In this document: positions 1 through 64,000 of the stretch, piece after piece
Layout: the number at the start of each line of letters is the position of its first letter
How positions within the stretch are numbered: position 1 is the first letter of the stretch
DNA from: Novakomyces olei
Lineage: Eukaryota
Length of the DNA stretch: 64,000 nt
Reading direction: 5' to 3'
NCBI GenBank assembly: GCA_016906335.1
Contig: JADEYG010000002.1
Span: forward strand, 124,001-188,000
Program-made: the position numbers and the translations under genes
The notes under the pieces: model-generated
Databases searched by the model: none
What the model was told of the DNA's origin: nothing
What the model saw: the letters and a program-made list of their open reading frames with translations, nothing else

Positions 1-745
1 CAAACGTCCATTTGCCTCTGCCAAACAGCCGCAGTTTACTCTGCGAAAAAGGCGATTGCTGTAGCAATGGATCGCATTCTTGGCTGCTTAAAACACTCGC
101 CTCCATATCTCGCCATTCCTCAATAGCACGACCCCTTCCTTCGTCCTCATGCGCATACTCCTCCGAGTACCGCAGCTCCAAGTACCGCCCAAAAGGGTAG
201 AACGCGTAACGCGCTAGTCCGGCAAAGACGCGTCTGTAGCGGGCGCCTGTACGCGTCCAAACTACGCACATTACCAGTGTGGGCAGAGTAAACAGCAGCG
301 CCATCCACCAGCCAAACAGCAGTACCCAAAGAGCATTATTGTAGCTGTTGTGGCCACGAGTCCGGCCCGGTGCGGAGTGGATCTCGCCTTCAGCGCTGCG
401 CTGAACTGACCTGGATTTCTTATAGACCGCCGGCTTCCATATTCTTATACCAAAGGGGTGCGACTTGTTTATCCGCTCCTGCCGCTCCTTCAAGTCGAGG
501 CTCGTTACGCTCTGTACACTGTCCGCATCGCTCTCAGGGCTGTTTTGTGACGTATCTGCGCCCGTTTCAGCATCGTTTCTACGCCCATTGTCTCTCGACA
601 ATGAACCTTGCTCCGATCCGGCTACCGAGCCTCGGTCCGAGTTCGCTTCCAGCTGCGGCTGTGGCGGGTCCTGCTCAATTGCGTCACCCACATCTGCCGG
701 CGCTGGCCGTTCGCTAAAGTAATCAGTCTCGCCAGAGCCCGACAT
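1..745 (-). CDS. VNX1: Vnx1-type vacuolar cation/H+ antiporter (CAX type II), 5' part; runs off the left edge
   Basis: Manual translation from the ATG at 745 gives MSGSGETDYFSERP...LKERQERINKSHPFGIRIWKPAVYKKSRSV...NALWVLLFGWW...YAFYPFGRY. The 'INxxHPFGIRIWKPAxYKKxRS' and 'YPFG' motifs are typical of Vnx1. It is absent from the ORF track because no stop lies in the window. Confidence 0.85.
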   Translation of the reverse strand, partial: MSGSGETDYFSERPAPADVGDAIEQDPPQPQLEANSDRGSVAGSEQGSLSRDNGRRNDAETGADTSQNSPESDADSVQSVTSLDLKERQERINKSHPFGIRIWKPAVYKKSRSVQRSAEGEIHSAPGRTRGHNSYNNALWVLLFGWWMALLFTLPTLVMCVVWTRTGARYRRVFAGLARYAFYPFGRYLELRYSEEYAHEDEGRGRAIEEWRDMEASVLSSQECDPLLQQSPFSQSKLRLFGRGKWTF

Positions 746-810
746 TGTGCGCGTCCTGCGCAGTGCGCAATGTATTTTTGTGAATTTATTATCAGAATTA
801 TTTATTTATT

Positions 811-964
811 ATAAATAAATAATAAATAATAAATAATAAATAATAAATAATAAATAATAAATAATAAATAATAAATAATAAATAATAAATAATAAATAAT
901 AAATAATAAATAATAAATAATAAATAATAAATAATAAATAATAAATAATAAATAAATAATAAAT
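811..964. repeat. (AATAAAT)n heptanucleotide microsatellite in the divergent VNX1/myosin I intergenic region
   Basis: Visible tandem array; it accounts for the spurious LLFIIYY ORFs. Confidence 0.95.
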
Positions 965-1258
965 TGTGCTTCATCAATACTGCATGCAGTATTGCTTGCA
1001 ATGATAACCAGCTCTCGGAATGACATCTATTATTGGGATTAGCGTAAGCAGAAATACGTAGTAGCAATTGTACACTCGGCTCCGTTGCCGGACGTATGCG
1101 GGGCGGCAATTCACAGCGATACGGGAGCGATTAAGGCTGAAATCGAACGCGGCAGATTTCGATTACGGCCATACAATCGTCGAGCCAAAAATCGGGAAAA
1201 AAAAACGGTTATAAAGACACAAGTATCGAAGCTGTGGGTCAACTTTGCCAAGTGTTAA

Positions 1259-4200
1259 ATGGTACATTCGCCTTCCTTTTATCGCATTGCGCCAATAGAT
1301 CTGAGCTAATGTCAAGGCGATTACAAAACGCGCGGGCCGTACAAAAGGCCTTCATCATGGCGGAATCGATGCAGCGGCAAAAGGCGGCAAGCAGCAGCCG
1401 GCAGCGGTTAAAAAAGCCGCTTACGAAGCGACAAAGCGGAAAGCCGTCGGTGTCGATGATCTTACGCTCCTGTCGACGATCAGCAACGAGTCAATCAATG
1501 AAAATTTGAAGAAACGGTTCCAGAATGGAGAAATTTATACTTATATCGGCCACGTGCTTATTAGTGTGAACCCGTTCCGTGATTTGGGTATATACACGCA
1601 CGACATTGTCGAGTCTTACAAGGGCAAAAACCGTTTGGAAATGGCGCCGCACGTGTTTGCTATCGCCGAGAGCTCTTACTACCAGCTGAAAGCGTACAAT
1701 GAGAATCAGTGTATCATTATTTCCGGAGAGTCTGGCGCAGGAAAAACAGAGGCAGCCAAACGGATAATGGAGTATATCGCCAGCGCCTCTGAGGGCGGAG
1801 AGGACTCGGCTATCCAGCGAGTGAAGGAGACGATTCTCGCCACCAATCCGCTGCTCGAGTCTTTTGGCTGCGCAAAGACGTTGCGCAACAACAACTCTTC
1901 CAGACACGGAAAGTACCTCGAGATTGAGTTTAGTCGTGCCGGAGCGCCTATGGGCGCTCACGTTATCAACTACCTGCTGGAAAAGGGTAGGATCGTTTCG
2001 CAGATTAAAGACGAGAGGAATTTCCATATTTTTTACCAGTTTACAAAGGCGGCTTCGCAAAGGCACAGGGAAATGTTTGGTATTCAGGGCCCAGAGTCGT
2101 ACGTGTACACGTCACAATCGAAATGCTTCAATGTTGAGGGGATAGATGACAACAAGGACTTTGCTGTTACAACGCAGGCCATGACTACGATTGGCATTAC
2201 GGGTGAGGAGCAGGACGAAATCTTTAGAATGATTGCCATCATTCTGTGGATTGGTAATATTCAGTTTGCAGAAGATGCTGAGGGGAACGCTCAAGTGGCA
2301 GATACTGCAGTTACGGATTTTGTGGCTTATCTGATGGGCGTTGATGCTGCGCTTCTGGTAAAGGCAATAACCATCAGGATTATTGAAACGCAGCACGGCA
2401 TGAGACGGGGCAGTATCTATGACTCGCCGCTGAATAATACTCAGGCTTCGGCAGTACGTGATGCCCTGGCCAAAGGCATTTATAGCAGTCTCTTTGATTG
2501 GCTCTTTGAGCGGGTCAACAAGTCTCTGACTGCGCGCGGTGAGCATACGCAAGTGAACAAGACTATCGGCATCTTGGATATTTATGGGTTTGAAATCTTT
2601 GAACAAAATTCCTTTGAGCAGCTGTGTATCAACTATGTCAACGAAAAGCTGCAGCAAATTTTTATTCAATTGACGCTGAAAACGGAGCAGGAGGAGTACG
2701 TTCGTGAGCAAATTAAATGGACACCGATAAAGTACTTCAACAACAAAGTAGTGTGTGATTTAATTGAGGAGAAGAGGCCGCCCGGAATTTTTGCCGCCTT
2801 GAACGATGCAATTGCCACTGCTCATGCTGATTCAGTAGCGGCGGACAACTCGTTTGCTCAGAGGCTTAATATGCTCTCCTCCAACCCTCATTTTGAGTCC
2901 CGCAGGGCTCAGTTTATTGTGAAGCATTACGCTGGCGATGTTACGTACAATACGGTGGGGATGACAGACAAGAACAAGGATCAATTGCAGAAAGATTTGC
3001 TTGAACTAGTGCAGACTACTAACAACGGCTTTTTGCTCTCTCTGTTTTCCGAGCATATTGATACCAGTTCCAAGCGTCGGCCGCCGACTGCCGGAGACAA
3101 GATCAAACAGTCGGCAAACGATTTAGTGAGCACTCTGATGCAGTGCCAACCGAGCTATATCCGCACAATCAAACCCAACTCTCATCGGTCGCCGACAGAG
3201 TACGACGATCATGCAGTTTTGCACCAGGTAAAGTACCTCGGCTTGCAAGAGAATGTAAGGATCCGCCGTGCCGGGTTCGCCTACCGTCAAACCTTTGAAA
3301 AGTTTGTTGAGCGATTCTACCTGCTCTCTCCCAAGACTTCTTATGCCGGAGAGTATACGTGGAAGGGGGATATGCCCAGTGCAGTGAAGGAAATCTTTAG
3401 GGCAACAAATATACCGGATGACGAGTGGCAAATGGGTGTAACAAAGGCCTTTATTAAACGACCAGAAACCCTATTTGCCCTGGAGGGCATGCGCGACCGG
3501 TACTGGCATACTATGGCCACTCGGATCCAGCGGGCCTGGCGCCGCTACTGCTGCTACCGGAACGAGTGTGCGAGTAAAATACAGAAAATGTGGAGAGAGT
3601 CTAAACGCACTATAAAGTACGTACAGTGGCGGGATAGGGGCAACGAGTTGGTGTACGGGAAAAAGGAGAGACGACGGTTCAGTTTGCTGGGGTACCGAAG
3701 ATTTTATGGGGATTATATTGGCTGCAATTTTCGTGGAGGCATTGGAGAAATGATTTGCAAGGCTACTGGCATCCGTGAACATGTTGAATTCTCTGCCCGC
3801 TGTGACGTTTTGCTGTCAAAGCTCGGCAGATCGAGTAAGCCAGCGCCCCGGCAGTTGATAATGACTCGGCAGACGGTTTACATTGTTGTAACCACCGTGC
3901 ACAATCGGCAGTTGACGCATACAATTGAACGGTCAGTGTCGATCCCGCAGATCAAATACGTGGGCATGACTAACCTGCGGGATGATTGGTTTGCTATCGG
4001 CCTCGGGTCGCTGTCGGAACCCGATCCTTTTGTGTCTTGTGTCTTCAAGACAGAGTTTGCTACCCGCCTTGACGGGTTCAAGTCCGGCGGGCTCAGTCTC
4101 AGGATTGGGCCCACTATTGAGTATGCAAAGAAACCTGGAAAATTGGTGGCCATAAAGGCAGTTAGAGACGAGAGTATTCCCCGCGACGATCATTACAAGA

Positions 4201-4853
4201 GCGGAGCTATTCATGTGCCCACAGGCGAAAACTCGCGCAGCAAATCCAAACCTACACCTCAGCCCAGGGGGTCGACAGCAGCAAGCTCAAGGAGAAAACC
4301 GGCTCCAAGACCAGCAGCCGCAGCTAAACCTGCTCAAAATATTAACCCTAACCCTGTCTCTATTCGTAACGGAATTGCTACTAACCCTAACCCTAACCCT
4401 ACACCTGCTTCTGCCAAATTCTCGGCGGGCGTTGGTGCGGCAGTCAATGGAACGAGTGGTCGCAAAGCCGCACCGCCCCCTCCCCCGCCACCACCGGCTC
4501 CTCCAGCAGAAGAGAAAGATTTATACATTGCGCTTTACGATTTTGCCGGTCGTTCAGGGAACGAGTTGTCCATTAAAAAGGACGATATTGTCAAAGTCCT
4601 GCAGGGCGATACTGGTGGATGGTGTCTTGGACTGCTTAATGGAGCAGAAGGATGGGTCCCAGCCAATTATATAGAGCCCTGTAAGCCAGTGTCTAGAGCT
4701 CCTCCACCACCTCCGCCAGCTGCGCCTTCTGCCTCTGGAGGCAATAGTGGCTCTCAGACGCCGACGAATGCTAATATTGGAAGTCTCGCAGATGCGTTGA
4801 GGCAGAGGGCTTCATTGAACCGAGGCGGCAATGACGATGATGAAGAATGGTGA
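1259..4853 (+). CDS. MYO1: Type I myosin (fungal Myo1/Myo3/5/MyoA)
   Basis: ATG 1259-1261, intron 1262-1316 (GTACAT..GCTAATgtcAAG), then MAITKRAG.... It has the P-loop [17 protein letters not shown], the TEDS site RRGSIY, IQ motifs, a TH1 domain, a Pro-rich linker, an SH3 domain (ALYDF..GW) and the acidic tail DDDEEW. Confidence 0.97.
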
Positions 4854-5237
4854 TTAATTTGGTCGGTTTCGAGTTACTTTGATTATAATCTTTAAATTTA
4901 TTAATAATTTATTTTTATTTTTATTTTAAATTTAAATTTAAATTTATCAATATTTTTGTTTTTATGTTTCTCGATATTTATGAAAGAAGATAGTTGACGC
5001 CGGTCTCTGGTTATTATCATAGACGCTGCAAGAATGAAGTTTGGAGAAAAGGAGATAAAAAAGCAGTCGAAAGTTAATAAAGTTAGACTGAAGAGATCCT
5101 GAACGGAATGGAGTAAGCAACGTTGACATTTTGAGAAATCAATAGTATATTACTTTATTGCTAGCAAATACCGGTATTATACGCCGCCCGACGCAACTGC
5201 TACGAATTGCGCTCAACCCTTTACCCGACTCTTCCGC

Positions 5238-5745
5238 TTATACTCCGTAAATGTTTTCGTACCACTTTTTGCTGTAGTAAGCAGTCGAAAACAGACCCAA
5301 TGAAAGTAACCCTGACGGCACCGGTTTAAACCCGACTTTTTGAACTCGTCCAATCGCTGCTGCGAAAAGCGTCACAGACGAAACTGACGTTAGACGGAAC
5401 TAACTATACAAGACAGCGGAGAAAAAAAAATAAATATAAAATATAAAAAATAAAAAATAAAAAAAATAAGCCGAGCAATATATTTAATGCAAACATGTAC
5501 AAATTGATGTGCGAGTATAGGGCAATCGTACCAGTAGCAAGCTCAGTCCCGTAATCTCTGTTTTGCTGTAAGAGGTAGCCGGAAAGAGCAAAAGCCGATC
5601 CGAGCCCTAGGCCGGCAATAAGACTCGGCTTTGACCGTTTCTTCGCGTAGCCCATAGCGCCACCAAAGGCTAAAAGGCCGGCCATAGTGTACGACGGGTG
5701 ATGAGACTGAGGCATTAGCAAAAGCTTATCGGAGTGAATTACCAT
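5238..5745 (-). CDS. TMEM14-family small membrane protein
   Basis: Exons: ATG 5745-5743, 5706-5532 and 5383-5238. Spliced product: MSHHPSYTMAGLLAFGGAMGYAKKRSKPSLIAG...AYYSKKWYENIYGV. The 'GGxMGYxKxxSxPSLIAG' motif is typical of TMEM14. Confidence 0.85.
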
Positions 5746-6164
5746 CGTTGCAGATGAATTGAATCAATTTAAAATTAAATTATTATAATTAGATTTAATA
5801 ATTAAATTATTATAATTAGATTTAATAGATATTATAATTAATATAATTAATATTATTAATATAATTAATAGACAATCAAATTAATAAACTACAATTAATA
5901 ACAGCTGTTGAGAAGTTGGAACAGGGAAAGAATAAAGGGGATTAGCTACTCTAGATTTTGAGATTTTACGGGCTTGGACAAAATGGATAGAGAATTAACC
6001 ATTAAATAAAGAATCAAATCTTTGATTAACATGTAAAAGTTTGGTCAACAATAATCATTAATGGGTAATATTACCAAATAAATAATAAATATTATAAATA
6101 TAATAATAAACATATTTAATTATCATTTAGTTAATCAGCGAGCGTACAGTGCACGGCCATTAGC

Positions 6165-6245
6165 ATCGTAAATTCTTTGCATCGTAATACTCTTTGCATC
6201 GTAATACTCTTTGCATCGTAATACTCTTTGCATCTTGATACTCTT
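6165..6245. repeat. About 17-bp tandem repeat (TCTTTGCATCGTAATAC), roughly 4 copies, just 3' of MSN5
   Basis: Seen directly. Confidence 0.85.
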
Positions 6246-6314
6246 GGCTCGTAAACTCCTCTGTTCAAAATTGCAATTAATGTGGCTACACATGAACCGA
6301 CCTGCGACGCAGGC

Positions 6315-9300
6315 CTAATCTTCCTCGCCTGTCCGTTTAAACAAGTCTGTGAGCCCCACATCCTCCTCCGTCTCGGCAGTTTCAACGAGGTTGGTAGACC
6401 TTTTCCCACTAAACTGGTCGTCCATAGAGGAAATCCGCAAATTGCTCCGGAACCGTCGCAGAATCTCCTTGGAATCCACATCGGCAACGCCAACACGGGC
6501 AAGAGCCTTCTTCCTGTCCAGAGTGCCGTTTATCGAGTTTTCGTTTATTCCGCCCGACTGAACGAGCCCCCACATGAGCAGCTTTTGTGTCCGCTTGTTC
6601 GTGGTGGCCATAATCTCAGAGTGGAACTGCTCCAGCCGTCCACCCTGAGCGAGGTTTGGGATAGTGAGCAGGACAGAGCGGCAGGCACCTGAGCCCCTCG
6701 ACTCGGCGGCCAAGTACAGCTGCACCAGGATCTGTGCTAAAGCAGAGTACTGTGGGCTAAAGTAGGCGTCGTGGACCATAAACAGGATTGTTTTTAGTGC
6801 CTCAGCGTAGAACCGCTCTTCTACTACTCGACCAGGTCCAGAGGGAGCGGCAACGAGGTACACGAGTGACTTGAGGATGGCAATTGCCACTCCGCAGGAC
6901 CGCTGGTCCCGTACAGACATCGTGAACAGCACAATGCCGATAATGGGCACTACAATCGACGGCTGAGAGGCGGAAAAGATGGCTATTGTAGACACTACAG
7001 GCTCTACGCCGGCCGTGTGAGCCGGAGCCGGAGCTTGGCCGGCACAGAGGTCCCGGACGAGGCGGACAGCGGCATTTGTAAAGTGCCGGAGAAGGCACTC
7101 CTCCATCATTTCGTCACTGAGATCGTCCTTGGGCGCCTCTTCCTCGTCCTGGTCGATTACGAGCCCTCGAGCGACCATCCGTGTCCACTCAGCTCGCAGC
7201 CTGTCCAGCAAATTACGCAAGAGAGAGGGTAAAAAGGGTGGGAGAGTAGTGCGCCAGTACTTGTAAGGGCAGTTATTTACAATCGTCCTCACTGCCGCAA
7301 TCAGGTTCGACAGTGCGTGGAAGGAGACACCGTCTGTACCAACGGCAAAGGCACTCTCCAACTGAGAGCCAATATCGGGAATAGCAAAGAAAGGTTCGTT
7401 CAGCATCGACAGAGCTGCAATAGTGGAGTAGCAGTGCTCACGTGTGCGCCTGACAAAGTGGCCGAGCGTATGCGCCAACTCTTTTACCGTGTCTGACGAC
7501 CTCGAAGACTCCTCGAGAAACTCGTCCTTGGACAGCTTGCTCACACCGTGCAGCCAGAACCGTTCCTGCCGGGACTCGTGCATGACCGCCTGCACTTCGG
7601 CGGGGTAGCCGGCAAAGGCGGACGGCTGTGCGATCTCGTGCAGGCAACTGCTCAGTTAGTACCGTAGTAGAGTGTTTTTTTTTTTTTTTTTTTTTTTTTT
7701 TTTGGGTATATTTTTGTATAATTTTGTATATTTTTGTATAATTTTGTATAATTTTGTATAATTTTGTATTTGTTTTGTATTTTCTTTTGGTCAAACCTGC
7801 TGGCTTACCGTGTTATACTGACGAGGCTCGGGAATATTTCCCGGTAGACAGGCGCCCACAGCTCACAGCTTAGTTTCATATCCGCCTCGCTTTTCAAACC
7901 GCTCTCCATCGATACCTCGACAAATTTTCTAAACGCCCGTACCGGCCACATCTGCCAGTTTTAGTACAAACAAACAATTAAACGAAATACAGGTAAACGA
8001 AAAACAAAAAACAGGTAAACAAAAGACAATTAAACAATTAATAAAGAAAAAAGAAAAACATTCTTTTTGCGCCTGAGCAGTAAACTACGACGACTTACCT
8101 TTTTCCGCTCCTCTTTAAGTTCCTCCTGCAATTTAAGCCCCTGCTCGTCCAGCTTAAAATTATCCATATTCTCGTGCACAACATCAATCTTGCGCGAAAC
8201 AATGTACTCATAGATCTTTTGCACACCAAAAAACCTTGAAAAATTATTGAGACTGCTGATATCCGACTGCAGCTCGGGGTTTGACCAGATACGCAGAATC
8301 GGATCCACAACTTCATGGAACTTTGCCGCCTTGTCTTGCGCGGGGATAGACGAAAGCTGGCTAATGACCAGCAGAAAAGCACTGTACACAGTGTTTTCAT
8401 TTTCAGACCGCGTTCTGTCCGTCGAAATTCGCTGGATATGCTCTTTTAAATTGTCGTACTCGGTCTAGTAATTAGCAAATTGCGTGGCTCGATTTCGTGC
8501 TGTATTACTATCAGTATATTTGGCATTGCGCAAGCAAGACGGATAAGCTCTCCACCACAACGGCCACGGAGCTCTCGAATCCGTATTACCACCTCGTCCG
8601 CGTACCCTACGGGATACGGATAGCTCGTAGTCGTAATAACACGCTGTAGCACCGTGCCCAGCATTACATTGCCTATTAACGAGGCTCCAGAATCATCGAG
8701 CAAGCTCGCAAACGTTACCAGCAGTGAAATTTGTCGACCCATAATAAGCGGATCCTGGATCTGTAAATACATTATTATAATAAAATGAGAATAAAATGAG
8801 AATAAAATAAGACTAAAATAAGAATAAAATAAGACTAAAATAAGAATAAAATAAGACTAAAATAAGAATAAAATAAGACTAAAATAAGAATAAAATAAGA
8901 ATAAAATAAGAATAATGAAATAATGAAATACAACACGAGCAAAGCCATCCTTTATTCTGCCCTGCACGCTCATGCCAAACATGCGCTCTGCTTCCTTTCT
9001 GCCTTTATTTATGATCTGATTAAATTGCGTGTAGACTTACCTCAAAATCTGATACAGCTAGTTGCGAACACCATTGTGTAATATGTGTATGTATGTGCTC
9101 GTAAACGGGCCCACTTAATCGCGAATTTTGGGGGCTAACATTCAGCACCTTCTCTTCATCTCGAATACGCTGAGTCCCACGGAGACACGCATCAATTATA
9201 CTGAAAATCTGATCGCATCTTATATAAGCCGGGCTCGATTTGCGGCACAGGCCGTGTTCGTCTCGGAAACTTGAATCCAGCTTGGTGCTGTAGAAGTCTT

Positions 9301-11325
9301 TCACGTATGCGTCCACACGCGATACTGATTCGACAGGCTTAAGCAGATGAGTAAATCGAAAAGCCAAGCGGGTATGTAATTACTTCCAAAAAATAACACA
9401 AAGTAATAATACAAAATAACAAGATAAACACTAATAATAATATTTGTAATAACACTTTAAAAAATGGATGGCATACCTGAATGTACGTAATCATTCGCAA
9501 AATGTCAGACATGAATCTTTTCATATTCGACGCAAATGCGTGGAGTTCCGGAATACCTTCAATATCCACGTCAAGCAGGAAAGTAACTGGCGAATTCGCC
9601 AAAACATGGCTACGAGCATCCTCGTACTAAGTGAACAAACAAGCGTTAGTATATAAATTGGTTTTTGTTGAAATGCTTCCTTCCAATTAACATACCGAAA
9701 TCATGTTTGTGCAAGCAATGTCGAATAATGTCGAGAGCCGTGGAATCAGCTGATTAGGAATGCGAAGTGGGGATTCACGTAACGTGACTGTCCAAAACGT
9801 TTGTGTCATTGAAACTATCATCAACGAAGGGCTTTTCATAGTTCGAAGCACCAGATCGAGGTATGCACTGTATGCATCCTCTGGGAAATCCTTGAATAAT
9901 GGTATTTTTGATCCAAGAGCTATAATTGTCTAAAACCAATTAGCAAAAAAGACTAATCAAAAGTACACTCTATTCAATTTTTTCACTAAATAAATGAAAA
10001 AAAAAAACAAAAAAGTCAGTAGATAATGACAGTAACTGTATACAATCTTTCAAAATAAAATATTAAATAGCTTGCGGTAAAGAGCATGACCTACCTCTGA
10101 AAGTTTCTTTAGTACAGTGTAAGACGATTCATCAACACCCGTCTTGTCCGCTTTCAAACTGTCCGAGAGCAAATCAAACACTTGCTGCAATGCCTGCAAG
10201 CTCTGTGATTCAAACAAGGCTTCTGCTATTGGCCAGAGTGGATCTGCACTCGATGAGACCCGATATATCAATATGTATAGACAATCAAGTGCAACCTTCA
10301 CGAGTAAGCAGACGAAATTAAACTCGTAAAAATTCTTACCGCTTGGACTGGAGCATTGCCGTTAATAAGGCACCCACAAACGTTTTGTGCTACTTTACAC
10401 TCAACAATGCTTTCTGGTAAAACCCAGCTCAGACTCGTCTTAATTGCAGACAAAATATTGGCGCGGTCCCTTTGCTCCGTGGCAGTCAATAACGAATTAG
10501 ACAGGATCTGGAGCCAGCCGGGATTGTCCTCGGGAATAAGCACTTCAAACGGGAGACCTTGCTCTCCGTAATGTGCTTTCAGGACACTTGCGGAACATAC
10601 AATCGAGAGCAGGCCGGTGCTTAAGACAGTGTGCCGCAGTCCGGCTACCTCGTCATCTAATAAAAATACATCCTCAATGAAGGCTTGTAAAATGGAAAGC
10701 GCAAGCGTGCGGCCCTGTGCCTAATCATGGTTAGAACCTCAGCATTTCCCAGAAAGCAATCATACGTTTTTGTCATAAATTTGATGCAATATGGTATCCA
10801 TGTCCATCCAGGAAGTCAGCCATTCTCGCTTAGCGACTTCGACAAACAAAGCGGCCGTCTTTTCGCGTACAAAGTGTGATTCGTTTCCGCGTAAGCCCTG
10901 AGTTTGTCAACAGTTTTCCCAATTTAATTGCTCTGCTATAATTTTAGATCAAGGCTTACGTTTAACGCAATATCAACCACCCATTCCCGAATCTGATTAC
11001 GTTGGTCCAGACTATATTTTGCCCAAAACGCGGAGACACAGTGATTGATTATCGACAATCCGAAATGCCGAACCGGATCAAAATCAGGACCCGTGTCAGA
11101 GCGTTTCATAAGCTCATAGCCGTATATAGGAGCCAGCGGCTGGTTTTTGATCTCCTCCAGAGTCTTTAAAGCACAATTAGAAATGATGCGTGCAAATAGG
11201 TCTCTGCAATAACTTACAGATTGCGCGCGTAGCCGATCATTGTTGGTGGAAGCCGGCGAGTGCACTACGGCGAGCGCCTGCACGATGACTTGTAGCTCTG
11301 CAAACGGAGACGGATCAGTGTTCAT
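6315..11325 (-). CDS. MSN5: Exportin-5/Msn5-like karyopherin, multi-exon
   Basis: Chain of minus-strand exons with GT..AG introns. The N-terminus resembles importin-beta (IVQALAVVHSPASTNNDRLRAQS..LEEIK..VRHFGLSI). Later segments include KSPSLMIVS and ESRQERFWLHGVSKLSKDEF, which resemble fungal Msn5. The start ATG at 11325 is inferred. Confidence 0.85.
8783..8912. repeat. Intronic ~11-bp minisatellite (AATAAAATAAG / ACTAAAATAAG) in MSN5
   Basis: Seen directly. Confidence 0.85.
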
Positions 11326-11608
11326 GCTCTTGTGTGCCTGAAGACTATGGCCGAGTTTAAAGGAGACCAAGTATGAAACAATAATCTCTATGACTTTTGA
11401 TCTTCCTGTGGAAACACGTACCTGAGTCTGTGGACATCACTGGCCGGCCATAATGTCGCTCGCCCCGTTCACTAATAGTGCCAATTTGTGCACGTCGAAT
11501 TGCCCCTCGCCCAACTGTTTATGAGCCTTGTCTCGCAGTGTTAACTTTATTAGTCTGTAGTATCGTAGTTTCGTGTTTTATTCACACGTACATGCATTAT
11601 TACATGTA

Positions 11609-11609
<1 letters not shown>

Positions 11610-11697
<88 letters not shown>
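11610..11697. repeat. (AAT)n microsatellite in the divergent MSN5/VMA22 intergenic region
   Basis: Seen directly. Confidence 0.95.
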
Positions 11698-11721
11698 TTA
11701 TTATTAATTGTTTTGGCGCCG

Positions 11722-12507
11722 ATGACAGATCGCGTTGATTTGGAGGCGGCCGAAAGGCTTGACGCGGCCTATGAACTTTACTTGGATTATATAAACGAGT
11801 ACCAACGACTGCGATTTCAAAGTGACAAAAGCTTTAAAGATGTAAAATATTAAAACTATTCATTTTCGAATTTTTGTCTATTCAAATGTATTAACGACCA
11901 GGCTTTTTGGATGCTGGCGCAGGTTAACAAGGAGCAAGGCTACTTGACCTCCAATCGGCTGACACCGTCTAGCTTTGGCTTAAACACTCAAACATTTATG
12001 TAATTGAATTTAACATAAAGTTTTTATTGTACCTAATATAAATCAGTGCTTGTTCTGAGAATGGAGAGTTTACTATTGGCCCTAGCAAAGTGTCTTCGAG
12101 TCCATCAGAAAAGCTGCGTCGACGAAACGTTAAATTTGACTCTAAAGAGACAATCGAATCTGAGAAAGAGTCGGGCGCCGAAAAAGAACAGGAGAAGGAA
12201 AGCAGGACTTTGATTGGAAAAGGACCATCACCCGCGACGGGCCGACTAGTCTCGCCTTCTTTTAAAAAGGCCGAAACCTCTTTTTACAAAAGTATGAGTA
12301 TCAAAATTTGTTTAATTAATTGACTAATTGTTTTCTTTCTTTTCTTGTTTACAGTTTCACATTTGAATAAAAGACTAACATTTAAACTTGTTTATCTAAG
12401 GTATTGTTGCCACTGCTGAACTCGCGAGCACTGTCCACCGCATTAATGCCTTGGAAAATGAAATACGCAATATGCATCAACAAATATATACAGTTGAAAA
12501 CGTATAA
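11722..12507 (+). CDS. VMA22: Vma22/CCDC115-like V-ATPase assembly factor, 4 exons
   Basis: Manual splicing gives MTDRVDLEAAERLDAAYELYLDYINEYQRLRFQSDKSFKD|AFWMLAQVN...GRLVSPSFKKAETSFYK|SIVATAELASTVHRINALENEI. This N- and C-terminal helix pattern resembles the Vma22/CCDC115 family. Confidence 0.7.
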
Positions 12508-12539
12508 GCAAAATAGAAGGCAAAGAAACAATGTTTCAT

Positions 12540-14751
12540 CTAATCCTCCTTTTTGTCCGCATCAGTGATTTTCCGAATATGGTCTAACATGTTTCGGCCT
12601 TGTTTGATTGCCTCTTTAACACTGGCTGAAGGGGCCACGAGTTTAGCATCGGCAAAAGGCTGCAGAGCTATGGCATCAGAAGTCGCAAGCTTGTCAGCAA
12701 TTTTGGAGCCGTAACCGAACCTTTTCAGCACGTCACGCAAATGGTGACTGCGCAAACGGTAGTCCTCACGTTTGGCTAAGAGCACACTGTTTTGTGGTAA
12801 ACGCTCACAGAATTGCTGAACAGCGTACCTCGCAATAAAAAACAAATGCTCCGACACAAGCGTGATTGCGATTACTTTGGCTAAACTGAAGTTTGTGGGG
12901 TCCCGGCTACCTCCATACAAGTAAATAAGTGCAGAGGAAGTAAGACTTGAGATCCAAACAAGGAGCGAAAGCGTTTCAAGCCAAGGGCCAATTGTCTCTG
13001 TACGTGAAGGTATTGGCCTCCGCACGTTCCCACAAATTGTGGCTGCGTCTCCACGCAACTCAATCGCGTTATGAATCAAATCAATGACTGGAGTTAAGGG
13101 CCATATTACGGAAAACATGACGAGATAACCAAATTGCACAACCATTTGCGCATAATCACCATACGTATTATACGTTTCGAGGCCAGCTTCACGTCTAATC
13201 TTCTTCATAAGCTCTGTTTCTTCCGGAGGATCGGGATACCGCGTTTCGGCCTCTTTTTGTATTTTTTGTTTCAGTTTTTTGGCCTCGGAAAACAAGATTG
13301 ATTGTGCATACGGCATCAAAAGTTTGGTAGCGAAAGCAATGACCTGCGCCGTAACAACGAAGTAAAATAATTGGTTAGAAACGCGACTCGGATTTGCTTT
13401 AAAGGTATGCAGAGGTCTTTTTTCCGACTCTGAGGATGAAAAGGCAGCTAGACCCAGAAGATCGATCTTGGGCATTATTAAATGGCCAAATGGCGTATAG
13501 ACAAAAGCAGCCAAGAACAGTGAAGCAAAAGAGGTTAGAAAATTGACAACAAAAATCTTTCTCGTATAAGAGTTGCTGTAGCTGCCATCTGTTTCATGAT
13601 TTTCGTAAAGCGTCAGGCTCTCACTAATGTGGGAATAGTATTTTGAGAATAGTGGAACGAAAATTGTGAAGAGAATTGTGGGCGAGAATGTCAAGATGCT
13701 CTTTAGCGGGCCCGCGTATACCTTAAAATTAGCATGACGATAATGAAGAAAAAGCTCAAGAAGCACAATTATTGTTGCATTTTCTTACCTCTGAAATATA
13801 GACCTCTACAGAGAAAATAAAAGTCAAAATCCCACCGAGGATCAAAAGACCGGAAAGCGCGAGTGGAAGACTGACGAATTCACGCACTGTACGCTTCCAT
13901 CCCGGAAAAACAGGCTTGATTTCGGTAGTCACAGGATCCGGGGCCTGATATTCGCCCTTGAACAAAGCTCGCCGGGTCTCGATCCGTGAACAGTGGCGTA
14001 CGCCCCAGCGAACGGCCAAATCCAATTCCTTTCTGCGCCAAAGCTCGATGAAAAACAGACCCCAAATAGAAATAAAGATGGAATAAAAAGCGGAATAACT
14101 GCCGCGCAGGAAATACGTAGCAATTCCGACTCCAGCAGGGTAGACAAGGGACCGGAAATAAAATCGAAGAAAAGCGAAATAGAGTGCAACTCTTTCACCA
14201 AAATAATCCCTAATTTCGTCCAAATCAGCATTGTCAACAAACGGCTTTGAGCTCCATTTCTGCAGCCAAGCGTGGTTGAAGTCGTCGTCGTGCAGAGGAA
14301 ATATTGAGGCCACAAAGGCCCAAGGATCATGGCCAGCAACAATACCAGCTCCGCCTTGATTCTTGGGGGCAGAAATAATCTCGTAAATGTACCGCAGTCT
14401 CTCAGCGGGGGACAGATTTGTGTCGGGCAGCACTTCACTGTTACCAGATTCTACAGACTGATCAGATCCATCAGCAGCGATGGGTATAATTTCTGCCTCA
14501 GCGGCTGTCGCTTTGATCCCATACAAATAGTCTTTTTCCCGAGCCGTCATTATAGCACTCGTGAGCCGGTCCGGTGGGCAATACACTAGTATGCCCAAAG
14601 ACACATCGTCCAAAACGCGTACTGAGCATTTGAGACCTGCATCGTAAAGCGTCTGCATAAGCAAATCTAATTGATCATCTTTGCCTTTGAACACAATCAC
14701 GTAATCAGTAACAAACTTGTGCAATCCGCTGCTTCTGCCGCCCTCCGCCAT
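12540..14751 (-). CDS. Anoctamin/TMEM16 (Ist2-like) scramblase or channel
   Basis: Two ORFs joined by intron 13788-13722 (GTAAGA..GCTAATtttAAG). Motifs include SIFPLHD, IRDYFGERVALYFAFL, DYAQMVVQFGY, ELRGDA, RPIPSR and IGPW. Confidence 0.92.
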
Positions 14752-14902
14752 TGTTTCGCTTCACTCCTTGCTTTGCAGACTAATGGCCACGGTGACACGC
14801 ATTTATTTTGTGTACATTTCGTGCCGAGTGGCCTGCGTGCATGACGTCACGTATCCATAATATGTGAGTGTGTGTTGGTACAATAATGATGGATCAAGTA
14901 TT

Positions 14903-14925
14903 ACCCTAACTAACCCTAACCCTAA
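14903..14925. promoter_or_regulatory. Telomere-like (CCCTAA) box upstream of the anoctamin gene
   Basis: ACCCTAACTAACCCTAACCCTAA about 150 bp upstream of the ATG; function is inferred. Confidence 0.45.
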
Positions 14926-15194
14926 AGATAACGGCCATAAACTGGACTTTTTCGTAGCCCAGCTGCATGAAGTACTCAAGACGGACGTTCTCCAGTCAAA
15001 GTATCAATTTAAATGGTAACTGGACGATGTCGTTGCTTTTGCAATCGCGGCTGCGTTAATTGCAATCCAGCATATAACCAATAAAATTTATATAGTGTTC
15101 CATCACATATCTACCAAGATCTATTCACCTCTATATACATATCAACAACCGCTTTCTTGAGTATACCCCACCCGTGCCTTTAATTCACCCATTG

Positions 15195-16913
15195 TTATTC
15201 ATCTTGAATGCCTTTGACGGGATGAACCAGAAGCGGTTTCCAGCATATACCATCGCCAGACTTGCGCCACAGCTCGTAAAGCCTTTGAGCATGACCGGCG
15301 TTGTAATAAAAAGTCGATTGTCCAAGTAAAGGCATTTCTATTTTATGCATATGTTTATCATTGTACATTGCATCACGAATATCGCTCGGCCATTCCCTGC
15401 CCAAATACATTGGCTGGGGGACAGACACGGCCTTCAACTGCTCTCCCTTCCTCATATAGGGAGCTTTGTCTGGATGCGTTTTCATAAATTGTTCATTGTA
15501 AAGCGTAGAGAACCTCGCAACGCTTGGCGGAAGCATTTCACAGAAAAACGTCTCCCCTCGAGCATTAAGCTCCGACATTTCGCCCAATAACTTGCGGCTC
15601 ATTCGCCCAACGGCCACAATGGCAGAACGACGGCGTGTCGCTGTTCCCGAAATGCCAACAACGTCATCGCGCCAAAGCCAAGAGCTCTTGTCAGCTTCGA
15701 TCATTGGCCCAAGGGCAATATGATCGGCTTCCCTTCCGTCTCCCCCACTTGCATTCCCTGACCACGAAGAATAATTAGGCACATAGTACCGCATAAACGG
15801 ATCGAGTTCATCTCGATCCGGAACACTCGCACTTATTGTGTCCTGGGCCCTTGAAAACTCTTCAAATTTTTTGAAAAGCAAATAGTAGTCTGTAGTACTG
15901 CGGATATCCGGCTCCCAATTGTAAACAAAGTCGTACTCCGGGTGCTGGACAGAGTACAATTCTACGGGCAAAAAGCATCCTCGATACCGACTGTTGACAG
16001 CGTATCCACGGTTCAATGGAACTCCGGGGAACGGGTACATTGCCTTTGCATAATCTTCTGTCCAAAACTCGACAAGGTCCCTCAACCCTGAGGGTACATG
16101 TTTCAGGGCTCTTTCGCGTTCCGTTGCAGATGTCAGGACAGACGCTCCACTTTTAGATTCGTACAGAAATTTGACATCGTACTCCCCGCCAGAATTGAGT
16201 ACCAGTTCCGAGATCAGGGCTAAAATATTTAAAACATTGTCCGACGTAAAAGTAAATTCATCGTAAAGGCGCAGTAACAAAACCGTTCTCGGTTTATGGG
16301 CCTTGTTCAGCTTGAAGCACTGCTGAATTGTGCCTGCCCAGTCTTGGTCTTTGCCAATGTAATCAAAGTACGGAGAAAAGCGCTGGTTGAAGGTAGAACA
16401 AGTTTCCTCAATGTTTAGCAGCCGGTATGAGCCAAAGGCAAGTTCGGGATGATCTGCTGCTGCTCTATCGTACGCTTGCGTATAGTCAATAAATTTTCCA
16501 TCAGGTCCTTTACACCGCTGTCGCGAAGAAGCAGAGTAGTCGTAAGGGTCGAGTGTTTTCTGCTCCGCTGACCGGTCGACCGACGGTTCAATGTTTGCTT
16601 TTGGCAGTTGGTCCAAATACTTTATCGGATCTTGCGGTATACCCGAAGGTTCAACTTGCTGCCGCTGACCAATAGCACTTTTCACCAGTAATACGGCAAC
16701 GAAAGCGATGACGCCGAGTAAAGAGGCGAGAAATATCCTTCGCGGAACAAGGCCACGGTACTTGCTCGTAGCAATTTCCTCATCCTCGTCCGTTTCGAGA
16801 CCGCCAAACAATCGTGCACCACGCGACGAATTCAGACGATGGTACGAGGCATTAGAAGAGAATTGCGATAGTTTACGGCCCAAAAGGCCGATTTGTAGTC
16901 GAAGTTTATCCAT
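15195..16913 (-). CDS. DUF3405-family type II membrane protein
   Basis: 572-aa intronless ORF with one N-terminal TM segment. RTVLLLR..LALISELVLNSGGEYDV, HPEYDFVYNWEPDIRST, RMSRKLL and LVHPVK match my recollection of the fungal DUF3405 family. Confidence 0.75.
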   Translation of the reverse strand: MDKLRLQIGLLGRKLSQFSSNASYHRLNSSRGARLFGGLETDEDEEIATSKYRGLVPRRIFLASLLGVIAFVAVLLVKSAIGQRQQVEPSGIPQDPIKYLDQLPKANIEPSVDRSAEQKTLDPYDYSASSRQRCKGPDGKFIDYTQAYDRAAADHPELAFGSYRLLNIEETCSTFNQRFSPYFDYIGKDQDWAGTIQQCFKLNKAHKPRTVLLLRLYDEFTFTSDNVLNILALISELVLNSGGEYDVKFLYESKSGASVLTSATERERALKHVPSGLRDLVEFWTEDYAKAMYPFPGVPLNRGYAVNSRYRGCFLPVELYSVQHPEYDFVYNWEPDIRSTTDYYLLFKKFEEFSRAQDTISASVPDRDELDPFMRYYVPNYSSWSGNASGGDGREADHIALGPMIEADKSSWLWRDDVVGISGTATRRRSAIVAVGRMSRKLLGEMSELNARGETFFCEMLPPSVARFSTLYNEQFMKTHPDKAPYMRKGEQLKAVSVPQPMYLGREWPSDIRDAMYNDKHMHKIEMPLLGQSTFYYNAGHAQRLYELWRKSGDGICWKPLLVHPVKGIQDE

Positions 16914-17612
16914 GCCTTGAAGCTGTCAGGACCGCGACAGACTGAAAAGGTTCCAATTCGAACGAGCAATTGATCCGCTGCCGAGCAATATGCGTATTTA
17001 CCACCAATTGAGTTGCATCTTGTCGGACAGAATTCCTTAGGCTCACGAGTGATCGTTTGCTATACTTTTAAATCTCCAACCAAATTGAAATTAGCTTGTC
17101 GCTTGACTTTGCCAGCTCTGTCATTTAATATTAAAAAAATTACTTATTTTCGCTGTCGTCCGCAATAGCTGTCATCTATTATCATTCAGTTTTATTGACA
17201 AAAGCAGGTACACAGCGCTATAATTATGGTCAAGTATTAATTATATTATATGCATCGACTGGGATCAAGGACATCTAGAAAACAAATACCGCGTTTAATT
17301 GAAAGACATAGAGAATAAATACAAGTATTTCTAGTAATACTGCTATGAGAAATATCTACAGGTTCTAACCCTGCCACGTGATTCCGAGTAGAGAAAGCTA
17401 AAGAGTGTTGTCTTTAACTTTAAGCAGAAAATTAGATTTGATAGTTTGTTTGTGCACTTTTACTTCATCAACACCGAGCATTATGCATACAATCTTGAGC
17501 GGTAACGAAACAAATTGTTATTGGTAATAAAATGAGTATATCTAGAAATAAATCGTAAAAGCCAGGTACCTGTTTCGAAATTAGGGTTAATATTTTATGA
17601 ATAAATGAATAA

Positions 17613-17663
17613 TAAATATTAAATATTAAATATTAAATATTAAATATTAAATATTAAATATTA
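17613..17663. repeat. (TAAATAT)n repeat in the divergent DUF3405/MFS intergenic region
   Basis: Seen directly. Confidence 0.9.
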
Positions 17664-17838
17664 CAAACGACGCAATGCAATGCCGATAGCTTCGTCTCCT
17701 GGATCAGTTCTGTTTGAACATCGAGCAGAGGTCAAGGCGATATGAGACGCGACCTTATTATAAGCTCGCCCCTATCATCGTGCGTCTATACTGGACGTGT
17801 ATTGCATAACGTTGCTTCAAGCACAGATCCGAAGAGAG

Positions 17839-17911
17839 CGGAATAAACGCGGAATAAATTGGGTATTGCCAACTTTAATTGATGATTGAGCAGATACGCA
17901 GCGTCTATAAA
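17839..17911 (+). promoter_or_regulatory. MFS promoter: two CGGAATAA motifs (17839, 17850) and TATAAA (17906)
   Basis: The motifs are read directly; the same motif recurs in the other cluster promoters. Confidence 0.6.
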
Positions 17912-17965
17912 GAAGAATTCCTTCCACATGTCTAAAGAACAGAACCTCCATTGCATGCAAGACCA

Positions 17966-19432
17966 ATGGACTTGCAAGCCAAAGGGCTGTCCAGCTCGGC
18001 GCTCGCGATATCGTCCATACCGCAGCCACCAGAAATCTTGAAAAAAAGCATGTTCAAACGGCCTCGCTTATGTTTGATCAACCGTAGAGCCGATTCCCAT
18101 ACGTACTCGACGCTTGTAAAAAGCCTTATCGTCTTACAAGTCGGCCTATCTGCAATGATGGCCCCCTTTGGTGGCAGTGTGATTCTGCCTGCTGCCGATA
18201 ATGTCGCAAAGTCACTGCACTGCTCGAAGGCTGCTATAAGTATCTCCTACGGCATATACATATTGTCCCTTGGAGTATTCCCGTTATGGTGGTCATCGGC
18301 CTCAGAGCTGTTTGGGAGAAGGATTGTTTATCTTTTGTCTTTTACTATTTACACTGGATTTTCTGTAGCTTGTGCTTTGTCCCAAACAATGGGCCAACTG
18401 ACGGGGTTTCGATTGTGTGCGGGTGGAGCAGCAGCGTCTGTTCAGGCTGTTGGCGCTGGTACAATAAGCGATATCTTTATGCGTGAACAACGAGGCCGCG
18501 CTTTGGGTTATTTTTACCTTGGTCCTCTACTCGGTGCTCTGCTGTCTCCGATATGTGGAGGCATTTTAACGCAGGCTTTTGGCTGGAGATCAACGCAATG
18601 GCTGCTTGTAATCATGGGGGGCTCGCTTTTAATATTCATGGCTCTATTGCTACCGGAAACACTGGCCATGACAGATTTACAAGAGGATCAAAAGCTGCAC
18701 GTTCGTGAAATTATGGAAAGAATCCTTGTCCGGCCTTTGCGAGCATTCAAACTTTTGCGCTTGCCTTCCATTTCGCTCATAATTGCTTGCTCTACTTTTT
18801 GTTATTTCTGCCTGTATTTTTTGACGATATCTATACAGATCACTTATTCTTCCAGCCCGTATGAGTTCAGGCCCTTGATTGTCGGATTGCTATTTATCCC
18901 GAATTCCATTGGCTATGTGATTTCGTCTATTTTGAATGGAATGTATAGCGATTATTTGATCAAGAAAAGGCAGAATAATACTGCAGATTCTCCGGAAAGG
19001 CTGGAAAAATCGCAGCAAGTCAGTGCTCCAGAAGACAGACTCTCGCTTCTTTTTCTTGTTTCTTGCATCGCCTATCCTCTTTCATTGGCTTACTTTGGAT
19101 GGACGGCAAATAAGGGTCTCTTGTGGATTGTTCCTTTGGTCGGAACATTTATTTTTGGTCTTTTTTCCATGGTTATCTTTGGCACTACTATGACGTATTT
19201 AGTCGATATTCTTCCCGGCTCTTCATCTTCAGGTGTCGCCCTAAACAATTTTTTTCGTATGGCATTTGCGGGAATTTCAATTTTTATTGCTAATCCAGCA
19301 ATTGACGCCATCGGTTCGGGTTGGATGTTTACAATATTAGCGGTAGTCGGATTGTGTCTAGTGCCAATTCCGATCATATTAAAGCTAAAGGCACGCACTT
19401 GGCGAAAGATTATACCTTTGAACACCGCTTGA
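17966..19432 (+). CDS. MFS drug:H+ antiporter-1 (Dtr1/Qdr-like) transporter
   Basis: About 12 TM segments, motif A (SELFGRR), GTISDIF..EQRGRALG, GPLLG...GG, GWRSTQW and LPETL. The first in-frame ATG is at 17966. Confidence 0.9.
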   Translation: MDLQAKGLSSSALAISSIPQPPEILKKSMFKRPRLCLINRRADSHTYSTLVKSLIVLQVGLSAMMAPFGGSVILPAADNVAKSLHCSKAAISISYGIYILSLGVFPLWWSSASELFGRRIVYLLSFTIYTGFSVACALSQTMGQLTGFRLCAGGAAASVQAVGAGTISDIFMREQRGRALGYFYLGPLLGALLSPICGGILTQAFGWRSTQWLLVIMGGSLLIFMALLLPETLAMTDLQEDQKLHVREIMERILVRPLRAFKLLRLPSISLIIACSTFCYFCLYFLTISIQITYSSSPYEFRPLIVGLLFIPNSIGYVISSILNGMYSDYLIKKRQNNTADSPERLEKSQQVSAPEDRLSLLFLVSCIAYPLSLAYFGWTANKGLLWIVPLVGTFIFGLFSMVIFGTTMTYLVDILPGSSSSGVALNNFFRMAFAGISIFIANPAIDAIGSGWMFTILAVVGLCLVPIPIILKLKARTWRKIIPLNTA

Positions 19433-19920
19433 AGATCCTTTTGAATTTTGGCAAAATAGGGGATTCAGGTGGGAGTGAACAAAACAAGGAACGAAACAGA
19501 GCTAATTGGGGAATGAACAATTTTTATTAGAAACAAAGTAAAGATTTGAAAACAAAAAATAATTTGGTGATATCAACTTTGTGGTTGTTTGAAATGCATC
19601 AATGTAGATAGATATATTTTGTCAAGGCGCCGATTTAGATTTTAATAAAAGGTACGGTATTAGCCAATTGTGGTTACTTTACAATCACTTGGAAAATTAC
19701 CAATTATTTCTGGCTTCCATGAAACGAACTGAACATTAATATACGCGCAGCAAAAGCAGTAGCCTGCAAATGTCTGTAGATTTTATTTTATTTTATTTTA
19801 AGGTTATTATGAAAAGAACACTAGGCTTGCTTCTAATCCTATGATGGAACTAATGTTATGAAATAATGACCTTTAATGAATATTATCGAAAAACGAAATA
19901 TTAACTATTTAATACTATGC

Positions 19921-21921
19921 CTAATCTACCATCCTTTTGCTCTCGGTAATATCCGATTTCAAATTTACGGAAGAAACCCGCTCAGGAGCTTCCGAGCCGA
20001 CGACCATTTTTGGGACTTTGCCTGTGGCAATATATCGACAGACCTGCACGATCGAAGACCAGCTCTCGTATATAGGAAAAACAATAATGTAGATTGTCAC
20101 CAAAATGAGCCAAACGAAAATGATAACAATCCACGCGGTGAACATGGGTTTCGAGCACGTCCATTTCGAACCGTAAATGGGCATGGGCAAGATAATCATA
20201 GTCACAAGGAGATAGGAAACGGCAATCCATCGGCCCCAAACAACGGTGCTCTTGAGCCGTTTGTACTCTTTACCATAAACATCTATTTCCATAGCAGCAA
20301 GTTCTTCTGCCGTAGCATCATTGGCAGCAGTAAACTTGTGTATTAAAGCAGCCTCCTCCAAATGGCCCGGTCGAAACAACGACAATACAAGAGCGTAAAT
20401 TGGGCCAGACAGTAGGGCAACAAAATTTGCAGTCAGTGTGGCATTCGGATTGACTAGTGTGTGCACATTTAGAGACCCATCGGGAGAGAAGTGGTAGGCA
20501 GATCCAATCCAAACTGCCACCCCAGTAGCCGTTCCCAACGGAGCACCAATCACGAGACCCCATTTGTTCATGCGCCGCCAAAAAACAGTCATTACAAGAA
20601 CCGGGACAGAAGGCGCCAAGATAATGCCTTTAAAAGAAATAATCCAGCCGACATTTACCCCCACATAGTTAAACCAGGTGGCAAACGAGCCCATAATGGC
20701 GCCAAAAGCAATAACACAGAAATGCGAGACCCAAACCAGCGTCTTCCCGGAAGCCATTTTATCGTAGTATTCCCGGTACAAATCATATGTACAAATAGAC
20801 GAGAAGGCCACCAGTTCTGCCGACATGGCTGAAGTTACAGACATAAAGAGCATTACAAGTGCTGCTGCGGCCCCGCTTGTGCCAAACATGGCCGCCATGC
20901 CATAGAATAAAGGCATGCCGGCAGCTGCTTGACCCGGAGTCAATACGTGCGGGTAGCTAAAGAGAACCGGGTTGTTCAAAAGAGCACGGGTGGCAAGACC
21001 AGCAGAGCTGCCCAGGGACCAGGGAATTATGAACCAGCAAACACCGCCCAGCAAATAACCCTTAAACACTCCATGAGCAGAGGCAGAAATAGCCTTTTGT
21101 CCATAGCTCGGGTCACCAAAGACGGTCACAAAGCCACCAATAAGAGCAGACCAGGCAGTTTTAACTACAGCGGAATTGCTCATGGTCAAGTAGCTGCCTC
21201 CATGTCCAGAACTTGGGTGCAGGGCGGCCGCCTGCTCCAATAAATCATACATTCGGGCCGGTGAGCCGATACTGTTTGAAGTTGTGTACACGGCAAACAT
21301 TGTGCACAGGATAATAATGTAAATAATGACAGTATGGATCCAGTCGGAGATAAAAGTAGCCTTTATGCCACCAAACACAGTGTAAAAAGTTACGCCAACA
21401 GGGAGCAAAAGGCACCCGGCCACAACGTGCATCCCGGTGGCATTGGCAAAGCCCTGGGCACCGCCTAGCAACAGAGTAGCCGCCACCATAATATTAACGG
21501 CGAGACAGTAGCAGAGGTAGACAATGTGGCCGGCTCTGCCAAAGCGAGCGCGGACAATTTCGGCCACTGTATGAGCGCCAGGCGCGACTAGCTTCATCTC
21601 AACAGCCAAACAGGCAAAGCAGACAACTTGGACCGATCCGATCATAGCGTACCAGTAAACACCAGCAACTCCGTATGTATAGCTCCAATTTCCAGACAGC
21701 AAAAAGGTCGCTGGCCACGCCCAACTGGAAACAACCGCGGACGAAATCAAACCTGTTTTGACTGATCGAGAAGCAGTTGTAAACTGCTCCGAGTCTTGTA
21801 CTTCGCCAGTATAGCGCTTGAGAATCCACGTTATCCCGACCATCATTAGGGCAAAAGCACCTCCCAGCGCCAGTGCAAACGTATACCCATAGACTTGGCC
21901 CAGGATGTAAGCTTGAGGCAT
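19921..21921 (-). CDS. DUR3: Dur3-like urea/polyamine transporter, sodium:solute symporter family
   Basis: 666-aa intronless ORF with ASRSVKTGLISSAVVSSWAWPAT, APGAHTVAEIVRARFG, GGIKATFISDWIHT and FMSVTSAMSAELVAFSSICTYDLYR. Confidence 0.9.
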   Translation of the reverse strand: MPQAYILGQVYGYTFALALGGAFALMMVGITWILKRYTGEVQDSEQFTTASRSVKTGLISSAVVSSWAWPATFLLSGNWSYTYGVAGVYWYAMIGSVQVVCFACLAVEMKLVAPGAHTVAEIVRARFGRAGHIVYLCYCLAVNIMVAATLLLGGAQGFANATGMHVVAGCLLLPVGVTFYTVFGGIKATFISDWIHTVIIYIIILCTMFAVYTTSNSIGSPARMYDLLEQAAALHPSSGHGGSYLTMSNSAVVKTAWSALIGGFVTVFGDPSYGQKAISASAHGVFKGYLLGGVCWFIIPWSLGSSAGLATRALLNNPVLFSYPHVLTPGQAAAGMPLFYGMAAMFGTSGAAAALVMLFMSVTSAMSAELVAFSSICTYDLYREYYDKMASGKTLVWVSHFCVIAFGAIMGSFATWFNYVGVNVGWIISFKGIILAPSVPVLVMTVFWRRMNKWGLVIGAPLGTATGVAVWIGSAYHFSPDGSLNVHTLVNPNATLTANFVALLSGPIYALVLSLFRPGHLEEAALIHKFTAANDATAEELAAMEIDVYGKEYKRLKSTVVWGRWIAVSYLLVTMIILPMPIYGSKWTCSKPMFTAWIVIIFVWLILVTIYIIVFPIYESWSSIVQVCRYIATGKVPKMVVGSEAPERVSSVNLKSDITESKRMVD

Positions 21922-22177
21922 GGCGAAAAGACGTAGACGCTTTTATTTTATTTTATTTTATTTAATTGTTTTTTCGCAATTAATCGGTCAGTCTGCTGGT
22001 CTGCAAAGAAGCAGCCTGAATAGTCGCAGCCGAGCTTTTGTCCATCGAGAGCAGTCAGAGGTCTATATACCCGACGAAACTGTCTTTTGGCTGATACAGC
22101 GGCCAGAACGATCGTTTTACGTTTTCTGTTTTCGAGGTTTTTTTCTTTTAGGATTTTTACGTTCTTTCCCCATAGGG

Positions 22178-22287
22178 CTTATCTTATTGCGCATACCTGT
22201 CAAAAGTCGTCGCCGATAAGAGACGGAATAATCACGGAATAATCGCGGAATAATCACGGAATATATACAGTTTGCAGAGTTGATAAG
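22178..22287. promoter_or_regulatory. Divergent DUR3-like/TF promoter: four CGGAATA motifs at an 11-bp period plus GATA sites
   Basis: CGGAATA at 22224, 22235, 22246 and 22257; GATAAG at 22215 and 22282; CTTATC at 22178. Confidence 0.7.
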
Positions 22288-22358
22288 GGTGTTGGACGGT
22301 TCGCGCGACTAAACTCTTGAATTGCTTCGCTTGCAATTGGGATTTTCCGCTGGTGCGA

Positions 22359-24548
22359 ATGCCGCGAAGCACAAGCGACTCTGAGCCGGGTTCGTTGACA
22401 AAATTTCCAAAACGGTCGGGGAAAGCATGTGAAAACTGCAGGCGACGAAGAATCAAGGTGTGCCTATTGCTTTTGTGCCTATTTCTTTTGTGCTCATTAC
22501 TTTGTGCCTATTACTTTTGCATTGCCTATTGCTGACTTGGATGTAGTGCTCGGGAGGCGGACAGGTGTGTTGTAATTGCCTCAAGCTTAATATCCGCTGT
22601 ACTTATCGTCCGTCTTACAGAGCGAAAAGCGGCAATGGCTCACGGCTGCGTTCAAGGTACATTCTGGTATATGAGTTTGCTTTCTGACGGCTTTTAAGTT
22701 CGGAATCAGCAGACGATTTGGCGCAGCCGATCAATGCGCACCGCAATAGTAGCGTAGGCAGTGATGACGCATCGAAATCGCCATATTATGGTATGGAACA
22801 TGAGCAATTGCACATACCGTTTCCGTTTCTTATTCTCCTATTCAGAGTATTGCTCGCGTGTGACCTCTTTCCTTGACCCCCAACTTTGCGTACTTTATTC
22901 TTCTTATTTTCATGGCGCACTAATGGTATTAGGCCCGTCTAGCCATCGCTATTTCTTGTCAAAGCTATACTCTTACATGAACGCACGCAACCCTCAGAGT
23001 AACGCGTTCAAAAAGTTCCTCTCGCAGCCCAATCCTGAAACGAGCACTACAACCCAGAATGAAAATTATATGGCTAGCATCGAGCTTGATGAGCTAGAGA
23101 TGCTCCAGGTCCTGAAAAACTCGTTTCAAGGCTTTGATTTGATTATAGCTTTGGTGGACCAAGAACAGTATGAAGCAACTGCATCACGGTTGTGGCAAAC
23201 AAAATCACAGATTGCCGATGGGAAAAAGAGCTCGGAACTCTCGCTTTTATTTGCCATGATATGCCTTGGGTTAAGTATGAACTGTTGCCAGTCATTTATA
23301 AGGGAAATTCATCGCAGCGTTTGGCTCTCCGTGTACATGAAGCGGGCACAAACCCGGCTGCCTTCGATGCTTGATACTTTTGATGTGACTACGGTCCAGG
23401 CGTACATTTTATGCAGCATTCTTCTTATTTTTCAGGCACACAATGACTCTGCTTACTTGTACGTGGGCTGTGCTGTGAGAATGGCAATTGCTCTGGGATT
23501 TCATAGTATAAACGTGCACAAAACTGAAATTGCGCAAATTCAGGCTGCTGGCCATAGGACCTGGGTGGCGTGCTGTGTCTGGGAAAACATGATCTCTATA
23601 ATCATGGGCCGACCGAGCATTAGCGCCAAAATTGCAATGGCTCCTTTTGTTGGCGACGCGTTCGAGCAAGTTGGTCTATCTGCGGGGCACGTACGTGTGC
23701 GGTACTTGTACGTGACAAAAATCGTAGATCGAATAAACTCTATATACAATGACGCCGAGGGCCAGAGTGATTTGGTGCACGTGTACACATCCGTTTGTAA
23801 TGTTGCGCAAGATATGGAAGCCATACTTGACGAGGCTCCATTGCATTTACGGATTAAAGACGTCAACGAGTTGGCCACGGTTAATGACGAACAATGCCGA
23901 GAATGGTTTTGGATACGGCTACTCTACCTTCAAATCAAGCTGATCATGCTTCGGCCTTTTCTTGTGTTTTCTATGTATTTCAATGGCAAGAGCGACGATC
24001 AGCTAGATCCGCAAGTTCAGAATCTGATAAGAATTGGCCGTGAAGAGTGCCTGGAGACGGCTATATCGATTCCTAAGCTTTTGAGAATGGTGGCACATAG
24101 AATTGCACAATTCCAGCATCACTGGTTTGCCTGCAGATATGTGGAGCCGGCAGCCATGATTTTGTTTTTCTACATTTTGACAAGCCCGGCAAGCATATCG
24201 GACGCTCTTGCTTTTCGGATTAGCTCTGCTCTCACCGACGCGTGCTCGTACATCGGTGTTGAAGCCGACGCAGTCCCTGTCGTTGCCCAGTCAAAGACTG
24301 TTGTTACAGACGCATTAAATTCTCTGCAAAGTTTGAGGGAAACGCAACTGTCCTTTGATGATTCCTACCTGCGATCTTTCTTTGCTACAGCTTCGACTGA
24401 AAGCGCCGGGCAAGACGCTTCCCTACGATTTTCAAATGAAGAACCCTTGAGAAACGATGGCATCAATGTCCATTTGGACACAGAAATCTGGGACACGGAG
24501 AGTTTTTGGCTGCAGACTTTGAGTATTCTGGGGTTCAATCAGGCCTGA
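22359..24548 (+). CDS. Zn(II)2Cys6 transcription factor with a fungal-specific middle homology region
   Basis: The zinc cluster is split by intron 22458-22546 and reads CENCRRRRIK|CSGGGQVCCNCLKLNIRC. Further introns lie at about 22657-22698 and 22791-22932. These are followed by YYGPSS, AVRMAIALGFH, RTWVAC and MGRPS. Confidence 0.92.
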
Positions 24549-24927
24549 TTTAATTTATTCCCTTCTCGAATCTGTTGGTTAGTATTATTTGTTGTGCATA
24601 TTTAGTCTTGTTCTTGGTCGTTTGCGGCCAATAACATTTGTTTAATGATATCGAATCAGTCGGCCTGCTTTCGCTCCTGCTGCACGAGCGCTACAGCCTT
24701 CTCCATAAAAAATCAAATACTTGGATTATGTACAATATGAGCCCGATAGGGTTGGTTCACTATATAACTTATGTAAAGGTGAAAGGTGGGCGTTGTAGGT
24801 TTAAGTGGGATGCAGACAGTGAGTACTCAATGGTCTCGCGATAGCCAATCGAGTTTGTTCCCTTTACCAATGTTCTTCCTTTACCAATGATTATCCAATC
24901 GATTACTGTTTGTGACAAATAGACGTA

Positions 24928-25117
24928 CCGGCAATGTCCATTGCCGGAAAATATAAATTTAATGTTATCACAGATTATTCCGCTGCACTGCCGCGGTTAT
25001 TCCGCGCTTGTGTTTATAGTATTCCGCGATAAGAAAATGCGATAAGACGCGATAAGACGCGACAAGAAGCGAAAAGACGGAGGCGGCGCTTCTTTGATTG
25101 AAGCGTCAGTATAAATA
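24928..25117 (+). promoter_or_regulatory. Amidase promoter: CGG-N12-CCG palindrome, three TATTCCG motifs, three GATAAG sites and a TATA box
   Basis: CCGGCAATGTCCATTGCCGG at 24928-24947; TTATTCCG at 24975 and 24997 and GTATTCCG at 25019; GATAAG at 25028, 25041 and 25051; TATAAATA at 25110. Confidence 0.7.
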
Positions 25118-25146
25118 CAGCACTTTGAACACATTGTATTACTGAC

Positions 25147-27002
25147 ATGTCAAGCATGACAAAGCCGTCTTGGGAGCAGATTGCTTTGGGAAAAAGGCAG
25201 GCGCTCTACGAGCGAATCCCTGTGGGATGGCGACTCGACAATGTTCCATCTCCGCAAGATGCGCCCAGTACGGATGCGTACTTGGACTCTATTCTGGCCG
25301 AAAACGAAGTAGCCATAGTGCACTTGTCGGCAAATCAGCTGCTTGAACGAATGGGGACGGGCAGACTAAGCGCGGTCGATGTGTGTAAGGCGTTTTGCCA
25401 CCGCGCGGCTCTTTGCCACCAGCTAGTAAGCCATTCAATTCAAAATAAAAAACTTTTCCAAGCCACAAATGGCTCTGCAAACTACTCTGCCATGCTCTGA
25501 TATGCTCTTATCGCCCAGCCTGACACGCTAGACAAACTGCTTGAGCGAGATATTCTTTGATGACGCTCTCCAGCATGCGGATCAATTGGATCATTATTTC
25601 AGACAGCACGGAGAGATGATGGGGCCGCTTCATGGGCTTCCCATATCTTTGAAGGTAACCCGAAAAAAATAAAAATAAAGCAAAATAAAGCAAATATTTT
25701 GCTAGCCACTAACATTGTCAGGACCAGTTTAACGTTGCGGGTGTAGAGACATCATTGGGAATTGTGGGCCTGTTAGGGAACCCGGTTGCCGTCGAAAACG
25801 AATCGCTTCTCGTTAAAATTATGCGTGAAAATGGTGCAATATTGTTTGTTAAAACAACAGTTCCAATGGCGATGATGTCGGCCGATACATTTTCAAACAT
25901 TCATGGGCATACTGTGGCTTCTTTTAACCGCACATTGTCATCGGGTGGAAGTTCCGGAGGCGAGGCGACACTTGTTGCCTCTCATGGAGCAGTGGCAGGG
26001 TGGGGCACGGATTTGGCAGGAAGCGTGCGTATTCCCTGCACTTTTCAAGGACTTTATGGCCTTCGTCCCAGCACTGGCCGAATTCCATACTGGAATGTTG
26101 CGAATACGAATGAAGGGCAGCCAGTTATGCCCTCCGTTATAGGACCAATTGCTAGATCAATTGATGAAATTGAGCTGTTGATGAAATGCGTTATGGATTC
26201 ACATCCTTGGATGTACGATGCTAAATTGTCTCCATTGAATTGGAAAACTTTGGACCACAACAAGGAACATATTACGTTTGGAGTCTTGCGGTGGAATGGA
26301 ATAGTCATGCCTCATCCCCCGGTGCAGAGAGCAGTCGCCGAATGTGTAAGGGCGCTTGAGACAGCGGGACAAAGCGTCTTGGAGCTGGATCCACCTGACT
26401 TTATTCCTGATATAATCAAATGCGCAGGCGAGCTATTATCGGCCGATCAGATGGAGTGCTTGTTGCGACTTTGTGACCTTACAGAGGAGCCAGTTATTCC
26501 TCAAATACGAAAACTAAAAGCGCATGCAATGGGCAAGAACGCAAAGGATATATCGATAGCAGAATACTGGGAGATGGCGGAACGACGATACCATTTGCAG
26601 CAAAAATTCATTGATTTCTGGAATGACACGGCAGCCAAAACTGCAAGCAAAAGACCAATCGATGTCTTAATTTGCCCTGCTTGGGAGATGACGGCTTTCA
26701 GGCCTGGAGAGGCAGCGGCGACGCGCACAATGTACACAATCTTGCAAAACTTTATGGACTTTTGCGCAATTTCCTGTCCCGTTACTTGTGCTGACAAGAA
26801 CAAAGACTGTCTGTCTATCAATTATACTCCCACAAATGAGCTTGACAAAGCGGTTCAGGAAATGTATGATGCCAGCCAAAGTCATGGGAGCCCTGCTGGC
26901 GTTCAACTGTGCGGCAGAAGGCACCAAGAAGAACTGCTTATTAGCGCCACGCGCGTTCTGGAAAACGCTCTTAATCACAATAATGGGAGCGAAAATGTTT
27001 AG
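25147..27002 (+). CDS. Amidase-signature enzyme (acetamidase AmdS/Amd2-like)
   Basis: Exons 25147-25425, 25532-25654 and 25722-27002. The catalytic triad motifs GPLHGLPISLK|DQF, GGSSGGE and GTDLAGSVRIP are all intact. Confidence 0.93.
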
Positions 27003-28116
27003 AAGTCCATTATAATCTGTCAGATTGCCCGCAGTTTGGCAATGCGAGAACAGAGTGACAAATTAGGGTGAACACTGAGAACAAGGTGAAAATGTACATG
27101 GTGCGAGATGTGGGTTTACGGAATGATAGAGCAGCAAGAAACACTGGTTAAATATCATAAACTAGCCTTTACTGGCAAAGACCACTAGTTTGATTGAAAA
27201 CTGGATCTAGTTGAACTTGTAACGACAAAATTCTCGTGTCGCGTCAAAGAAATTAAAGCATGAAAGGCTATAATGGGCATGTATGTTTTGACTTGGATTC
27301 TTGACTTGGATTTTGAACGTGTGCAATTGAACAAAAGTCAAATATTGATTGTCTGTATTTAATATAATTTCTTCCCACTAATGAGCAAGGCAGAGAAAGT
27401 ATAGACAGTTTAGACACAATGGTTCCATTATGAGAGGTTTGTCAGTGGGAAAGAAATTAAACGAAACTAGCACCTAAGCGTCTACAGCTAAATGGGCTCA
27501 GGCGGCTGACGACTTTTGCATTTGAAGATCGATTAATTCAAACTAATTTGCTTCAACCCCGGCTCATAAACATCCTGTCCACCGGTAAATTTCGTGTAGG
27601 TCTCTACAACAGAATGAGCACTTATATACGACAGGCGTTCCTAGTGTCGGATCGCCAAAGCTACTGCACAGATATATGAGTGAATAAATAAATGTATCAT
27701 CGATCAAACTCGTATGTCTACGCGTCCCATTGCGAAGGCACTTTGAGCGTAATCCACAAAAGACGTAAATACCAAAACCGTAAATACTAAAAAAAAAGAC
27801 TCACAGGCTTTTCGGTCGTTGACAGTCGTCGATCAGATCCAGTATTCCACTCTTACTTGCCAATGCTACAAGTAATTGTTCATGCATATCGGACAACATT
27901 GCTCTTTTTCATACAATGTAATCCCAATTTCATTATTTCTGCATTATATTAAAGAGAAAACAGAAAACCAGCGGACACGCACAAGATATAAAATAGAATA
28001 AAAATAAATTAAATAAATAAATTAAATAAAATAGATAGAATAAATAAAATAAAATCAACTAGAAAAAATAAAATAAAAATAAAATAAAAATAAATAAATA
28101 AGCGTCGAGGACGGCA

Positions 28117-30309
28117 ATGAGCACAGCACCAGGCCAAAACGGCACCGGCAGCACCGGAGGCGGCACTGCTGCCGGTGGCGGTAGTGTCTCTGGAACGAAC
28201 GCAGGCAATTCTTCGCCACTGAGCCGTTCTATCCAGATCTCACGGCTTGGCCAGTCGCCGTATACGGCGAAGCATGAATCAGCAGCAGCGTCTCCGCCTC
28301 CAGCGGCATCGTCTTCGCCGCATTACAGGATCTCTGGGTTCGAAGATCCAGAGATTGTACGGAGGCATTTAGTCAATGCTGCTCCAAAAGACAGGCAGGA
28401 CACCTCGACTGGCACAGACGCGTCAGGAGCCAAACAGAGCTCAGCGGCAGAGGCCGCGTCGGCTCGGGACAGTGCCTTTGAGGACGATTTTTCTCTGCAG
28501 CTGCAAGGCGGGGACATCCATCGGCAGCTGTACCGATGGCAGAACGAGGTAGACAGGCGTGCCGAGGAGCAGAGGCAGCTGGCTGCGGGTTCGAGTCCCG
28601 GTGCTGGCGTATTAAAAAGGAGTCGGAGCGATAACGCGCTCGAGTCTGGAGCGGGTGTGGCTGCCGCAGGCGTTGACGCGGGGACTGCACCCGTTCTGGC
28701 CGACTCGGAGATCAAAAACATGATGATTCCTGGCGGTATGAGACGCAATTATATCCGCAACAAGGCTCGGCAGGACAGTGTTCAGTCGCGTGCTGGTTCT
28801 GCCCATTCAAGAGAGCAGAGCAGTGGCAGAGGCCGGACTGATACTCTGCCGCCACTGTCGCCTCGTCTTGCTCCGTCTGCTAATCCTCCTGCTCACCAGA
28901 CTTCGACTCCTTTTACCCGTAATTTTATCGAGTTCCTCAGCCTGTACGGCCATTTTGCTGGTGAGGAGTTGGAGGACGAAGACGAGGATGTGGGGCCGCT
29001 TGATGGAGGTGCCGCACTGTCAGCGGCAGAAAATGCGGCACTGAATGAACGCCGACCGCTGCTCTCGGACGTTGGCGCCAGCAGTGGGAGTTATAGCGGA
29101 GCGCTTACCCGGAAGCGCAGCAATATACTCGTCACCGGCCACGCTAGCTCACAAAAGACTGTTTTATTGTTGCTCAAGTCTTTTGTTGGGACGGGAATCC
29201 TGTTCCTGCCCAAGGCTTTTTTGAACGGAGGCATGCTGCTATCCACGATTTTGCTGGTCGGAATCGCGCTTCTCTCGCTCTACTGCTTCATTCTGCTTAT
29301 AAACACACGACTGGCTGTGCACGGGAGCTATGGTGACATTGGTGGCGCTCTTTACGGGCCCTTTATGAGACTCGCTATTCTAACGTCTGTGGCCGTCTCC
29401 CAAATCGGGTTTGTATGTGCATACACCATCTTTACCGCTGAAAATTTGGGAGCCTTTGTGCGTGAAGTCACGCACAACCATTCAAACCCGGATATTTTCT
29501 GGATGATTGTGGTGCAGTTGGTTGTCTACCTGCCCTTGGCCATGATTAGAAAGATACACAAGCTTTCCGGCACTGCATTAGTGGCAGATTTTTTTATTCT
29601 GCTTGGCATTATCGTCATTTATTACTACGATATTGCCTCGCTCATTACTCACGGAATCGCCAAGGATGTGAAGCAGTTCAATAGCTCATGGGCACTGACT
29701 TTTGGCACCTGTATCTTTACCTTTGAAGGTGTTGGAGTGCTGATCCCGATCCAGGAGACAATGAGACACCCTGAACGGTTTCCTCGACTCCTTATTATCG
29801 TCATGGTGGCAACAATTGCTCTTTTCCTCTCCGTGGCAATGATTTCCTATGCTGCTTATGGATCCGCTACAGAGACTGTAGTAATTTTGAACCTGCCTCA
29901 TGGAACAGCCACGGTGCAGGCCATCCAGTTTTTGTATGCGTGTGCTATTTTGCTCAGTACCCCTCTGCAACTGTTCCCGGCTATTCGCATTGTGGAAACA
30001 GGACTGTTTCGTAAAAGCGGCAAGGGCGATGCTGTTGTAAAATGGGAAAAGAACGTGTTCCGGTTTGGACTCGTGCTAGCTTGTGCCCTTGTTGCTTGGG
30101 GAGGGTCGAATAATCTGGACTCTTTTGTCTCCCTGACTGGTTCGTTTGCCTGCATTCCGCTCGTATACATTTATCCTCCTCTTTTGCATTTACGCGCAGT
30201 CTCCCGGACCGGTTGGTCGCATGCTCTCAACATTTTTCTCATTATTTTCGGGGCTACTTCCATGGTTTACACCAGTTACAGCACTATCGTTGAATGGGTT
30301 CGCAGCTAA
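28117..30309 (+). CDS. AVT3: Vacuolar amino acid transporter, Avt3/Avt4 type
   Basis: LQGGDIHRQLYRW, PGGMRRNYI, FTRNFIEFLSLYGHFAGE, LLLKSFVGTGILFLPKAF and FTFEGVG. Confidence 0.93.
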   Translation: MSTAPGQNGTGSTGGGTAAGGGSVSGTNAGNSSPLSRSIQISRLGQSPYTAKHESAAASPPPAASSSPHYRISGFEDPEIVRRHLVNAAPKDRQDTSTGTDASGAKQSSAAEAASARDSAFEDDFSLQLQGGDIHRQLYRWQNEVDRRAEEQRQLAAGSSPGAGVLKRSRSDNALESGAGVAAAGVDAGTAPVLADSEIKNMMIPGGMRRNYIRNKARQDSVQSRAGSAHSREQSSGRGRTDTLPPLSPRLAPSANPPAHQTSTPFTRNFIEFLSLYGHFAGEELEDEDEDVGPLDGGAALSAAENAALNERRPLLSDVGASSGSYSGALTRKRSNILVTGHASSQKTVLLLLKSFVGTGILFLPKAFLNGGMLLSTILLVGIALLSLYCFILLINTRLAVHGSYGDIGGALYGPFMRLAILTSVAVSQIGFVCAYTIFTAENLGAFVREVTHNHSNPDIFWMIVVQLVVYLPLAMIRKIHKLSGTALVADFFILLGIIVIYYYDIASLITHGIAKDVKQFNSSWALTFGTCIFTFEGVGVLIPIQETMRHPERFPRLLIIVMVATIALFLSVAMISYAAYGSATETVVILNLPHGTATVQAIQFLYACAILLSTPLQLFPAIRIVETGLFRKSGKGDAVVKWEKNVFRFGLVLACALVAWGGSNNLDSFVSLTGSFACIPLVYIYPPLLHLRAVSRTGWSHALNIFLIIFGATSMVYTSYSTIVEWVRS

Positions 30310-30600
30310 AGCGAGGGTGTTGAGCTCAAGATACTTGATTGACTGACAGAGACTGAGCTTGTCGGAAATACATTGTTACAATAGAGCATTTGTCATTTGG
30401 TTCTTTAACTGCACTTATTCAATTAATAATGTGAAAATATAATCAAATCATACTAGTAGACTTCATAAAGTTCGATACCAATTTGGTACCTTTTACACCC
30501 TTGCACAAGTTTTTGGGTTAATATGATCCATATTTTATGTGGAATATAGAGTAGAAAACTTGTGGATTGTTTTTTTTATTAGCAGCGTTGGATTCAGTCA

Positions 30601-30796
<196 letters not shown>

Positions 30797-31498
30797 ACTC
30801 GCCGACTCACTGACCGGCTAAGACAACTCAACCATGAGTGTCAGTTGTTTGACTTTTAGCTTTACAGAATACTCACTCAAAAATACATAGTTACATATAT
30901 ATAGCTCAAGCGAACCCTCACACCCTCGGGGGGATTCAGCTGAAGCAATCTAGAGTATCTAATTCATTTAATCTACCATAAGAGCAAATTCCAACCTACT
31001 ATATTCAACAGTTACTATAGTTTGTAGCTAGGGTTTTCTAGACCAACTAGCACGTAAATACGGTCAGAGAGTGAGGTAATGTATGAAACGCTGTGCCCTT
31101 TTATGTGTCGTAAATTCAGTGTTTAGTACATATTTCAGCTTACTCCAACATTTCCAATGTATCCTTACGCACGTGCTAAATAAATAAAGCCAATAGAATA
31201 AAGTTGGATTAAGTTTATTCTATATCAGCTCTCTCGATTACTTGACTGTTGTAGCATCACGCCTTGCACGAAATGATTCAACATACGTTTTATACTGGAT
31301 TGCAGCTGCAGAACTCGAAATCTTGGTTCATGAATGCCTCATGAATGCTTTTATGATAGAATAAAACATCAATTTAATTATATTCTTGGAATATACATAC
31401 GGGCAAATAACTAATATAAATATTATTGCAAAGTAACAAAACCGAGTATTATAACAAATAAATAATAAATTACCTTTTTTACATTCTATACATGTTGT

Positions 31499-32467
31499 TT
31501 ACGGGTTCCTGCACTCTTGCGCATACTCCCGTCGTAGATAATCTACCGCGTCAAATACGGCAGCAATGAGATCGTTCTCATCCAGACGCAAAGCGTGCAT
31601 CGAATGGCACGGCAGAACCGCACGGCGCCGGAAATGGGCGTCTAGTATAACAACTGCGTCAAGGCACGCTTGCCCCGCTGCCATTGGATGATGCATTCCA
31701 AGGCTCCGAGTCAATTTTTTTTGAGTATCAGACACTGCGATCAGTATTGGTAAGACGGCAACACGTGAGCCTAGTCACACGGTCGTGTACAAGACAGCTC
31801 GACCAATTGAAGAACAGAGAAGCCAGAGTAAAAAAGTATAAAATACCATAAATACCATAAAATACCATAAAATACCAAAAATACAATATCAAGTTATAAA
31901 TTTTAGCTTGATGCTACACTTACACAGCGGGAATGTAACACATCCCGACGGAAGGCTGGACAGCCAACGCAAATGAGCGTGCGACGAGTCGACCGACACT
32001 CCGTAGAGACGGCAACCACGAGAGTTTAAATCACGGTAGACTGTACTTAGCGCAAACAAATGGCCAGGCCCATCCAGCCCCGAGCTTTGTGCAAACTGCC
32101 CACCGTAAAAAGTAAGGGCGAACAAAGTACAGGGCGCAGACATAATCTCGTGTGATCCGAGTCGGCGTACGACATTCTCGCCCGGTGTTACGCACTCGAT
32201 ATGGTCAAATGCAAGAGTGATCGAGCGGTCCGCGTCAGTTACAAATGACGGACGACCTAACGCGTCCACAGATCCGAAAGCGGCACGCGTTCTTTTGCTC
32301 GGAGACGCGTCAATTGGCCTTTGCGCGTGTTTAGGCGACAAAACAATGGTGTTGCTTCCACTGGTGCTACTGCCGGAATGGGAACGAACGCGTTTTACGC
32401 GAGGCGTGGCCGGCAAATAATGAGCCGGCGCCGGCGCGTGCGCCGGCGCTTGCGAGTCGACATCCAT
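31499..32467 (-). CDS. Peroxiredoxin (AhpC/TSA)-fold protein lacking the peroxidatic Cys
   Basis: Exons 32467-31924 and 31734-31499 (intron GTAAGT..CTGATcgCAG). Spliced product includes ...LYGVSVDSSHAHLRWL...TFPLLSDTQKKLTRSLGM...AVVILD. Confidence 0.7.
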
Positions 32468-32816
32468 AATGTCAATTGCTTCACATGAGCTCTCCCACTG
32501 ACGCCCGTTACTGTATGCAACACACGCTTAAACTGGGGCTCGAGTGCTTATAAGGGCAGATCCCAGTTACTTGTAAATTAGATTCAGTATTTGTTTCCAG
32601 ATTGCCTAGATAATTCAAGTAATACGAATCGAAATGTGTAAGACGTCCATATTGGAAAAGTAACTTTGCAGCGGGTAACACACTGAGTAAAGCTTGCTCT
32701 GTAACAAACTCAAAGGAATGAAGAGTAAACCTTAGAGTAAGCTCGGAAATAGACTCAGTAATAAAGTAATAATTCGACAAGTAACGCTAGAGGCGACCAC
32801 CACAGGAAACTATAAA

Positions 32817-32890
32817 GTAAGCTTACAAGCAAGACTACAGGCAAGCTTACAGACAACTTCACAAGCAAGCTTACAGGCAACTTCACAATC
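32817..32890. repeat. Degenerate 12-bp minisatellite (CAAGCTTACAGG-like) in a divergent intergenic region
   Basis: Seen directly. Confidence 0.7.
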
Positions 32891-33193
32891 AAATTACCAG
32901 CAAGCTCTGAGTCGACATTCTCAGTAACAGAACAGTGAGATCCCAAATATACTGTCGGTTTACGACGAATAAGTCGCAAGTAACGCAGATTAACGCGTCG
33001 CAAATATATTGTAATATTGCGATTTGCCATTCATTGTTTGTGCATATACTGTGGGCAGAGACAAGGCCGGTCGGATCAAACGACGAGTCGGAGCCTTGCC
33101 TTACGGCCTTTTTATTCTTAAATTTAGCGCAATATTCACTGTGCATGAACGGCAGATTAAGGTGGCTCGACAACAGCGCTGACAGCAGTGCTC

Positions 33194-35617
33194 ATGGATT
33201 TCGAGTCGAGTGTTTTGAACACGGCCGACGAAAGAGCGATAAACTCTTTGAGATCCGCTATTGAAGATGCGCTCGAACAGTTTGCAGATTCTGAAAATGA
33301 CGAGAAAGTATTCCACACCTATTGTGACATTTGTTTTGTTTATTTCTTATTTATTTGTTTATTTAATTTAATTTAATTTAATTTAATTTAATTAATTTAT
33401 TTTTTTGATCCGTCTCGGACTGCTGCTGACTTGAAGATCCTGCTTGCCGATCTGTTTGAGATTGTGAAAACTGTCAACCAAGATGTGCATACACTCAGCT
33501 TTATGCTCGCGCTTTCTGCGGCGCAGAAACAGGATTATAGGAACGAGATTGATATGGATCCTGGCCGGTATTTAGCCATAGACGAAATGCGAAGTATTCT
33601 GGCGAGCCATGTCAGCAAAAGAGTCCACGAGGAGCCTACTGGTATGGGCAGGTCAGAGTACCAGCAAAATAATGAGCAGCACAGTCATGCTGATGGCAAT
33701 AACGGTGTTCAAGATCGGGTCCCGAGCCTGGATGAGTTTACTGATGACGATAGTGAAGAGCTGGGATTCAAGGCACAGGGCGGCAATTTGAATGGCAATT
33801 TGCCATACAACAATTATACGAAGGACAATCTACAGAAAAGAGATCTAAATGATTTTTATGGTGCTGAAAAGGATACAGATGGTGATGCTTCCATAAATAC
33901 CCACAACCATCTGATAGCCGATTATGGCGGATCAAGAAGCCTTGAGTTGCGAGACGGCTTTAATTTTAGACTAAATAATGATACACATACACAAGAGGCA
34001 AATGTCTTTGAAAGTAAGGACAACTTCAACGAGGAACAAGAGAACTTCACTTCCGAAAACGTTGTTAAACCGGCTCCGTTAGCTCGTTCTTTTACCAGCA
34101 CAAGGAGCCTTTCCGGAATTGCACCTCCTTCAGCAGGACGGAAGCACGCACGATACTCCCTCGATGGTTCTCTGCGCACCACTTCTCTAGGCAAATACGA
34201 TTTGCTCACGGATCTGCCACGAACAAGGTTCCACACTGATCACGCATTCGATACTAGGGCCAAAAACGGGAATGGTGCGGCAGGACCAGACAGGAGCCCG
34301 CCTGCCTCTGATCTCTACGATATAACTGCGCTACAAGAACAAATAGAGTCCCTGAAACAGAGCGAGTCTCGAATGCAGGCAGATATAGCGGACCACGAAG
34401 CTACAGAAGCCAGTTTGCAGTATCGATTGCAACATGCAGAGGCAGAACTGGAGGAAACAAGAAAGAAATTTGATGCATTAAAGGACCAAGAGTTTCATAA
34501 CAGCAAAGAGCATGCAGCACTGACATCACAGAAGGACGAGATATCAGCAGAGAATAAACGTATTAGGGCTCTCAATGCGTCGCTCTCTCAAGAAAAGGAT
34601 AGACTGAACTGCATCGTACAAAACTTGCAGGCCGAGCTACATAGAGCTCAAGAAGGGGCGGCAAATGCTCCAGAGGAAACCAGCTCTAGTGTATCTTTAA
34701 ACGGCTTCAATAGACTACTGGCAGAATTAGCTTCTCGAGACAATACAATATCCGAATTGAAGAGGGAGAACGAGGCGCTGCTGGGCAACAATAAAAGACT
34801 CGTTAAATCCTTGAGGGTGCAGACGACTTTAGAAGACGAGCTGCAGACCTTAAGGCAGACATTGCAGAGAATGAAAAAGGAACAAGATCGTAAAGAAGCT
34901 TCTCCTTCACAGTCTCCTCTATCGACTTGCTCCTCATCGTCTTATTCAAGAGGGGCCGCTCGTCTGAGTCACGAACTGGGGCTTGATAATGATACCAAGG
35001 GCAAGGACTTGTTCGATGAAGGCAGTCCTCTTTCAGCCAGATCTGTCAGCCCTTTTATGCCTGCAAGAGTGTCAAAGCAAGACAGGGCAAACAAGGAAAA
35101 CAATGAAAACGACACATCACAAGGCCACATGGAGCATGGCAAAAAAGACGATGAAATTGAGCAAGAGATCGGAAAAGGCTTGCAAGTGCTTGTACAAATG
35201 GACCCGGATTCGGCCATTACGAAGAGGCTCGAACAAGCCAACTCGGGCTTAAAGCGTATTCCGCCAGACAGTAGAACTATCGGGCTTTTAGCGGATGTCG
35301 AAAGCCTAAAACAAAACGTATCCGCTATAGTTCGTGCAGTTCAACGGCTATTACAGGCCCAGAATTCTGCGGTAAGTCTCGATAATAATAACGAGACTCT
35401 AGCCATGCTGAATTTGCCCTCCATGACCCGCTTGTACTCCTGGTCCGTCGTTGCTGTCGCCCTTTGCGCTCTGCTCAACGCTTACGTGTTTGGCTTCATT
35501 TCTGCTCTAGTTTTCAGCGATATTCTAGTGCTGCCATGCCTGTACGCTTTTCCGGGTGTCGGCCAATCTATTTCGAGAGTTTTACCTTTAGTATGCCGGT
35601 TATCTTCGCCAAGTTGA
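33194..35617 (+). CDS. Coiled-coil protein with a C-terminal TM segment; candidate KASH-type (Kms1/2-like) nuclear-envelope protein
   Basis: Exon 33194-33307, intron to 33436, then a long exon. It has an extended heptad region, a hydrophobic segment near the C-terminus and a short tail ending SSPS. The gene is well supported; the family call is inference. Confidence 0.6.
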
Positions 35618-35956
35618 AATGTTTACTGTGTGGTGTTTATAGCGTGATTTGTTTACCTTTTATCTGCTCTAATCAGCTTTAGCTGTTTTATTTCTTTAGT
35701 TTGCTCTAATTTGTTCCGGAGTTATGGTAGACTGTATATTGATTATTCTGTACAAATCAATGATTTAGGCTCTACATTATAGTCCGATAAGCTGTTGTGT
35801 GTTAGTGACAATGGGTTTCGACCAGGATGATGAGAAAAATGAACACAAGATCTAAATGAAATAGTAAAAGAATGTAAACAATAAACTCAAATAAAGACAA
35901 ATAAATATAAATTAATATGAAATCAGTATAAATTAAAAATAAAATAAATAAGAATC

Positions 35957-38900
35957 TCAGTTCCTTACCCGCATTAAAAGGTATGCAACGGTTATTCCAA
36001 TGAGAAAAGTTACTGCACTCGCGGGAATTCCACTTATCAAGAAATCTTTAACACTCAGGTACCGTTTCCCAGTCTCATTTTCCTGCATAATTGCCGTCAT
36101 GTTAGGGAACCCACTTGTCGGGAGTCCCATAGCGGCGGAACACATCAAGGCAGCTCCCATTACGAGCAAGCGAGGATGAGGATCGTCCATACTGGAACCT
36201 ACTTGAGCGACAATAGGCAGGACAATAAGAGCCGCCACTGTATGAGAAATAAAAGTCGCCATAACGAGAACAAGAGCGCAAAAGACTACGAGAACACCGT
36301 AATCATTCATGTTTTGTGTGAAATCTTTAATTGAATGGGCAATGACCTCCAATAAGCCAGAAGATGCGACTGCTTTCCCCAACGCTATACCGCCCATGGC
36401 CAATATGATAACAGTCCATAGAAAATTGTTAAAATCCTCTTTGCTCAATAGACCCGTGCCAAAAAATATAGCAAGAGGAAAAATGGCAATTACGCCCATA
36501 TCACCGAAGACAGATGTCATTTGCTGAGCAAAACACCACATCAATATAGTGGCCACAGTGACAAGAGAGATAAAGATTTCGGTATACGTAAGTCTGTCCC
36601 GCGACGGCCGAATTTGAGCGAGTTGGCATTCTTTTTCTTAAAAGGTTAAAATATATTTATATTCGTATAAATGTAAAATATATAAATAAAAAAATATTTA
36701 TATCTTTCCATACCAGGCTTAAATAGCACTAGAAGCAATATCCATATTGAAAGAATTGCGAGTATACACAGCGGCAGTGAGACGATAAACCATTCGGCCC
36801 AGCTTATAACAGGCGTCATATTTTGCAGAGCAATAATATTCTGAGGCGAAGCAATAGGCGAAGCCATTCCTCCCACGTTGGAGGAAAGTGCAATGCCAAT
36901 AATTAGTGTTTTGGCAAAGGGATGGCCCGGAGGTAGAGTTCGTAAAAGTGGCTGTATAATAGAAAAGCAAAGCACTGGAGCAGCAACATTGCTTATCCAC
37001 ATACTTGCAATCATCCCTACAAACATATTACTCAGCAAAACATTGCGAGGACGGGTTCCAGCGCGGGACAAAACAAAGGTTGCGAGGCGTTTGGCAATAT
37101 GGTACTTGCTCAAAGCAGCTGCGAGGGAAAATCCACCGAGTAAAAGCATAATTGTGGAGGTAAACATTGAAGAAAATATATACTTTGTTGCCAGCGGTGC
37201 CGATAGCCTTTCGCCCTCATCAGACTTGACCACTCGAAGCATTACGACGAGCAATGGTACCAGCAACGACGTGACAAAGAGCGGAACAACCTAAGATTAG
37301 CATAAAATACAGATGAATGCAAAGAGTAAAGATAAAAAGACATTTTAGACTAATATATAAAGAATATGAAATAAGACACTAAACCAAATACAGTTAAAAA
37401 AAGCTTTAAAAACCAAAAGGCTTGAAATAATAAAATAACTAATTAGAAACAGATCAGAAGAGAGCAAGAGAAATATTTGAAATAACTTATGAAAGTGAAT
37501 TATCAAAATAAGCGAAAACCAGTATGGAGCGCAGCTTTAAATTCAGAATCCTTACCTCGGTGGCCCACATGAGCGATACAAACACTAAGAGAGCAAGGCA
37601 ATTGCTCTGCTCCACCTCTGCCAGCAAGGGCACAAAATATACGACTAAAAATACAGAAATAATAACAGTAAGGGTGATAAATGTAGAAGACAGCAATAAA
37701 GCCGGTATTCTGATTCCTCCAAAGACTCGAGTCAGGTGGAATAACGAGGCAGCTTCCTGGGTCTCATCCACTCGTGCTGCCTGCTGTCTCCGTTCGATAT
37801 TAATCATATCGCGCCAGACTGTATTACGCTCCCACACAATATGCTCACGCAAATGCATACGTAACTCCTTCTTGGCCATGACTGAGTCGCCTCCAGTAGC
37901 CAAGAGAGCATAGTCATAGACAACACGTTCCAGTTTTGTGTTTATTTCTTGCGCTGTTGCCTTGACAAACGGCTTGCGCTGAGAAACATGTTTCTGCATA
38001 AAGCTATCTCGTAAACTGCTGCCCATAATTTTGTCAAACTTCTTCAGTGCTTTTGAAAACCCTGTGTAATTCATCTGAATATAATTGTTTAGATTGCTCA
38101 AATATACAAAGGACGTAATGGCTCTTTTCTTAAGCGTCGAAACTTGCTCGTACATTTCCATTTCTTCAATAGTGGCACTATACTGTGCATCTGTCATTAA
38201 AAACGAGTCTGCCTGACTGCTGCGTCGACGTGAACGATTGAATATAGCAGCAGCAGAATTAGAAGCGCCATTAGCTCCGTTTCGACTTGCTCTTCCATCG
38301 GCATCACCGTCATCATCTTCATCATCGTCGTCGTCATCATCTTCCTCATAATCTACATCATCTTCAACAACGTTCTCATTGCTGGCAATTGAACCGCTTT
38401 TTCGACTTGGCTCATTTGTACTAGCACGCCTCTTGCGTATTGGAGAGGAGGCTCCCTCTCCCTCGTTAAAGTTTTCTTCTCTGATCGGACTCTGGTCCAT
38501 TATATCTGCCCCTGAACTGTACCGTCTTTTCTTTCCCATTGAGTAAGCTGAAATGCGTCTTGTAAGAGGCGGCTTTGCTATTTGCTGAGAGATCGATTTA
38601 CGAGTTTGTGAAGCGGCATTCTGGCCCTCCAAATAATTACAAACAGCCTGAGCCGCCTTATCGAAATCCGTTAGAAACTGGTCCACCTCTGGAAAAATCT
38701 CCTTCTCACGATCGTTGTAGAAATCGGTGATTCCGTCCAACTCATGTGAAAGAGCCTGAGAGAATTGATCTACTGGCGAATCAAGGTGCTCGTCTGCTCC
38801 AAGAAGACCCGCCTGCTCTGCATCGTGGACTTGCTGTGTTTGCGCTAGCGCTTGCTTTTCCAGAACGTAAATGAGCTTTTTCAAACTCGAGTAGCTATAA

Positions 38901-39182
38901 AGGTAAGCATCAAGCTTCTAAGGCTAACTGTAATATGTTCGGCTGCTTTTTTTATTTTTTCTTTTTCTGCTCTAATTCGTTTTTCGTTTGCACTTTCTCT
39001 GCTTTTCATTCTTATCTTGAAAATGAACTAGCTGGCTGCTTTTGTTCATTGTCTGCTCATATTCGGTACTTACGCAATATATTTGTCTTGCCATTCAGGC
39101 ACAGTATTAAACTGCAGACTATAAAGCATTAGTAAAGTCAGACTCGAATAACTACCGTCTCGAACCTGTGAGAGAACTTCAT
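35957..39182 (-). CDS. SPX-domain low-affinity phosphate transporter (Pho87/90/91 family)
   Basis: Spliced start MKFSHS|LQFNTVPEWQDKYIA|YSSLKKLIY, then KALKKFDK, HIVWERNTVWRDMI, SMWISNVAAPVLC and GLPTSGFPN. Confidence 0.93.
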
Positions 39183-39448
39183 TTTCTCGGAAAGAACTGC
39201 CGCCCAGGCCGCACTGGATTTCGGCTCTCTTTTGAGCGGAACAAGCTCGATATCACCGTCAATTTTGGAAGTAGGCCTCGAGTGTCGGCTTCCTAGGGAC
39301 AATTAAGGATGCTGTCTTTGTTCTCCTGATAATCAAGCTAAACCAATTAGAAACACTGGCAAAGGCCTGATAACCATATAGTGAGTGGCTTCAATGTGAT
39401 CTTGCAGCCAATTCGCAATATGTAGATAGATATTTACAGCGATATAGG

Positions 39449-39469
39449 AATAATAATAATAATTATTAA

Positions 39470-39523
<54 letters not shown>
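39449..39523. repeat. (TAA)n/(TTA)n microsatellite in a divergent intergenic region
   Basis: Seen directly. Confidence 0.9.
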
Positions 39524-39524
<1 letters not shown>

Positions 39525-40389
39525 TTATTAACTTTAATATCTAATTTTAGACAATTATTCATTTGAATAATGCGGAATAATGTAGACTGAGACCATTATC
39601 TATCTGTTAGAGCAATATTCACAAAAGCACGTGCGTGCTAGCGCAAGAGAAATCAAACGCGAACTCGCAGTGAGCGTCGATCAATATAATGTCTCACTAA
39701 TAAAGTCAAGAAAATATGGCGCTTAACCAAGACTATCGATTTTTTCTCCGCAACATCTGCATTTAGATTAACGCCGAGCTTAAAGAGTCTTTCATAATAA
39801 GAATGTTCCGGATTTCGACGGGCAAACTTTGTGGCATAACGTTTTGACAATCGTGTAAAACGATTAATCGGAGGATTAATAGGAGATTTTTGGTGTTATT
39901 TCACATATACGATGCAGCCATATTATAGTTAAACGTTTTATATATTGTTATACTGTAATGTCTTTTATGGCTTTGTATTATAATGTCTTAAAATATGGTT
40001 TACATTACGGCCAAGTCAAGCAGATAAACCGCATTCGGACAGCTCGGGAAATGTCAATCCATGGTTCTTTAGACGTGTCTGGTACATTACAGTGGGAACG
40101 TTCATAGCAGAGCAGTAAAGTCTGCGTTTAAACACCTTTTCCAATTACAATAGATTAAGATCGCGAGTAGTGGTCAAATGTATATCCTTATCGGCGCGTA
40201 TGCCACATATCCTATTACCGATAACGACAGGTCCGAAATTAAACCTCGGCTATCTCAAAATAATTATGAATTCTACTCTTAAAACTTAAAAGTACGTCAA
40301 TCGTGAACATGGTAATATAATTAATTAATACTGCTACGGTAGCCACATACGCTGCGAAACCATAAAGTCTCAACTGACACACAGCACAC

Positions 40390-41267
40390 ATGGCGGTCAG
40401 CATGTGGCTCAAATTGTTTGGTGCCCTGCTCCTGCTCAATTTCAAAAACCTCCCCTTTATCTGGCATGTAAGAACTCCAGCTAATATTATTTAGTATAGT
40501 GATAAAGCATTATTATTTTATATTTACAGGCGAGATGGTACTAACGTTTCACTGCAAAGCTCCGGTTCGCCCGGGTTCTACTGACAAAGACTTGCCGGTA
40601 CTATCTAAAGTCTCAAGTACGGGAGTCGCGTAAAGTCGCGCACAGTCCGCAGTCCACATTTGAGCCATGTGTGTACACGTCACGCGTGACGGTCGGCGAT
40701 ATCGATTTCAACCTGCACAAGTCAAACTCGACTTATGCCAGTGATCTCGATATGGCGCGTACGTCCTTTGTGCTTACGCGCCTTGCTGATTTTATGATTT
40801 TAAACTTCAAATATTACGTGGCCCTTGGTGGTGTGGGCTTTGAGTTCCACAAGCAAATTGACGCGTTTGAAAAGTTTACTATAGAAACACAGATCCTTAG
40901 TTGGGATCGGAAATGGCTTTACATGCTTTCGCGGTTCCGTGGAAGTAATGGGACCGTGCGGACTACGGCGATTTCCAAGTACGTTTTCAAACTCGGCCGA
41001 AAGACGACTCCACCTGCCGAAATTTTGGCCAAGTGTGGCTATGACGTCGATAACCCTTTAGTTGAAGCTGAAAGAGCGCACAATCTGGAGACGGCTCAAG
41101 GTATGCTGATGAGCTCTGGGCTCGCGCCCTCAACGGCAGGGACACCGAGCAGCTACGCTAATGCTGGTGTCGGAGGCAATACCACCGTTAGCGAAGACAA
41201 TAAGGAAATTGCCACACAAGTCGGACAAACGATTGGTGCAAAGCTTGCTAATGGAAAGACGGAATAA
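40390..41267 (+). CDS. Hotdog-fold thioesterase-like protein (THEM6/YBR096W family)
   Basis: MAVSMWLKLFGALLLLNFKNLPFIWH, intron 40468-40559, then LRF...DIDFNLHKSNSTYASDLDMAR...ILSWDRKWLY. Confidence 0.85.
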
Positions 41268-41546
41268 GCAGCACAACTGCACAACGTTAAGAGTTTAGGC
41301 TGCGATTTGTGTGAAAAAGGGTTAAAGAATAATAATATTTATCATGTCATGCTCAATACTGCACAGTTTCATGCGACAATAAACTAAAACCAAACTTTAG
41401 TTCATGGAAAAGGGATAAAATAATAAAGTACAAGACAATAATAAAACTATCACAGCAAGCCAGTGCGAACGTAAATTGAGCAGGCGGAGTGTAAGAAATA
41501 ACGAAATAATCTAAATAATACGCCTATACACGATAAACATGGCTTG

Positions 41547-43753
41547 TTATCGAAGCCCGAGCTTTGAAGTCTTTATGACAGCTCTTACAGGCTCTGCGAT
41601 GCCCTTGTTATGCATCGCGCCGAGCCCCGTCCCCGATTGCCAGCCAAGTTTTGCCAGTAATGCTCTTCCCCGATTATCTTCACTTATTTCTGGTGCATCG
41701 CCTCCCACAACTTCTCCTTCAGACAAACGCCCACCTTTAAATGAGATCGTTTTCGAGCCTTTTGCGCCGCCCTTGTTCAGCTTTGAATTTACTGATGCAA
41801 ATCTTATTTCTTTGCCCTGGCTTATTGCCTGCAGTCTTCTATAATCAACGTTGCTCATAAGCGAAAGCTTTGTTTTGTAAAGAGTCGTACATCTAGATGT
41901 GCCTGATCCAGTTGATTTGCTTTTAAGGTTAAACACACTTGCAAGATCATGTGTTTTCTTGCGAGAGATTCGATCCATTGGAGGCAAAGTTAATTGCTCT
42001 AAATTATCCTGCATGAACTTGAAGACTTCACGGATAAGTGCACCCGTAGACGTATCATAGCCAAACTGGTGCATTCGCGATTTCTGTGCTTTAGATTTTT
42101 TCTTTCCCAAAAGACCCAAGTCGCGCAAAGACTCACGTTCTTGCTTCCTCAGCTTTTTCTTCTCCCGATCAGTTGCCCACTGCTGACGTAACTTTGCTTC
42201 CACGGCAGAATCTACTCCAGGTGGGACTTTAACCTTCGTATTCTTGGTGCGCTTCATTTGTTTATTTGACAATAGGGCTCCATAATCGTCCAATGAATCA
42301 TCAAAGTCGTATATGGAAAATTCTCCCGATTCCAAATCCCGCAGAACAGCTCGCTCTTTTCGTGTGAGGCCTCTCCTTGATTGGTCAGTGCTCTGTAACA
42401 ACTCGTGCAGGAGACCATCAACCTCATCAGAGTCTTCGACATAATCTCCCGAAAATTCGTCCAGAATAGATTCGCCCTCTGTAATTCCAGACTCGTCACC
42501 AAAAGCTGCGTCTTCTAGCGCCTCAAAGTCAGAGTTAGAGTCGGACGTAGAACTATTGTCTCCGTCGCTGGACTCAGACATATCCGACTCTATATCCCTA
42601 GAGGCCTCTAAAGCACTGAACCCATAATCGGCAGCGGATAACTGCTCTGCCAAGATTGCTTCATTATACTCCTCATCGTCGTCGTCTCCTTGTGCTCCTT
42701 CTCCAACTGAGTTTGAACCAATTGACAAATCAACCCCCCCTAAAGCCGTCCGCAAAAAGCTGCCCGAGAAATCCTCTGCGCCTTCATCGTCAATAAACTC
42801 AACTGACTCGGCATCTTTGTCTTTAAGCTCTTCGCTATCGTCTCCAATACTATTGCCTACTTTTGGAATCTTTAGAGGTAAGAACCCGTCGTCGTCTAAA
42901 TTAGAAGAACTCGCTTGAAGATAGTGTTTGGTATGATGCTCAAACTCAATCGGGTCTTCAACAACTATTACCTGCGAGGCAGTTGTAATGGGGGGCGAAA
43001 CATTAGGCTGCTGTACGCCCACAGCGACTTTACGGGGCCGGAAAACCAGCTCGTCGCTTTCGGCATCACTATTGTCGTTCTGAGCATTTAAATCGTTCAG
43101 TAACTGTTCACCGGGATTTGAAGAATACTTGCCCGGGGCATTTTCACCACCAACCAGAAACTCTTCTTTCTGGTCTTGTTCCTCCTCCTCCGAGCCCTCC
43201 TCTTCTGATTCGCTTTCCTCTTCTCCCAATTCTACTTCTAATGCATCCTCCTGTGCTTGCTCATCCTGCGCTTGATTCCTATCATCGTCCTGCAAATGCG
43301 TCTGCTCAAGACGTTCACGCAGTTCACGACTATTATCATACGGACTCTGCGCTTTGACAAACTTCATGCCGCCTCTTGTCAATGTTAGCGTATGCAAACA
43401 TTATTAAATAATGGATCAACTAAAAGGAACAAGAACCATAGAGAAAAGACCTAAATCTGATCAAAGCCTGCCTACCTCCGTAAAGGAGTTGCCAAGTCGG
43501 AAAAACTTGAGCCGTGAGTTGTACGATTAGAGCCTAGAGCCCTCATCGATACGTCATTTTTGGCACTGCCTTCCGCTGACGGTTAGAAAGAACACGAAAA
43601 GGTATAATGTATCTTACCCCCGCGCCCAGGCTTTGCAGGCCTTGAGCTGTTTGATTTCGGACCTGAACGGCGACGGTTCGGGTCTCCGCCGTGAGCGCTT
43701 ATAACCGAACGGCGACCGCGTCCGCGTCTACTGCCGCCGCGCTTTCCATGCAT
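41547..43753 (-). CDS. SQS1: R3H and G-patch protein Sqs1/Pfa1 (Prp43 cofactor)
   Basis: RG-rich first exon from the ATG at 43753, two introns and an acidic middle. R3H reads PPMDRISRKKTHDLA..LKSKSTGSG; G-patch reads NRGRALLAKLGWQSGTGLG..GIAEPV..KLGL. Confidence 0.88.
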
Positions 43754-43783
43754 CACGGCCGATCTCGCGATAGGGAGTATTAC

Positions 43784-43784
<1 letters not shown>

Positions 43785-43870
<86 letters not shown>
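43785..43870. repeat. (TTA)n microsatellite filling half of the 172-bp divergent SQS1/ATG4 promoter
   Basis: Seen directly. Confidence 0.95.
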
Positions 43871-43871
<1 letters not shown>

Positions 43872-43925
43872 CATTACCCACGTCGTCCACAATTCAAGGC
43901 AGACGTTTGCCCCAGTCGACGTGGT

Positions 43926-45623
43926 ATGGACGGTCTCTCACGACCTATCAGCCGAGCCCTGCGGTACTTTGGCTATGATCCTGAACCCACGAATCAGGAT
44001 GGCACGACTATATATTTTCTTGGTCGCGAGTATGATAATCGACGGGATCGTTTGTCGCAAGAAACAGAGCTGAACAATGGACATCCGCAGCAGCAGCAGC
44101 AGCAGCAAGGGCAGCAGCCTTTGAGAAGGCGTCGATTTTCAAACAAAATAATTGAACCGTGGCCGCCTGATTTCTTGGAGGACTTTGAGTCGCGGATCTA
44201 TCTCAGTTATCGCCGAAACTTTGGTCCCATTCCGAGTGGACCACGAGATGCAACTGCGGATTTTCCTGATGAAAATCGAGAAAAATCACGATCTTTATCG
44301 CCGATTTCTGTGTTTTATGACACTAAAGGTTTGACGAGTGACAGTGGCTGGGGGTGTATGATTCGTACTTCACAAATGCTGCTGGCAAATGCGTTGCTGA
44401 CGCTTAAGCGGGGCAGAGGTAGGACTTCATATGATTGTTACTAGATTTGTGTGAGATGGCTCAGCGGTTGGTTGGGTTTTTTTCTTTTTTTTTTTTTGCT
44501 CTCTTTTTTGTTTCAAGGAATTGTTGTTTTGCTTTTATCTTTGTTATCACGTTTTCGCATCTTACCATTAGATTGGAGACGATCGCGTAAAGCGGAATCG
44601 GAAAGCGCGATACTCAGACTTTTCGCGGACGACTCGCATGCGCCGTTTTCAATTCACAAATTTGCTATTCATGGACGGCTAAATTGTGGGAAAGCGCCTG
44701 GCGAATGGTTTGGTCCTTCGGCTGCGGCTAGTGGAATAAAGTACATTACTATTTTGCATGACTGATCGTACTAACAATGGCTAGAGCCTTATGCTCGCTG
44801 TATCTATCTACAGAACTACGAGTATATTATAATGCAGAAAGCCATGATATCTACGAGGATAAAATTAACGAAGAATTCTATGCAAAGGGGGATGCAGATG
44901 AGGAGTTTCGTCCGACTTTAATACTAATATGTACGCGACTCGGAATCGAAAGAGTCAATCCCGTTTATTTCGATAGCTTGTTGCAGTGTTTGCAATTGCC
45001 ACAGGCCGCTGGTATTGCAGGGTATGCTTGTCACCTCTAATCTTTGTTTAATATTCTCTAAATTTGTGCGATTGATATGATGGGCGATATCTCGATTTAT
45101 TCATGATTTTGGTCAGGGACACATATTGCAGTGTTCTAGTTTTTACATGATTTTTAGGCCAGAAAAGAAAGTCTAACGTTACAGTGGGCGACCCAGTTCG
45201 AGCTTATTCTTTTGCGGTCACCAAGGCCAAAATTTATTCTACTTGGATCCACATTATGTAACCAACGCGCTGCCTCTTCGACAGGAAGGAGAGCAATACG
45301 CCGAAGAAGAGCGTAACTCTTGTCACTATGCTCGTCTTAAATCACTTTACATAACAGAACTTGATCCGTCGATGCTTATTGGCTTTTTAATTCGCAGCCC
45401 GGAAGACTGGGCTAGCTTTAAGACGGCAGTTTCGGATCAAGAGCCCAAGGCCAGAGTCGTTCATGTCTTGCCTCAAGAGCCGCCACAGATTTGGCAGCGA
45501 GGTAGACGACAAAAGCAGGAATATGCTGAACAAGCCTCAGGTGAAGGCAATGGATCTGAGGGCCAGGAAGATGATGAAGATGACGACGACGATGTAATTT
45601 CAGAATCTGAATTTTCAGAATAA
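43926..45623 (+). CDS. ATG4: Autophagy cysteine protease Atg4
   Basis: SDSGWGCMIRTSQMLLANAL (catalytic Cys), PFSIHKF, GEWFGPS, GIAG|GRPSSS, YLDPH and LDPSMLIGF; 4 exons. Confidence 0.95.
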
Positions 45624-46433
45624 TTTTTGGACGAAAACTGTATACCCAAACTAGTATGTGAGCATACCCTAAACGCTTACAATTACTGGCGACAGAGTGA
45701 GCTAGAATGGCTTATGGTCTACCTGTTTTTATAATTTTTCGTTCCCGATTTTTGAAGCCTTTGGTTTCTCCTAGTTTGATTCCTGGTTAGTCTTCTTTTG
45801 ATACTGTTTGTCTTTTTATTCTCTCAATCAGGGCTTTTATTCTTTTTCGCTACTGGCCTCGTTTATCTTATATTTATACGCTGTTTGGTTTATATTCAAC
45901 AGGGTTTGATAATCTTTTTTTTTTTTTGGGGGGCTGGCGTTGATATGGTACTTTTCTGCATAGGTGGTGGCTACAGGATATTGAATTCCAATGGTATTAT
46001 AATATAACATTATTTTTCATATGTTTTTTGATTTCCAGAACCGAGCAATGTCTGGGGCTACATGTAAGATCCGTAAAGATATTCCGAAGAGCGTTCACTA
46101 TGTATGTGCAAGTAGAGTCAAAGATGGCGCAAACAAAATTAGATACAATAGTCATTAGTTATCAACGCACACACGCGGCACTATGATAATAAATAAATAT
46201 AAACCCTAACCCTGATACTACCCAAATTCTGGTTGCCAGCATTTGCCCTTGTAATATTTAACGCCCTCGGTACATTCATATTCGGTAATATTGCGACAGA
46301 TGACAGTTGAAGGCGTATGATTAGAGATAAATCGTATTAATAATAATTATATATCTGCTGATTCTACTAGTATTATTTGAAGTCAAGCCAAACAGAGTCT
46401 CTTTGGAAATTCGAGCTTTCTTACCATCATCTA

Positions 46434-48681
46434 ATGACAGTTGAGGGCACTTACCAGAAGGCACAGGCTTCTGAATTGAAGGATTTGATCGGAATCGTTA
46501 ATGAGCAAGTTCTTCCGTGTAAGTTTGATTATATTATATATTCTTCTTCTTTATTTTTTAAATTCTTTATGTTTTGATTTTTAAGATTTGAACTTTTCAA
46601 TTTTTAATCGTTTGCCATTTTCCATTTCTTTTATTGGATTTTTTCTTTTCTTTTGATTTTGATTTTGAATCCAATTTGATTGAAATTTTTTTTTGGATTG
46701 ATTGATTATATTTTAGGCTGTCTGCTTCCTATCGTCCCTTTTTATTTTCGACGTTCTTTAGTGCTTACAAATAGGGATTTCTGGAGCCGCAGAGCCAAAT
46801 GGACGCGCAGTCAATTATTTCAAACCTGCTGAATTAGAAAAGAGGCTACAACTCAATTTACCTGAAAATGCTGGAGGAAAAGATGAATTGCTGCGCACAG
46901 TCGGCTTATTGCTGCAATACTCTGCAAATACTTGGAGTCCTGGATTTATGGACAAGCTATACGCGTCCACCAACGCCGTGGGAGTTGTAGCTGAGTTTTT
47001 GCTCGGTGTTCTAAACACTGGAGCTCATGTTTTCCGTGAGTGATATTACTTTGTTCATTGTCTTGCATTGGCTCTACGATTAGCCATGCTTCTTACACTA
47101 TTCCGTTTGAGCCTAAATCATTTTATTGATTTATTCTCATTCTCGATCGATAACGAATGTTTGACTTTATTCTAATCGCAGATGTATCTCCTGTCCTGAC
47201 ATTGATGGAAATAAAAACCTCGCACGAACTTGCCTGCCTCTTTGGTCTATCTGGCCCTCATTCTGGCGGTGTGACTTGCCCCGGTGGCTCAAATTCAAAC
47301 CTTCACAGTGCCATTACCGCTCGCAACCTTAAATTCCCAGATGTTGTAGCCGAAGGCTTACAAGGCCGAAAACTTGTGTTTTTCACTTCGAAAAGTGGGC
47401 ATTACAGTGCGCAAAAGGCAGCTATTGTTATGGGCCTGGGTTCAAAGTCGGCCATCGTAGTCGAGACCGATAGCGAAGATCGGATGCTTGTTTCAGATCT
47501 AGAGCACAAGGTCAAGCAGGCTCTTGAAGACGGTCAGTCTCCGTTTTATGTGAACGCCACTGCAGGCACTACTGTCATGGTAAGTCAGCCTGGATTTATT
47601 TGCTTTAGCTTTTTAATGTCTTGTATCGTAAACCGGCTTTCAAACACACTTGTTCGTTTTTCTTTACGAATTCGAACAATACTCCTCTGTTTTATCGGAA
47701 TGCGATTATTTTATCGACTTGAAATAGCCGACATATATTTAATATTCTGATGTTCCGATCTGTTGATCTGATAAAGTCTGATAAGAGTCTATAACTAGAT
47801 GATATTCCAACTCTATTTGGCCCATGTCGAATTCAGGCTAATGAACAGGGAGCATTTGATCCATTGGATGAGATTGCTCAAATATGTAAAAAGTACAATT
47901 TATGGCTACATGTGGATGCTTCTTGGGGCGGTTCTGTCGTTTTCACAGAGTCAAGAAGGCATTTACTTCGTGGATCAGAGGCGGTTGATTCAATCACGAT
48001 CAATCCCCATAAGATGCTGGGAGCTCCCTTAGCCTGCTCATTTCTTTTGCTAGCAGATTCTCGCAATTTGCAAAAGGCAAATACTTTACGTGCGGAGTAT
48101 CTATTCCACTCTACGGACGACGACAGTCGTTATGATTTGGCTGATGGTACTATTGGCTGTGGACGTCGTGCTGATGCCTTGAAAATGTACCTGAGCTGGG
48201 TTTACTATGGACGAAAGGTATGGGGTTTCTTCTATATTTCTCTTTTTCTCAAGCTTATAGGTTTCAATGTTGATGATACGTTTATCTATTTTTTATTTCG
48301 TCTTTATTCCTTCTTTATTGGGTTACTAACGACCAGGGCTTCGCTCAAAGAATCGAGACAGCATTCGCCAATGCAGATTATTTTGCAGAACAGCTGGATC
48401 TTCATCCCCGTTTCCACTTGGTCTCTCGACGTCCAGCACCATGCTTGCAAGTATGTTTCTATTATGCGCCAAATGGTCATCTGCTTTCGTCTGATGATGA
48501 AAACACTGCGCTTACTGCCAGCGTCCATGCTGAGCTTGTTCGTCAAGGCCGATTTTTAGTGGATTACTCGCCTGGTCCCCGAGGTAAATTTTTCCGGGCT
48601 GTTATAAACTCACCTGGTGTGACGCGTGAGACTATAGATGAGCTCGTAGAGTCGATTGATCGCATTGGGAGCAAAACTTAG
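46434..48681 (+). CDS. Group II PLP-dependent decarboxylase (animal-type GAD/CSAD/GADL1-like)
   Basis: PGFMDKLYASTN, HVF|HVSPVLTLME, PGGSNSN, HYSAQKAA, NATAGTTVM|GAFDP, WLHVDASWGG and NPHKMLG (PLP Lys), followed by CGRRADALK. Confidence 0.92.
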
Positions 48682-48881
48682 ACGGAAGATTTGTACGAGA
48701 TTAAAAAGCTATCATTTTTGTGAGACGAACAATTTGGAGTAATTAGATTTTTTTGACCATCATTTTGTGGCTATTCGACAGAACAAGCGTGTTTATGCGC
48801 ATTAGAAATGTTTCAAAGCCAAGGAGAGCCGTTAGATATTTAGTCAAATTAGATTTAAATCAATATTTTATTTTATTTTAC

Positions 48882-49077
48882 TATATTATATTATATTATA
48901 TTATATTATATTATATTATATTATATTATATTATATTATATTATATTATATTATATTATATTATATTATATTATATTATATTATATTATATTATATTATA
49001 TTATATTATATTATATTATATTATATTATATTATATTATATTATATTATATTATATTATATTATATTATATTATATT
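48882..49077. repeat. (TTATA)n pentanucleotide microsatellite upstream of MAD2
   Basis: Seen directly. Confidence 0.97.
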
Positions 49078-49214
49078 TCTTTCTTTCGATTATATGTCAC
49101 CTGTATTATTAAATATGTGATGCAAGCATACAGTTAATTATTGTATGCTATAATATATAATATTATAGATTATTTATAATCGTTGTCTGATTATCTATTG
49201 TTTAGACGTAAACA

Positions 49215-50144
49215 ATGGCAGAGACGCCTACACGATCAACGCTTTCGCTCAAAGGCAGCGCTAAACTCGTAAGCGAGTTTTTCGGTAAGCATTTTAAATT
49301 GCTTCAAACTGACTCGGGCAGAGTATAGCATAAATAATATACTGTTCCAGCGAGGAATATACCCGCCAGAAGACTTTAAAGTGGTGAAAAAATATGGACT
49401 CAACATGCTGGTTACCGTCGACGAGGAGGTTAAAGCATACGTGAAAAAGATAATGGCTCAGTTACAACGTACGTACTAAATAATTGGTCTGAGCTTTGCG
49501 TTTAAATCACGTCTGCTTTACTTGCTTTCTAATACTACAGGCTGGATGTACAAGGGAGATATATCTTCATTAGTAGTCGTTATCACGGACAAGGAGACTT
49601 CTGAAGTCGTTGAGCGGTGGCAGTTTGACGTACACGTTGAACGGCAAACAGAGCAGCCTGAAAATGGCATTGCGACGAAATCTGGTACTTGATTTGCCCT
49701 TCACATTGATTTATAGTTTTATTTTATTATTACTATTATACTTTATTTCGTTCTATTTTGCCTTGTTTTTGTTGAATAAAATAAATCGCATTTGTATTCT
49801 AACAGGAAAGAATCGGAAATCCAAAAAGAAATTCAGGCGCTTGTGCGGCAAATAACTGCTACAGTCACATTTTTACCACAATTAACGGGACGGTGCACTT
49901 TTAATGTACTTGTTTATGCAGACAGAAACAGTGAAGTGCCAATTGAGTGGGAGGATAGTGATGAACGGCTCGTTTCTGCTGCGGAATCTGTGAAATTGAG
50001 AAACTTTTCCACCAGTTCTCATCGAGTAGAATGTCAGGTACGTCGTTGGCGTTTAAGTTTTGGTTCCGTTTAGCTTGCTTTTCTATCTTTTTCTCTTTCT
50101 TTAAAAAACTAACATAAAAGGTTTCATACCGGCTTGATGATTGA
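49215..50144 (+). CDS. MAD2: Spindle checkpoint HORMA protein Mad2
   Basis: LSLKGSAKLVSEFF|EYSINNILFQRGIYPPEDF..KKYGL, VERWQFDV, IQKEIQALVRQITATVTFLP and FSTSSHRV; 5 exons. Confidence 0.96.
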
Positions 50145-50693
50145 GCATATTTGGCTTTTGTGGCTATTGGGGCTTACCAATGCATCTTGATTTTACATAT
50201 AATAAAGTTTATTGCAGCATTATTTTCGTAAGGTCCTCAAGAGCTTCCTTATAATACACAATTGCATGTAATTTCGAGAATGTTGTAATAATTATAGTTC
50301 CGACATGATGACTATTGACAAATACAAACTCTGCACAACCAAATATATATATCCCTGCTCAAAATACAATTTTTGAAGCATACAAAAATTCATTATAAAC
50401 TCGCTTTTGCCCTCTGGGAATGTCTAACTTTTACAATAATTGTCCTGGCTTGTATGGCAGTTGGCTACCCAAGCCTTGTCACACAGCCAAACCAAAGGAA
50501 TCAATTGAAAAAAAGGGAAACAAAATGTCATCTTTGTGAATTTTTAAAAAAAGAAGGAAAAATGAAGTGAAGTGAAAATAAAATTTTTGCTCAGTGACGC
50601 CAGCTCCATTGTTCAATTATTTCATTTCCTTCACTACTTTTCCCATCTCTTCTTCCTTCTGTTCTTCATTTCATTATCAGTTTCCTTTTTAAA

Positions 50694-52088
50694 TCAAAAA
50701 TCCTCATGCCCATCATGATCAAACAAAAACTTTTCAAACGTAGATGAAACGTCTGAATGAGCGTCTCCGTTGATCCCGTCTTCGCCATCGCCTTGAATCT
50801 CAATTCCAGCATCTCCTTCGGCCGCCTGAGCCTCATCTTTCCTGGTCTCTGTACTATGACCATTCGCAGTATTTTCATTATTTGATGAAGATGCTGATTT
50901 TTCAGGATCAATTCCATCCGAGTCCTCATCCTGTTTTGGCCGCTCAGCGGTATCCGTCACTTTGTTTCCGAAATCGGTTTCTTCTGTCTTTATCTTTGCA
51001 TTTACCTTTTCAGTCGTATTGTTTTGCAGACTAGTCTGTCCCCCACTTTGGGGTGGTGGTGAGCCCCCACTGCCTTGCGCAGCTGGGCGTGGCCCGTTTT
51101 GAGATTGGCCCCCACCGGTTTGAGGAGTAGGTGGAAGCTCTGCACTTTGTGGCTGACCCCCACCAGGCTGTGTGGGGGCAGTGGGTGCAGTGGGGGCCGT
51201 TCCCTGTTCCGGGGTACTTGGCGTTGGAGACTTTCGGGACTCCTTGTCAATTTCGGGTGCAATTGGAACTTTTGCCGGCCTTTTCACGGGAATCTGTGAC
51301 CTCGTTGGCCCACCGGCTTGTTCCCTCTTTGCACCTTCTATGGAAGTCTCTCCCGCCTTCCCCGCGGCTTTCAAATTTGCCTGTTTGCCTCTCCTTACAT
51401 CAATTGCCGCTGATCGCTGGTGGCCTCTTGAGGATTGTTGGGCAGAAAGTGCCTTTGCAAAACTCTGCAGAGCCCGGCTCGGAGCGGATTTTGAGGCTAT
51501 AGAGAACGTGATAAGGTCACGCATATTAAAAAGCGTCTCGTTTATTTCAAATAATCGAATCTGTGAGGCCGCCAGACCCCAAGTCGCAATAGGCGATAAA
51601 CATGCGACTTCACCATCTTCATTGTTGCCGTCAGTCTTTGGCCGCGGAACAAATTCTGAATATTCGTCTGTGTGTAAATGTAAAAGCTCAATCTTCAAGT
51701 ACGGCGTCGTGGTAAATAACGCCCGAAGATTGCCACGGTGCACAACTTGAGCACCGTTATTGTACCAATATATTATTGTTGCCTGAGAACAATGTACCAT
51801 GTGCGCCCCAATTTGCGTGAAAAATTCCGAGGTGTGGTCTAGAACAATTTGAATTTTACGCAGGCAAATCCCATCATTCTGAGGCGAATGGATTCCTAAA
51901 AAGACCCGTGCTAAGCCGTTCACGGAGAGATCAAAAGACTTATCGCCCTGGAAAGATACTCGATGGATCGCTGTGTCTGAGTAGAATTCCCTCACAAATT
52001 TTTGCCATTCTGCCAAATTTGTACGAGGAAGCGCTAATTGCTGCGTATATTGCACTAAACGGAGCGTCGCGTTTCCGAGCGGCGCCAT
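50694..52088 (-). CDS. LIM-domain-binding-family transcriptional cofactor (Adn1/Mfg1/PtaB-like)
   Basis: LRLVQYTQQL..WQKFVREFYS..KSFDL..YWYNNGAQVVHRGNLRA..EFVPR..WGLAASQIRLFEI..MRDLI, followed by a low-complexity C-terminus. Confidence 0.8.
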   Translation of the reverse strand: MAPLGNATLRLVQYTQQLALPRTNLAEWQKFVREFYSDTAIHRVSFQGDKSFDLSVNGLARVFLGIHSPQNDGICLRKIQIVLDHTSEFFTQIGAHMVHCSQATIIYWYNNGAQVVHRGNLRALFTTTPYLKIELLHLHTDEYSEFVPRPKTDGNNEDGEVACLSPIATWGLAASQIRLFEINETLFNMRDLITFSIASKSAPSRALQSFAKALSAQQSSRGHQRSAAIDVRRGKQANLKAAGKAGETSIEGAKREQAGGPTRSQIPVKRPAKVPIAPEIDKESRKSPTPSTPEQGTAPTAPTAPTQPGGGQPQSAELPPTPQTGGGQSQNGPRPAAQGSGGSPPPQSGGQTSLQNNTTEKVNAKIKTEETDFGNKVTDTAERPKQDEDSDGIDPEKSASSSNNENTANGHSTETRKDEAQAAEGDAGIEIQGDGEDGINGDAHSDVSSTFEKFLFDHDGHEDF

Positions 52089-53091
52089 TTCGCGCCTCGA
52101 GTTGCAGCGATGGCCGCTTGCGGTTTTCGTGATAGAATAAATAATTACACTGCATTTAATATACGCCCTGGTAGCCTTTTAGATTATCATTACATTTTCT
52201 GTCGTGCTATTATTATTCAGTATTTATATACTACAGATATTGAGTTACCGTAGTATATTTGCTATGAATATGAGTAGAATAGTCATAATGGATACTTCCA
52301 TAATATAATCATTTAATCAATGTACTAACCCTAACCCTAAACATGACTGTAACACTGTTCTCTTGTAAGAAGTAGACGGAGTGCTGTATATTGCTTGCTG
52401 GAAATTTATAGCTCAAGCAGTGCTTTGAATATACACAAGTAATTTAAGAAGGGTATAAAAAAGATAAAATTTCTCAGTCAGAATCACAACAAATTTGTGG
52501 CGACGGCTGAAAAGGTTTCTACACGTCTTTAAGGCCAAAAGATATTTTGCAGAGTCCTGTCAATTGCAAAAGACACTTGTTCTTTGCAGCATTAGATGTG
52601 ATGAGTCCAATTTTACTTCTTTTCGTTGTCTTATCGACTATGGTGACAAATTTTTGACAGACAATTTAGCCAGTCATTTATTCTGATCTAATGTTGGAGG
52701 CAAGGCCCTGCAATATCTTTTGGCCTTGAAGGCGGTTTTATTTTAAGAGCTGTCGAATGTACGGGCAATGAACAGGGAAAAGGGCATATGATGAAATTTC
52801 CATTCAAACCATTTGCAGTTTTCACGGACGGCAACGTTTGAACCCAATCTAGTTGCCAGTGACGTCCAAGACCTTCCATGGATGTCTGATGTCCTTTTTC
52901 CTTTCTTGCTTGTGCGTGCACAAATGTTGCCTGTGCGTTTCAAAGCTTGCAATTTCCTATCGTTTGTATAAATATTGAAAATTACGAAATGGCATTTATC
53001 AATTCAGTCTGAAAACAGCAGTAAATTATGATCCAACTCCATTTAATTAAATCTGTAAAAATACAAATGTTCAATGATAAAATAAGTCTAT

Positions 53092-54823
53092 CTACATGAC
53101 CGTGCAGCCTGGTCCGGATTGCGCTAAGCCCAAACTTTCCAGCTGATCCTCTAAATTCTGCTTTTCGTTGAGCGATTGCTTTTCTTTTGCTTCACGAGGG
53201 AAATACGCGTTCAAGAAATTCATGAGTGAGACATCAATGTTTCCTGAATCAGCCAGCATTAAACCTTCGCATCTACAAAGCGGGCAGTGATTCTCGTTTG
53301 CCCTTTGTAATCGTACAAGGCACCGAACGCAAAATACATGAGAACAGTTTAACCGTACCGGTTTATAAGCAAGGCAGGAGCAGATGGGACACTCGAAATC
53401 TTGGGGCTGAGGAACAATAGAGAGCAAGTTTGAATGAATAGAGTAGTTCATTTTCCGAACAAGTGACATTTCCGACGGTGTTTCCCACTCGACGAACCTG
53501 GTAAAGGACTGTGCCACGCTAAAACAAAGTCAGTCTCGCTTTATTGATTTCGTTTCGTTTAAACAATTTTAACAGTTTTAATTATCAATCTTTTCTCTCT
53601 TTGCAAACTTACTGTAAATTTGTCCGCTTATCAAACTTTTTCAAAATCTTCCCCAGTGCCTTTTTGTTCACGTCAAGAAAAGATGCGTATTGAATAATAC
53701 CAGTATTTAATTTGATAAACTGGTCAAAAAGTAATCGGCTTTCTCCCGACGACATGTGATCCCTTAGCTTGGCCCTTTCACTTGTTTTTAAAAACTCATA
53801 AAACCTCTCAGAAGCGACTTGTGCCTGTCGATCGCCTCTGTCCCGTTCTGCATTGGACACAAATATAGATGCGTCTAGATACATTCGGAAGGTTTCGCGC
53901 CATGCATACAGATCTTTATTTGCCTTCTTTTTATTACCACGATGAAAATCGGGTCGAACGATGGCGCCAATACGTTTGGAGATATCAGAAACTGCTGATT
54001 CTAAGATGTCACGTTGCTGAGTCTGTAATTCGCCAAGAGCAGCAATTTCAGAGGTAAGCAAATGGAAAAACAGTGAGTCAGCTCTCATGGAAACTTCCAA
54101 GGCAGTAAGGCCATTTTCGTGCGAAACCTTATAATCCAAGTGCTGGTGACGAAGGGGCTCAAAGACGGTCTCTTCACTCCCGGACAAGACCTTTTCCACT
54201 TTGTGTGTTAATCCAGTACCATCGTCTTCGTTGCTCCAAGCCGTCTCTGTAAAATCTTCTGCCTCTAAACTATTTGTCTGTGTACCACCGAGCCGAGAAA
54301 GAGCAACGATGTTTTCAATACTGGCCAAAGGCGAAGAGGGTTCGATTATCGTATCGACATGCAAATCTGGAGAAAGCTCGATACGTAGCAAAGGCCGTAC
54401 GTCTTTTTGATCGCCTAAAAAATTAGTTAGCCGCGAAATTCAATGTATCTTGTTTCTTACGGCTAAAAGAATAAACGAGCCGAGCGCCATTGTGTTCGGC
54501 ATCGGCAGACTCTAATGAACGACGGATCGTTTCCGCGTCCAATCCGAGAAGAGACAGCTCTAGAACGACCTTTTGCAAGTTAAATATTGACTTGTCCTGT
54601 CCTAAAATATTGAAAACAAAATACAATGAAAACAAAAGCACGCCAAAAAGTATACCTGGTTTATACATTTCTGTTTCAAGGTTAGCAACCGGTAGAGCAA
54701 TTAGATATCCACGTTACGGGTTTCCCATACCTTTAGCGTCTTGTACTGAATCGCAAGAGGCCGCCAGTCGGAAGGAATATGGTTCTCTTCAAGACTGCGC
54801 TCCAGCTCTTTGCCGAACTTCAT
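53092..54823 (-). CDS. SPX-RING ubiquitin ligase (Pqr1/Spx1-like)
   Basis: First exon MKFGKELE..WRPLAIQYKTLK; SPX end NKKALGKILKKFDK; C3HC4 RING CPICSCLAYKPVRLNCSHVFCVRC..CPLCR. Confidence 0.9.
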
Positions 54824-55315
54824 AATGTGCGTCTCATCTCTGCATCAGCGGTTATTTTGCTCTTTTAGTGAAGGGTCAGTCAGCTGCAAGTGCATTTGAT
54901 TGTGAATATCGAGCAGCGAGCGATCTAGGCATTTTATTTATGCGAATAATATTTTGTATTTGGTGCATGTGGCACACTTTTTCCAGTATTTTAATTGTCT
55001 ATTTTGTACTGTATTTTGCTCTTTTTCGTACTAGTAATGTATCGGCCGCGAGTTTGTACTGTACTTTGAACTGAGCTAGTATTGCACTTTTCCTGTAATT
55101 TATACAGTATTTAGCACAGTTTTCTAGTGGTAACCTATCTTTCATATATTAGATCCCCATATTATGTTTACATATTATTTACATTTATTCATATATTAAA
55201 TTCACATATTATTAACCTACTCCACATATAATGAATTACTCCTATATACAAGCCTATTATGTCATCTTGATCTAATGACGTACCTGTCCGTCAATCTGAC
55301 TATCCACGAGGCAAA

Positions 55316-57383
55316 ATGCCACAGGACGACGATCTAAACTCGCTGCTCACGACAGAGCAGCGAGCAGATTTTCTTCTAGTTATTTCCGGTGCGACAGAAT
55401 GGATGGGACAGCAGCTTGATGCTGCCTTCGTTCACCGTCAGCCGAGCAAACTGTCGGACCAGCATCCTTTCCTAAACGACGATCAGCAGACTCAACTGCA
55501 AATGAATTCTGATCCTCTCGTACCTCAGTCTGCCAATGACAATGGCAAAGATGAAGATGACGGAATCGAAGGCGAAGGCGGAGGCGAAGTGGAAGATCCG
55601 GAAGATGAATCGGCACTTGTACGCGATGGCCAGTCGCCACAGAAACTAAAAACCTCCGATCCTGGGTCTACTCCAGAACTTGATGAATTGCACAAGAATT
55701 GCCGTCAGACATTCGATAATTGGCGATTGACTGTACTTCAGCGTGTTGGCGAGGTGATAAACGCCAATGGCAAAGAGCCTGGTAATTGATTGATTAATAA
55801 TTTATTTAATAATTTATTTATTGATATTCTTGCTAATCACTAACTCTTTCGCAGAAAATAAACCTCCCTCTAGTACGAGCAGCGACGCGGGTACGCCTCC
55901 ACACTTGGCCAATTCCAAAGTCAAACCTCCACACTCTATTCAAACACCGCTGCGAGCATCCTTGGACCGCAATTACAGATCTCTTCTGGTAAAAGCACTT
56001 TTGCTGCTCCTGCTTTCTCTCGAGACTTACCCGAGCTACTCACGTACACTGCTGCGTATCGTGTCCGCCAGCCTGGGAATCCCTCAAACAGAACTTGCCG
56101 AGCATGAAAAATCCGTAGCAAAGGCGCTAGTAAAAGCAGCAAAAGAAATGTCGGGTGAAGCCGAACGCGAAAAACGCGCTGCTGAATCCAGCAAGTCGCG
56201 TAAGTGGAAGATTGGACTTGCTTCTGTTGCTGGTGGAATCCTTGTTGGAGTTACAGGCGGCCTAGCTGCCCCTCTTGTTGCTCTCGGAATCGGATCCGTC
56301 TTTGGCGGGATTGGACTGGGGGCAACTGCGACTGCCACTTACCTGGGGGCTATGGCCGCCTCCAGTGTCCTTGTTGGCGGCCTCTTCGGTGGCTATGGAG
56401 CCAAAATGGCGGGTCAGCATATGGCGAGGTACGCTCAGGAAGTGCAAGATTTCCAATTTATTCCGCTGCATACAGACTCGAGGCTTCATGTTACAGTAGG
56501 CGTGACTGGCTGGCTTACTGACCGGGAAGAAGTCACGTCGCCCTGGCAAGTGCTCAGTGACGATGGAGACCAGTATTGTTTGCAATGGGAGACCCAAGCA
56601 CTGACCGACTTGGGCACAGCCTTGTCTGCAATGGCCTACAGTGCTGCCTTCCAGTACCTTAAAGTAGAGATTATCAAGCGTACAGTTTTAGCTGCCTTGA
56701 TGACGGCACTATGGCCTCTTGGGCTTTTAAAGGCGGCCAAAGTGCTGGATAATCCGTGGAATATTGGACTTACTCGTGCCCATAAAGCAGGCCAAGTACT
56801 GGCTGATGCTATAATAAACAAGTCTCAGGGTGAGAGGCCGGTAACGCTGATTGGCTTCTCCCTGGGGGCTCGAGTCATCTATTCATGTCTGCTGGAATTA
56901 AGCAGGCGCAAGGCCGGCTGCGATTTAGTGGAGAACGTTTACATGCTGGGAACACCGGCCCCAGCAAATGAGCACGATTGGCGACGTCTGAGAGCGGTTG
57001 TTAGTGGCCGCCTGGTTAATGTTTACTCCCGGAACGATTATATCCTCGGGTTCCTATACCGTACAAACAGCGTGCAATACGGTGTAGCCGGGCTGCAGCC
57101 AATTGAGCAGGTAAACGGTGTGGAAAACGAGGATATTTCTGATATCCTCGATGGGCATTTGCGGTACCGGTGGATGGTGGGCCAAGTGCTGGAACGAGTT
57201 GGTGCTGAAGATTTGGTGCAGCAAAAGGTTAAGGAGCAATCGGACGAGGGAGAGATTGTAGAGATGCAGGAAAGGATGAAACACGGCGACAAGTCCACGG
57301 AACAGGTGCTGTTTGACGTTGATAATGAACGCAACAGTGAGAAATTGGGAGAGGTGAAGAGCGGTGATTCTCGAGCAGAGTGA
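55316..57383 (+). CDS. DUF726/TMCO4 (Mil1-like) alpha/beta-hydrolase-fold membrane protein
   Basis: GILVGVTGGLAAP, LDNPW, GERPVTLIGFSLGARVI (GxSxG), VSGRLVNVYSRNDYIL and GHLRY; one intron at about 55782-55854. Confidence 0.9.
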
Positions 57384-57590
57384 TTGAGTAGTTCAAGTAT
57401 AAATAATATAATTGTAATTAAACCTATAGATTATATATACAGAAAATAAATAAAATATAAAAATATAAAAAAGTAATTAATAATTAATAATTAATAAATT
57501 ATAATTAATAAATTATAATTAATAAATTATGAATTATAAACTATAAATTATAAATTATACTTGCTTTGACTGTGATTATTCGCCATCTCA

Positions 57591-59102
57591 CTAGTCCGTC
57601 AAGTCCCGGCACCAAGGTCTTCCGTGCGCGACCTGATATCTGCACAGTAAAGGCTCGAGCCAAATGCTGAAAAGAGCACTAAGAGCAATTCCGGTAGCGT
57701 CGGCAGTGCTTACAATGGCCACAGCCAGCTCGCGTTCGTTAGCAGCGACGCGTTGCATCACTAGGCGGTATGCGTTTACATACACAAGACCCCCGAGCAA
57801 TCCTTCCCATACGAAAACTGCCAGCAAAAAGTAAATACTAGGAAAAAAGAACAGAATTGCCTGCGCTATGCAAACCGTAAAATTAACAACTTGCAGCGCT
57901 GAGGCCACAGCTATCCTGTCGACGGGGACAAACGTAACGGAAGAACGACTCATGAAAACGCCAATCTGGTAAATAGCACAAAAAGTTGGATACATGTCCC
58001 TGTAGTGAGAAAACCCTGGGCTTTCAGACAAAGGGAACAATAGCGTTGGTGCTATTCCTTGGTTGATCAAGTACTCGCTAAAGTACACGACAAACAACGG
58101 CACGATAAAGGGGCGAAAGAGACAACGAAACAGTTTTATACCAGAAAAGCCATTCTCTCGTGAGTTTGGGGTCAGTGCGGTTCTTGCAGGCTGACATTGC
58201 TCTGGCAAAAGGTGTTGTGTTACTGATTGATGTGTGTCTGTGCTTGTGTCTTGATCTGTAAAACTAGACTCCTCCACAGCGGGCACAGGGTACGGCCCAG
58301 TCTGCCTTTGCCCAGGCAGGACAAGGTAGAAATTGAACAAAAGCAGCAAAGGAAGAAGCGCAAGACTCAAGAGGGAGGACCGGACACTGAGGCCAATGTA
58401 CGTTGTCAAGACGAGGTAAGCATTTGCGCCGATAACGCCAGCGGCTCCCGTACCACAGGCAAAGGCCGCTAGAGCTGTAGACTGATCGTAGCGATTTACG
58501 AGCTGAAGAAAAGTGACCTCGCCAGCTCCACTGCTCGCAGAAGCAAGCACGATTCCTATAAGCTTATGGCCGATACCACGGCCGGCGGCAATAAGAAGCA
58601 TCCCCACGATTGAGCAAGCTACGCATGATGAGACACGGAGCCTTTAGTTTAGTATAGGACGATGAGGATAAAAAGGCAATAGCCCAGAAACCTGCCGAGG
58701 CCCAGCAAGAAGTAGCGGTCGGGTAAAGGGCATCGACGGGTCAGATATGGCAGATAATCGTATGTATACAAGAACGACGCCAGATCCAGCCAATCCTCAA
58801 TTCCTACGGCAAACTTACCCAAAAGAAACCAGGTGAAAGTTTAGTAGAGGCGCGGCAAATTTAACTAGGAGGCCCGGCAGTATATCTGCGAGCAGGATAA
58901 TGCCCTTTGCGTGATCTGGGCCGATAAGGTCTGATTGTAAGCAAAGATAATTGCCACCATGCTTCGACTTGCTGTACCTAAAGCCGCCTGGCGATGTTAG
59001 AATGTATATGAACAATGCTTTTACACTAAGAATAACGACGAAAAGGACGTTGTTTACGAGTCCGAACGAGAAAAAGGGCAGAGTCACGCGCGATAGCAGC
59101 AT
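57591..59102 (-). CDS. BTN1: Battenin (CLN3 homologue)
   Basis: FGLVNNVLFVVILS|AAL|DLIG, LLADILP, GEVTFL, GTGAAG, VYFSEYLINQG, YQIGVFMSRSS and EGLLGG..YVN. Confidence 0.93.
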
Positions 59103-59510
59103 CGGCTGCCTCTCAATTGTGAGCCCTCCTCATATATTAACTAGTGCTGTCTTTATTGGTTTTTATTATTATAGACCAAATACTTTTATATACAAAATAT
59201 TTTTTGATATTATATACAATTACTATATTATACAGTTACAACACATATTATGTTGTAGTCGAACCCAAACGTATATTAGGTTTAGGGTTTGCTAGGGTTT
59301 GCTAGGGTTAGTTTGGTAAATATATATATTCGATATAGCCTACATAAACATATCCATCCGTCTTACTAACAATTACATATGTATCACGTGACCCGTCCTA
59401 TTTTACGGGGACGACGTCCTTTGATCGGTGATACGGCACTCGTTCAATCCAATCACGAGTTTTGGGCGGCAAAGATACTTAAATCGACGAGGTACACGAG
59501 GACATGAGCC

Positions 59511-61299
59511 ATGTCGGCAGTATACTCTGTATCTAATGTAGACGTCAAGTAAGAAAACGCAATTATTAAGTCTAACCGTGATCAAGGCTATGCGTGTGCA
59601 TGGTCGGTCTACCGGCTCGCGGCAAAACATATATTGCAGAGAAGAGTATGTGCTCCCGGCAGTGAATTTTCTTGATTTCTTTTTCTTTTGATTTCTTATT
59701 CTCTTGATTTGTTTACTATATTGCTTCGCCTTCAATGGTTGTGCCTGGTTATGCCTGGAAATATAATATGGCTACACTTTCCCCATGACCTTTCTTTGTC
59801 TCTCTTGGTTGCTACTCGTAGCCGCTCGTCGTCAAATGGCCTTTACTTTATCATTGTTTCTTAGTCTGTTCTTTCAACTTGTTCCTTTACATGTAAGCCG
59901 AGGCTGATACAGTAACTAACGTTAGTTCGTCGATATCTCACATGGTACTGGTGACTTTATTCTTTGGAGAAACTTACAAAAAAGGCTCTCAATCCCAACT
60001 AAAACGTTTAATGTGGGCAATTATCGGAGAGAGGCATTTGGTGGTGTTTGCAGAGCAGACTTTTTTGACCCGCGCAATGAAGCGGGCGAAAAGTCTCGAA
60101 CAGAAGCAGCAGAAGCCGCGGTTAGTGATATGCTCAAATGGTTCAAGGCGGGAGGCGTTGTGGGCGTATTGGACGCCACGAACACGACTCGTAAAAGACG
60201 TCAATTATTGACAGAGTGGCTGTCTCGTGACGGTGTGCAGATTATGTTTGTTGAGAGCGTATGCGATAACGAACAGGTAGTCAACAACAATATCATGGAC
60301 GTCAAGATCAATTCTCCCGACTATGCCAAGCTGGATGCAGAGACAGCAGCAAAAGACTTTCGTAAGCGGGTGAAATACTACGAGTCGGTTTACGAGACGG
60401 TGGAGGAAAGCGAGCTTACTTATTGCAAATTAATCAATGTTGGGTCCTCAATTGTAATCAACCGTATTCGTGCGTACCTAGAATCACGGATCGTTTACTA
60501 CCTTATGAATTTGCACGCTCGTCCGCGTAACATTTGGCTTTCTAGGGTATGATTTGTTTCTATACATTGTGTATTTTTATCGATTTTTATCGATTTTTAT
60601 TACTCTTCCTTACTAATTTGCAGCACGGCGAAAGCCAATATAATCTGTGGGGCAAAATTGGTGGTGACGCGCCCCTGTCTGAGCGGGGTCGGGACTATGC
60701 CAGACGTCTGCCCGACGTTGTCAAGAAATCTGTCGGAGATCGTGATCTTAAAGTCTGGACCTCGACACTTAAACGCACGATTGAAACAGCTGCGGGACTT
60801 CCATACAAGAAATTTGAATGGAAGGCGCTTGATGAATTGGACGCCGGTGTTTGCGACGGAATGACATACGAAGAAATTGAAGAAAAGTACCCGGAAGAGC
60901 AGGCATCGCGAGACGAGGACAAGTACAATTATCGTTACCGCGGCGGCGAATCTTATCGAGACGTGGTTATTCGCCTTGAGCCCATTATTATGGAGCTTGA
61001 ACGTCAAGAAAACGTCCTCATCGTGTGCCACCAAGCTATTCTACGTTGCATTTATGGATATTTTCACAATCTCAACCAGGAGGATCTGCCTTATGTGGAT
61101 ATTCCGTTGCATACGGTATGAAGATTTGAATTTTTTAAATTTTTTAATTATTATTCGACGAAGCTAATATCAGGTTATCAAACTGACCCCACGGCCTTAC
61201 AGTACACAAGAGGAACGGCTCAAAGTCGATGTTCCTGCCGTTAGTACTCATCGGCCGCGACCAGCAAAGGCAAAAAGCTCGATGTCGGGCGTAAAATAA
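59511..61299 (+). CDS. FBP26: 6-phosphofructo-2-kinase/fructose-2,6-bisphosphatase (Fbp26-like)
   Basis: MVGLPARGKTYIA, FNVGNYRR, LDATN, WLSR|HGES, LDELDAG and RYRGGESY; multi-exon, with the stop at 61297-61299. Confidence 0.93.
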
Positions 61300-61766
61300 C
61301 GGGACTGGTCAGTAGTTTATGGCCTAAATTCAATGCGCGCAGCAAAACTGAGCTTCGAGGGAGGTTGTCTGTAGTTTGGTCCGGTGCATGGCATCTGAAG
61401 TATGATAATAATATATTTAATCGGTATATTGTTTTCAGTATGTGATTGCAAGTACGATCGACGGCTCTTGGTAAATACATTTAGAAAGATGAACGGTTGC
61501 AAAACGGAAACCTTTTCACTTTTTGTTTAATTCTGTGGAATTTTATGGAACGGCAGGATTTGTGGCGTACGAGACTGATAATATATTGAATATGAGACGT
61601 GAATGCGAAATTAATGAAATTGGAGATCTGACCAGTAACAGTATAGCACAGCATAAGCACGATCACTCTGCAGGAAAAAAAAAGTTCAAAAAATAAAATT
61701 AATTAATTAAATAAATAAATTAAATTCCACAAAGACATCGCGGCCTATAGACCTTTGACCGCATGC

Positions 61767-62433
61767 TCAGCAAAGCTCAGGCATGCGCAAAACGCCTTTA
61801 CGTTCAGCGCGCACGTGAGCCTGGATAGCCTTCAGTACAGGGCTATCTTGCCACCGTTCGGGAGGATCCTTTTTGCCGATAGCCCAATAGTATCTGCAGG
61901 CATTAGTAAACAGCTGGATATATAAAATGTAGAGGACAAATCAATAGCAAGCGATGTATGAGGCAGGCAGCTTACATATCCCAGTCGGGCTCGTCCAGCA
62001 GTTTATCATACTCCCGTAGCTGCACTTCAGAAAACCCTGCGAGTTGCTCGCTGGCAAAAGTGCCGAGCAGCAGATCCGTTTCCAGAATCCCTCTCTTCCG
62101 GCTCTGGTAGAGCATACGTGCCCGCAGCACATCCACAGGCTCATTAGGCCGTGGGATCGGCTCAATCGGAGTCAGATCTTCGTCTAAAGCAAGTCCCCTA
62201 TGTCTCGCATCGTGCAGAGGAAACGGATCTTGCGGGACAGTTACAACGTCATCTTTCTCACGCGTAGAAAGCTCCGCGTAATCCTGATCGGCACTCGTCT
62301 CGGAGCGTTTTTTCTTTCCTTCTGGTTCGAAGATGGGGAACCATCTCGCGCCTGTGTTCGACAGGGCACGAGTACTCGACACGCACACTGTCAGCGTACG
62401 AGGCCGAGCTGATAACATACGTATAGCATACAT
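61767..62433 (-). CDS. SDH5: Succinate dehydrogenase assembly factor 2
   Basis: Presequence-like N-terminus, [20 protein letters not shown] and [12 protein letters not shown]; the second exon ends MPELC*. Confidence 0.95.
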
Positions 62434-64000
62434 TTGCCTGACTATAGCGCGCTCGGATTATGTGTTCTGCCTCGACCGTTGCGGCTCTCACGATCGTCCA
62501 GCCAACATTGTCAGATTAGGCTTATCGCCCCGCAAGTAACATATCAAGTAATCTTCCTCGTACCTAATAATTTATATTAAAATTATATTGAAATTATATT
62601 TTAATTTTTATTATAAATTTAAATAGATGATATTGTTGAAAGAATTGGCATTGGGTGAAAAGTACGGTAGTTTTTGCACATCAAGTATAAACCCTAACCC
62701 TAATCCGGATACCCCGGATGGATGTGTTTTATCCTGTACGGTAGTTTGTCCCATTCGTCCATCTGTTAGAGATGCGCCAAAAATTATACCACGGACAAGT
62801 CGAACTCATGACTACCTTTTACAACTAATATTGTGCTAAAGGACAAAGTGCAATGTTATTTACAATTACTCCATGTGACCACAAAGAGGCATTCCTACGT
62901 GTCTGACATCGCTTGCTGCACTTTCGGAAAGAGAATAATTTTGTTTCAAATAGAATAAAAATAGAGAAAAAATAAGTAAAATTAAGAGTATATTAAGAAT
63001 CAAAATTAAAAATAGAGAATGAAGAATAAGGAATAAAGTGTAAAGTGTTGCAGCGTTTACGGGTTCCTCCTGCATGGAACATTAAGCATCTTAGTGCCAG
63101 TTCAAGTTCTCTATCGAGACAAAAGATGCTTTATCGGAGTAATGGAGCTTGAAATTTTGAAAGAAAAAATATTCCAAAATGTGCAATATTATTGTTTCGC
63201 GAGTGAATTGGAAATGGAAATGAAACAGAAATAATTGCAAATTGAACAGAGGCAAGTGCGGTTGAGCAGCATGCATACATGTTAATTTACGACACACAGG
63301 TGATGTTTATCGCTTAGTATTTCGGAAGCTTGGAACGAGTATTGAAGCTTCACAAACTACGGCGTAAATAGAATGTGTTTAATAAAAACTTTTCTCAAGC
63401 CGTTTTATGGGCCCTTTGTCGTGTCAAAGTTCTTTATGAAAGCCGTTTGTCCCTGAAACTACAACAACCATAAGTTGCTCACCTGCCGCGCTCTTTTGAC
63501 GCAATTAGCTTGAAATTCTAGTATGCTACATTACGTTTGGAACATTGAATGTGTAAATCAAAACTTGCTCATGGGCGATTGCACTTATCAAAATTACAGT
63601 TTAGCTACCCTTAAATGCCGAACCAAAAAGGTTGGAGCCTATTCGCTATATCTTTCACCAATCCCACGTAAGACCATGCACGTTGTCTTTTTGTCCGCAG
63701 AATATTGAACGTTTGACGCTCTCTGAATTAAATAACATCCTACATCTAATTTGAAATCTGACTCTGTTGCCAAAGCAGACTCGGCGGTGAGACGCCTTCC
63801 AATATTTGAGCGTCGTACAAGCCTTTCCACGCATATAAACGCTAATAGTATATAGGGTTCCTTCTAGCCCTCACTTTTTCCGGGTTATAAAGATTTACAC
63901 ACATTAATTTAATCAAAATTAAAAATATTTGCGACCCTTCCTCCCAATATTTTCTGCCCTTTTATTCGCAGCTAATCTTGCAGATAAGAGCTGCCTAATC

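What the first reader, a model, noticed from the sequence alone, without database searches (positions are those of the whole stretch)
17800..27002. Candidate self-regulated nitrogen-scavenging cluster: MFS, Dur3-like symporter, Zn2Cys6 factor and amidase
Seen in sequence: four adjacent genes (MFS +, Dur3-like -, Zn2Cys6 +, amidase +) are set off by about 1 kb of gene-free DNA on each side, among otherwise housekeeping genes. All four are served by promoters carrying the same clustered CGGAATA motif. Established: amidase-signature enzymes hydrolyse amides, Dur3-family symporters import urea or polyamines, Zn2Cys6 factors bind CGG triplets, and GATAAG sites mediate nitrogen catabolite repression. 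Inference: an importer, hydrolase, exporter and local activator module for an unknown amide, ureide or guanidino-amide nitrogen source. I do not know of this combination being characterised.
Basis: partly seen in the sequence, partly recalled or inferred. Interest (0 to 1): 0.85.

Follow-up and report, generated by a model that had tools for sequence, protein, structure and literature searches.

The report
Conserved yeast amidase, transporter and regulator cluster
Four neighbouring yeast genes (two transporters, an amide-splitting enzyme and their probable own regulator) share a repeated promoter motif, and three of them are also neighbours in fission yeast and Pichia, so this looks like a real but unstudied module for using a small amide as a nitrogen source.

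Summary
Window 17.8-27.0 kb carries four intact genes:
- an efflux-type MFS transporter (+)
- a Dur3-family symporter (-)
- a Zn2Cys6 factor (+, three introns, 638 aa)
- an amidase-signature enzyme (+, two introns, 560 aa)

About 1 kb of gene-free DNA lies on each side.

CGGAATA(A) is the top k-mer shared by the three promoters (9 seen, 0.26 expected). It sits in arrays spaced 11 or 22 bp apart. GATAAG clusters lie in two of the three promoters.

The combination is not unique. Symporter, amidase and factor are consecutive genes in S. pombe (SPBPB8B6.02c, fah1, grt1) and in three Komagataella species. Symporter and amidase share 11 unnamed short contigs and are divergent neighbours in 3 metagenome loci.

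The symporter clade keeps DUR3's tryptophan pair and proton-coupling residues. It replaces two urea-contacting residues (N305 to G, Y461 to I/L). The amidase's closest solved relative by sequence is a yeast urethanase.

Best reading: a conserved, uncharacterised catabolic cluster for a small amide or carbamate. The local Grt1-family factor probably activates it, under nitrogen catabolite repression. Expression, regulator dependence and substrate are untested. It is a new member of a known kind, of moderate interest.

The parts
17838..17858 (+). Two direct CGGAATAA copies 11 bp apart, 110-127 bp upstream of the MFS ATG. A TATAAAG lies at 17906-17912.
   Evidence: TRF: 11-bp unit x1.9
17966..19432 (+). 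MFS_1 transporter, 488 aa, no intron. Efflux-type: QDR3-like by language-model features, and Bcr/CflA-like by NCBIfam below the curated cut-off.
19921..21921 (-). Dur3-family proton/solute symporter paralogue, 666 aa, no intron. Its pocket differs from DUR3 at N305 (G), W316 (G) and Y461 (I).
22223..22263 (+). Array of four CGGAATA(A) copies with an 11-bp period in the divergent symporter/factor promoter. GATAAG lies at 22215 and 22282, and CTTATC at 22178. The last copy overlaps a TATATAC 95 bp before the factor's ATG.
   Evidence: TRF: 11-bp unit x3.7
22359..24548 (+). Grt1-family Zn2Cys6 transcription factor, 638 aa. Exons 22359-22457, 22547-22656, 22699-22790 and 22933-24548. The six-cysteine cluster is at residues 24-51, followed by a Fungal_trans domain.
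24928..24947 (.). Perfect 20-bp palindrome (CGG-N12-CCG type), the only exact copies in the window. It could be a second zinc-cluster site. Function unknown.
24976..25026 (-). Three CGGAATA copies 22 bp apart, in the opposite orientation to the gene, 121-171 bp upstream of the amidase ATG. The middle copy lies within a CGG-N5-CCG inverted repeat.
25028..25079 (+). Three GATAAG sites (25028, 25041, 25051), the last two inside a 10-bp tandem array that also holds two degenerate copies. They are probable GATA-factor (nitrogen catabolite repression) sites. A TATAAATA lies at 25110-25117.
   Evidence: TRF: GCGATAAGAC x4.1 at 25039-25079
25147..27002 (+). Amidase-signature enzyme of the Amd2/Fah1/AmdS/urethanase group, 560 aa. 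Exons 25147-25425, 25532-25654 and 25722-27002. The Lys (LKD at 133), GGSSGGE (209) and nucleophile-Ser (229-239) motifs are intact.

Best explanation
This is one copy of an evolutionarily conserved, functionally uncharacterised yeast catabolic cluster.

**Core parts**
- A Dur3-family proton symporter paralogue with a widened, less polar substrate pocket.
- A cytosolic amidase-signature hydrolase of the Amd2/Fah1/urethanase group.
- A Grt1-family Zn2Cys6 factor.

**Proposed working (inferred)**
1. The symporter imports a small urea-like amide or carbamate. Candidates are urea with one NH2 replaced by an alkyl or alkoxy group, such as short-chain amides or ethyl carbamate.
2. The amidase releases ammonium from it.
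3. The efflux-type MFS, recruited in this lineage, removes the acid or alcohol by-product or excess substrate.
4. The local factor binds the CGGAATAA arrays in all three promoters. The 11- or 22-bp spacing puts the sites on one face of the helix. Its own promoter is included, which would give positive feedback.
5. GATA factors acting at the GATAAG clusters restrict expression to poor-nitrogen conditions.

**Shown**
- Intact genes.
- The shared, highly non-random motif arrays.
- Conserved linkage of the trio.
- The pocket substitutions.
- The enzyme family.

**Inferred**
- Who binds the motif.
- Induction and autoregulation.
- The substrate class.
- The role of the MFS.
For: **Motif**
- CGGAATA: 9 seen against 0.26 expected in 1601 bp of the three promoters. 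It is the top shared 7-mer.
- 19 copies in the window against 7.55 in shuffles.
- 0 of 300 simulated windows had three or more clusters.
- The amidase copies have unrelated spacers, so they are not one slipped repeat.

**Linkage**
- S. pombe: CAD27908, CAD27909 and CAD27910 are the symporter, Fah1 and Grt1.
- K. phaffii: CAY70322, 70323 and 70324.
- K. pastoris: BA75_00297, 00298 and 00299.
- K. kurtzmanii: LJB42_003008, 003009 and 003010.
- C. boidinii: factor g270 beside amidase g271.
- Kuraishia: symporter and amidase have adjacent locus tags.
- 14 of the 120 listed symporter hits share a contig length with a listed amidase hit. Eleven of those contigs are 4.8-80 kb.
- 5 of the 10 best factor clusters are linked to an amidase or a symporter.
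- The amidase lies divergently beside the symporter in L001, L003 and L004. That is 3 of the 5 metagenome loci with usable flank.
- Linked pairs fall in matching groups in the symporter and amidase trees (FastTree).

**Symporter pocket, against AtDUR3 (PMC11840088, passages read)**
- Kept: W93, W95, T98, Y117, Q124, H222, D312, Y315, W338, P342 and E402.
- Changed: N305 to G and Y461 to I.
- None of the 104 close-clade rows (window included) keeps Y461 (L/I/M instead). All 13 distant rows keep N and Y.
- The paper reports that Y461A almost abolishes urea transport.

**Amidase**
- The catalytic motifs are intact.
- The best solved match by sequence is 8wv2 (E 8.7e-59), titled urethanase from Candida parapsilosis.

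**Factor**
- It aligns end to end with Grt1 (27% identity, E 8e-62).
Against: - No expression data could be obtained, so co-regulation is unproven.
- No assay links this factor to CGGAATAA. Another zinc-cluster protein could bind it.
- The word CGGAATA is absent from the amidase-symporter intergenic DNA of L001, L003 and L004. L001 instead carries GTCGGA arrays. The cis-code is therefore not conserved in those distant relatives.
- The genome is rich in short tandem repeats, so part of the array structure comes from slippage.
- The trio is not universal:
  - Homologues lie on different scaffolds in Pachysolen, in three Lachancea species and in Sugiyamaella.
  - The Kuraishia factor homologue is about 535 locus tags away from the pair.
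- MFS linkage outside this genome was not testable.
- The MFS promoter has no GATAAG.
- The substrate is only inferred. S. cerevisiae and K. phaffii are used with the foreign amdS acetamide marker (recalled, from no call). That argues against acetamide as the natural substrate of at least the Komagataella cluster.
Confidence: 0.6

Rival explanations
1. This is a polyamine or acetyl-polyamine catabolic module. The Dur3 paralogue imports polyamines or their N-acetyl derivatives. The QDR3-like MFS balances polyamine levels. The amidase deacetylates an acetamido intermediate such as 4-acetamidobutyrate, yielding GABA.
For: - A source names the Komagataella symporter homologue a 'plasma membrane transporter for both urea and polyamines'. 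This is annotation only.
- The MFS resembles QDR3-type antiporters.
- K. phaffii amidase PAS_chr3_0283 rises together with primary amine oxidases in formaldehyde-dissimilation knockouts (PMC9103059, passage read).
- A 4-acetamidobutyrate deacetylase activity in Candida boidinii grown on putrescine is recalled from older literature, from no call.
Against: - No amine oxidase, acetyltransferase or aldehyde dehydrogenase gene lies in or beside the cluster.
- The closest solved enzyme by sequence acts on a small carbamate.
- The pocket keeps the tight tryptophan pair of urea transporters.
- My one literature search for the deacetylase gene found nothing useful.
Confidence: 0.15
2. The genes are co-regulated, but by a factor encoded elsewhere that recognises CGGAATAA. 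The neighbouring Grt1-like factor is then only another target, or it regulates other genes.
For: - The motif-to-factor link is purely positional.
- The factor family evolves fast (25-32% identity).
- The factor is not always linked to the pair (Kuraishia and Sugiyamaella).
- The amidase promoter holds a second, different zinc-cluster-type palindrome.
Against: - Linkage of the factor with the amidase and/or the symporter recurs in 5 of the 10 best factor clusters across very distant yeasts. This is the usual signature of a pathway-specific regulator.
- CGG-containing repeats are the expected site type for a Zn2Cys6 protein (established knowledge).
Confidence: 0.15
3. The symporter is an ordinary urea importer, and the neighbouring genes are functionally unrelated. 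Adjacency and motif arrays would be by-products of tandem-repeat instability.
For: - Databases name the symporter homologues urea transporters.
- The region is rich in minisatellites.
Against: - The same 8-mer occurs in three separate promoters, at 7 seen against 0.13 expected.
- Linkage is conserved in many genomes.
- The trees of linked pairs are congruent.
- Y461 is replaced in all 104 close-clade rows.
Confidence: 0.05

Closest known systems
S. pombe subtelomeric trio SPBPB8B6.02c (urea active transporter 2), fah1 (SPBPB8B6.03) and grt1 (SPBPB8B6.04c); also K. phaffii PAS_chr3_0282, 0283 and 0284
   Same: - The same three protein families sit as consecutive genes.
- The window's factor aligns end to end with Grt1 (E 8e-62).
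- The symporter is 47% identical and the amidase 41% identical to the S. pombe proteins.
- The S. pombe symporter carries the same clade signature at the DUR3 pocket (G-S-L).
   Different: - Gene order differs. Accession order in S. pombe and Komagataella is symporter, amidase, factor. Here it is MFS, symporter, factor, amidase.
- The window adds an MFS gene carrying the shared motif.
- The window's locus lies among housekeeping genes rather than at a subtelomere (the S. pombe location is recalled).
- I found no functional study of the S. pombe or Komagataella genes. They appear only in expression lists.
DUR3 urea/proton symporters (solved plant structures 9j7c, 9vim, 9x5u; ScDUR3)
   Same: - Same fold family (E 4.5e-119 to 9.3e-114).
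- The tryptophan pair, Y117, Q124, Y315, W338 and the proposed proton-coupling residues D312, E402 and H222 are all kept.
   Different: - N305 becomes G, W316 becomes G, and Y461 becomes I.
- Y461 is L, I or M throughout the close clade. The 13 distant fungal hits keep N, Y or F, and Y, like plant DUR3.
- Substrate not tested.
Candida parapsilosis urethanase (8wv2), yeast 'fatty acid amide hydrolase' (6kvr) and the Aspergillus AmdS acetamidase group
   Same: - Amidase-signature fold with an intact Ser-cisSer-Lys motif set.
- Model against 6kvr: Z 42.7, rmsd 2.0 over 401 residues.
- Model against 8wv2: Z 38.1, rmsd 2.1 over 398 residues.
- Proteins named acetamidase from Aspergillus are 37-39% identical.
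   Different: - Only 30-31% identical to the solved yeast enzymes.
- In the tree the window enzyme sits on a long branch at the base of the yeast clade, apart from the Pezizomycotina sequences.
- Its substrate is unknown.
Fungal nitrogen-catabolic clusters with a pathway-specific Zn2Cys6 activator and GATA-factor control (for example S. cerevisiae DAL/DUR, A. nidulans amdS with AmdR and AreA, nicotinate hxn cluster; recalled, from no call)
   Same: - A transporter, a hydrolase and a local zinc-cluster factor.
- CGG-type repeated sites next to GATAAG clusters.
- A divergent promoter shared by two of the genes.
   Different: - The gene set, factor family and motif differ (direct CGGAATAA repeats at 11 or 22 bp).
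- The inducer and substrate are unknown.

Membership tests
DUR3 subfamily of sodium/solute symporter (SSS) transporters | SSS fold and close sequence similarity to solved DUR3 | tested here: met
   PF00474 at E 9.4e-23. 9vim at E 4.5e-119 over residues 6-634.
DUR3 subfamily of sodium/solute symporter (SSS) transporters | Tryptophan pair plus Y117, Y315 and W338 around the substrate, and the proton-coupling residues D312, E402 and H222 | tested here: met
   All are kept in the window protein. Each is kept in 111-117 of 117 aligned rows. Residue roles come from PMC11840088.
DUR3 subfamily of sodium/solute symporter (SSS) transporters | Urea hydrogen-bonding side chains N305 and Y461 | tested here: not met
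   The window has G263 and I428. None of the 104 close-clade rows has Y at the Y461 position. The 13 distant rows have N and Y. It is therefore a DUR3-family paralogue, not shown to be a urea transporter.
Amidase-signature (AS) enzymes | Ser-cisSer-Lys catalytic set within the Gly/Ser-rich signature | tested here: met
   LKD at 133, GGSSGGE at 209 and GTDLAGSVRIP at 229. PF01425 at E 7.9e-73. AF2 model at pLDDT 85.6, Z 42.7 to 6kvr.
Yeast Amd2/Fah1/urethanase group of AS amidases | Groups with yeast Amd2-like proteins rather than with other AS subfamilies | tested here: met
   Best hits are Sugiyamaella Amd2p, Komagataella and Pachysolen at 42-43% identity. A 31-row yeast clade including the window has support 100 in a FastTree tree.
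Yeast Amd2/Fah1/urethanase group of AS amidases | Activity on ethyl carbamate, acetamide or other small amides | not testable with these tools
   Needs an enzyme assay.
Grt1-family Zn2Cys6 transcription factors | N-terminal CX2CX6CX6CX2CX6C cluster plus a fungal-specific transcription factor domain, collinear with Grt1 | tested here: met
   Six-cysteine pattern at residues 24-51. PF04082 at E 3.5e-12. Blastp to Grt1 covers 13-630 against 3-643, E 8e-62. Grt1's cluster is the third best of 1.84 billion representatives.
Grt1-family Zn2Cys6 transcription factors | Known DNA motif or known targets | not testable with these tools
   None is reported in the papers I could search.
DHA1-type MFS efflux transporters (QDR/AQR/TPO-like) | MFS_1 domain with drug:H+ antiporter-type similarity | tested here: inconclusive
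   PF07690 at E 3.9e-38. Language-model neighbours include 'MFS antiporter QDR3' at 0.99. The NCBIfam Bcr/CflA match at 91.8 bits is below the 303-bit cut-off. No orthology test was run.
Fungal catabolic gene cluster with a pathway-specific regulator | Physical linkage conserved across genomes | tested here: met
   Trio in S. pombe and three Komagataella species. Pairs in C. boidinii and Kuraishia, on 11 short contigs and in 3 metagenome loci. Unlinked in Pachysolen, Lachancea and Sugiyamaella.
Fungal catabolic gene cluster with a pathway-specific regulator | Shared cis-element in all member promoters | tested here: met
   CGGAATA arrays lie in all three promoters of this genome. They are not conserved in L001, L003 or L004.
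Fungal catabolic gene cluster with a pathway-specific regulator | Co-expression and dependence on the local regulator | not testable with these tools
   No usable RNA data. Needs RNA-seq and a regulator deletion.
Nitrogen-catabolite-repressed (GATA-factor) promoters | Clustered GATAAG sites upstream of the genes | tested here: inconclusive
   Three sites lie within 30 bp upstream of the amidase and three in the divergent promoter. The MFS promoter has none, and the window as a whole shows no enrichment (30 copies).

The most novel reading that the evidence does not exclude
**The clade.** The Dur3-paralogue clade with L, I or M at the Y461 position is not a set of urea transporters. It is a family of proton symporters for small mono-substituted urea analogues, such as short-chain amides or alkyl carbamates like ethyl carbamate.

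**The unit.** The symporter is inherited as a unit with a dedicated amidase and a Grt1-family regulator. It appears in Schizosaccharomyces, where both trees place it among Pichia-type yeasts (possible cluster transfer), and in budding yeasts.

**What the window adds.** Its CGGAATAA arrays would then give the first DNA motif and first biological role for the orphan Grt1 family. They would also assign a function to fah1, SPBPB8B6.02c and PAS_chr3_0282 to 0284.
Probability: 0.35. Interest if true: 0.65.

Novelty: new member of a known kind. Interest (0 to 1): 0.5.

Why it matters
If right, the finding would do four things.

- **Orphan genes.** It gives a testable function to genes that sit unstudied in two workhorse yeasts: S. 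pombe grt1, fah1 and SPBPB8B6.02c, and K. phaffii PAS_chr3_0282 to 0284.
- **Transporter clade.** It splits the fungal 'urea transporter' family into true DUR3 and a distinct clade with an altered pocket.
- **Regulatory code.** It offers a concrete cis-regulatory code that can be checked by gel shift or reporter assays.
- **Applied interest.** The closest solved enzyme by sequence is a urethanase, so the module may bear on removing ethyl carbamate from fermented drinks.

It is not a new kind of system. Clusters of transporter, hydrolase and zinc-cluster activator under GATA control are classic fungal biology.

Tried and rejected
- **Whole genome.** None is held for this window. The rest of the regulon and the organism's identity could not be examined.
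- **Factor search.** The word-based homologue search found nothing. The all-against-all HMMER search then found the family.
- **RNA evidence.** No RNA holder is listed among 4 runs. There is therefore no expression data and no strain comparison.
- **Earlier notes of this scan.** Nothing by place, genome, words or sequence.
- **Motif in relatives.**
  - CGGAATA is absent from the amidase-symporter intergenic DNA of L001, L003 and L004.
  - Two CGGAAT cores each in L001 and L004 are about what chance gives.
  - L001's GTCGGA arrays are a different word.
- **Lone copy.** The single intergenic CGGAATAA at 39573 sits in AT-rich repeat DNA and was set aside as chance.
- **TEA/Tec1-type sites.** CATTCY was considered from memory and rejected, because the reverse complement here is TATTCC.
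- **Literature.** The ten searches found no functional study of the trio, no known Grt1 motif and no cloned yeast 4-acetamidobutyrate deacetylase.
- **Not run.** Complex prediction, because no protein-protein claim is made.

Full report
**What is there**

The window is from an intron-containing ascomycete yeast whose proteins have no close relative in the databases searched. Best identities are 43% for the amidase, 53% for the symporter and 32% for the factor.

Between 17.8 and 27.0 kb lie four intact genes.

- **MFS_1 transporter.** 17966-19432 (+), 488 aa.
- **SSF symporter.** 19921-21921 (-), 666 aa.
- **Zinc-cluster factor.** I resolved it as join(22359..22457, 22547..22656, 22699..22790, 22933..24548). 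It is 638 aa, with three GT..AG introns of 89, 42 and 142 bases. A CX2CX6CX6CX2CX6C cluster sits at residues 24-51, followed by a Fungal_trans domain.
- **Amidase.** join(25147..25425, 25532..25654, 25722..27002), 560 aa, with the Lys, GGSSGGE and nucleophile-Ser motifs intact.

The flanks are gene-free for about 1.04 kb on one side and 1.1 kb on the other. They run to a DUF3405 gene and to an Aa_trans amino-acid transporter gene. Further out are myosin-1, exportin-5, anoctamin and an SPX protein.

**The motif**

CGGAATA occurs 19 times in the window, against 7.55 in shuffles. Nine of the 19 lie in the three promoters that serve the four genes:

- Two direct copies 11 bp apart upstream of the MFS.
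- Four copies with an 11-bp period in the divergent symporter/factor promoter.
- Three copies 22 bp apart, in the opposite orientation, upstream of the amidase.

None of 300 Markov-1 simulated windows had three clusters, and none had a group larger than two. Without any prior, CGGAATA (9 seen, 0.26 expected) and CGGAATAA (7 seen, 0.13 expected) are the most enriched words shared by all three promoters.

Of the 12 CGGAATAA copies in the window, 7 are in these promoters. Four lie inside long ORFs, and one is a lone copy in AT-rich repeat DNA.

Two of the arrays are formally tandem repeats (11-bp unit x1.9 and x3.7), and the genome is rich in minisatellites. Slippage probably multiplied the sites. 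The amidase copies, however, have unrelated spacers, and the same word seeds three separate promoters.

GATAAG is not enriched overall (30 copies). Three copies lie within 30 bp next to the amidase sites, beside and in a 10-bp tandem array. Three more lie in the divergent promoter, and none in the MFS promoter.

**Comparative evidence**

Several lines agree.

- **Shared contigs.** Among the 120 best amidase hits and the 120 best symporter hits, 14 symporters share their contig length with an amidase. Eleven of these are unnamed contigs of only 4.8-80 kb.
- **S. pombe.** Exact look-ups show three consecutive records: CAD27908 (urea active transporter 2), CAD27909 (Fah1, PB8B6.03) and CAD27910 (Grt1).
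- **Komagataella.** Consecutive records or locus tags occur in K. phaffii, K. pastoris and K. kurtzmanii.
- **Other named yeasts.** The factor and amidase are adjacent in C. boidinii. The symporter and amidase are adjacent in Kuraishia.
- **Factor family.** It is small and fast-evolving: 16 representatives at E 1e-10 or better among 1.84 billion. Five of its ten best clusters are linked to an amidase or a symporter.
- **Metagenome loci.** A scan returned 7 loci. In 3 of the 5 with usable upstream flank (L001, L003, L004) an amidase lies divergently beside the symporter.
- **Trees.** Quick FastTree trees of both proteins place the linked pairs in matching groups. The window's proteins sit on long branches at the base of the yeast clade.

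Linkage is not universal. The homologues are on different scaffolds in Pachysolen, three Lachancea species and Sugiyamaella. The Kuraishia factor homologue is far from the pair.

**What the proteins say about the substrate**

*Symporter.* It is clearly of the DUR3 family (E 4.5e-119 to a solved DUR3). I mapped it onto Arabidopsis DUR3, using residue roles from passages of PMC11840088.

- **Kept:** the tryptophan pair, T98, Y117, Q124, Y315, W338, P342 and the proposed proton-coupling residues D312, E402 and H222.
- **Changed:** N305 to G, W316 to G and Y461 to I.

Across 117 aligned sequences, none of the 104 close-clade rows has Y at the Y461 position (L, I or M instead). All 13 distant Pezizomycotina and Saitoella hits keep N and Y. 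The paper reports that Y461A almost abolishes urea transport. The clade has therefore lost two polar urea contacts and gained space and hydrophobicity.

*Amidase.* It belongs to the yeast Amd2/Fah1 group. Its best solved sequence match, 8wv2 (E 8.7e-59), is titled urethanase from Candida parapsilosis. The model (pLDDT 85.6) superposes on 6kvr at Z 42.7 and on 8wv2 at Z 38.1.

Together these suggest a small urea analogue in which one amino group is replaced by a non-polar group. This is inference, not a result.

*MFS.* It looks like an efflux-type carrier. It is tied to the module only by position and two motif copies.

**Mechanism proposed**

1. The Grt1-family factor binds the phased CGGAATAA repeats and activates all four genes.
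2. Its own gene is among them: the last repeat overlaps a TATA-like element 95 bp before its ATG.
3. GATA factors at the GATAAG clusters impose nitrogen catabolite repression.
4. The symporter imports the amide, and the amidase frees ammonium.
5. The MFS disposes of the by-product.

I see no obvious heptad coiled coil after the zinc cluster (inspection only). That would fit monomer binding to direct repeats.

**Rivals**

- A polyamine or acetamido-acid pathway. Leads are the annotation, the QDR3 likeness, and co-induction of the K. phaffii amidase with amine oxidases (PMC9103059).
- Regulation by a factor encoded elsewhere.
- Coincidence. The statistics and the conserved linkage make this unlikely.

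**Literature**

Ten full-text searches found the S. pombe and K. phaffii genes only in expression or fitness tables.

- All three S. pombe genes appear in a table of genes differentially expressed in an Mst1 acetyltransferase mutant (PMC2823694).
- grt1 appears in TOR and nutrient screens and in a polyphosphate study.

I found no study of their function, substrate or DNA motif. Supplements were closed.

**Verdict**

The thing is a conserved, uncharacterised member of a familiar kind of fungal catabolic cluster. Expression, regulator dependence and substrate remain to be tested.

Noticed in passing
relatives: P0162, P0025 (S. pombe) against P0163, P0109 (C. boidinii) and Pichia: In both quick trees the S. 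pombe symporter and the S. pombe amidase nest among Pichia-type budding yeasts (local support 97 and 96) rather than outside Saccharomycotina. This is a lead for transfer of the whole cluster into Schizosaccharomyces. These are FastTree trees only, with no topology test.
   Followed up: partly
L001:2135-2175, 2720-2747, 3263-3283: The amidase-symporter intergenic region of this metagenome yeast carries three clusters of GTCGGA repeats at a 7-8 bp period. One lies near each gene and one in the middle. The architecture is analogous to the window's, but the CGG word is different.
   Followed up: partly
window 22459-22519; 17608-17663; 39440-39525; 27988-28101: The genome is rich in short tandem repeats in introns and intergenic DNA. 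Examples are a 15-bp unit x4.1 inside the factor's first intron, AATATTA x8, and a long ATT run. The transcription-factor site arrays seem to have grown by the same process.
   Followed up: partly
window 24928-24947: A perfect 20-bp palindrome of CGG-N12-CCG type lies 30 bp upstream of the amidase CGGAATA sites. These are the only exact copies in the window. It may be a site for a second zinc-cluster dimer.
   Followed up: partly
window 12540-14760 (-): The anoctamin/TMEM16 homologue is split over two overlapping long ORFs (12540-13784 and 13756-14760). This is presumably an intron or a frame change. Not examined.
   Followed up: no
window 56459 and 61100 (-): Two further CGGAATA copies share the same seven preceding bases (GTATGCA) plus a purine. 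One lies inside a long ORF. Possibly a coincidence or a small repeat.
   Followed up: no
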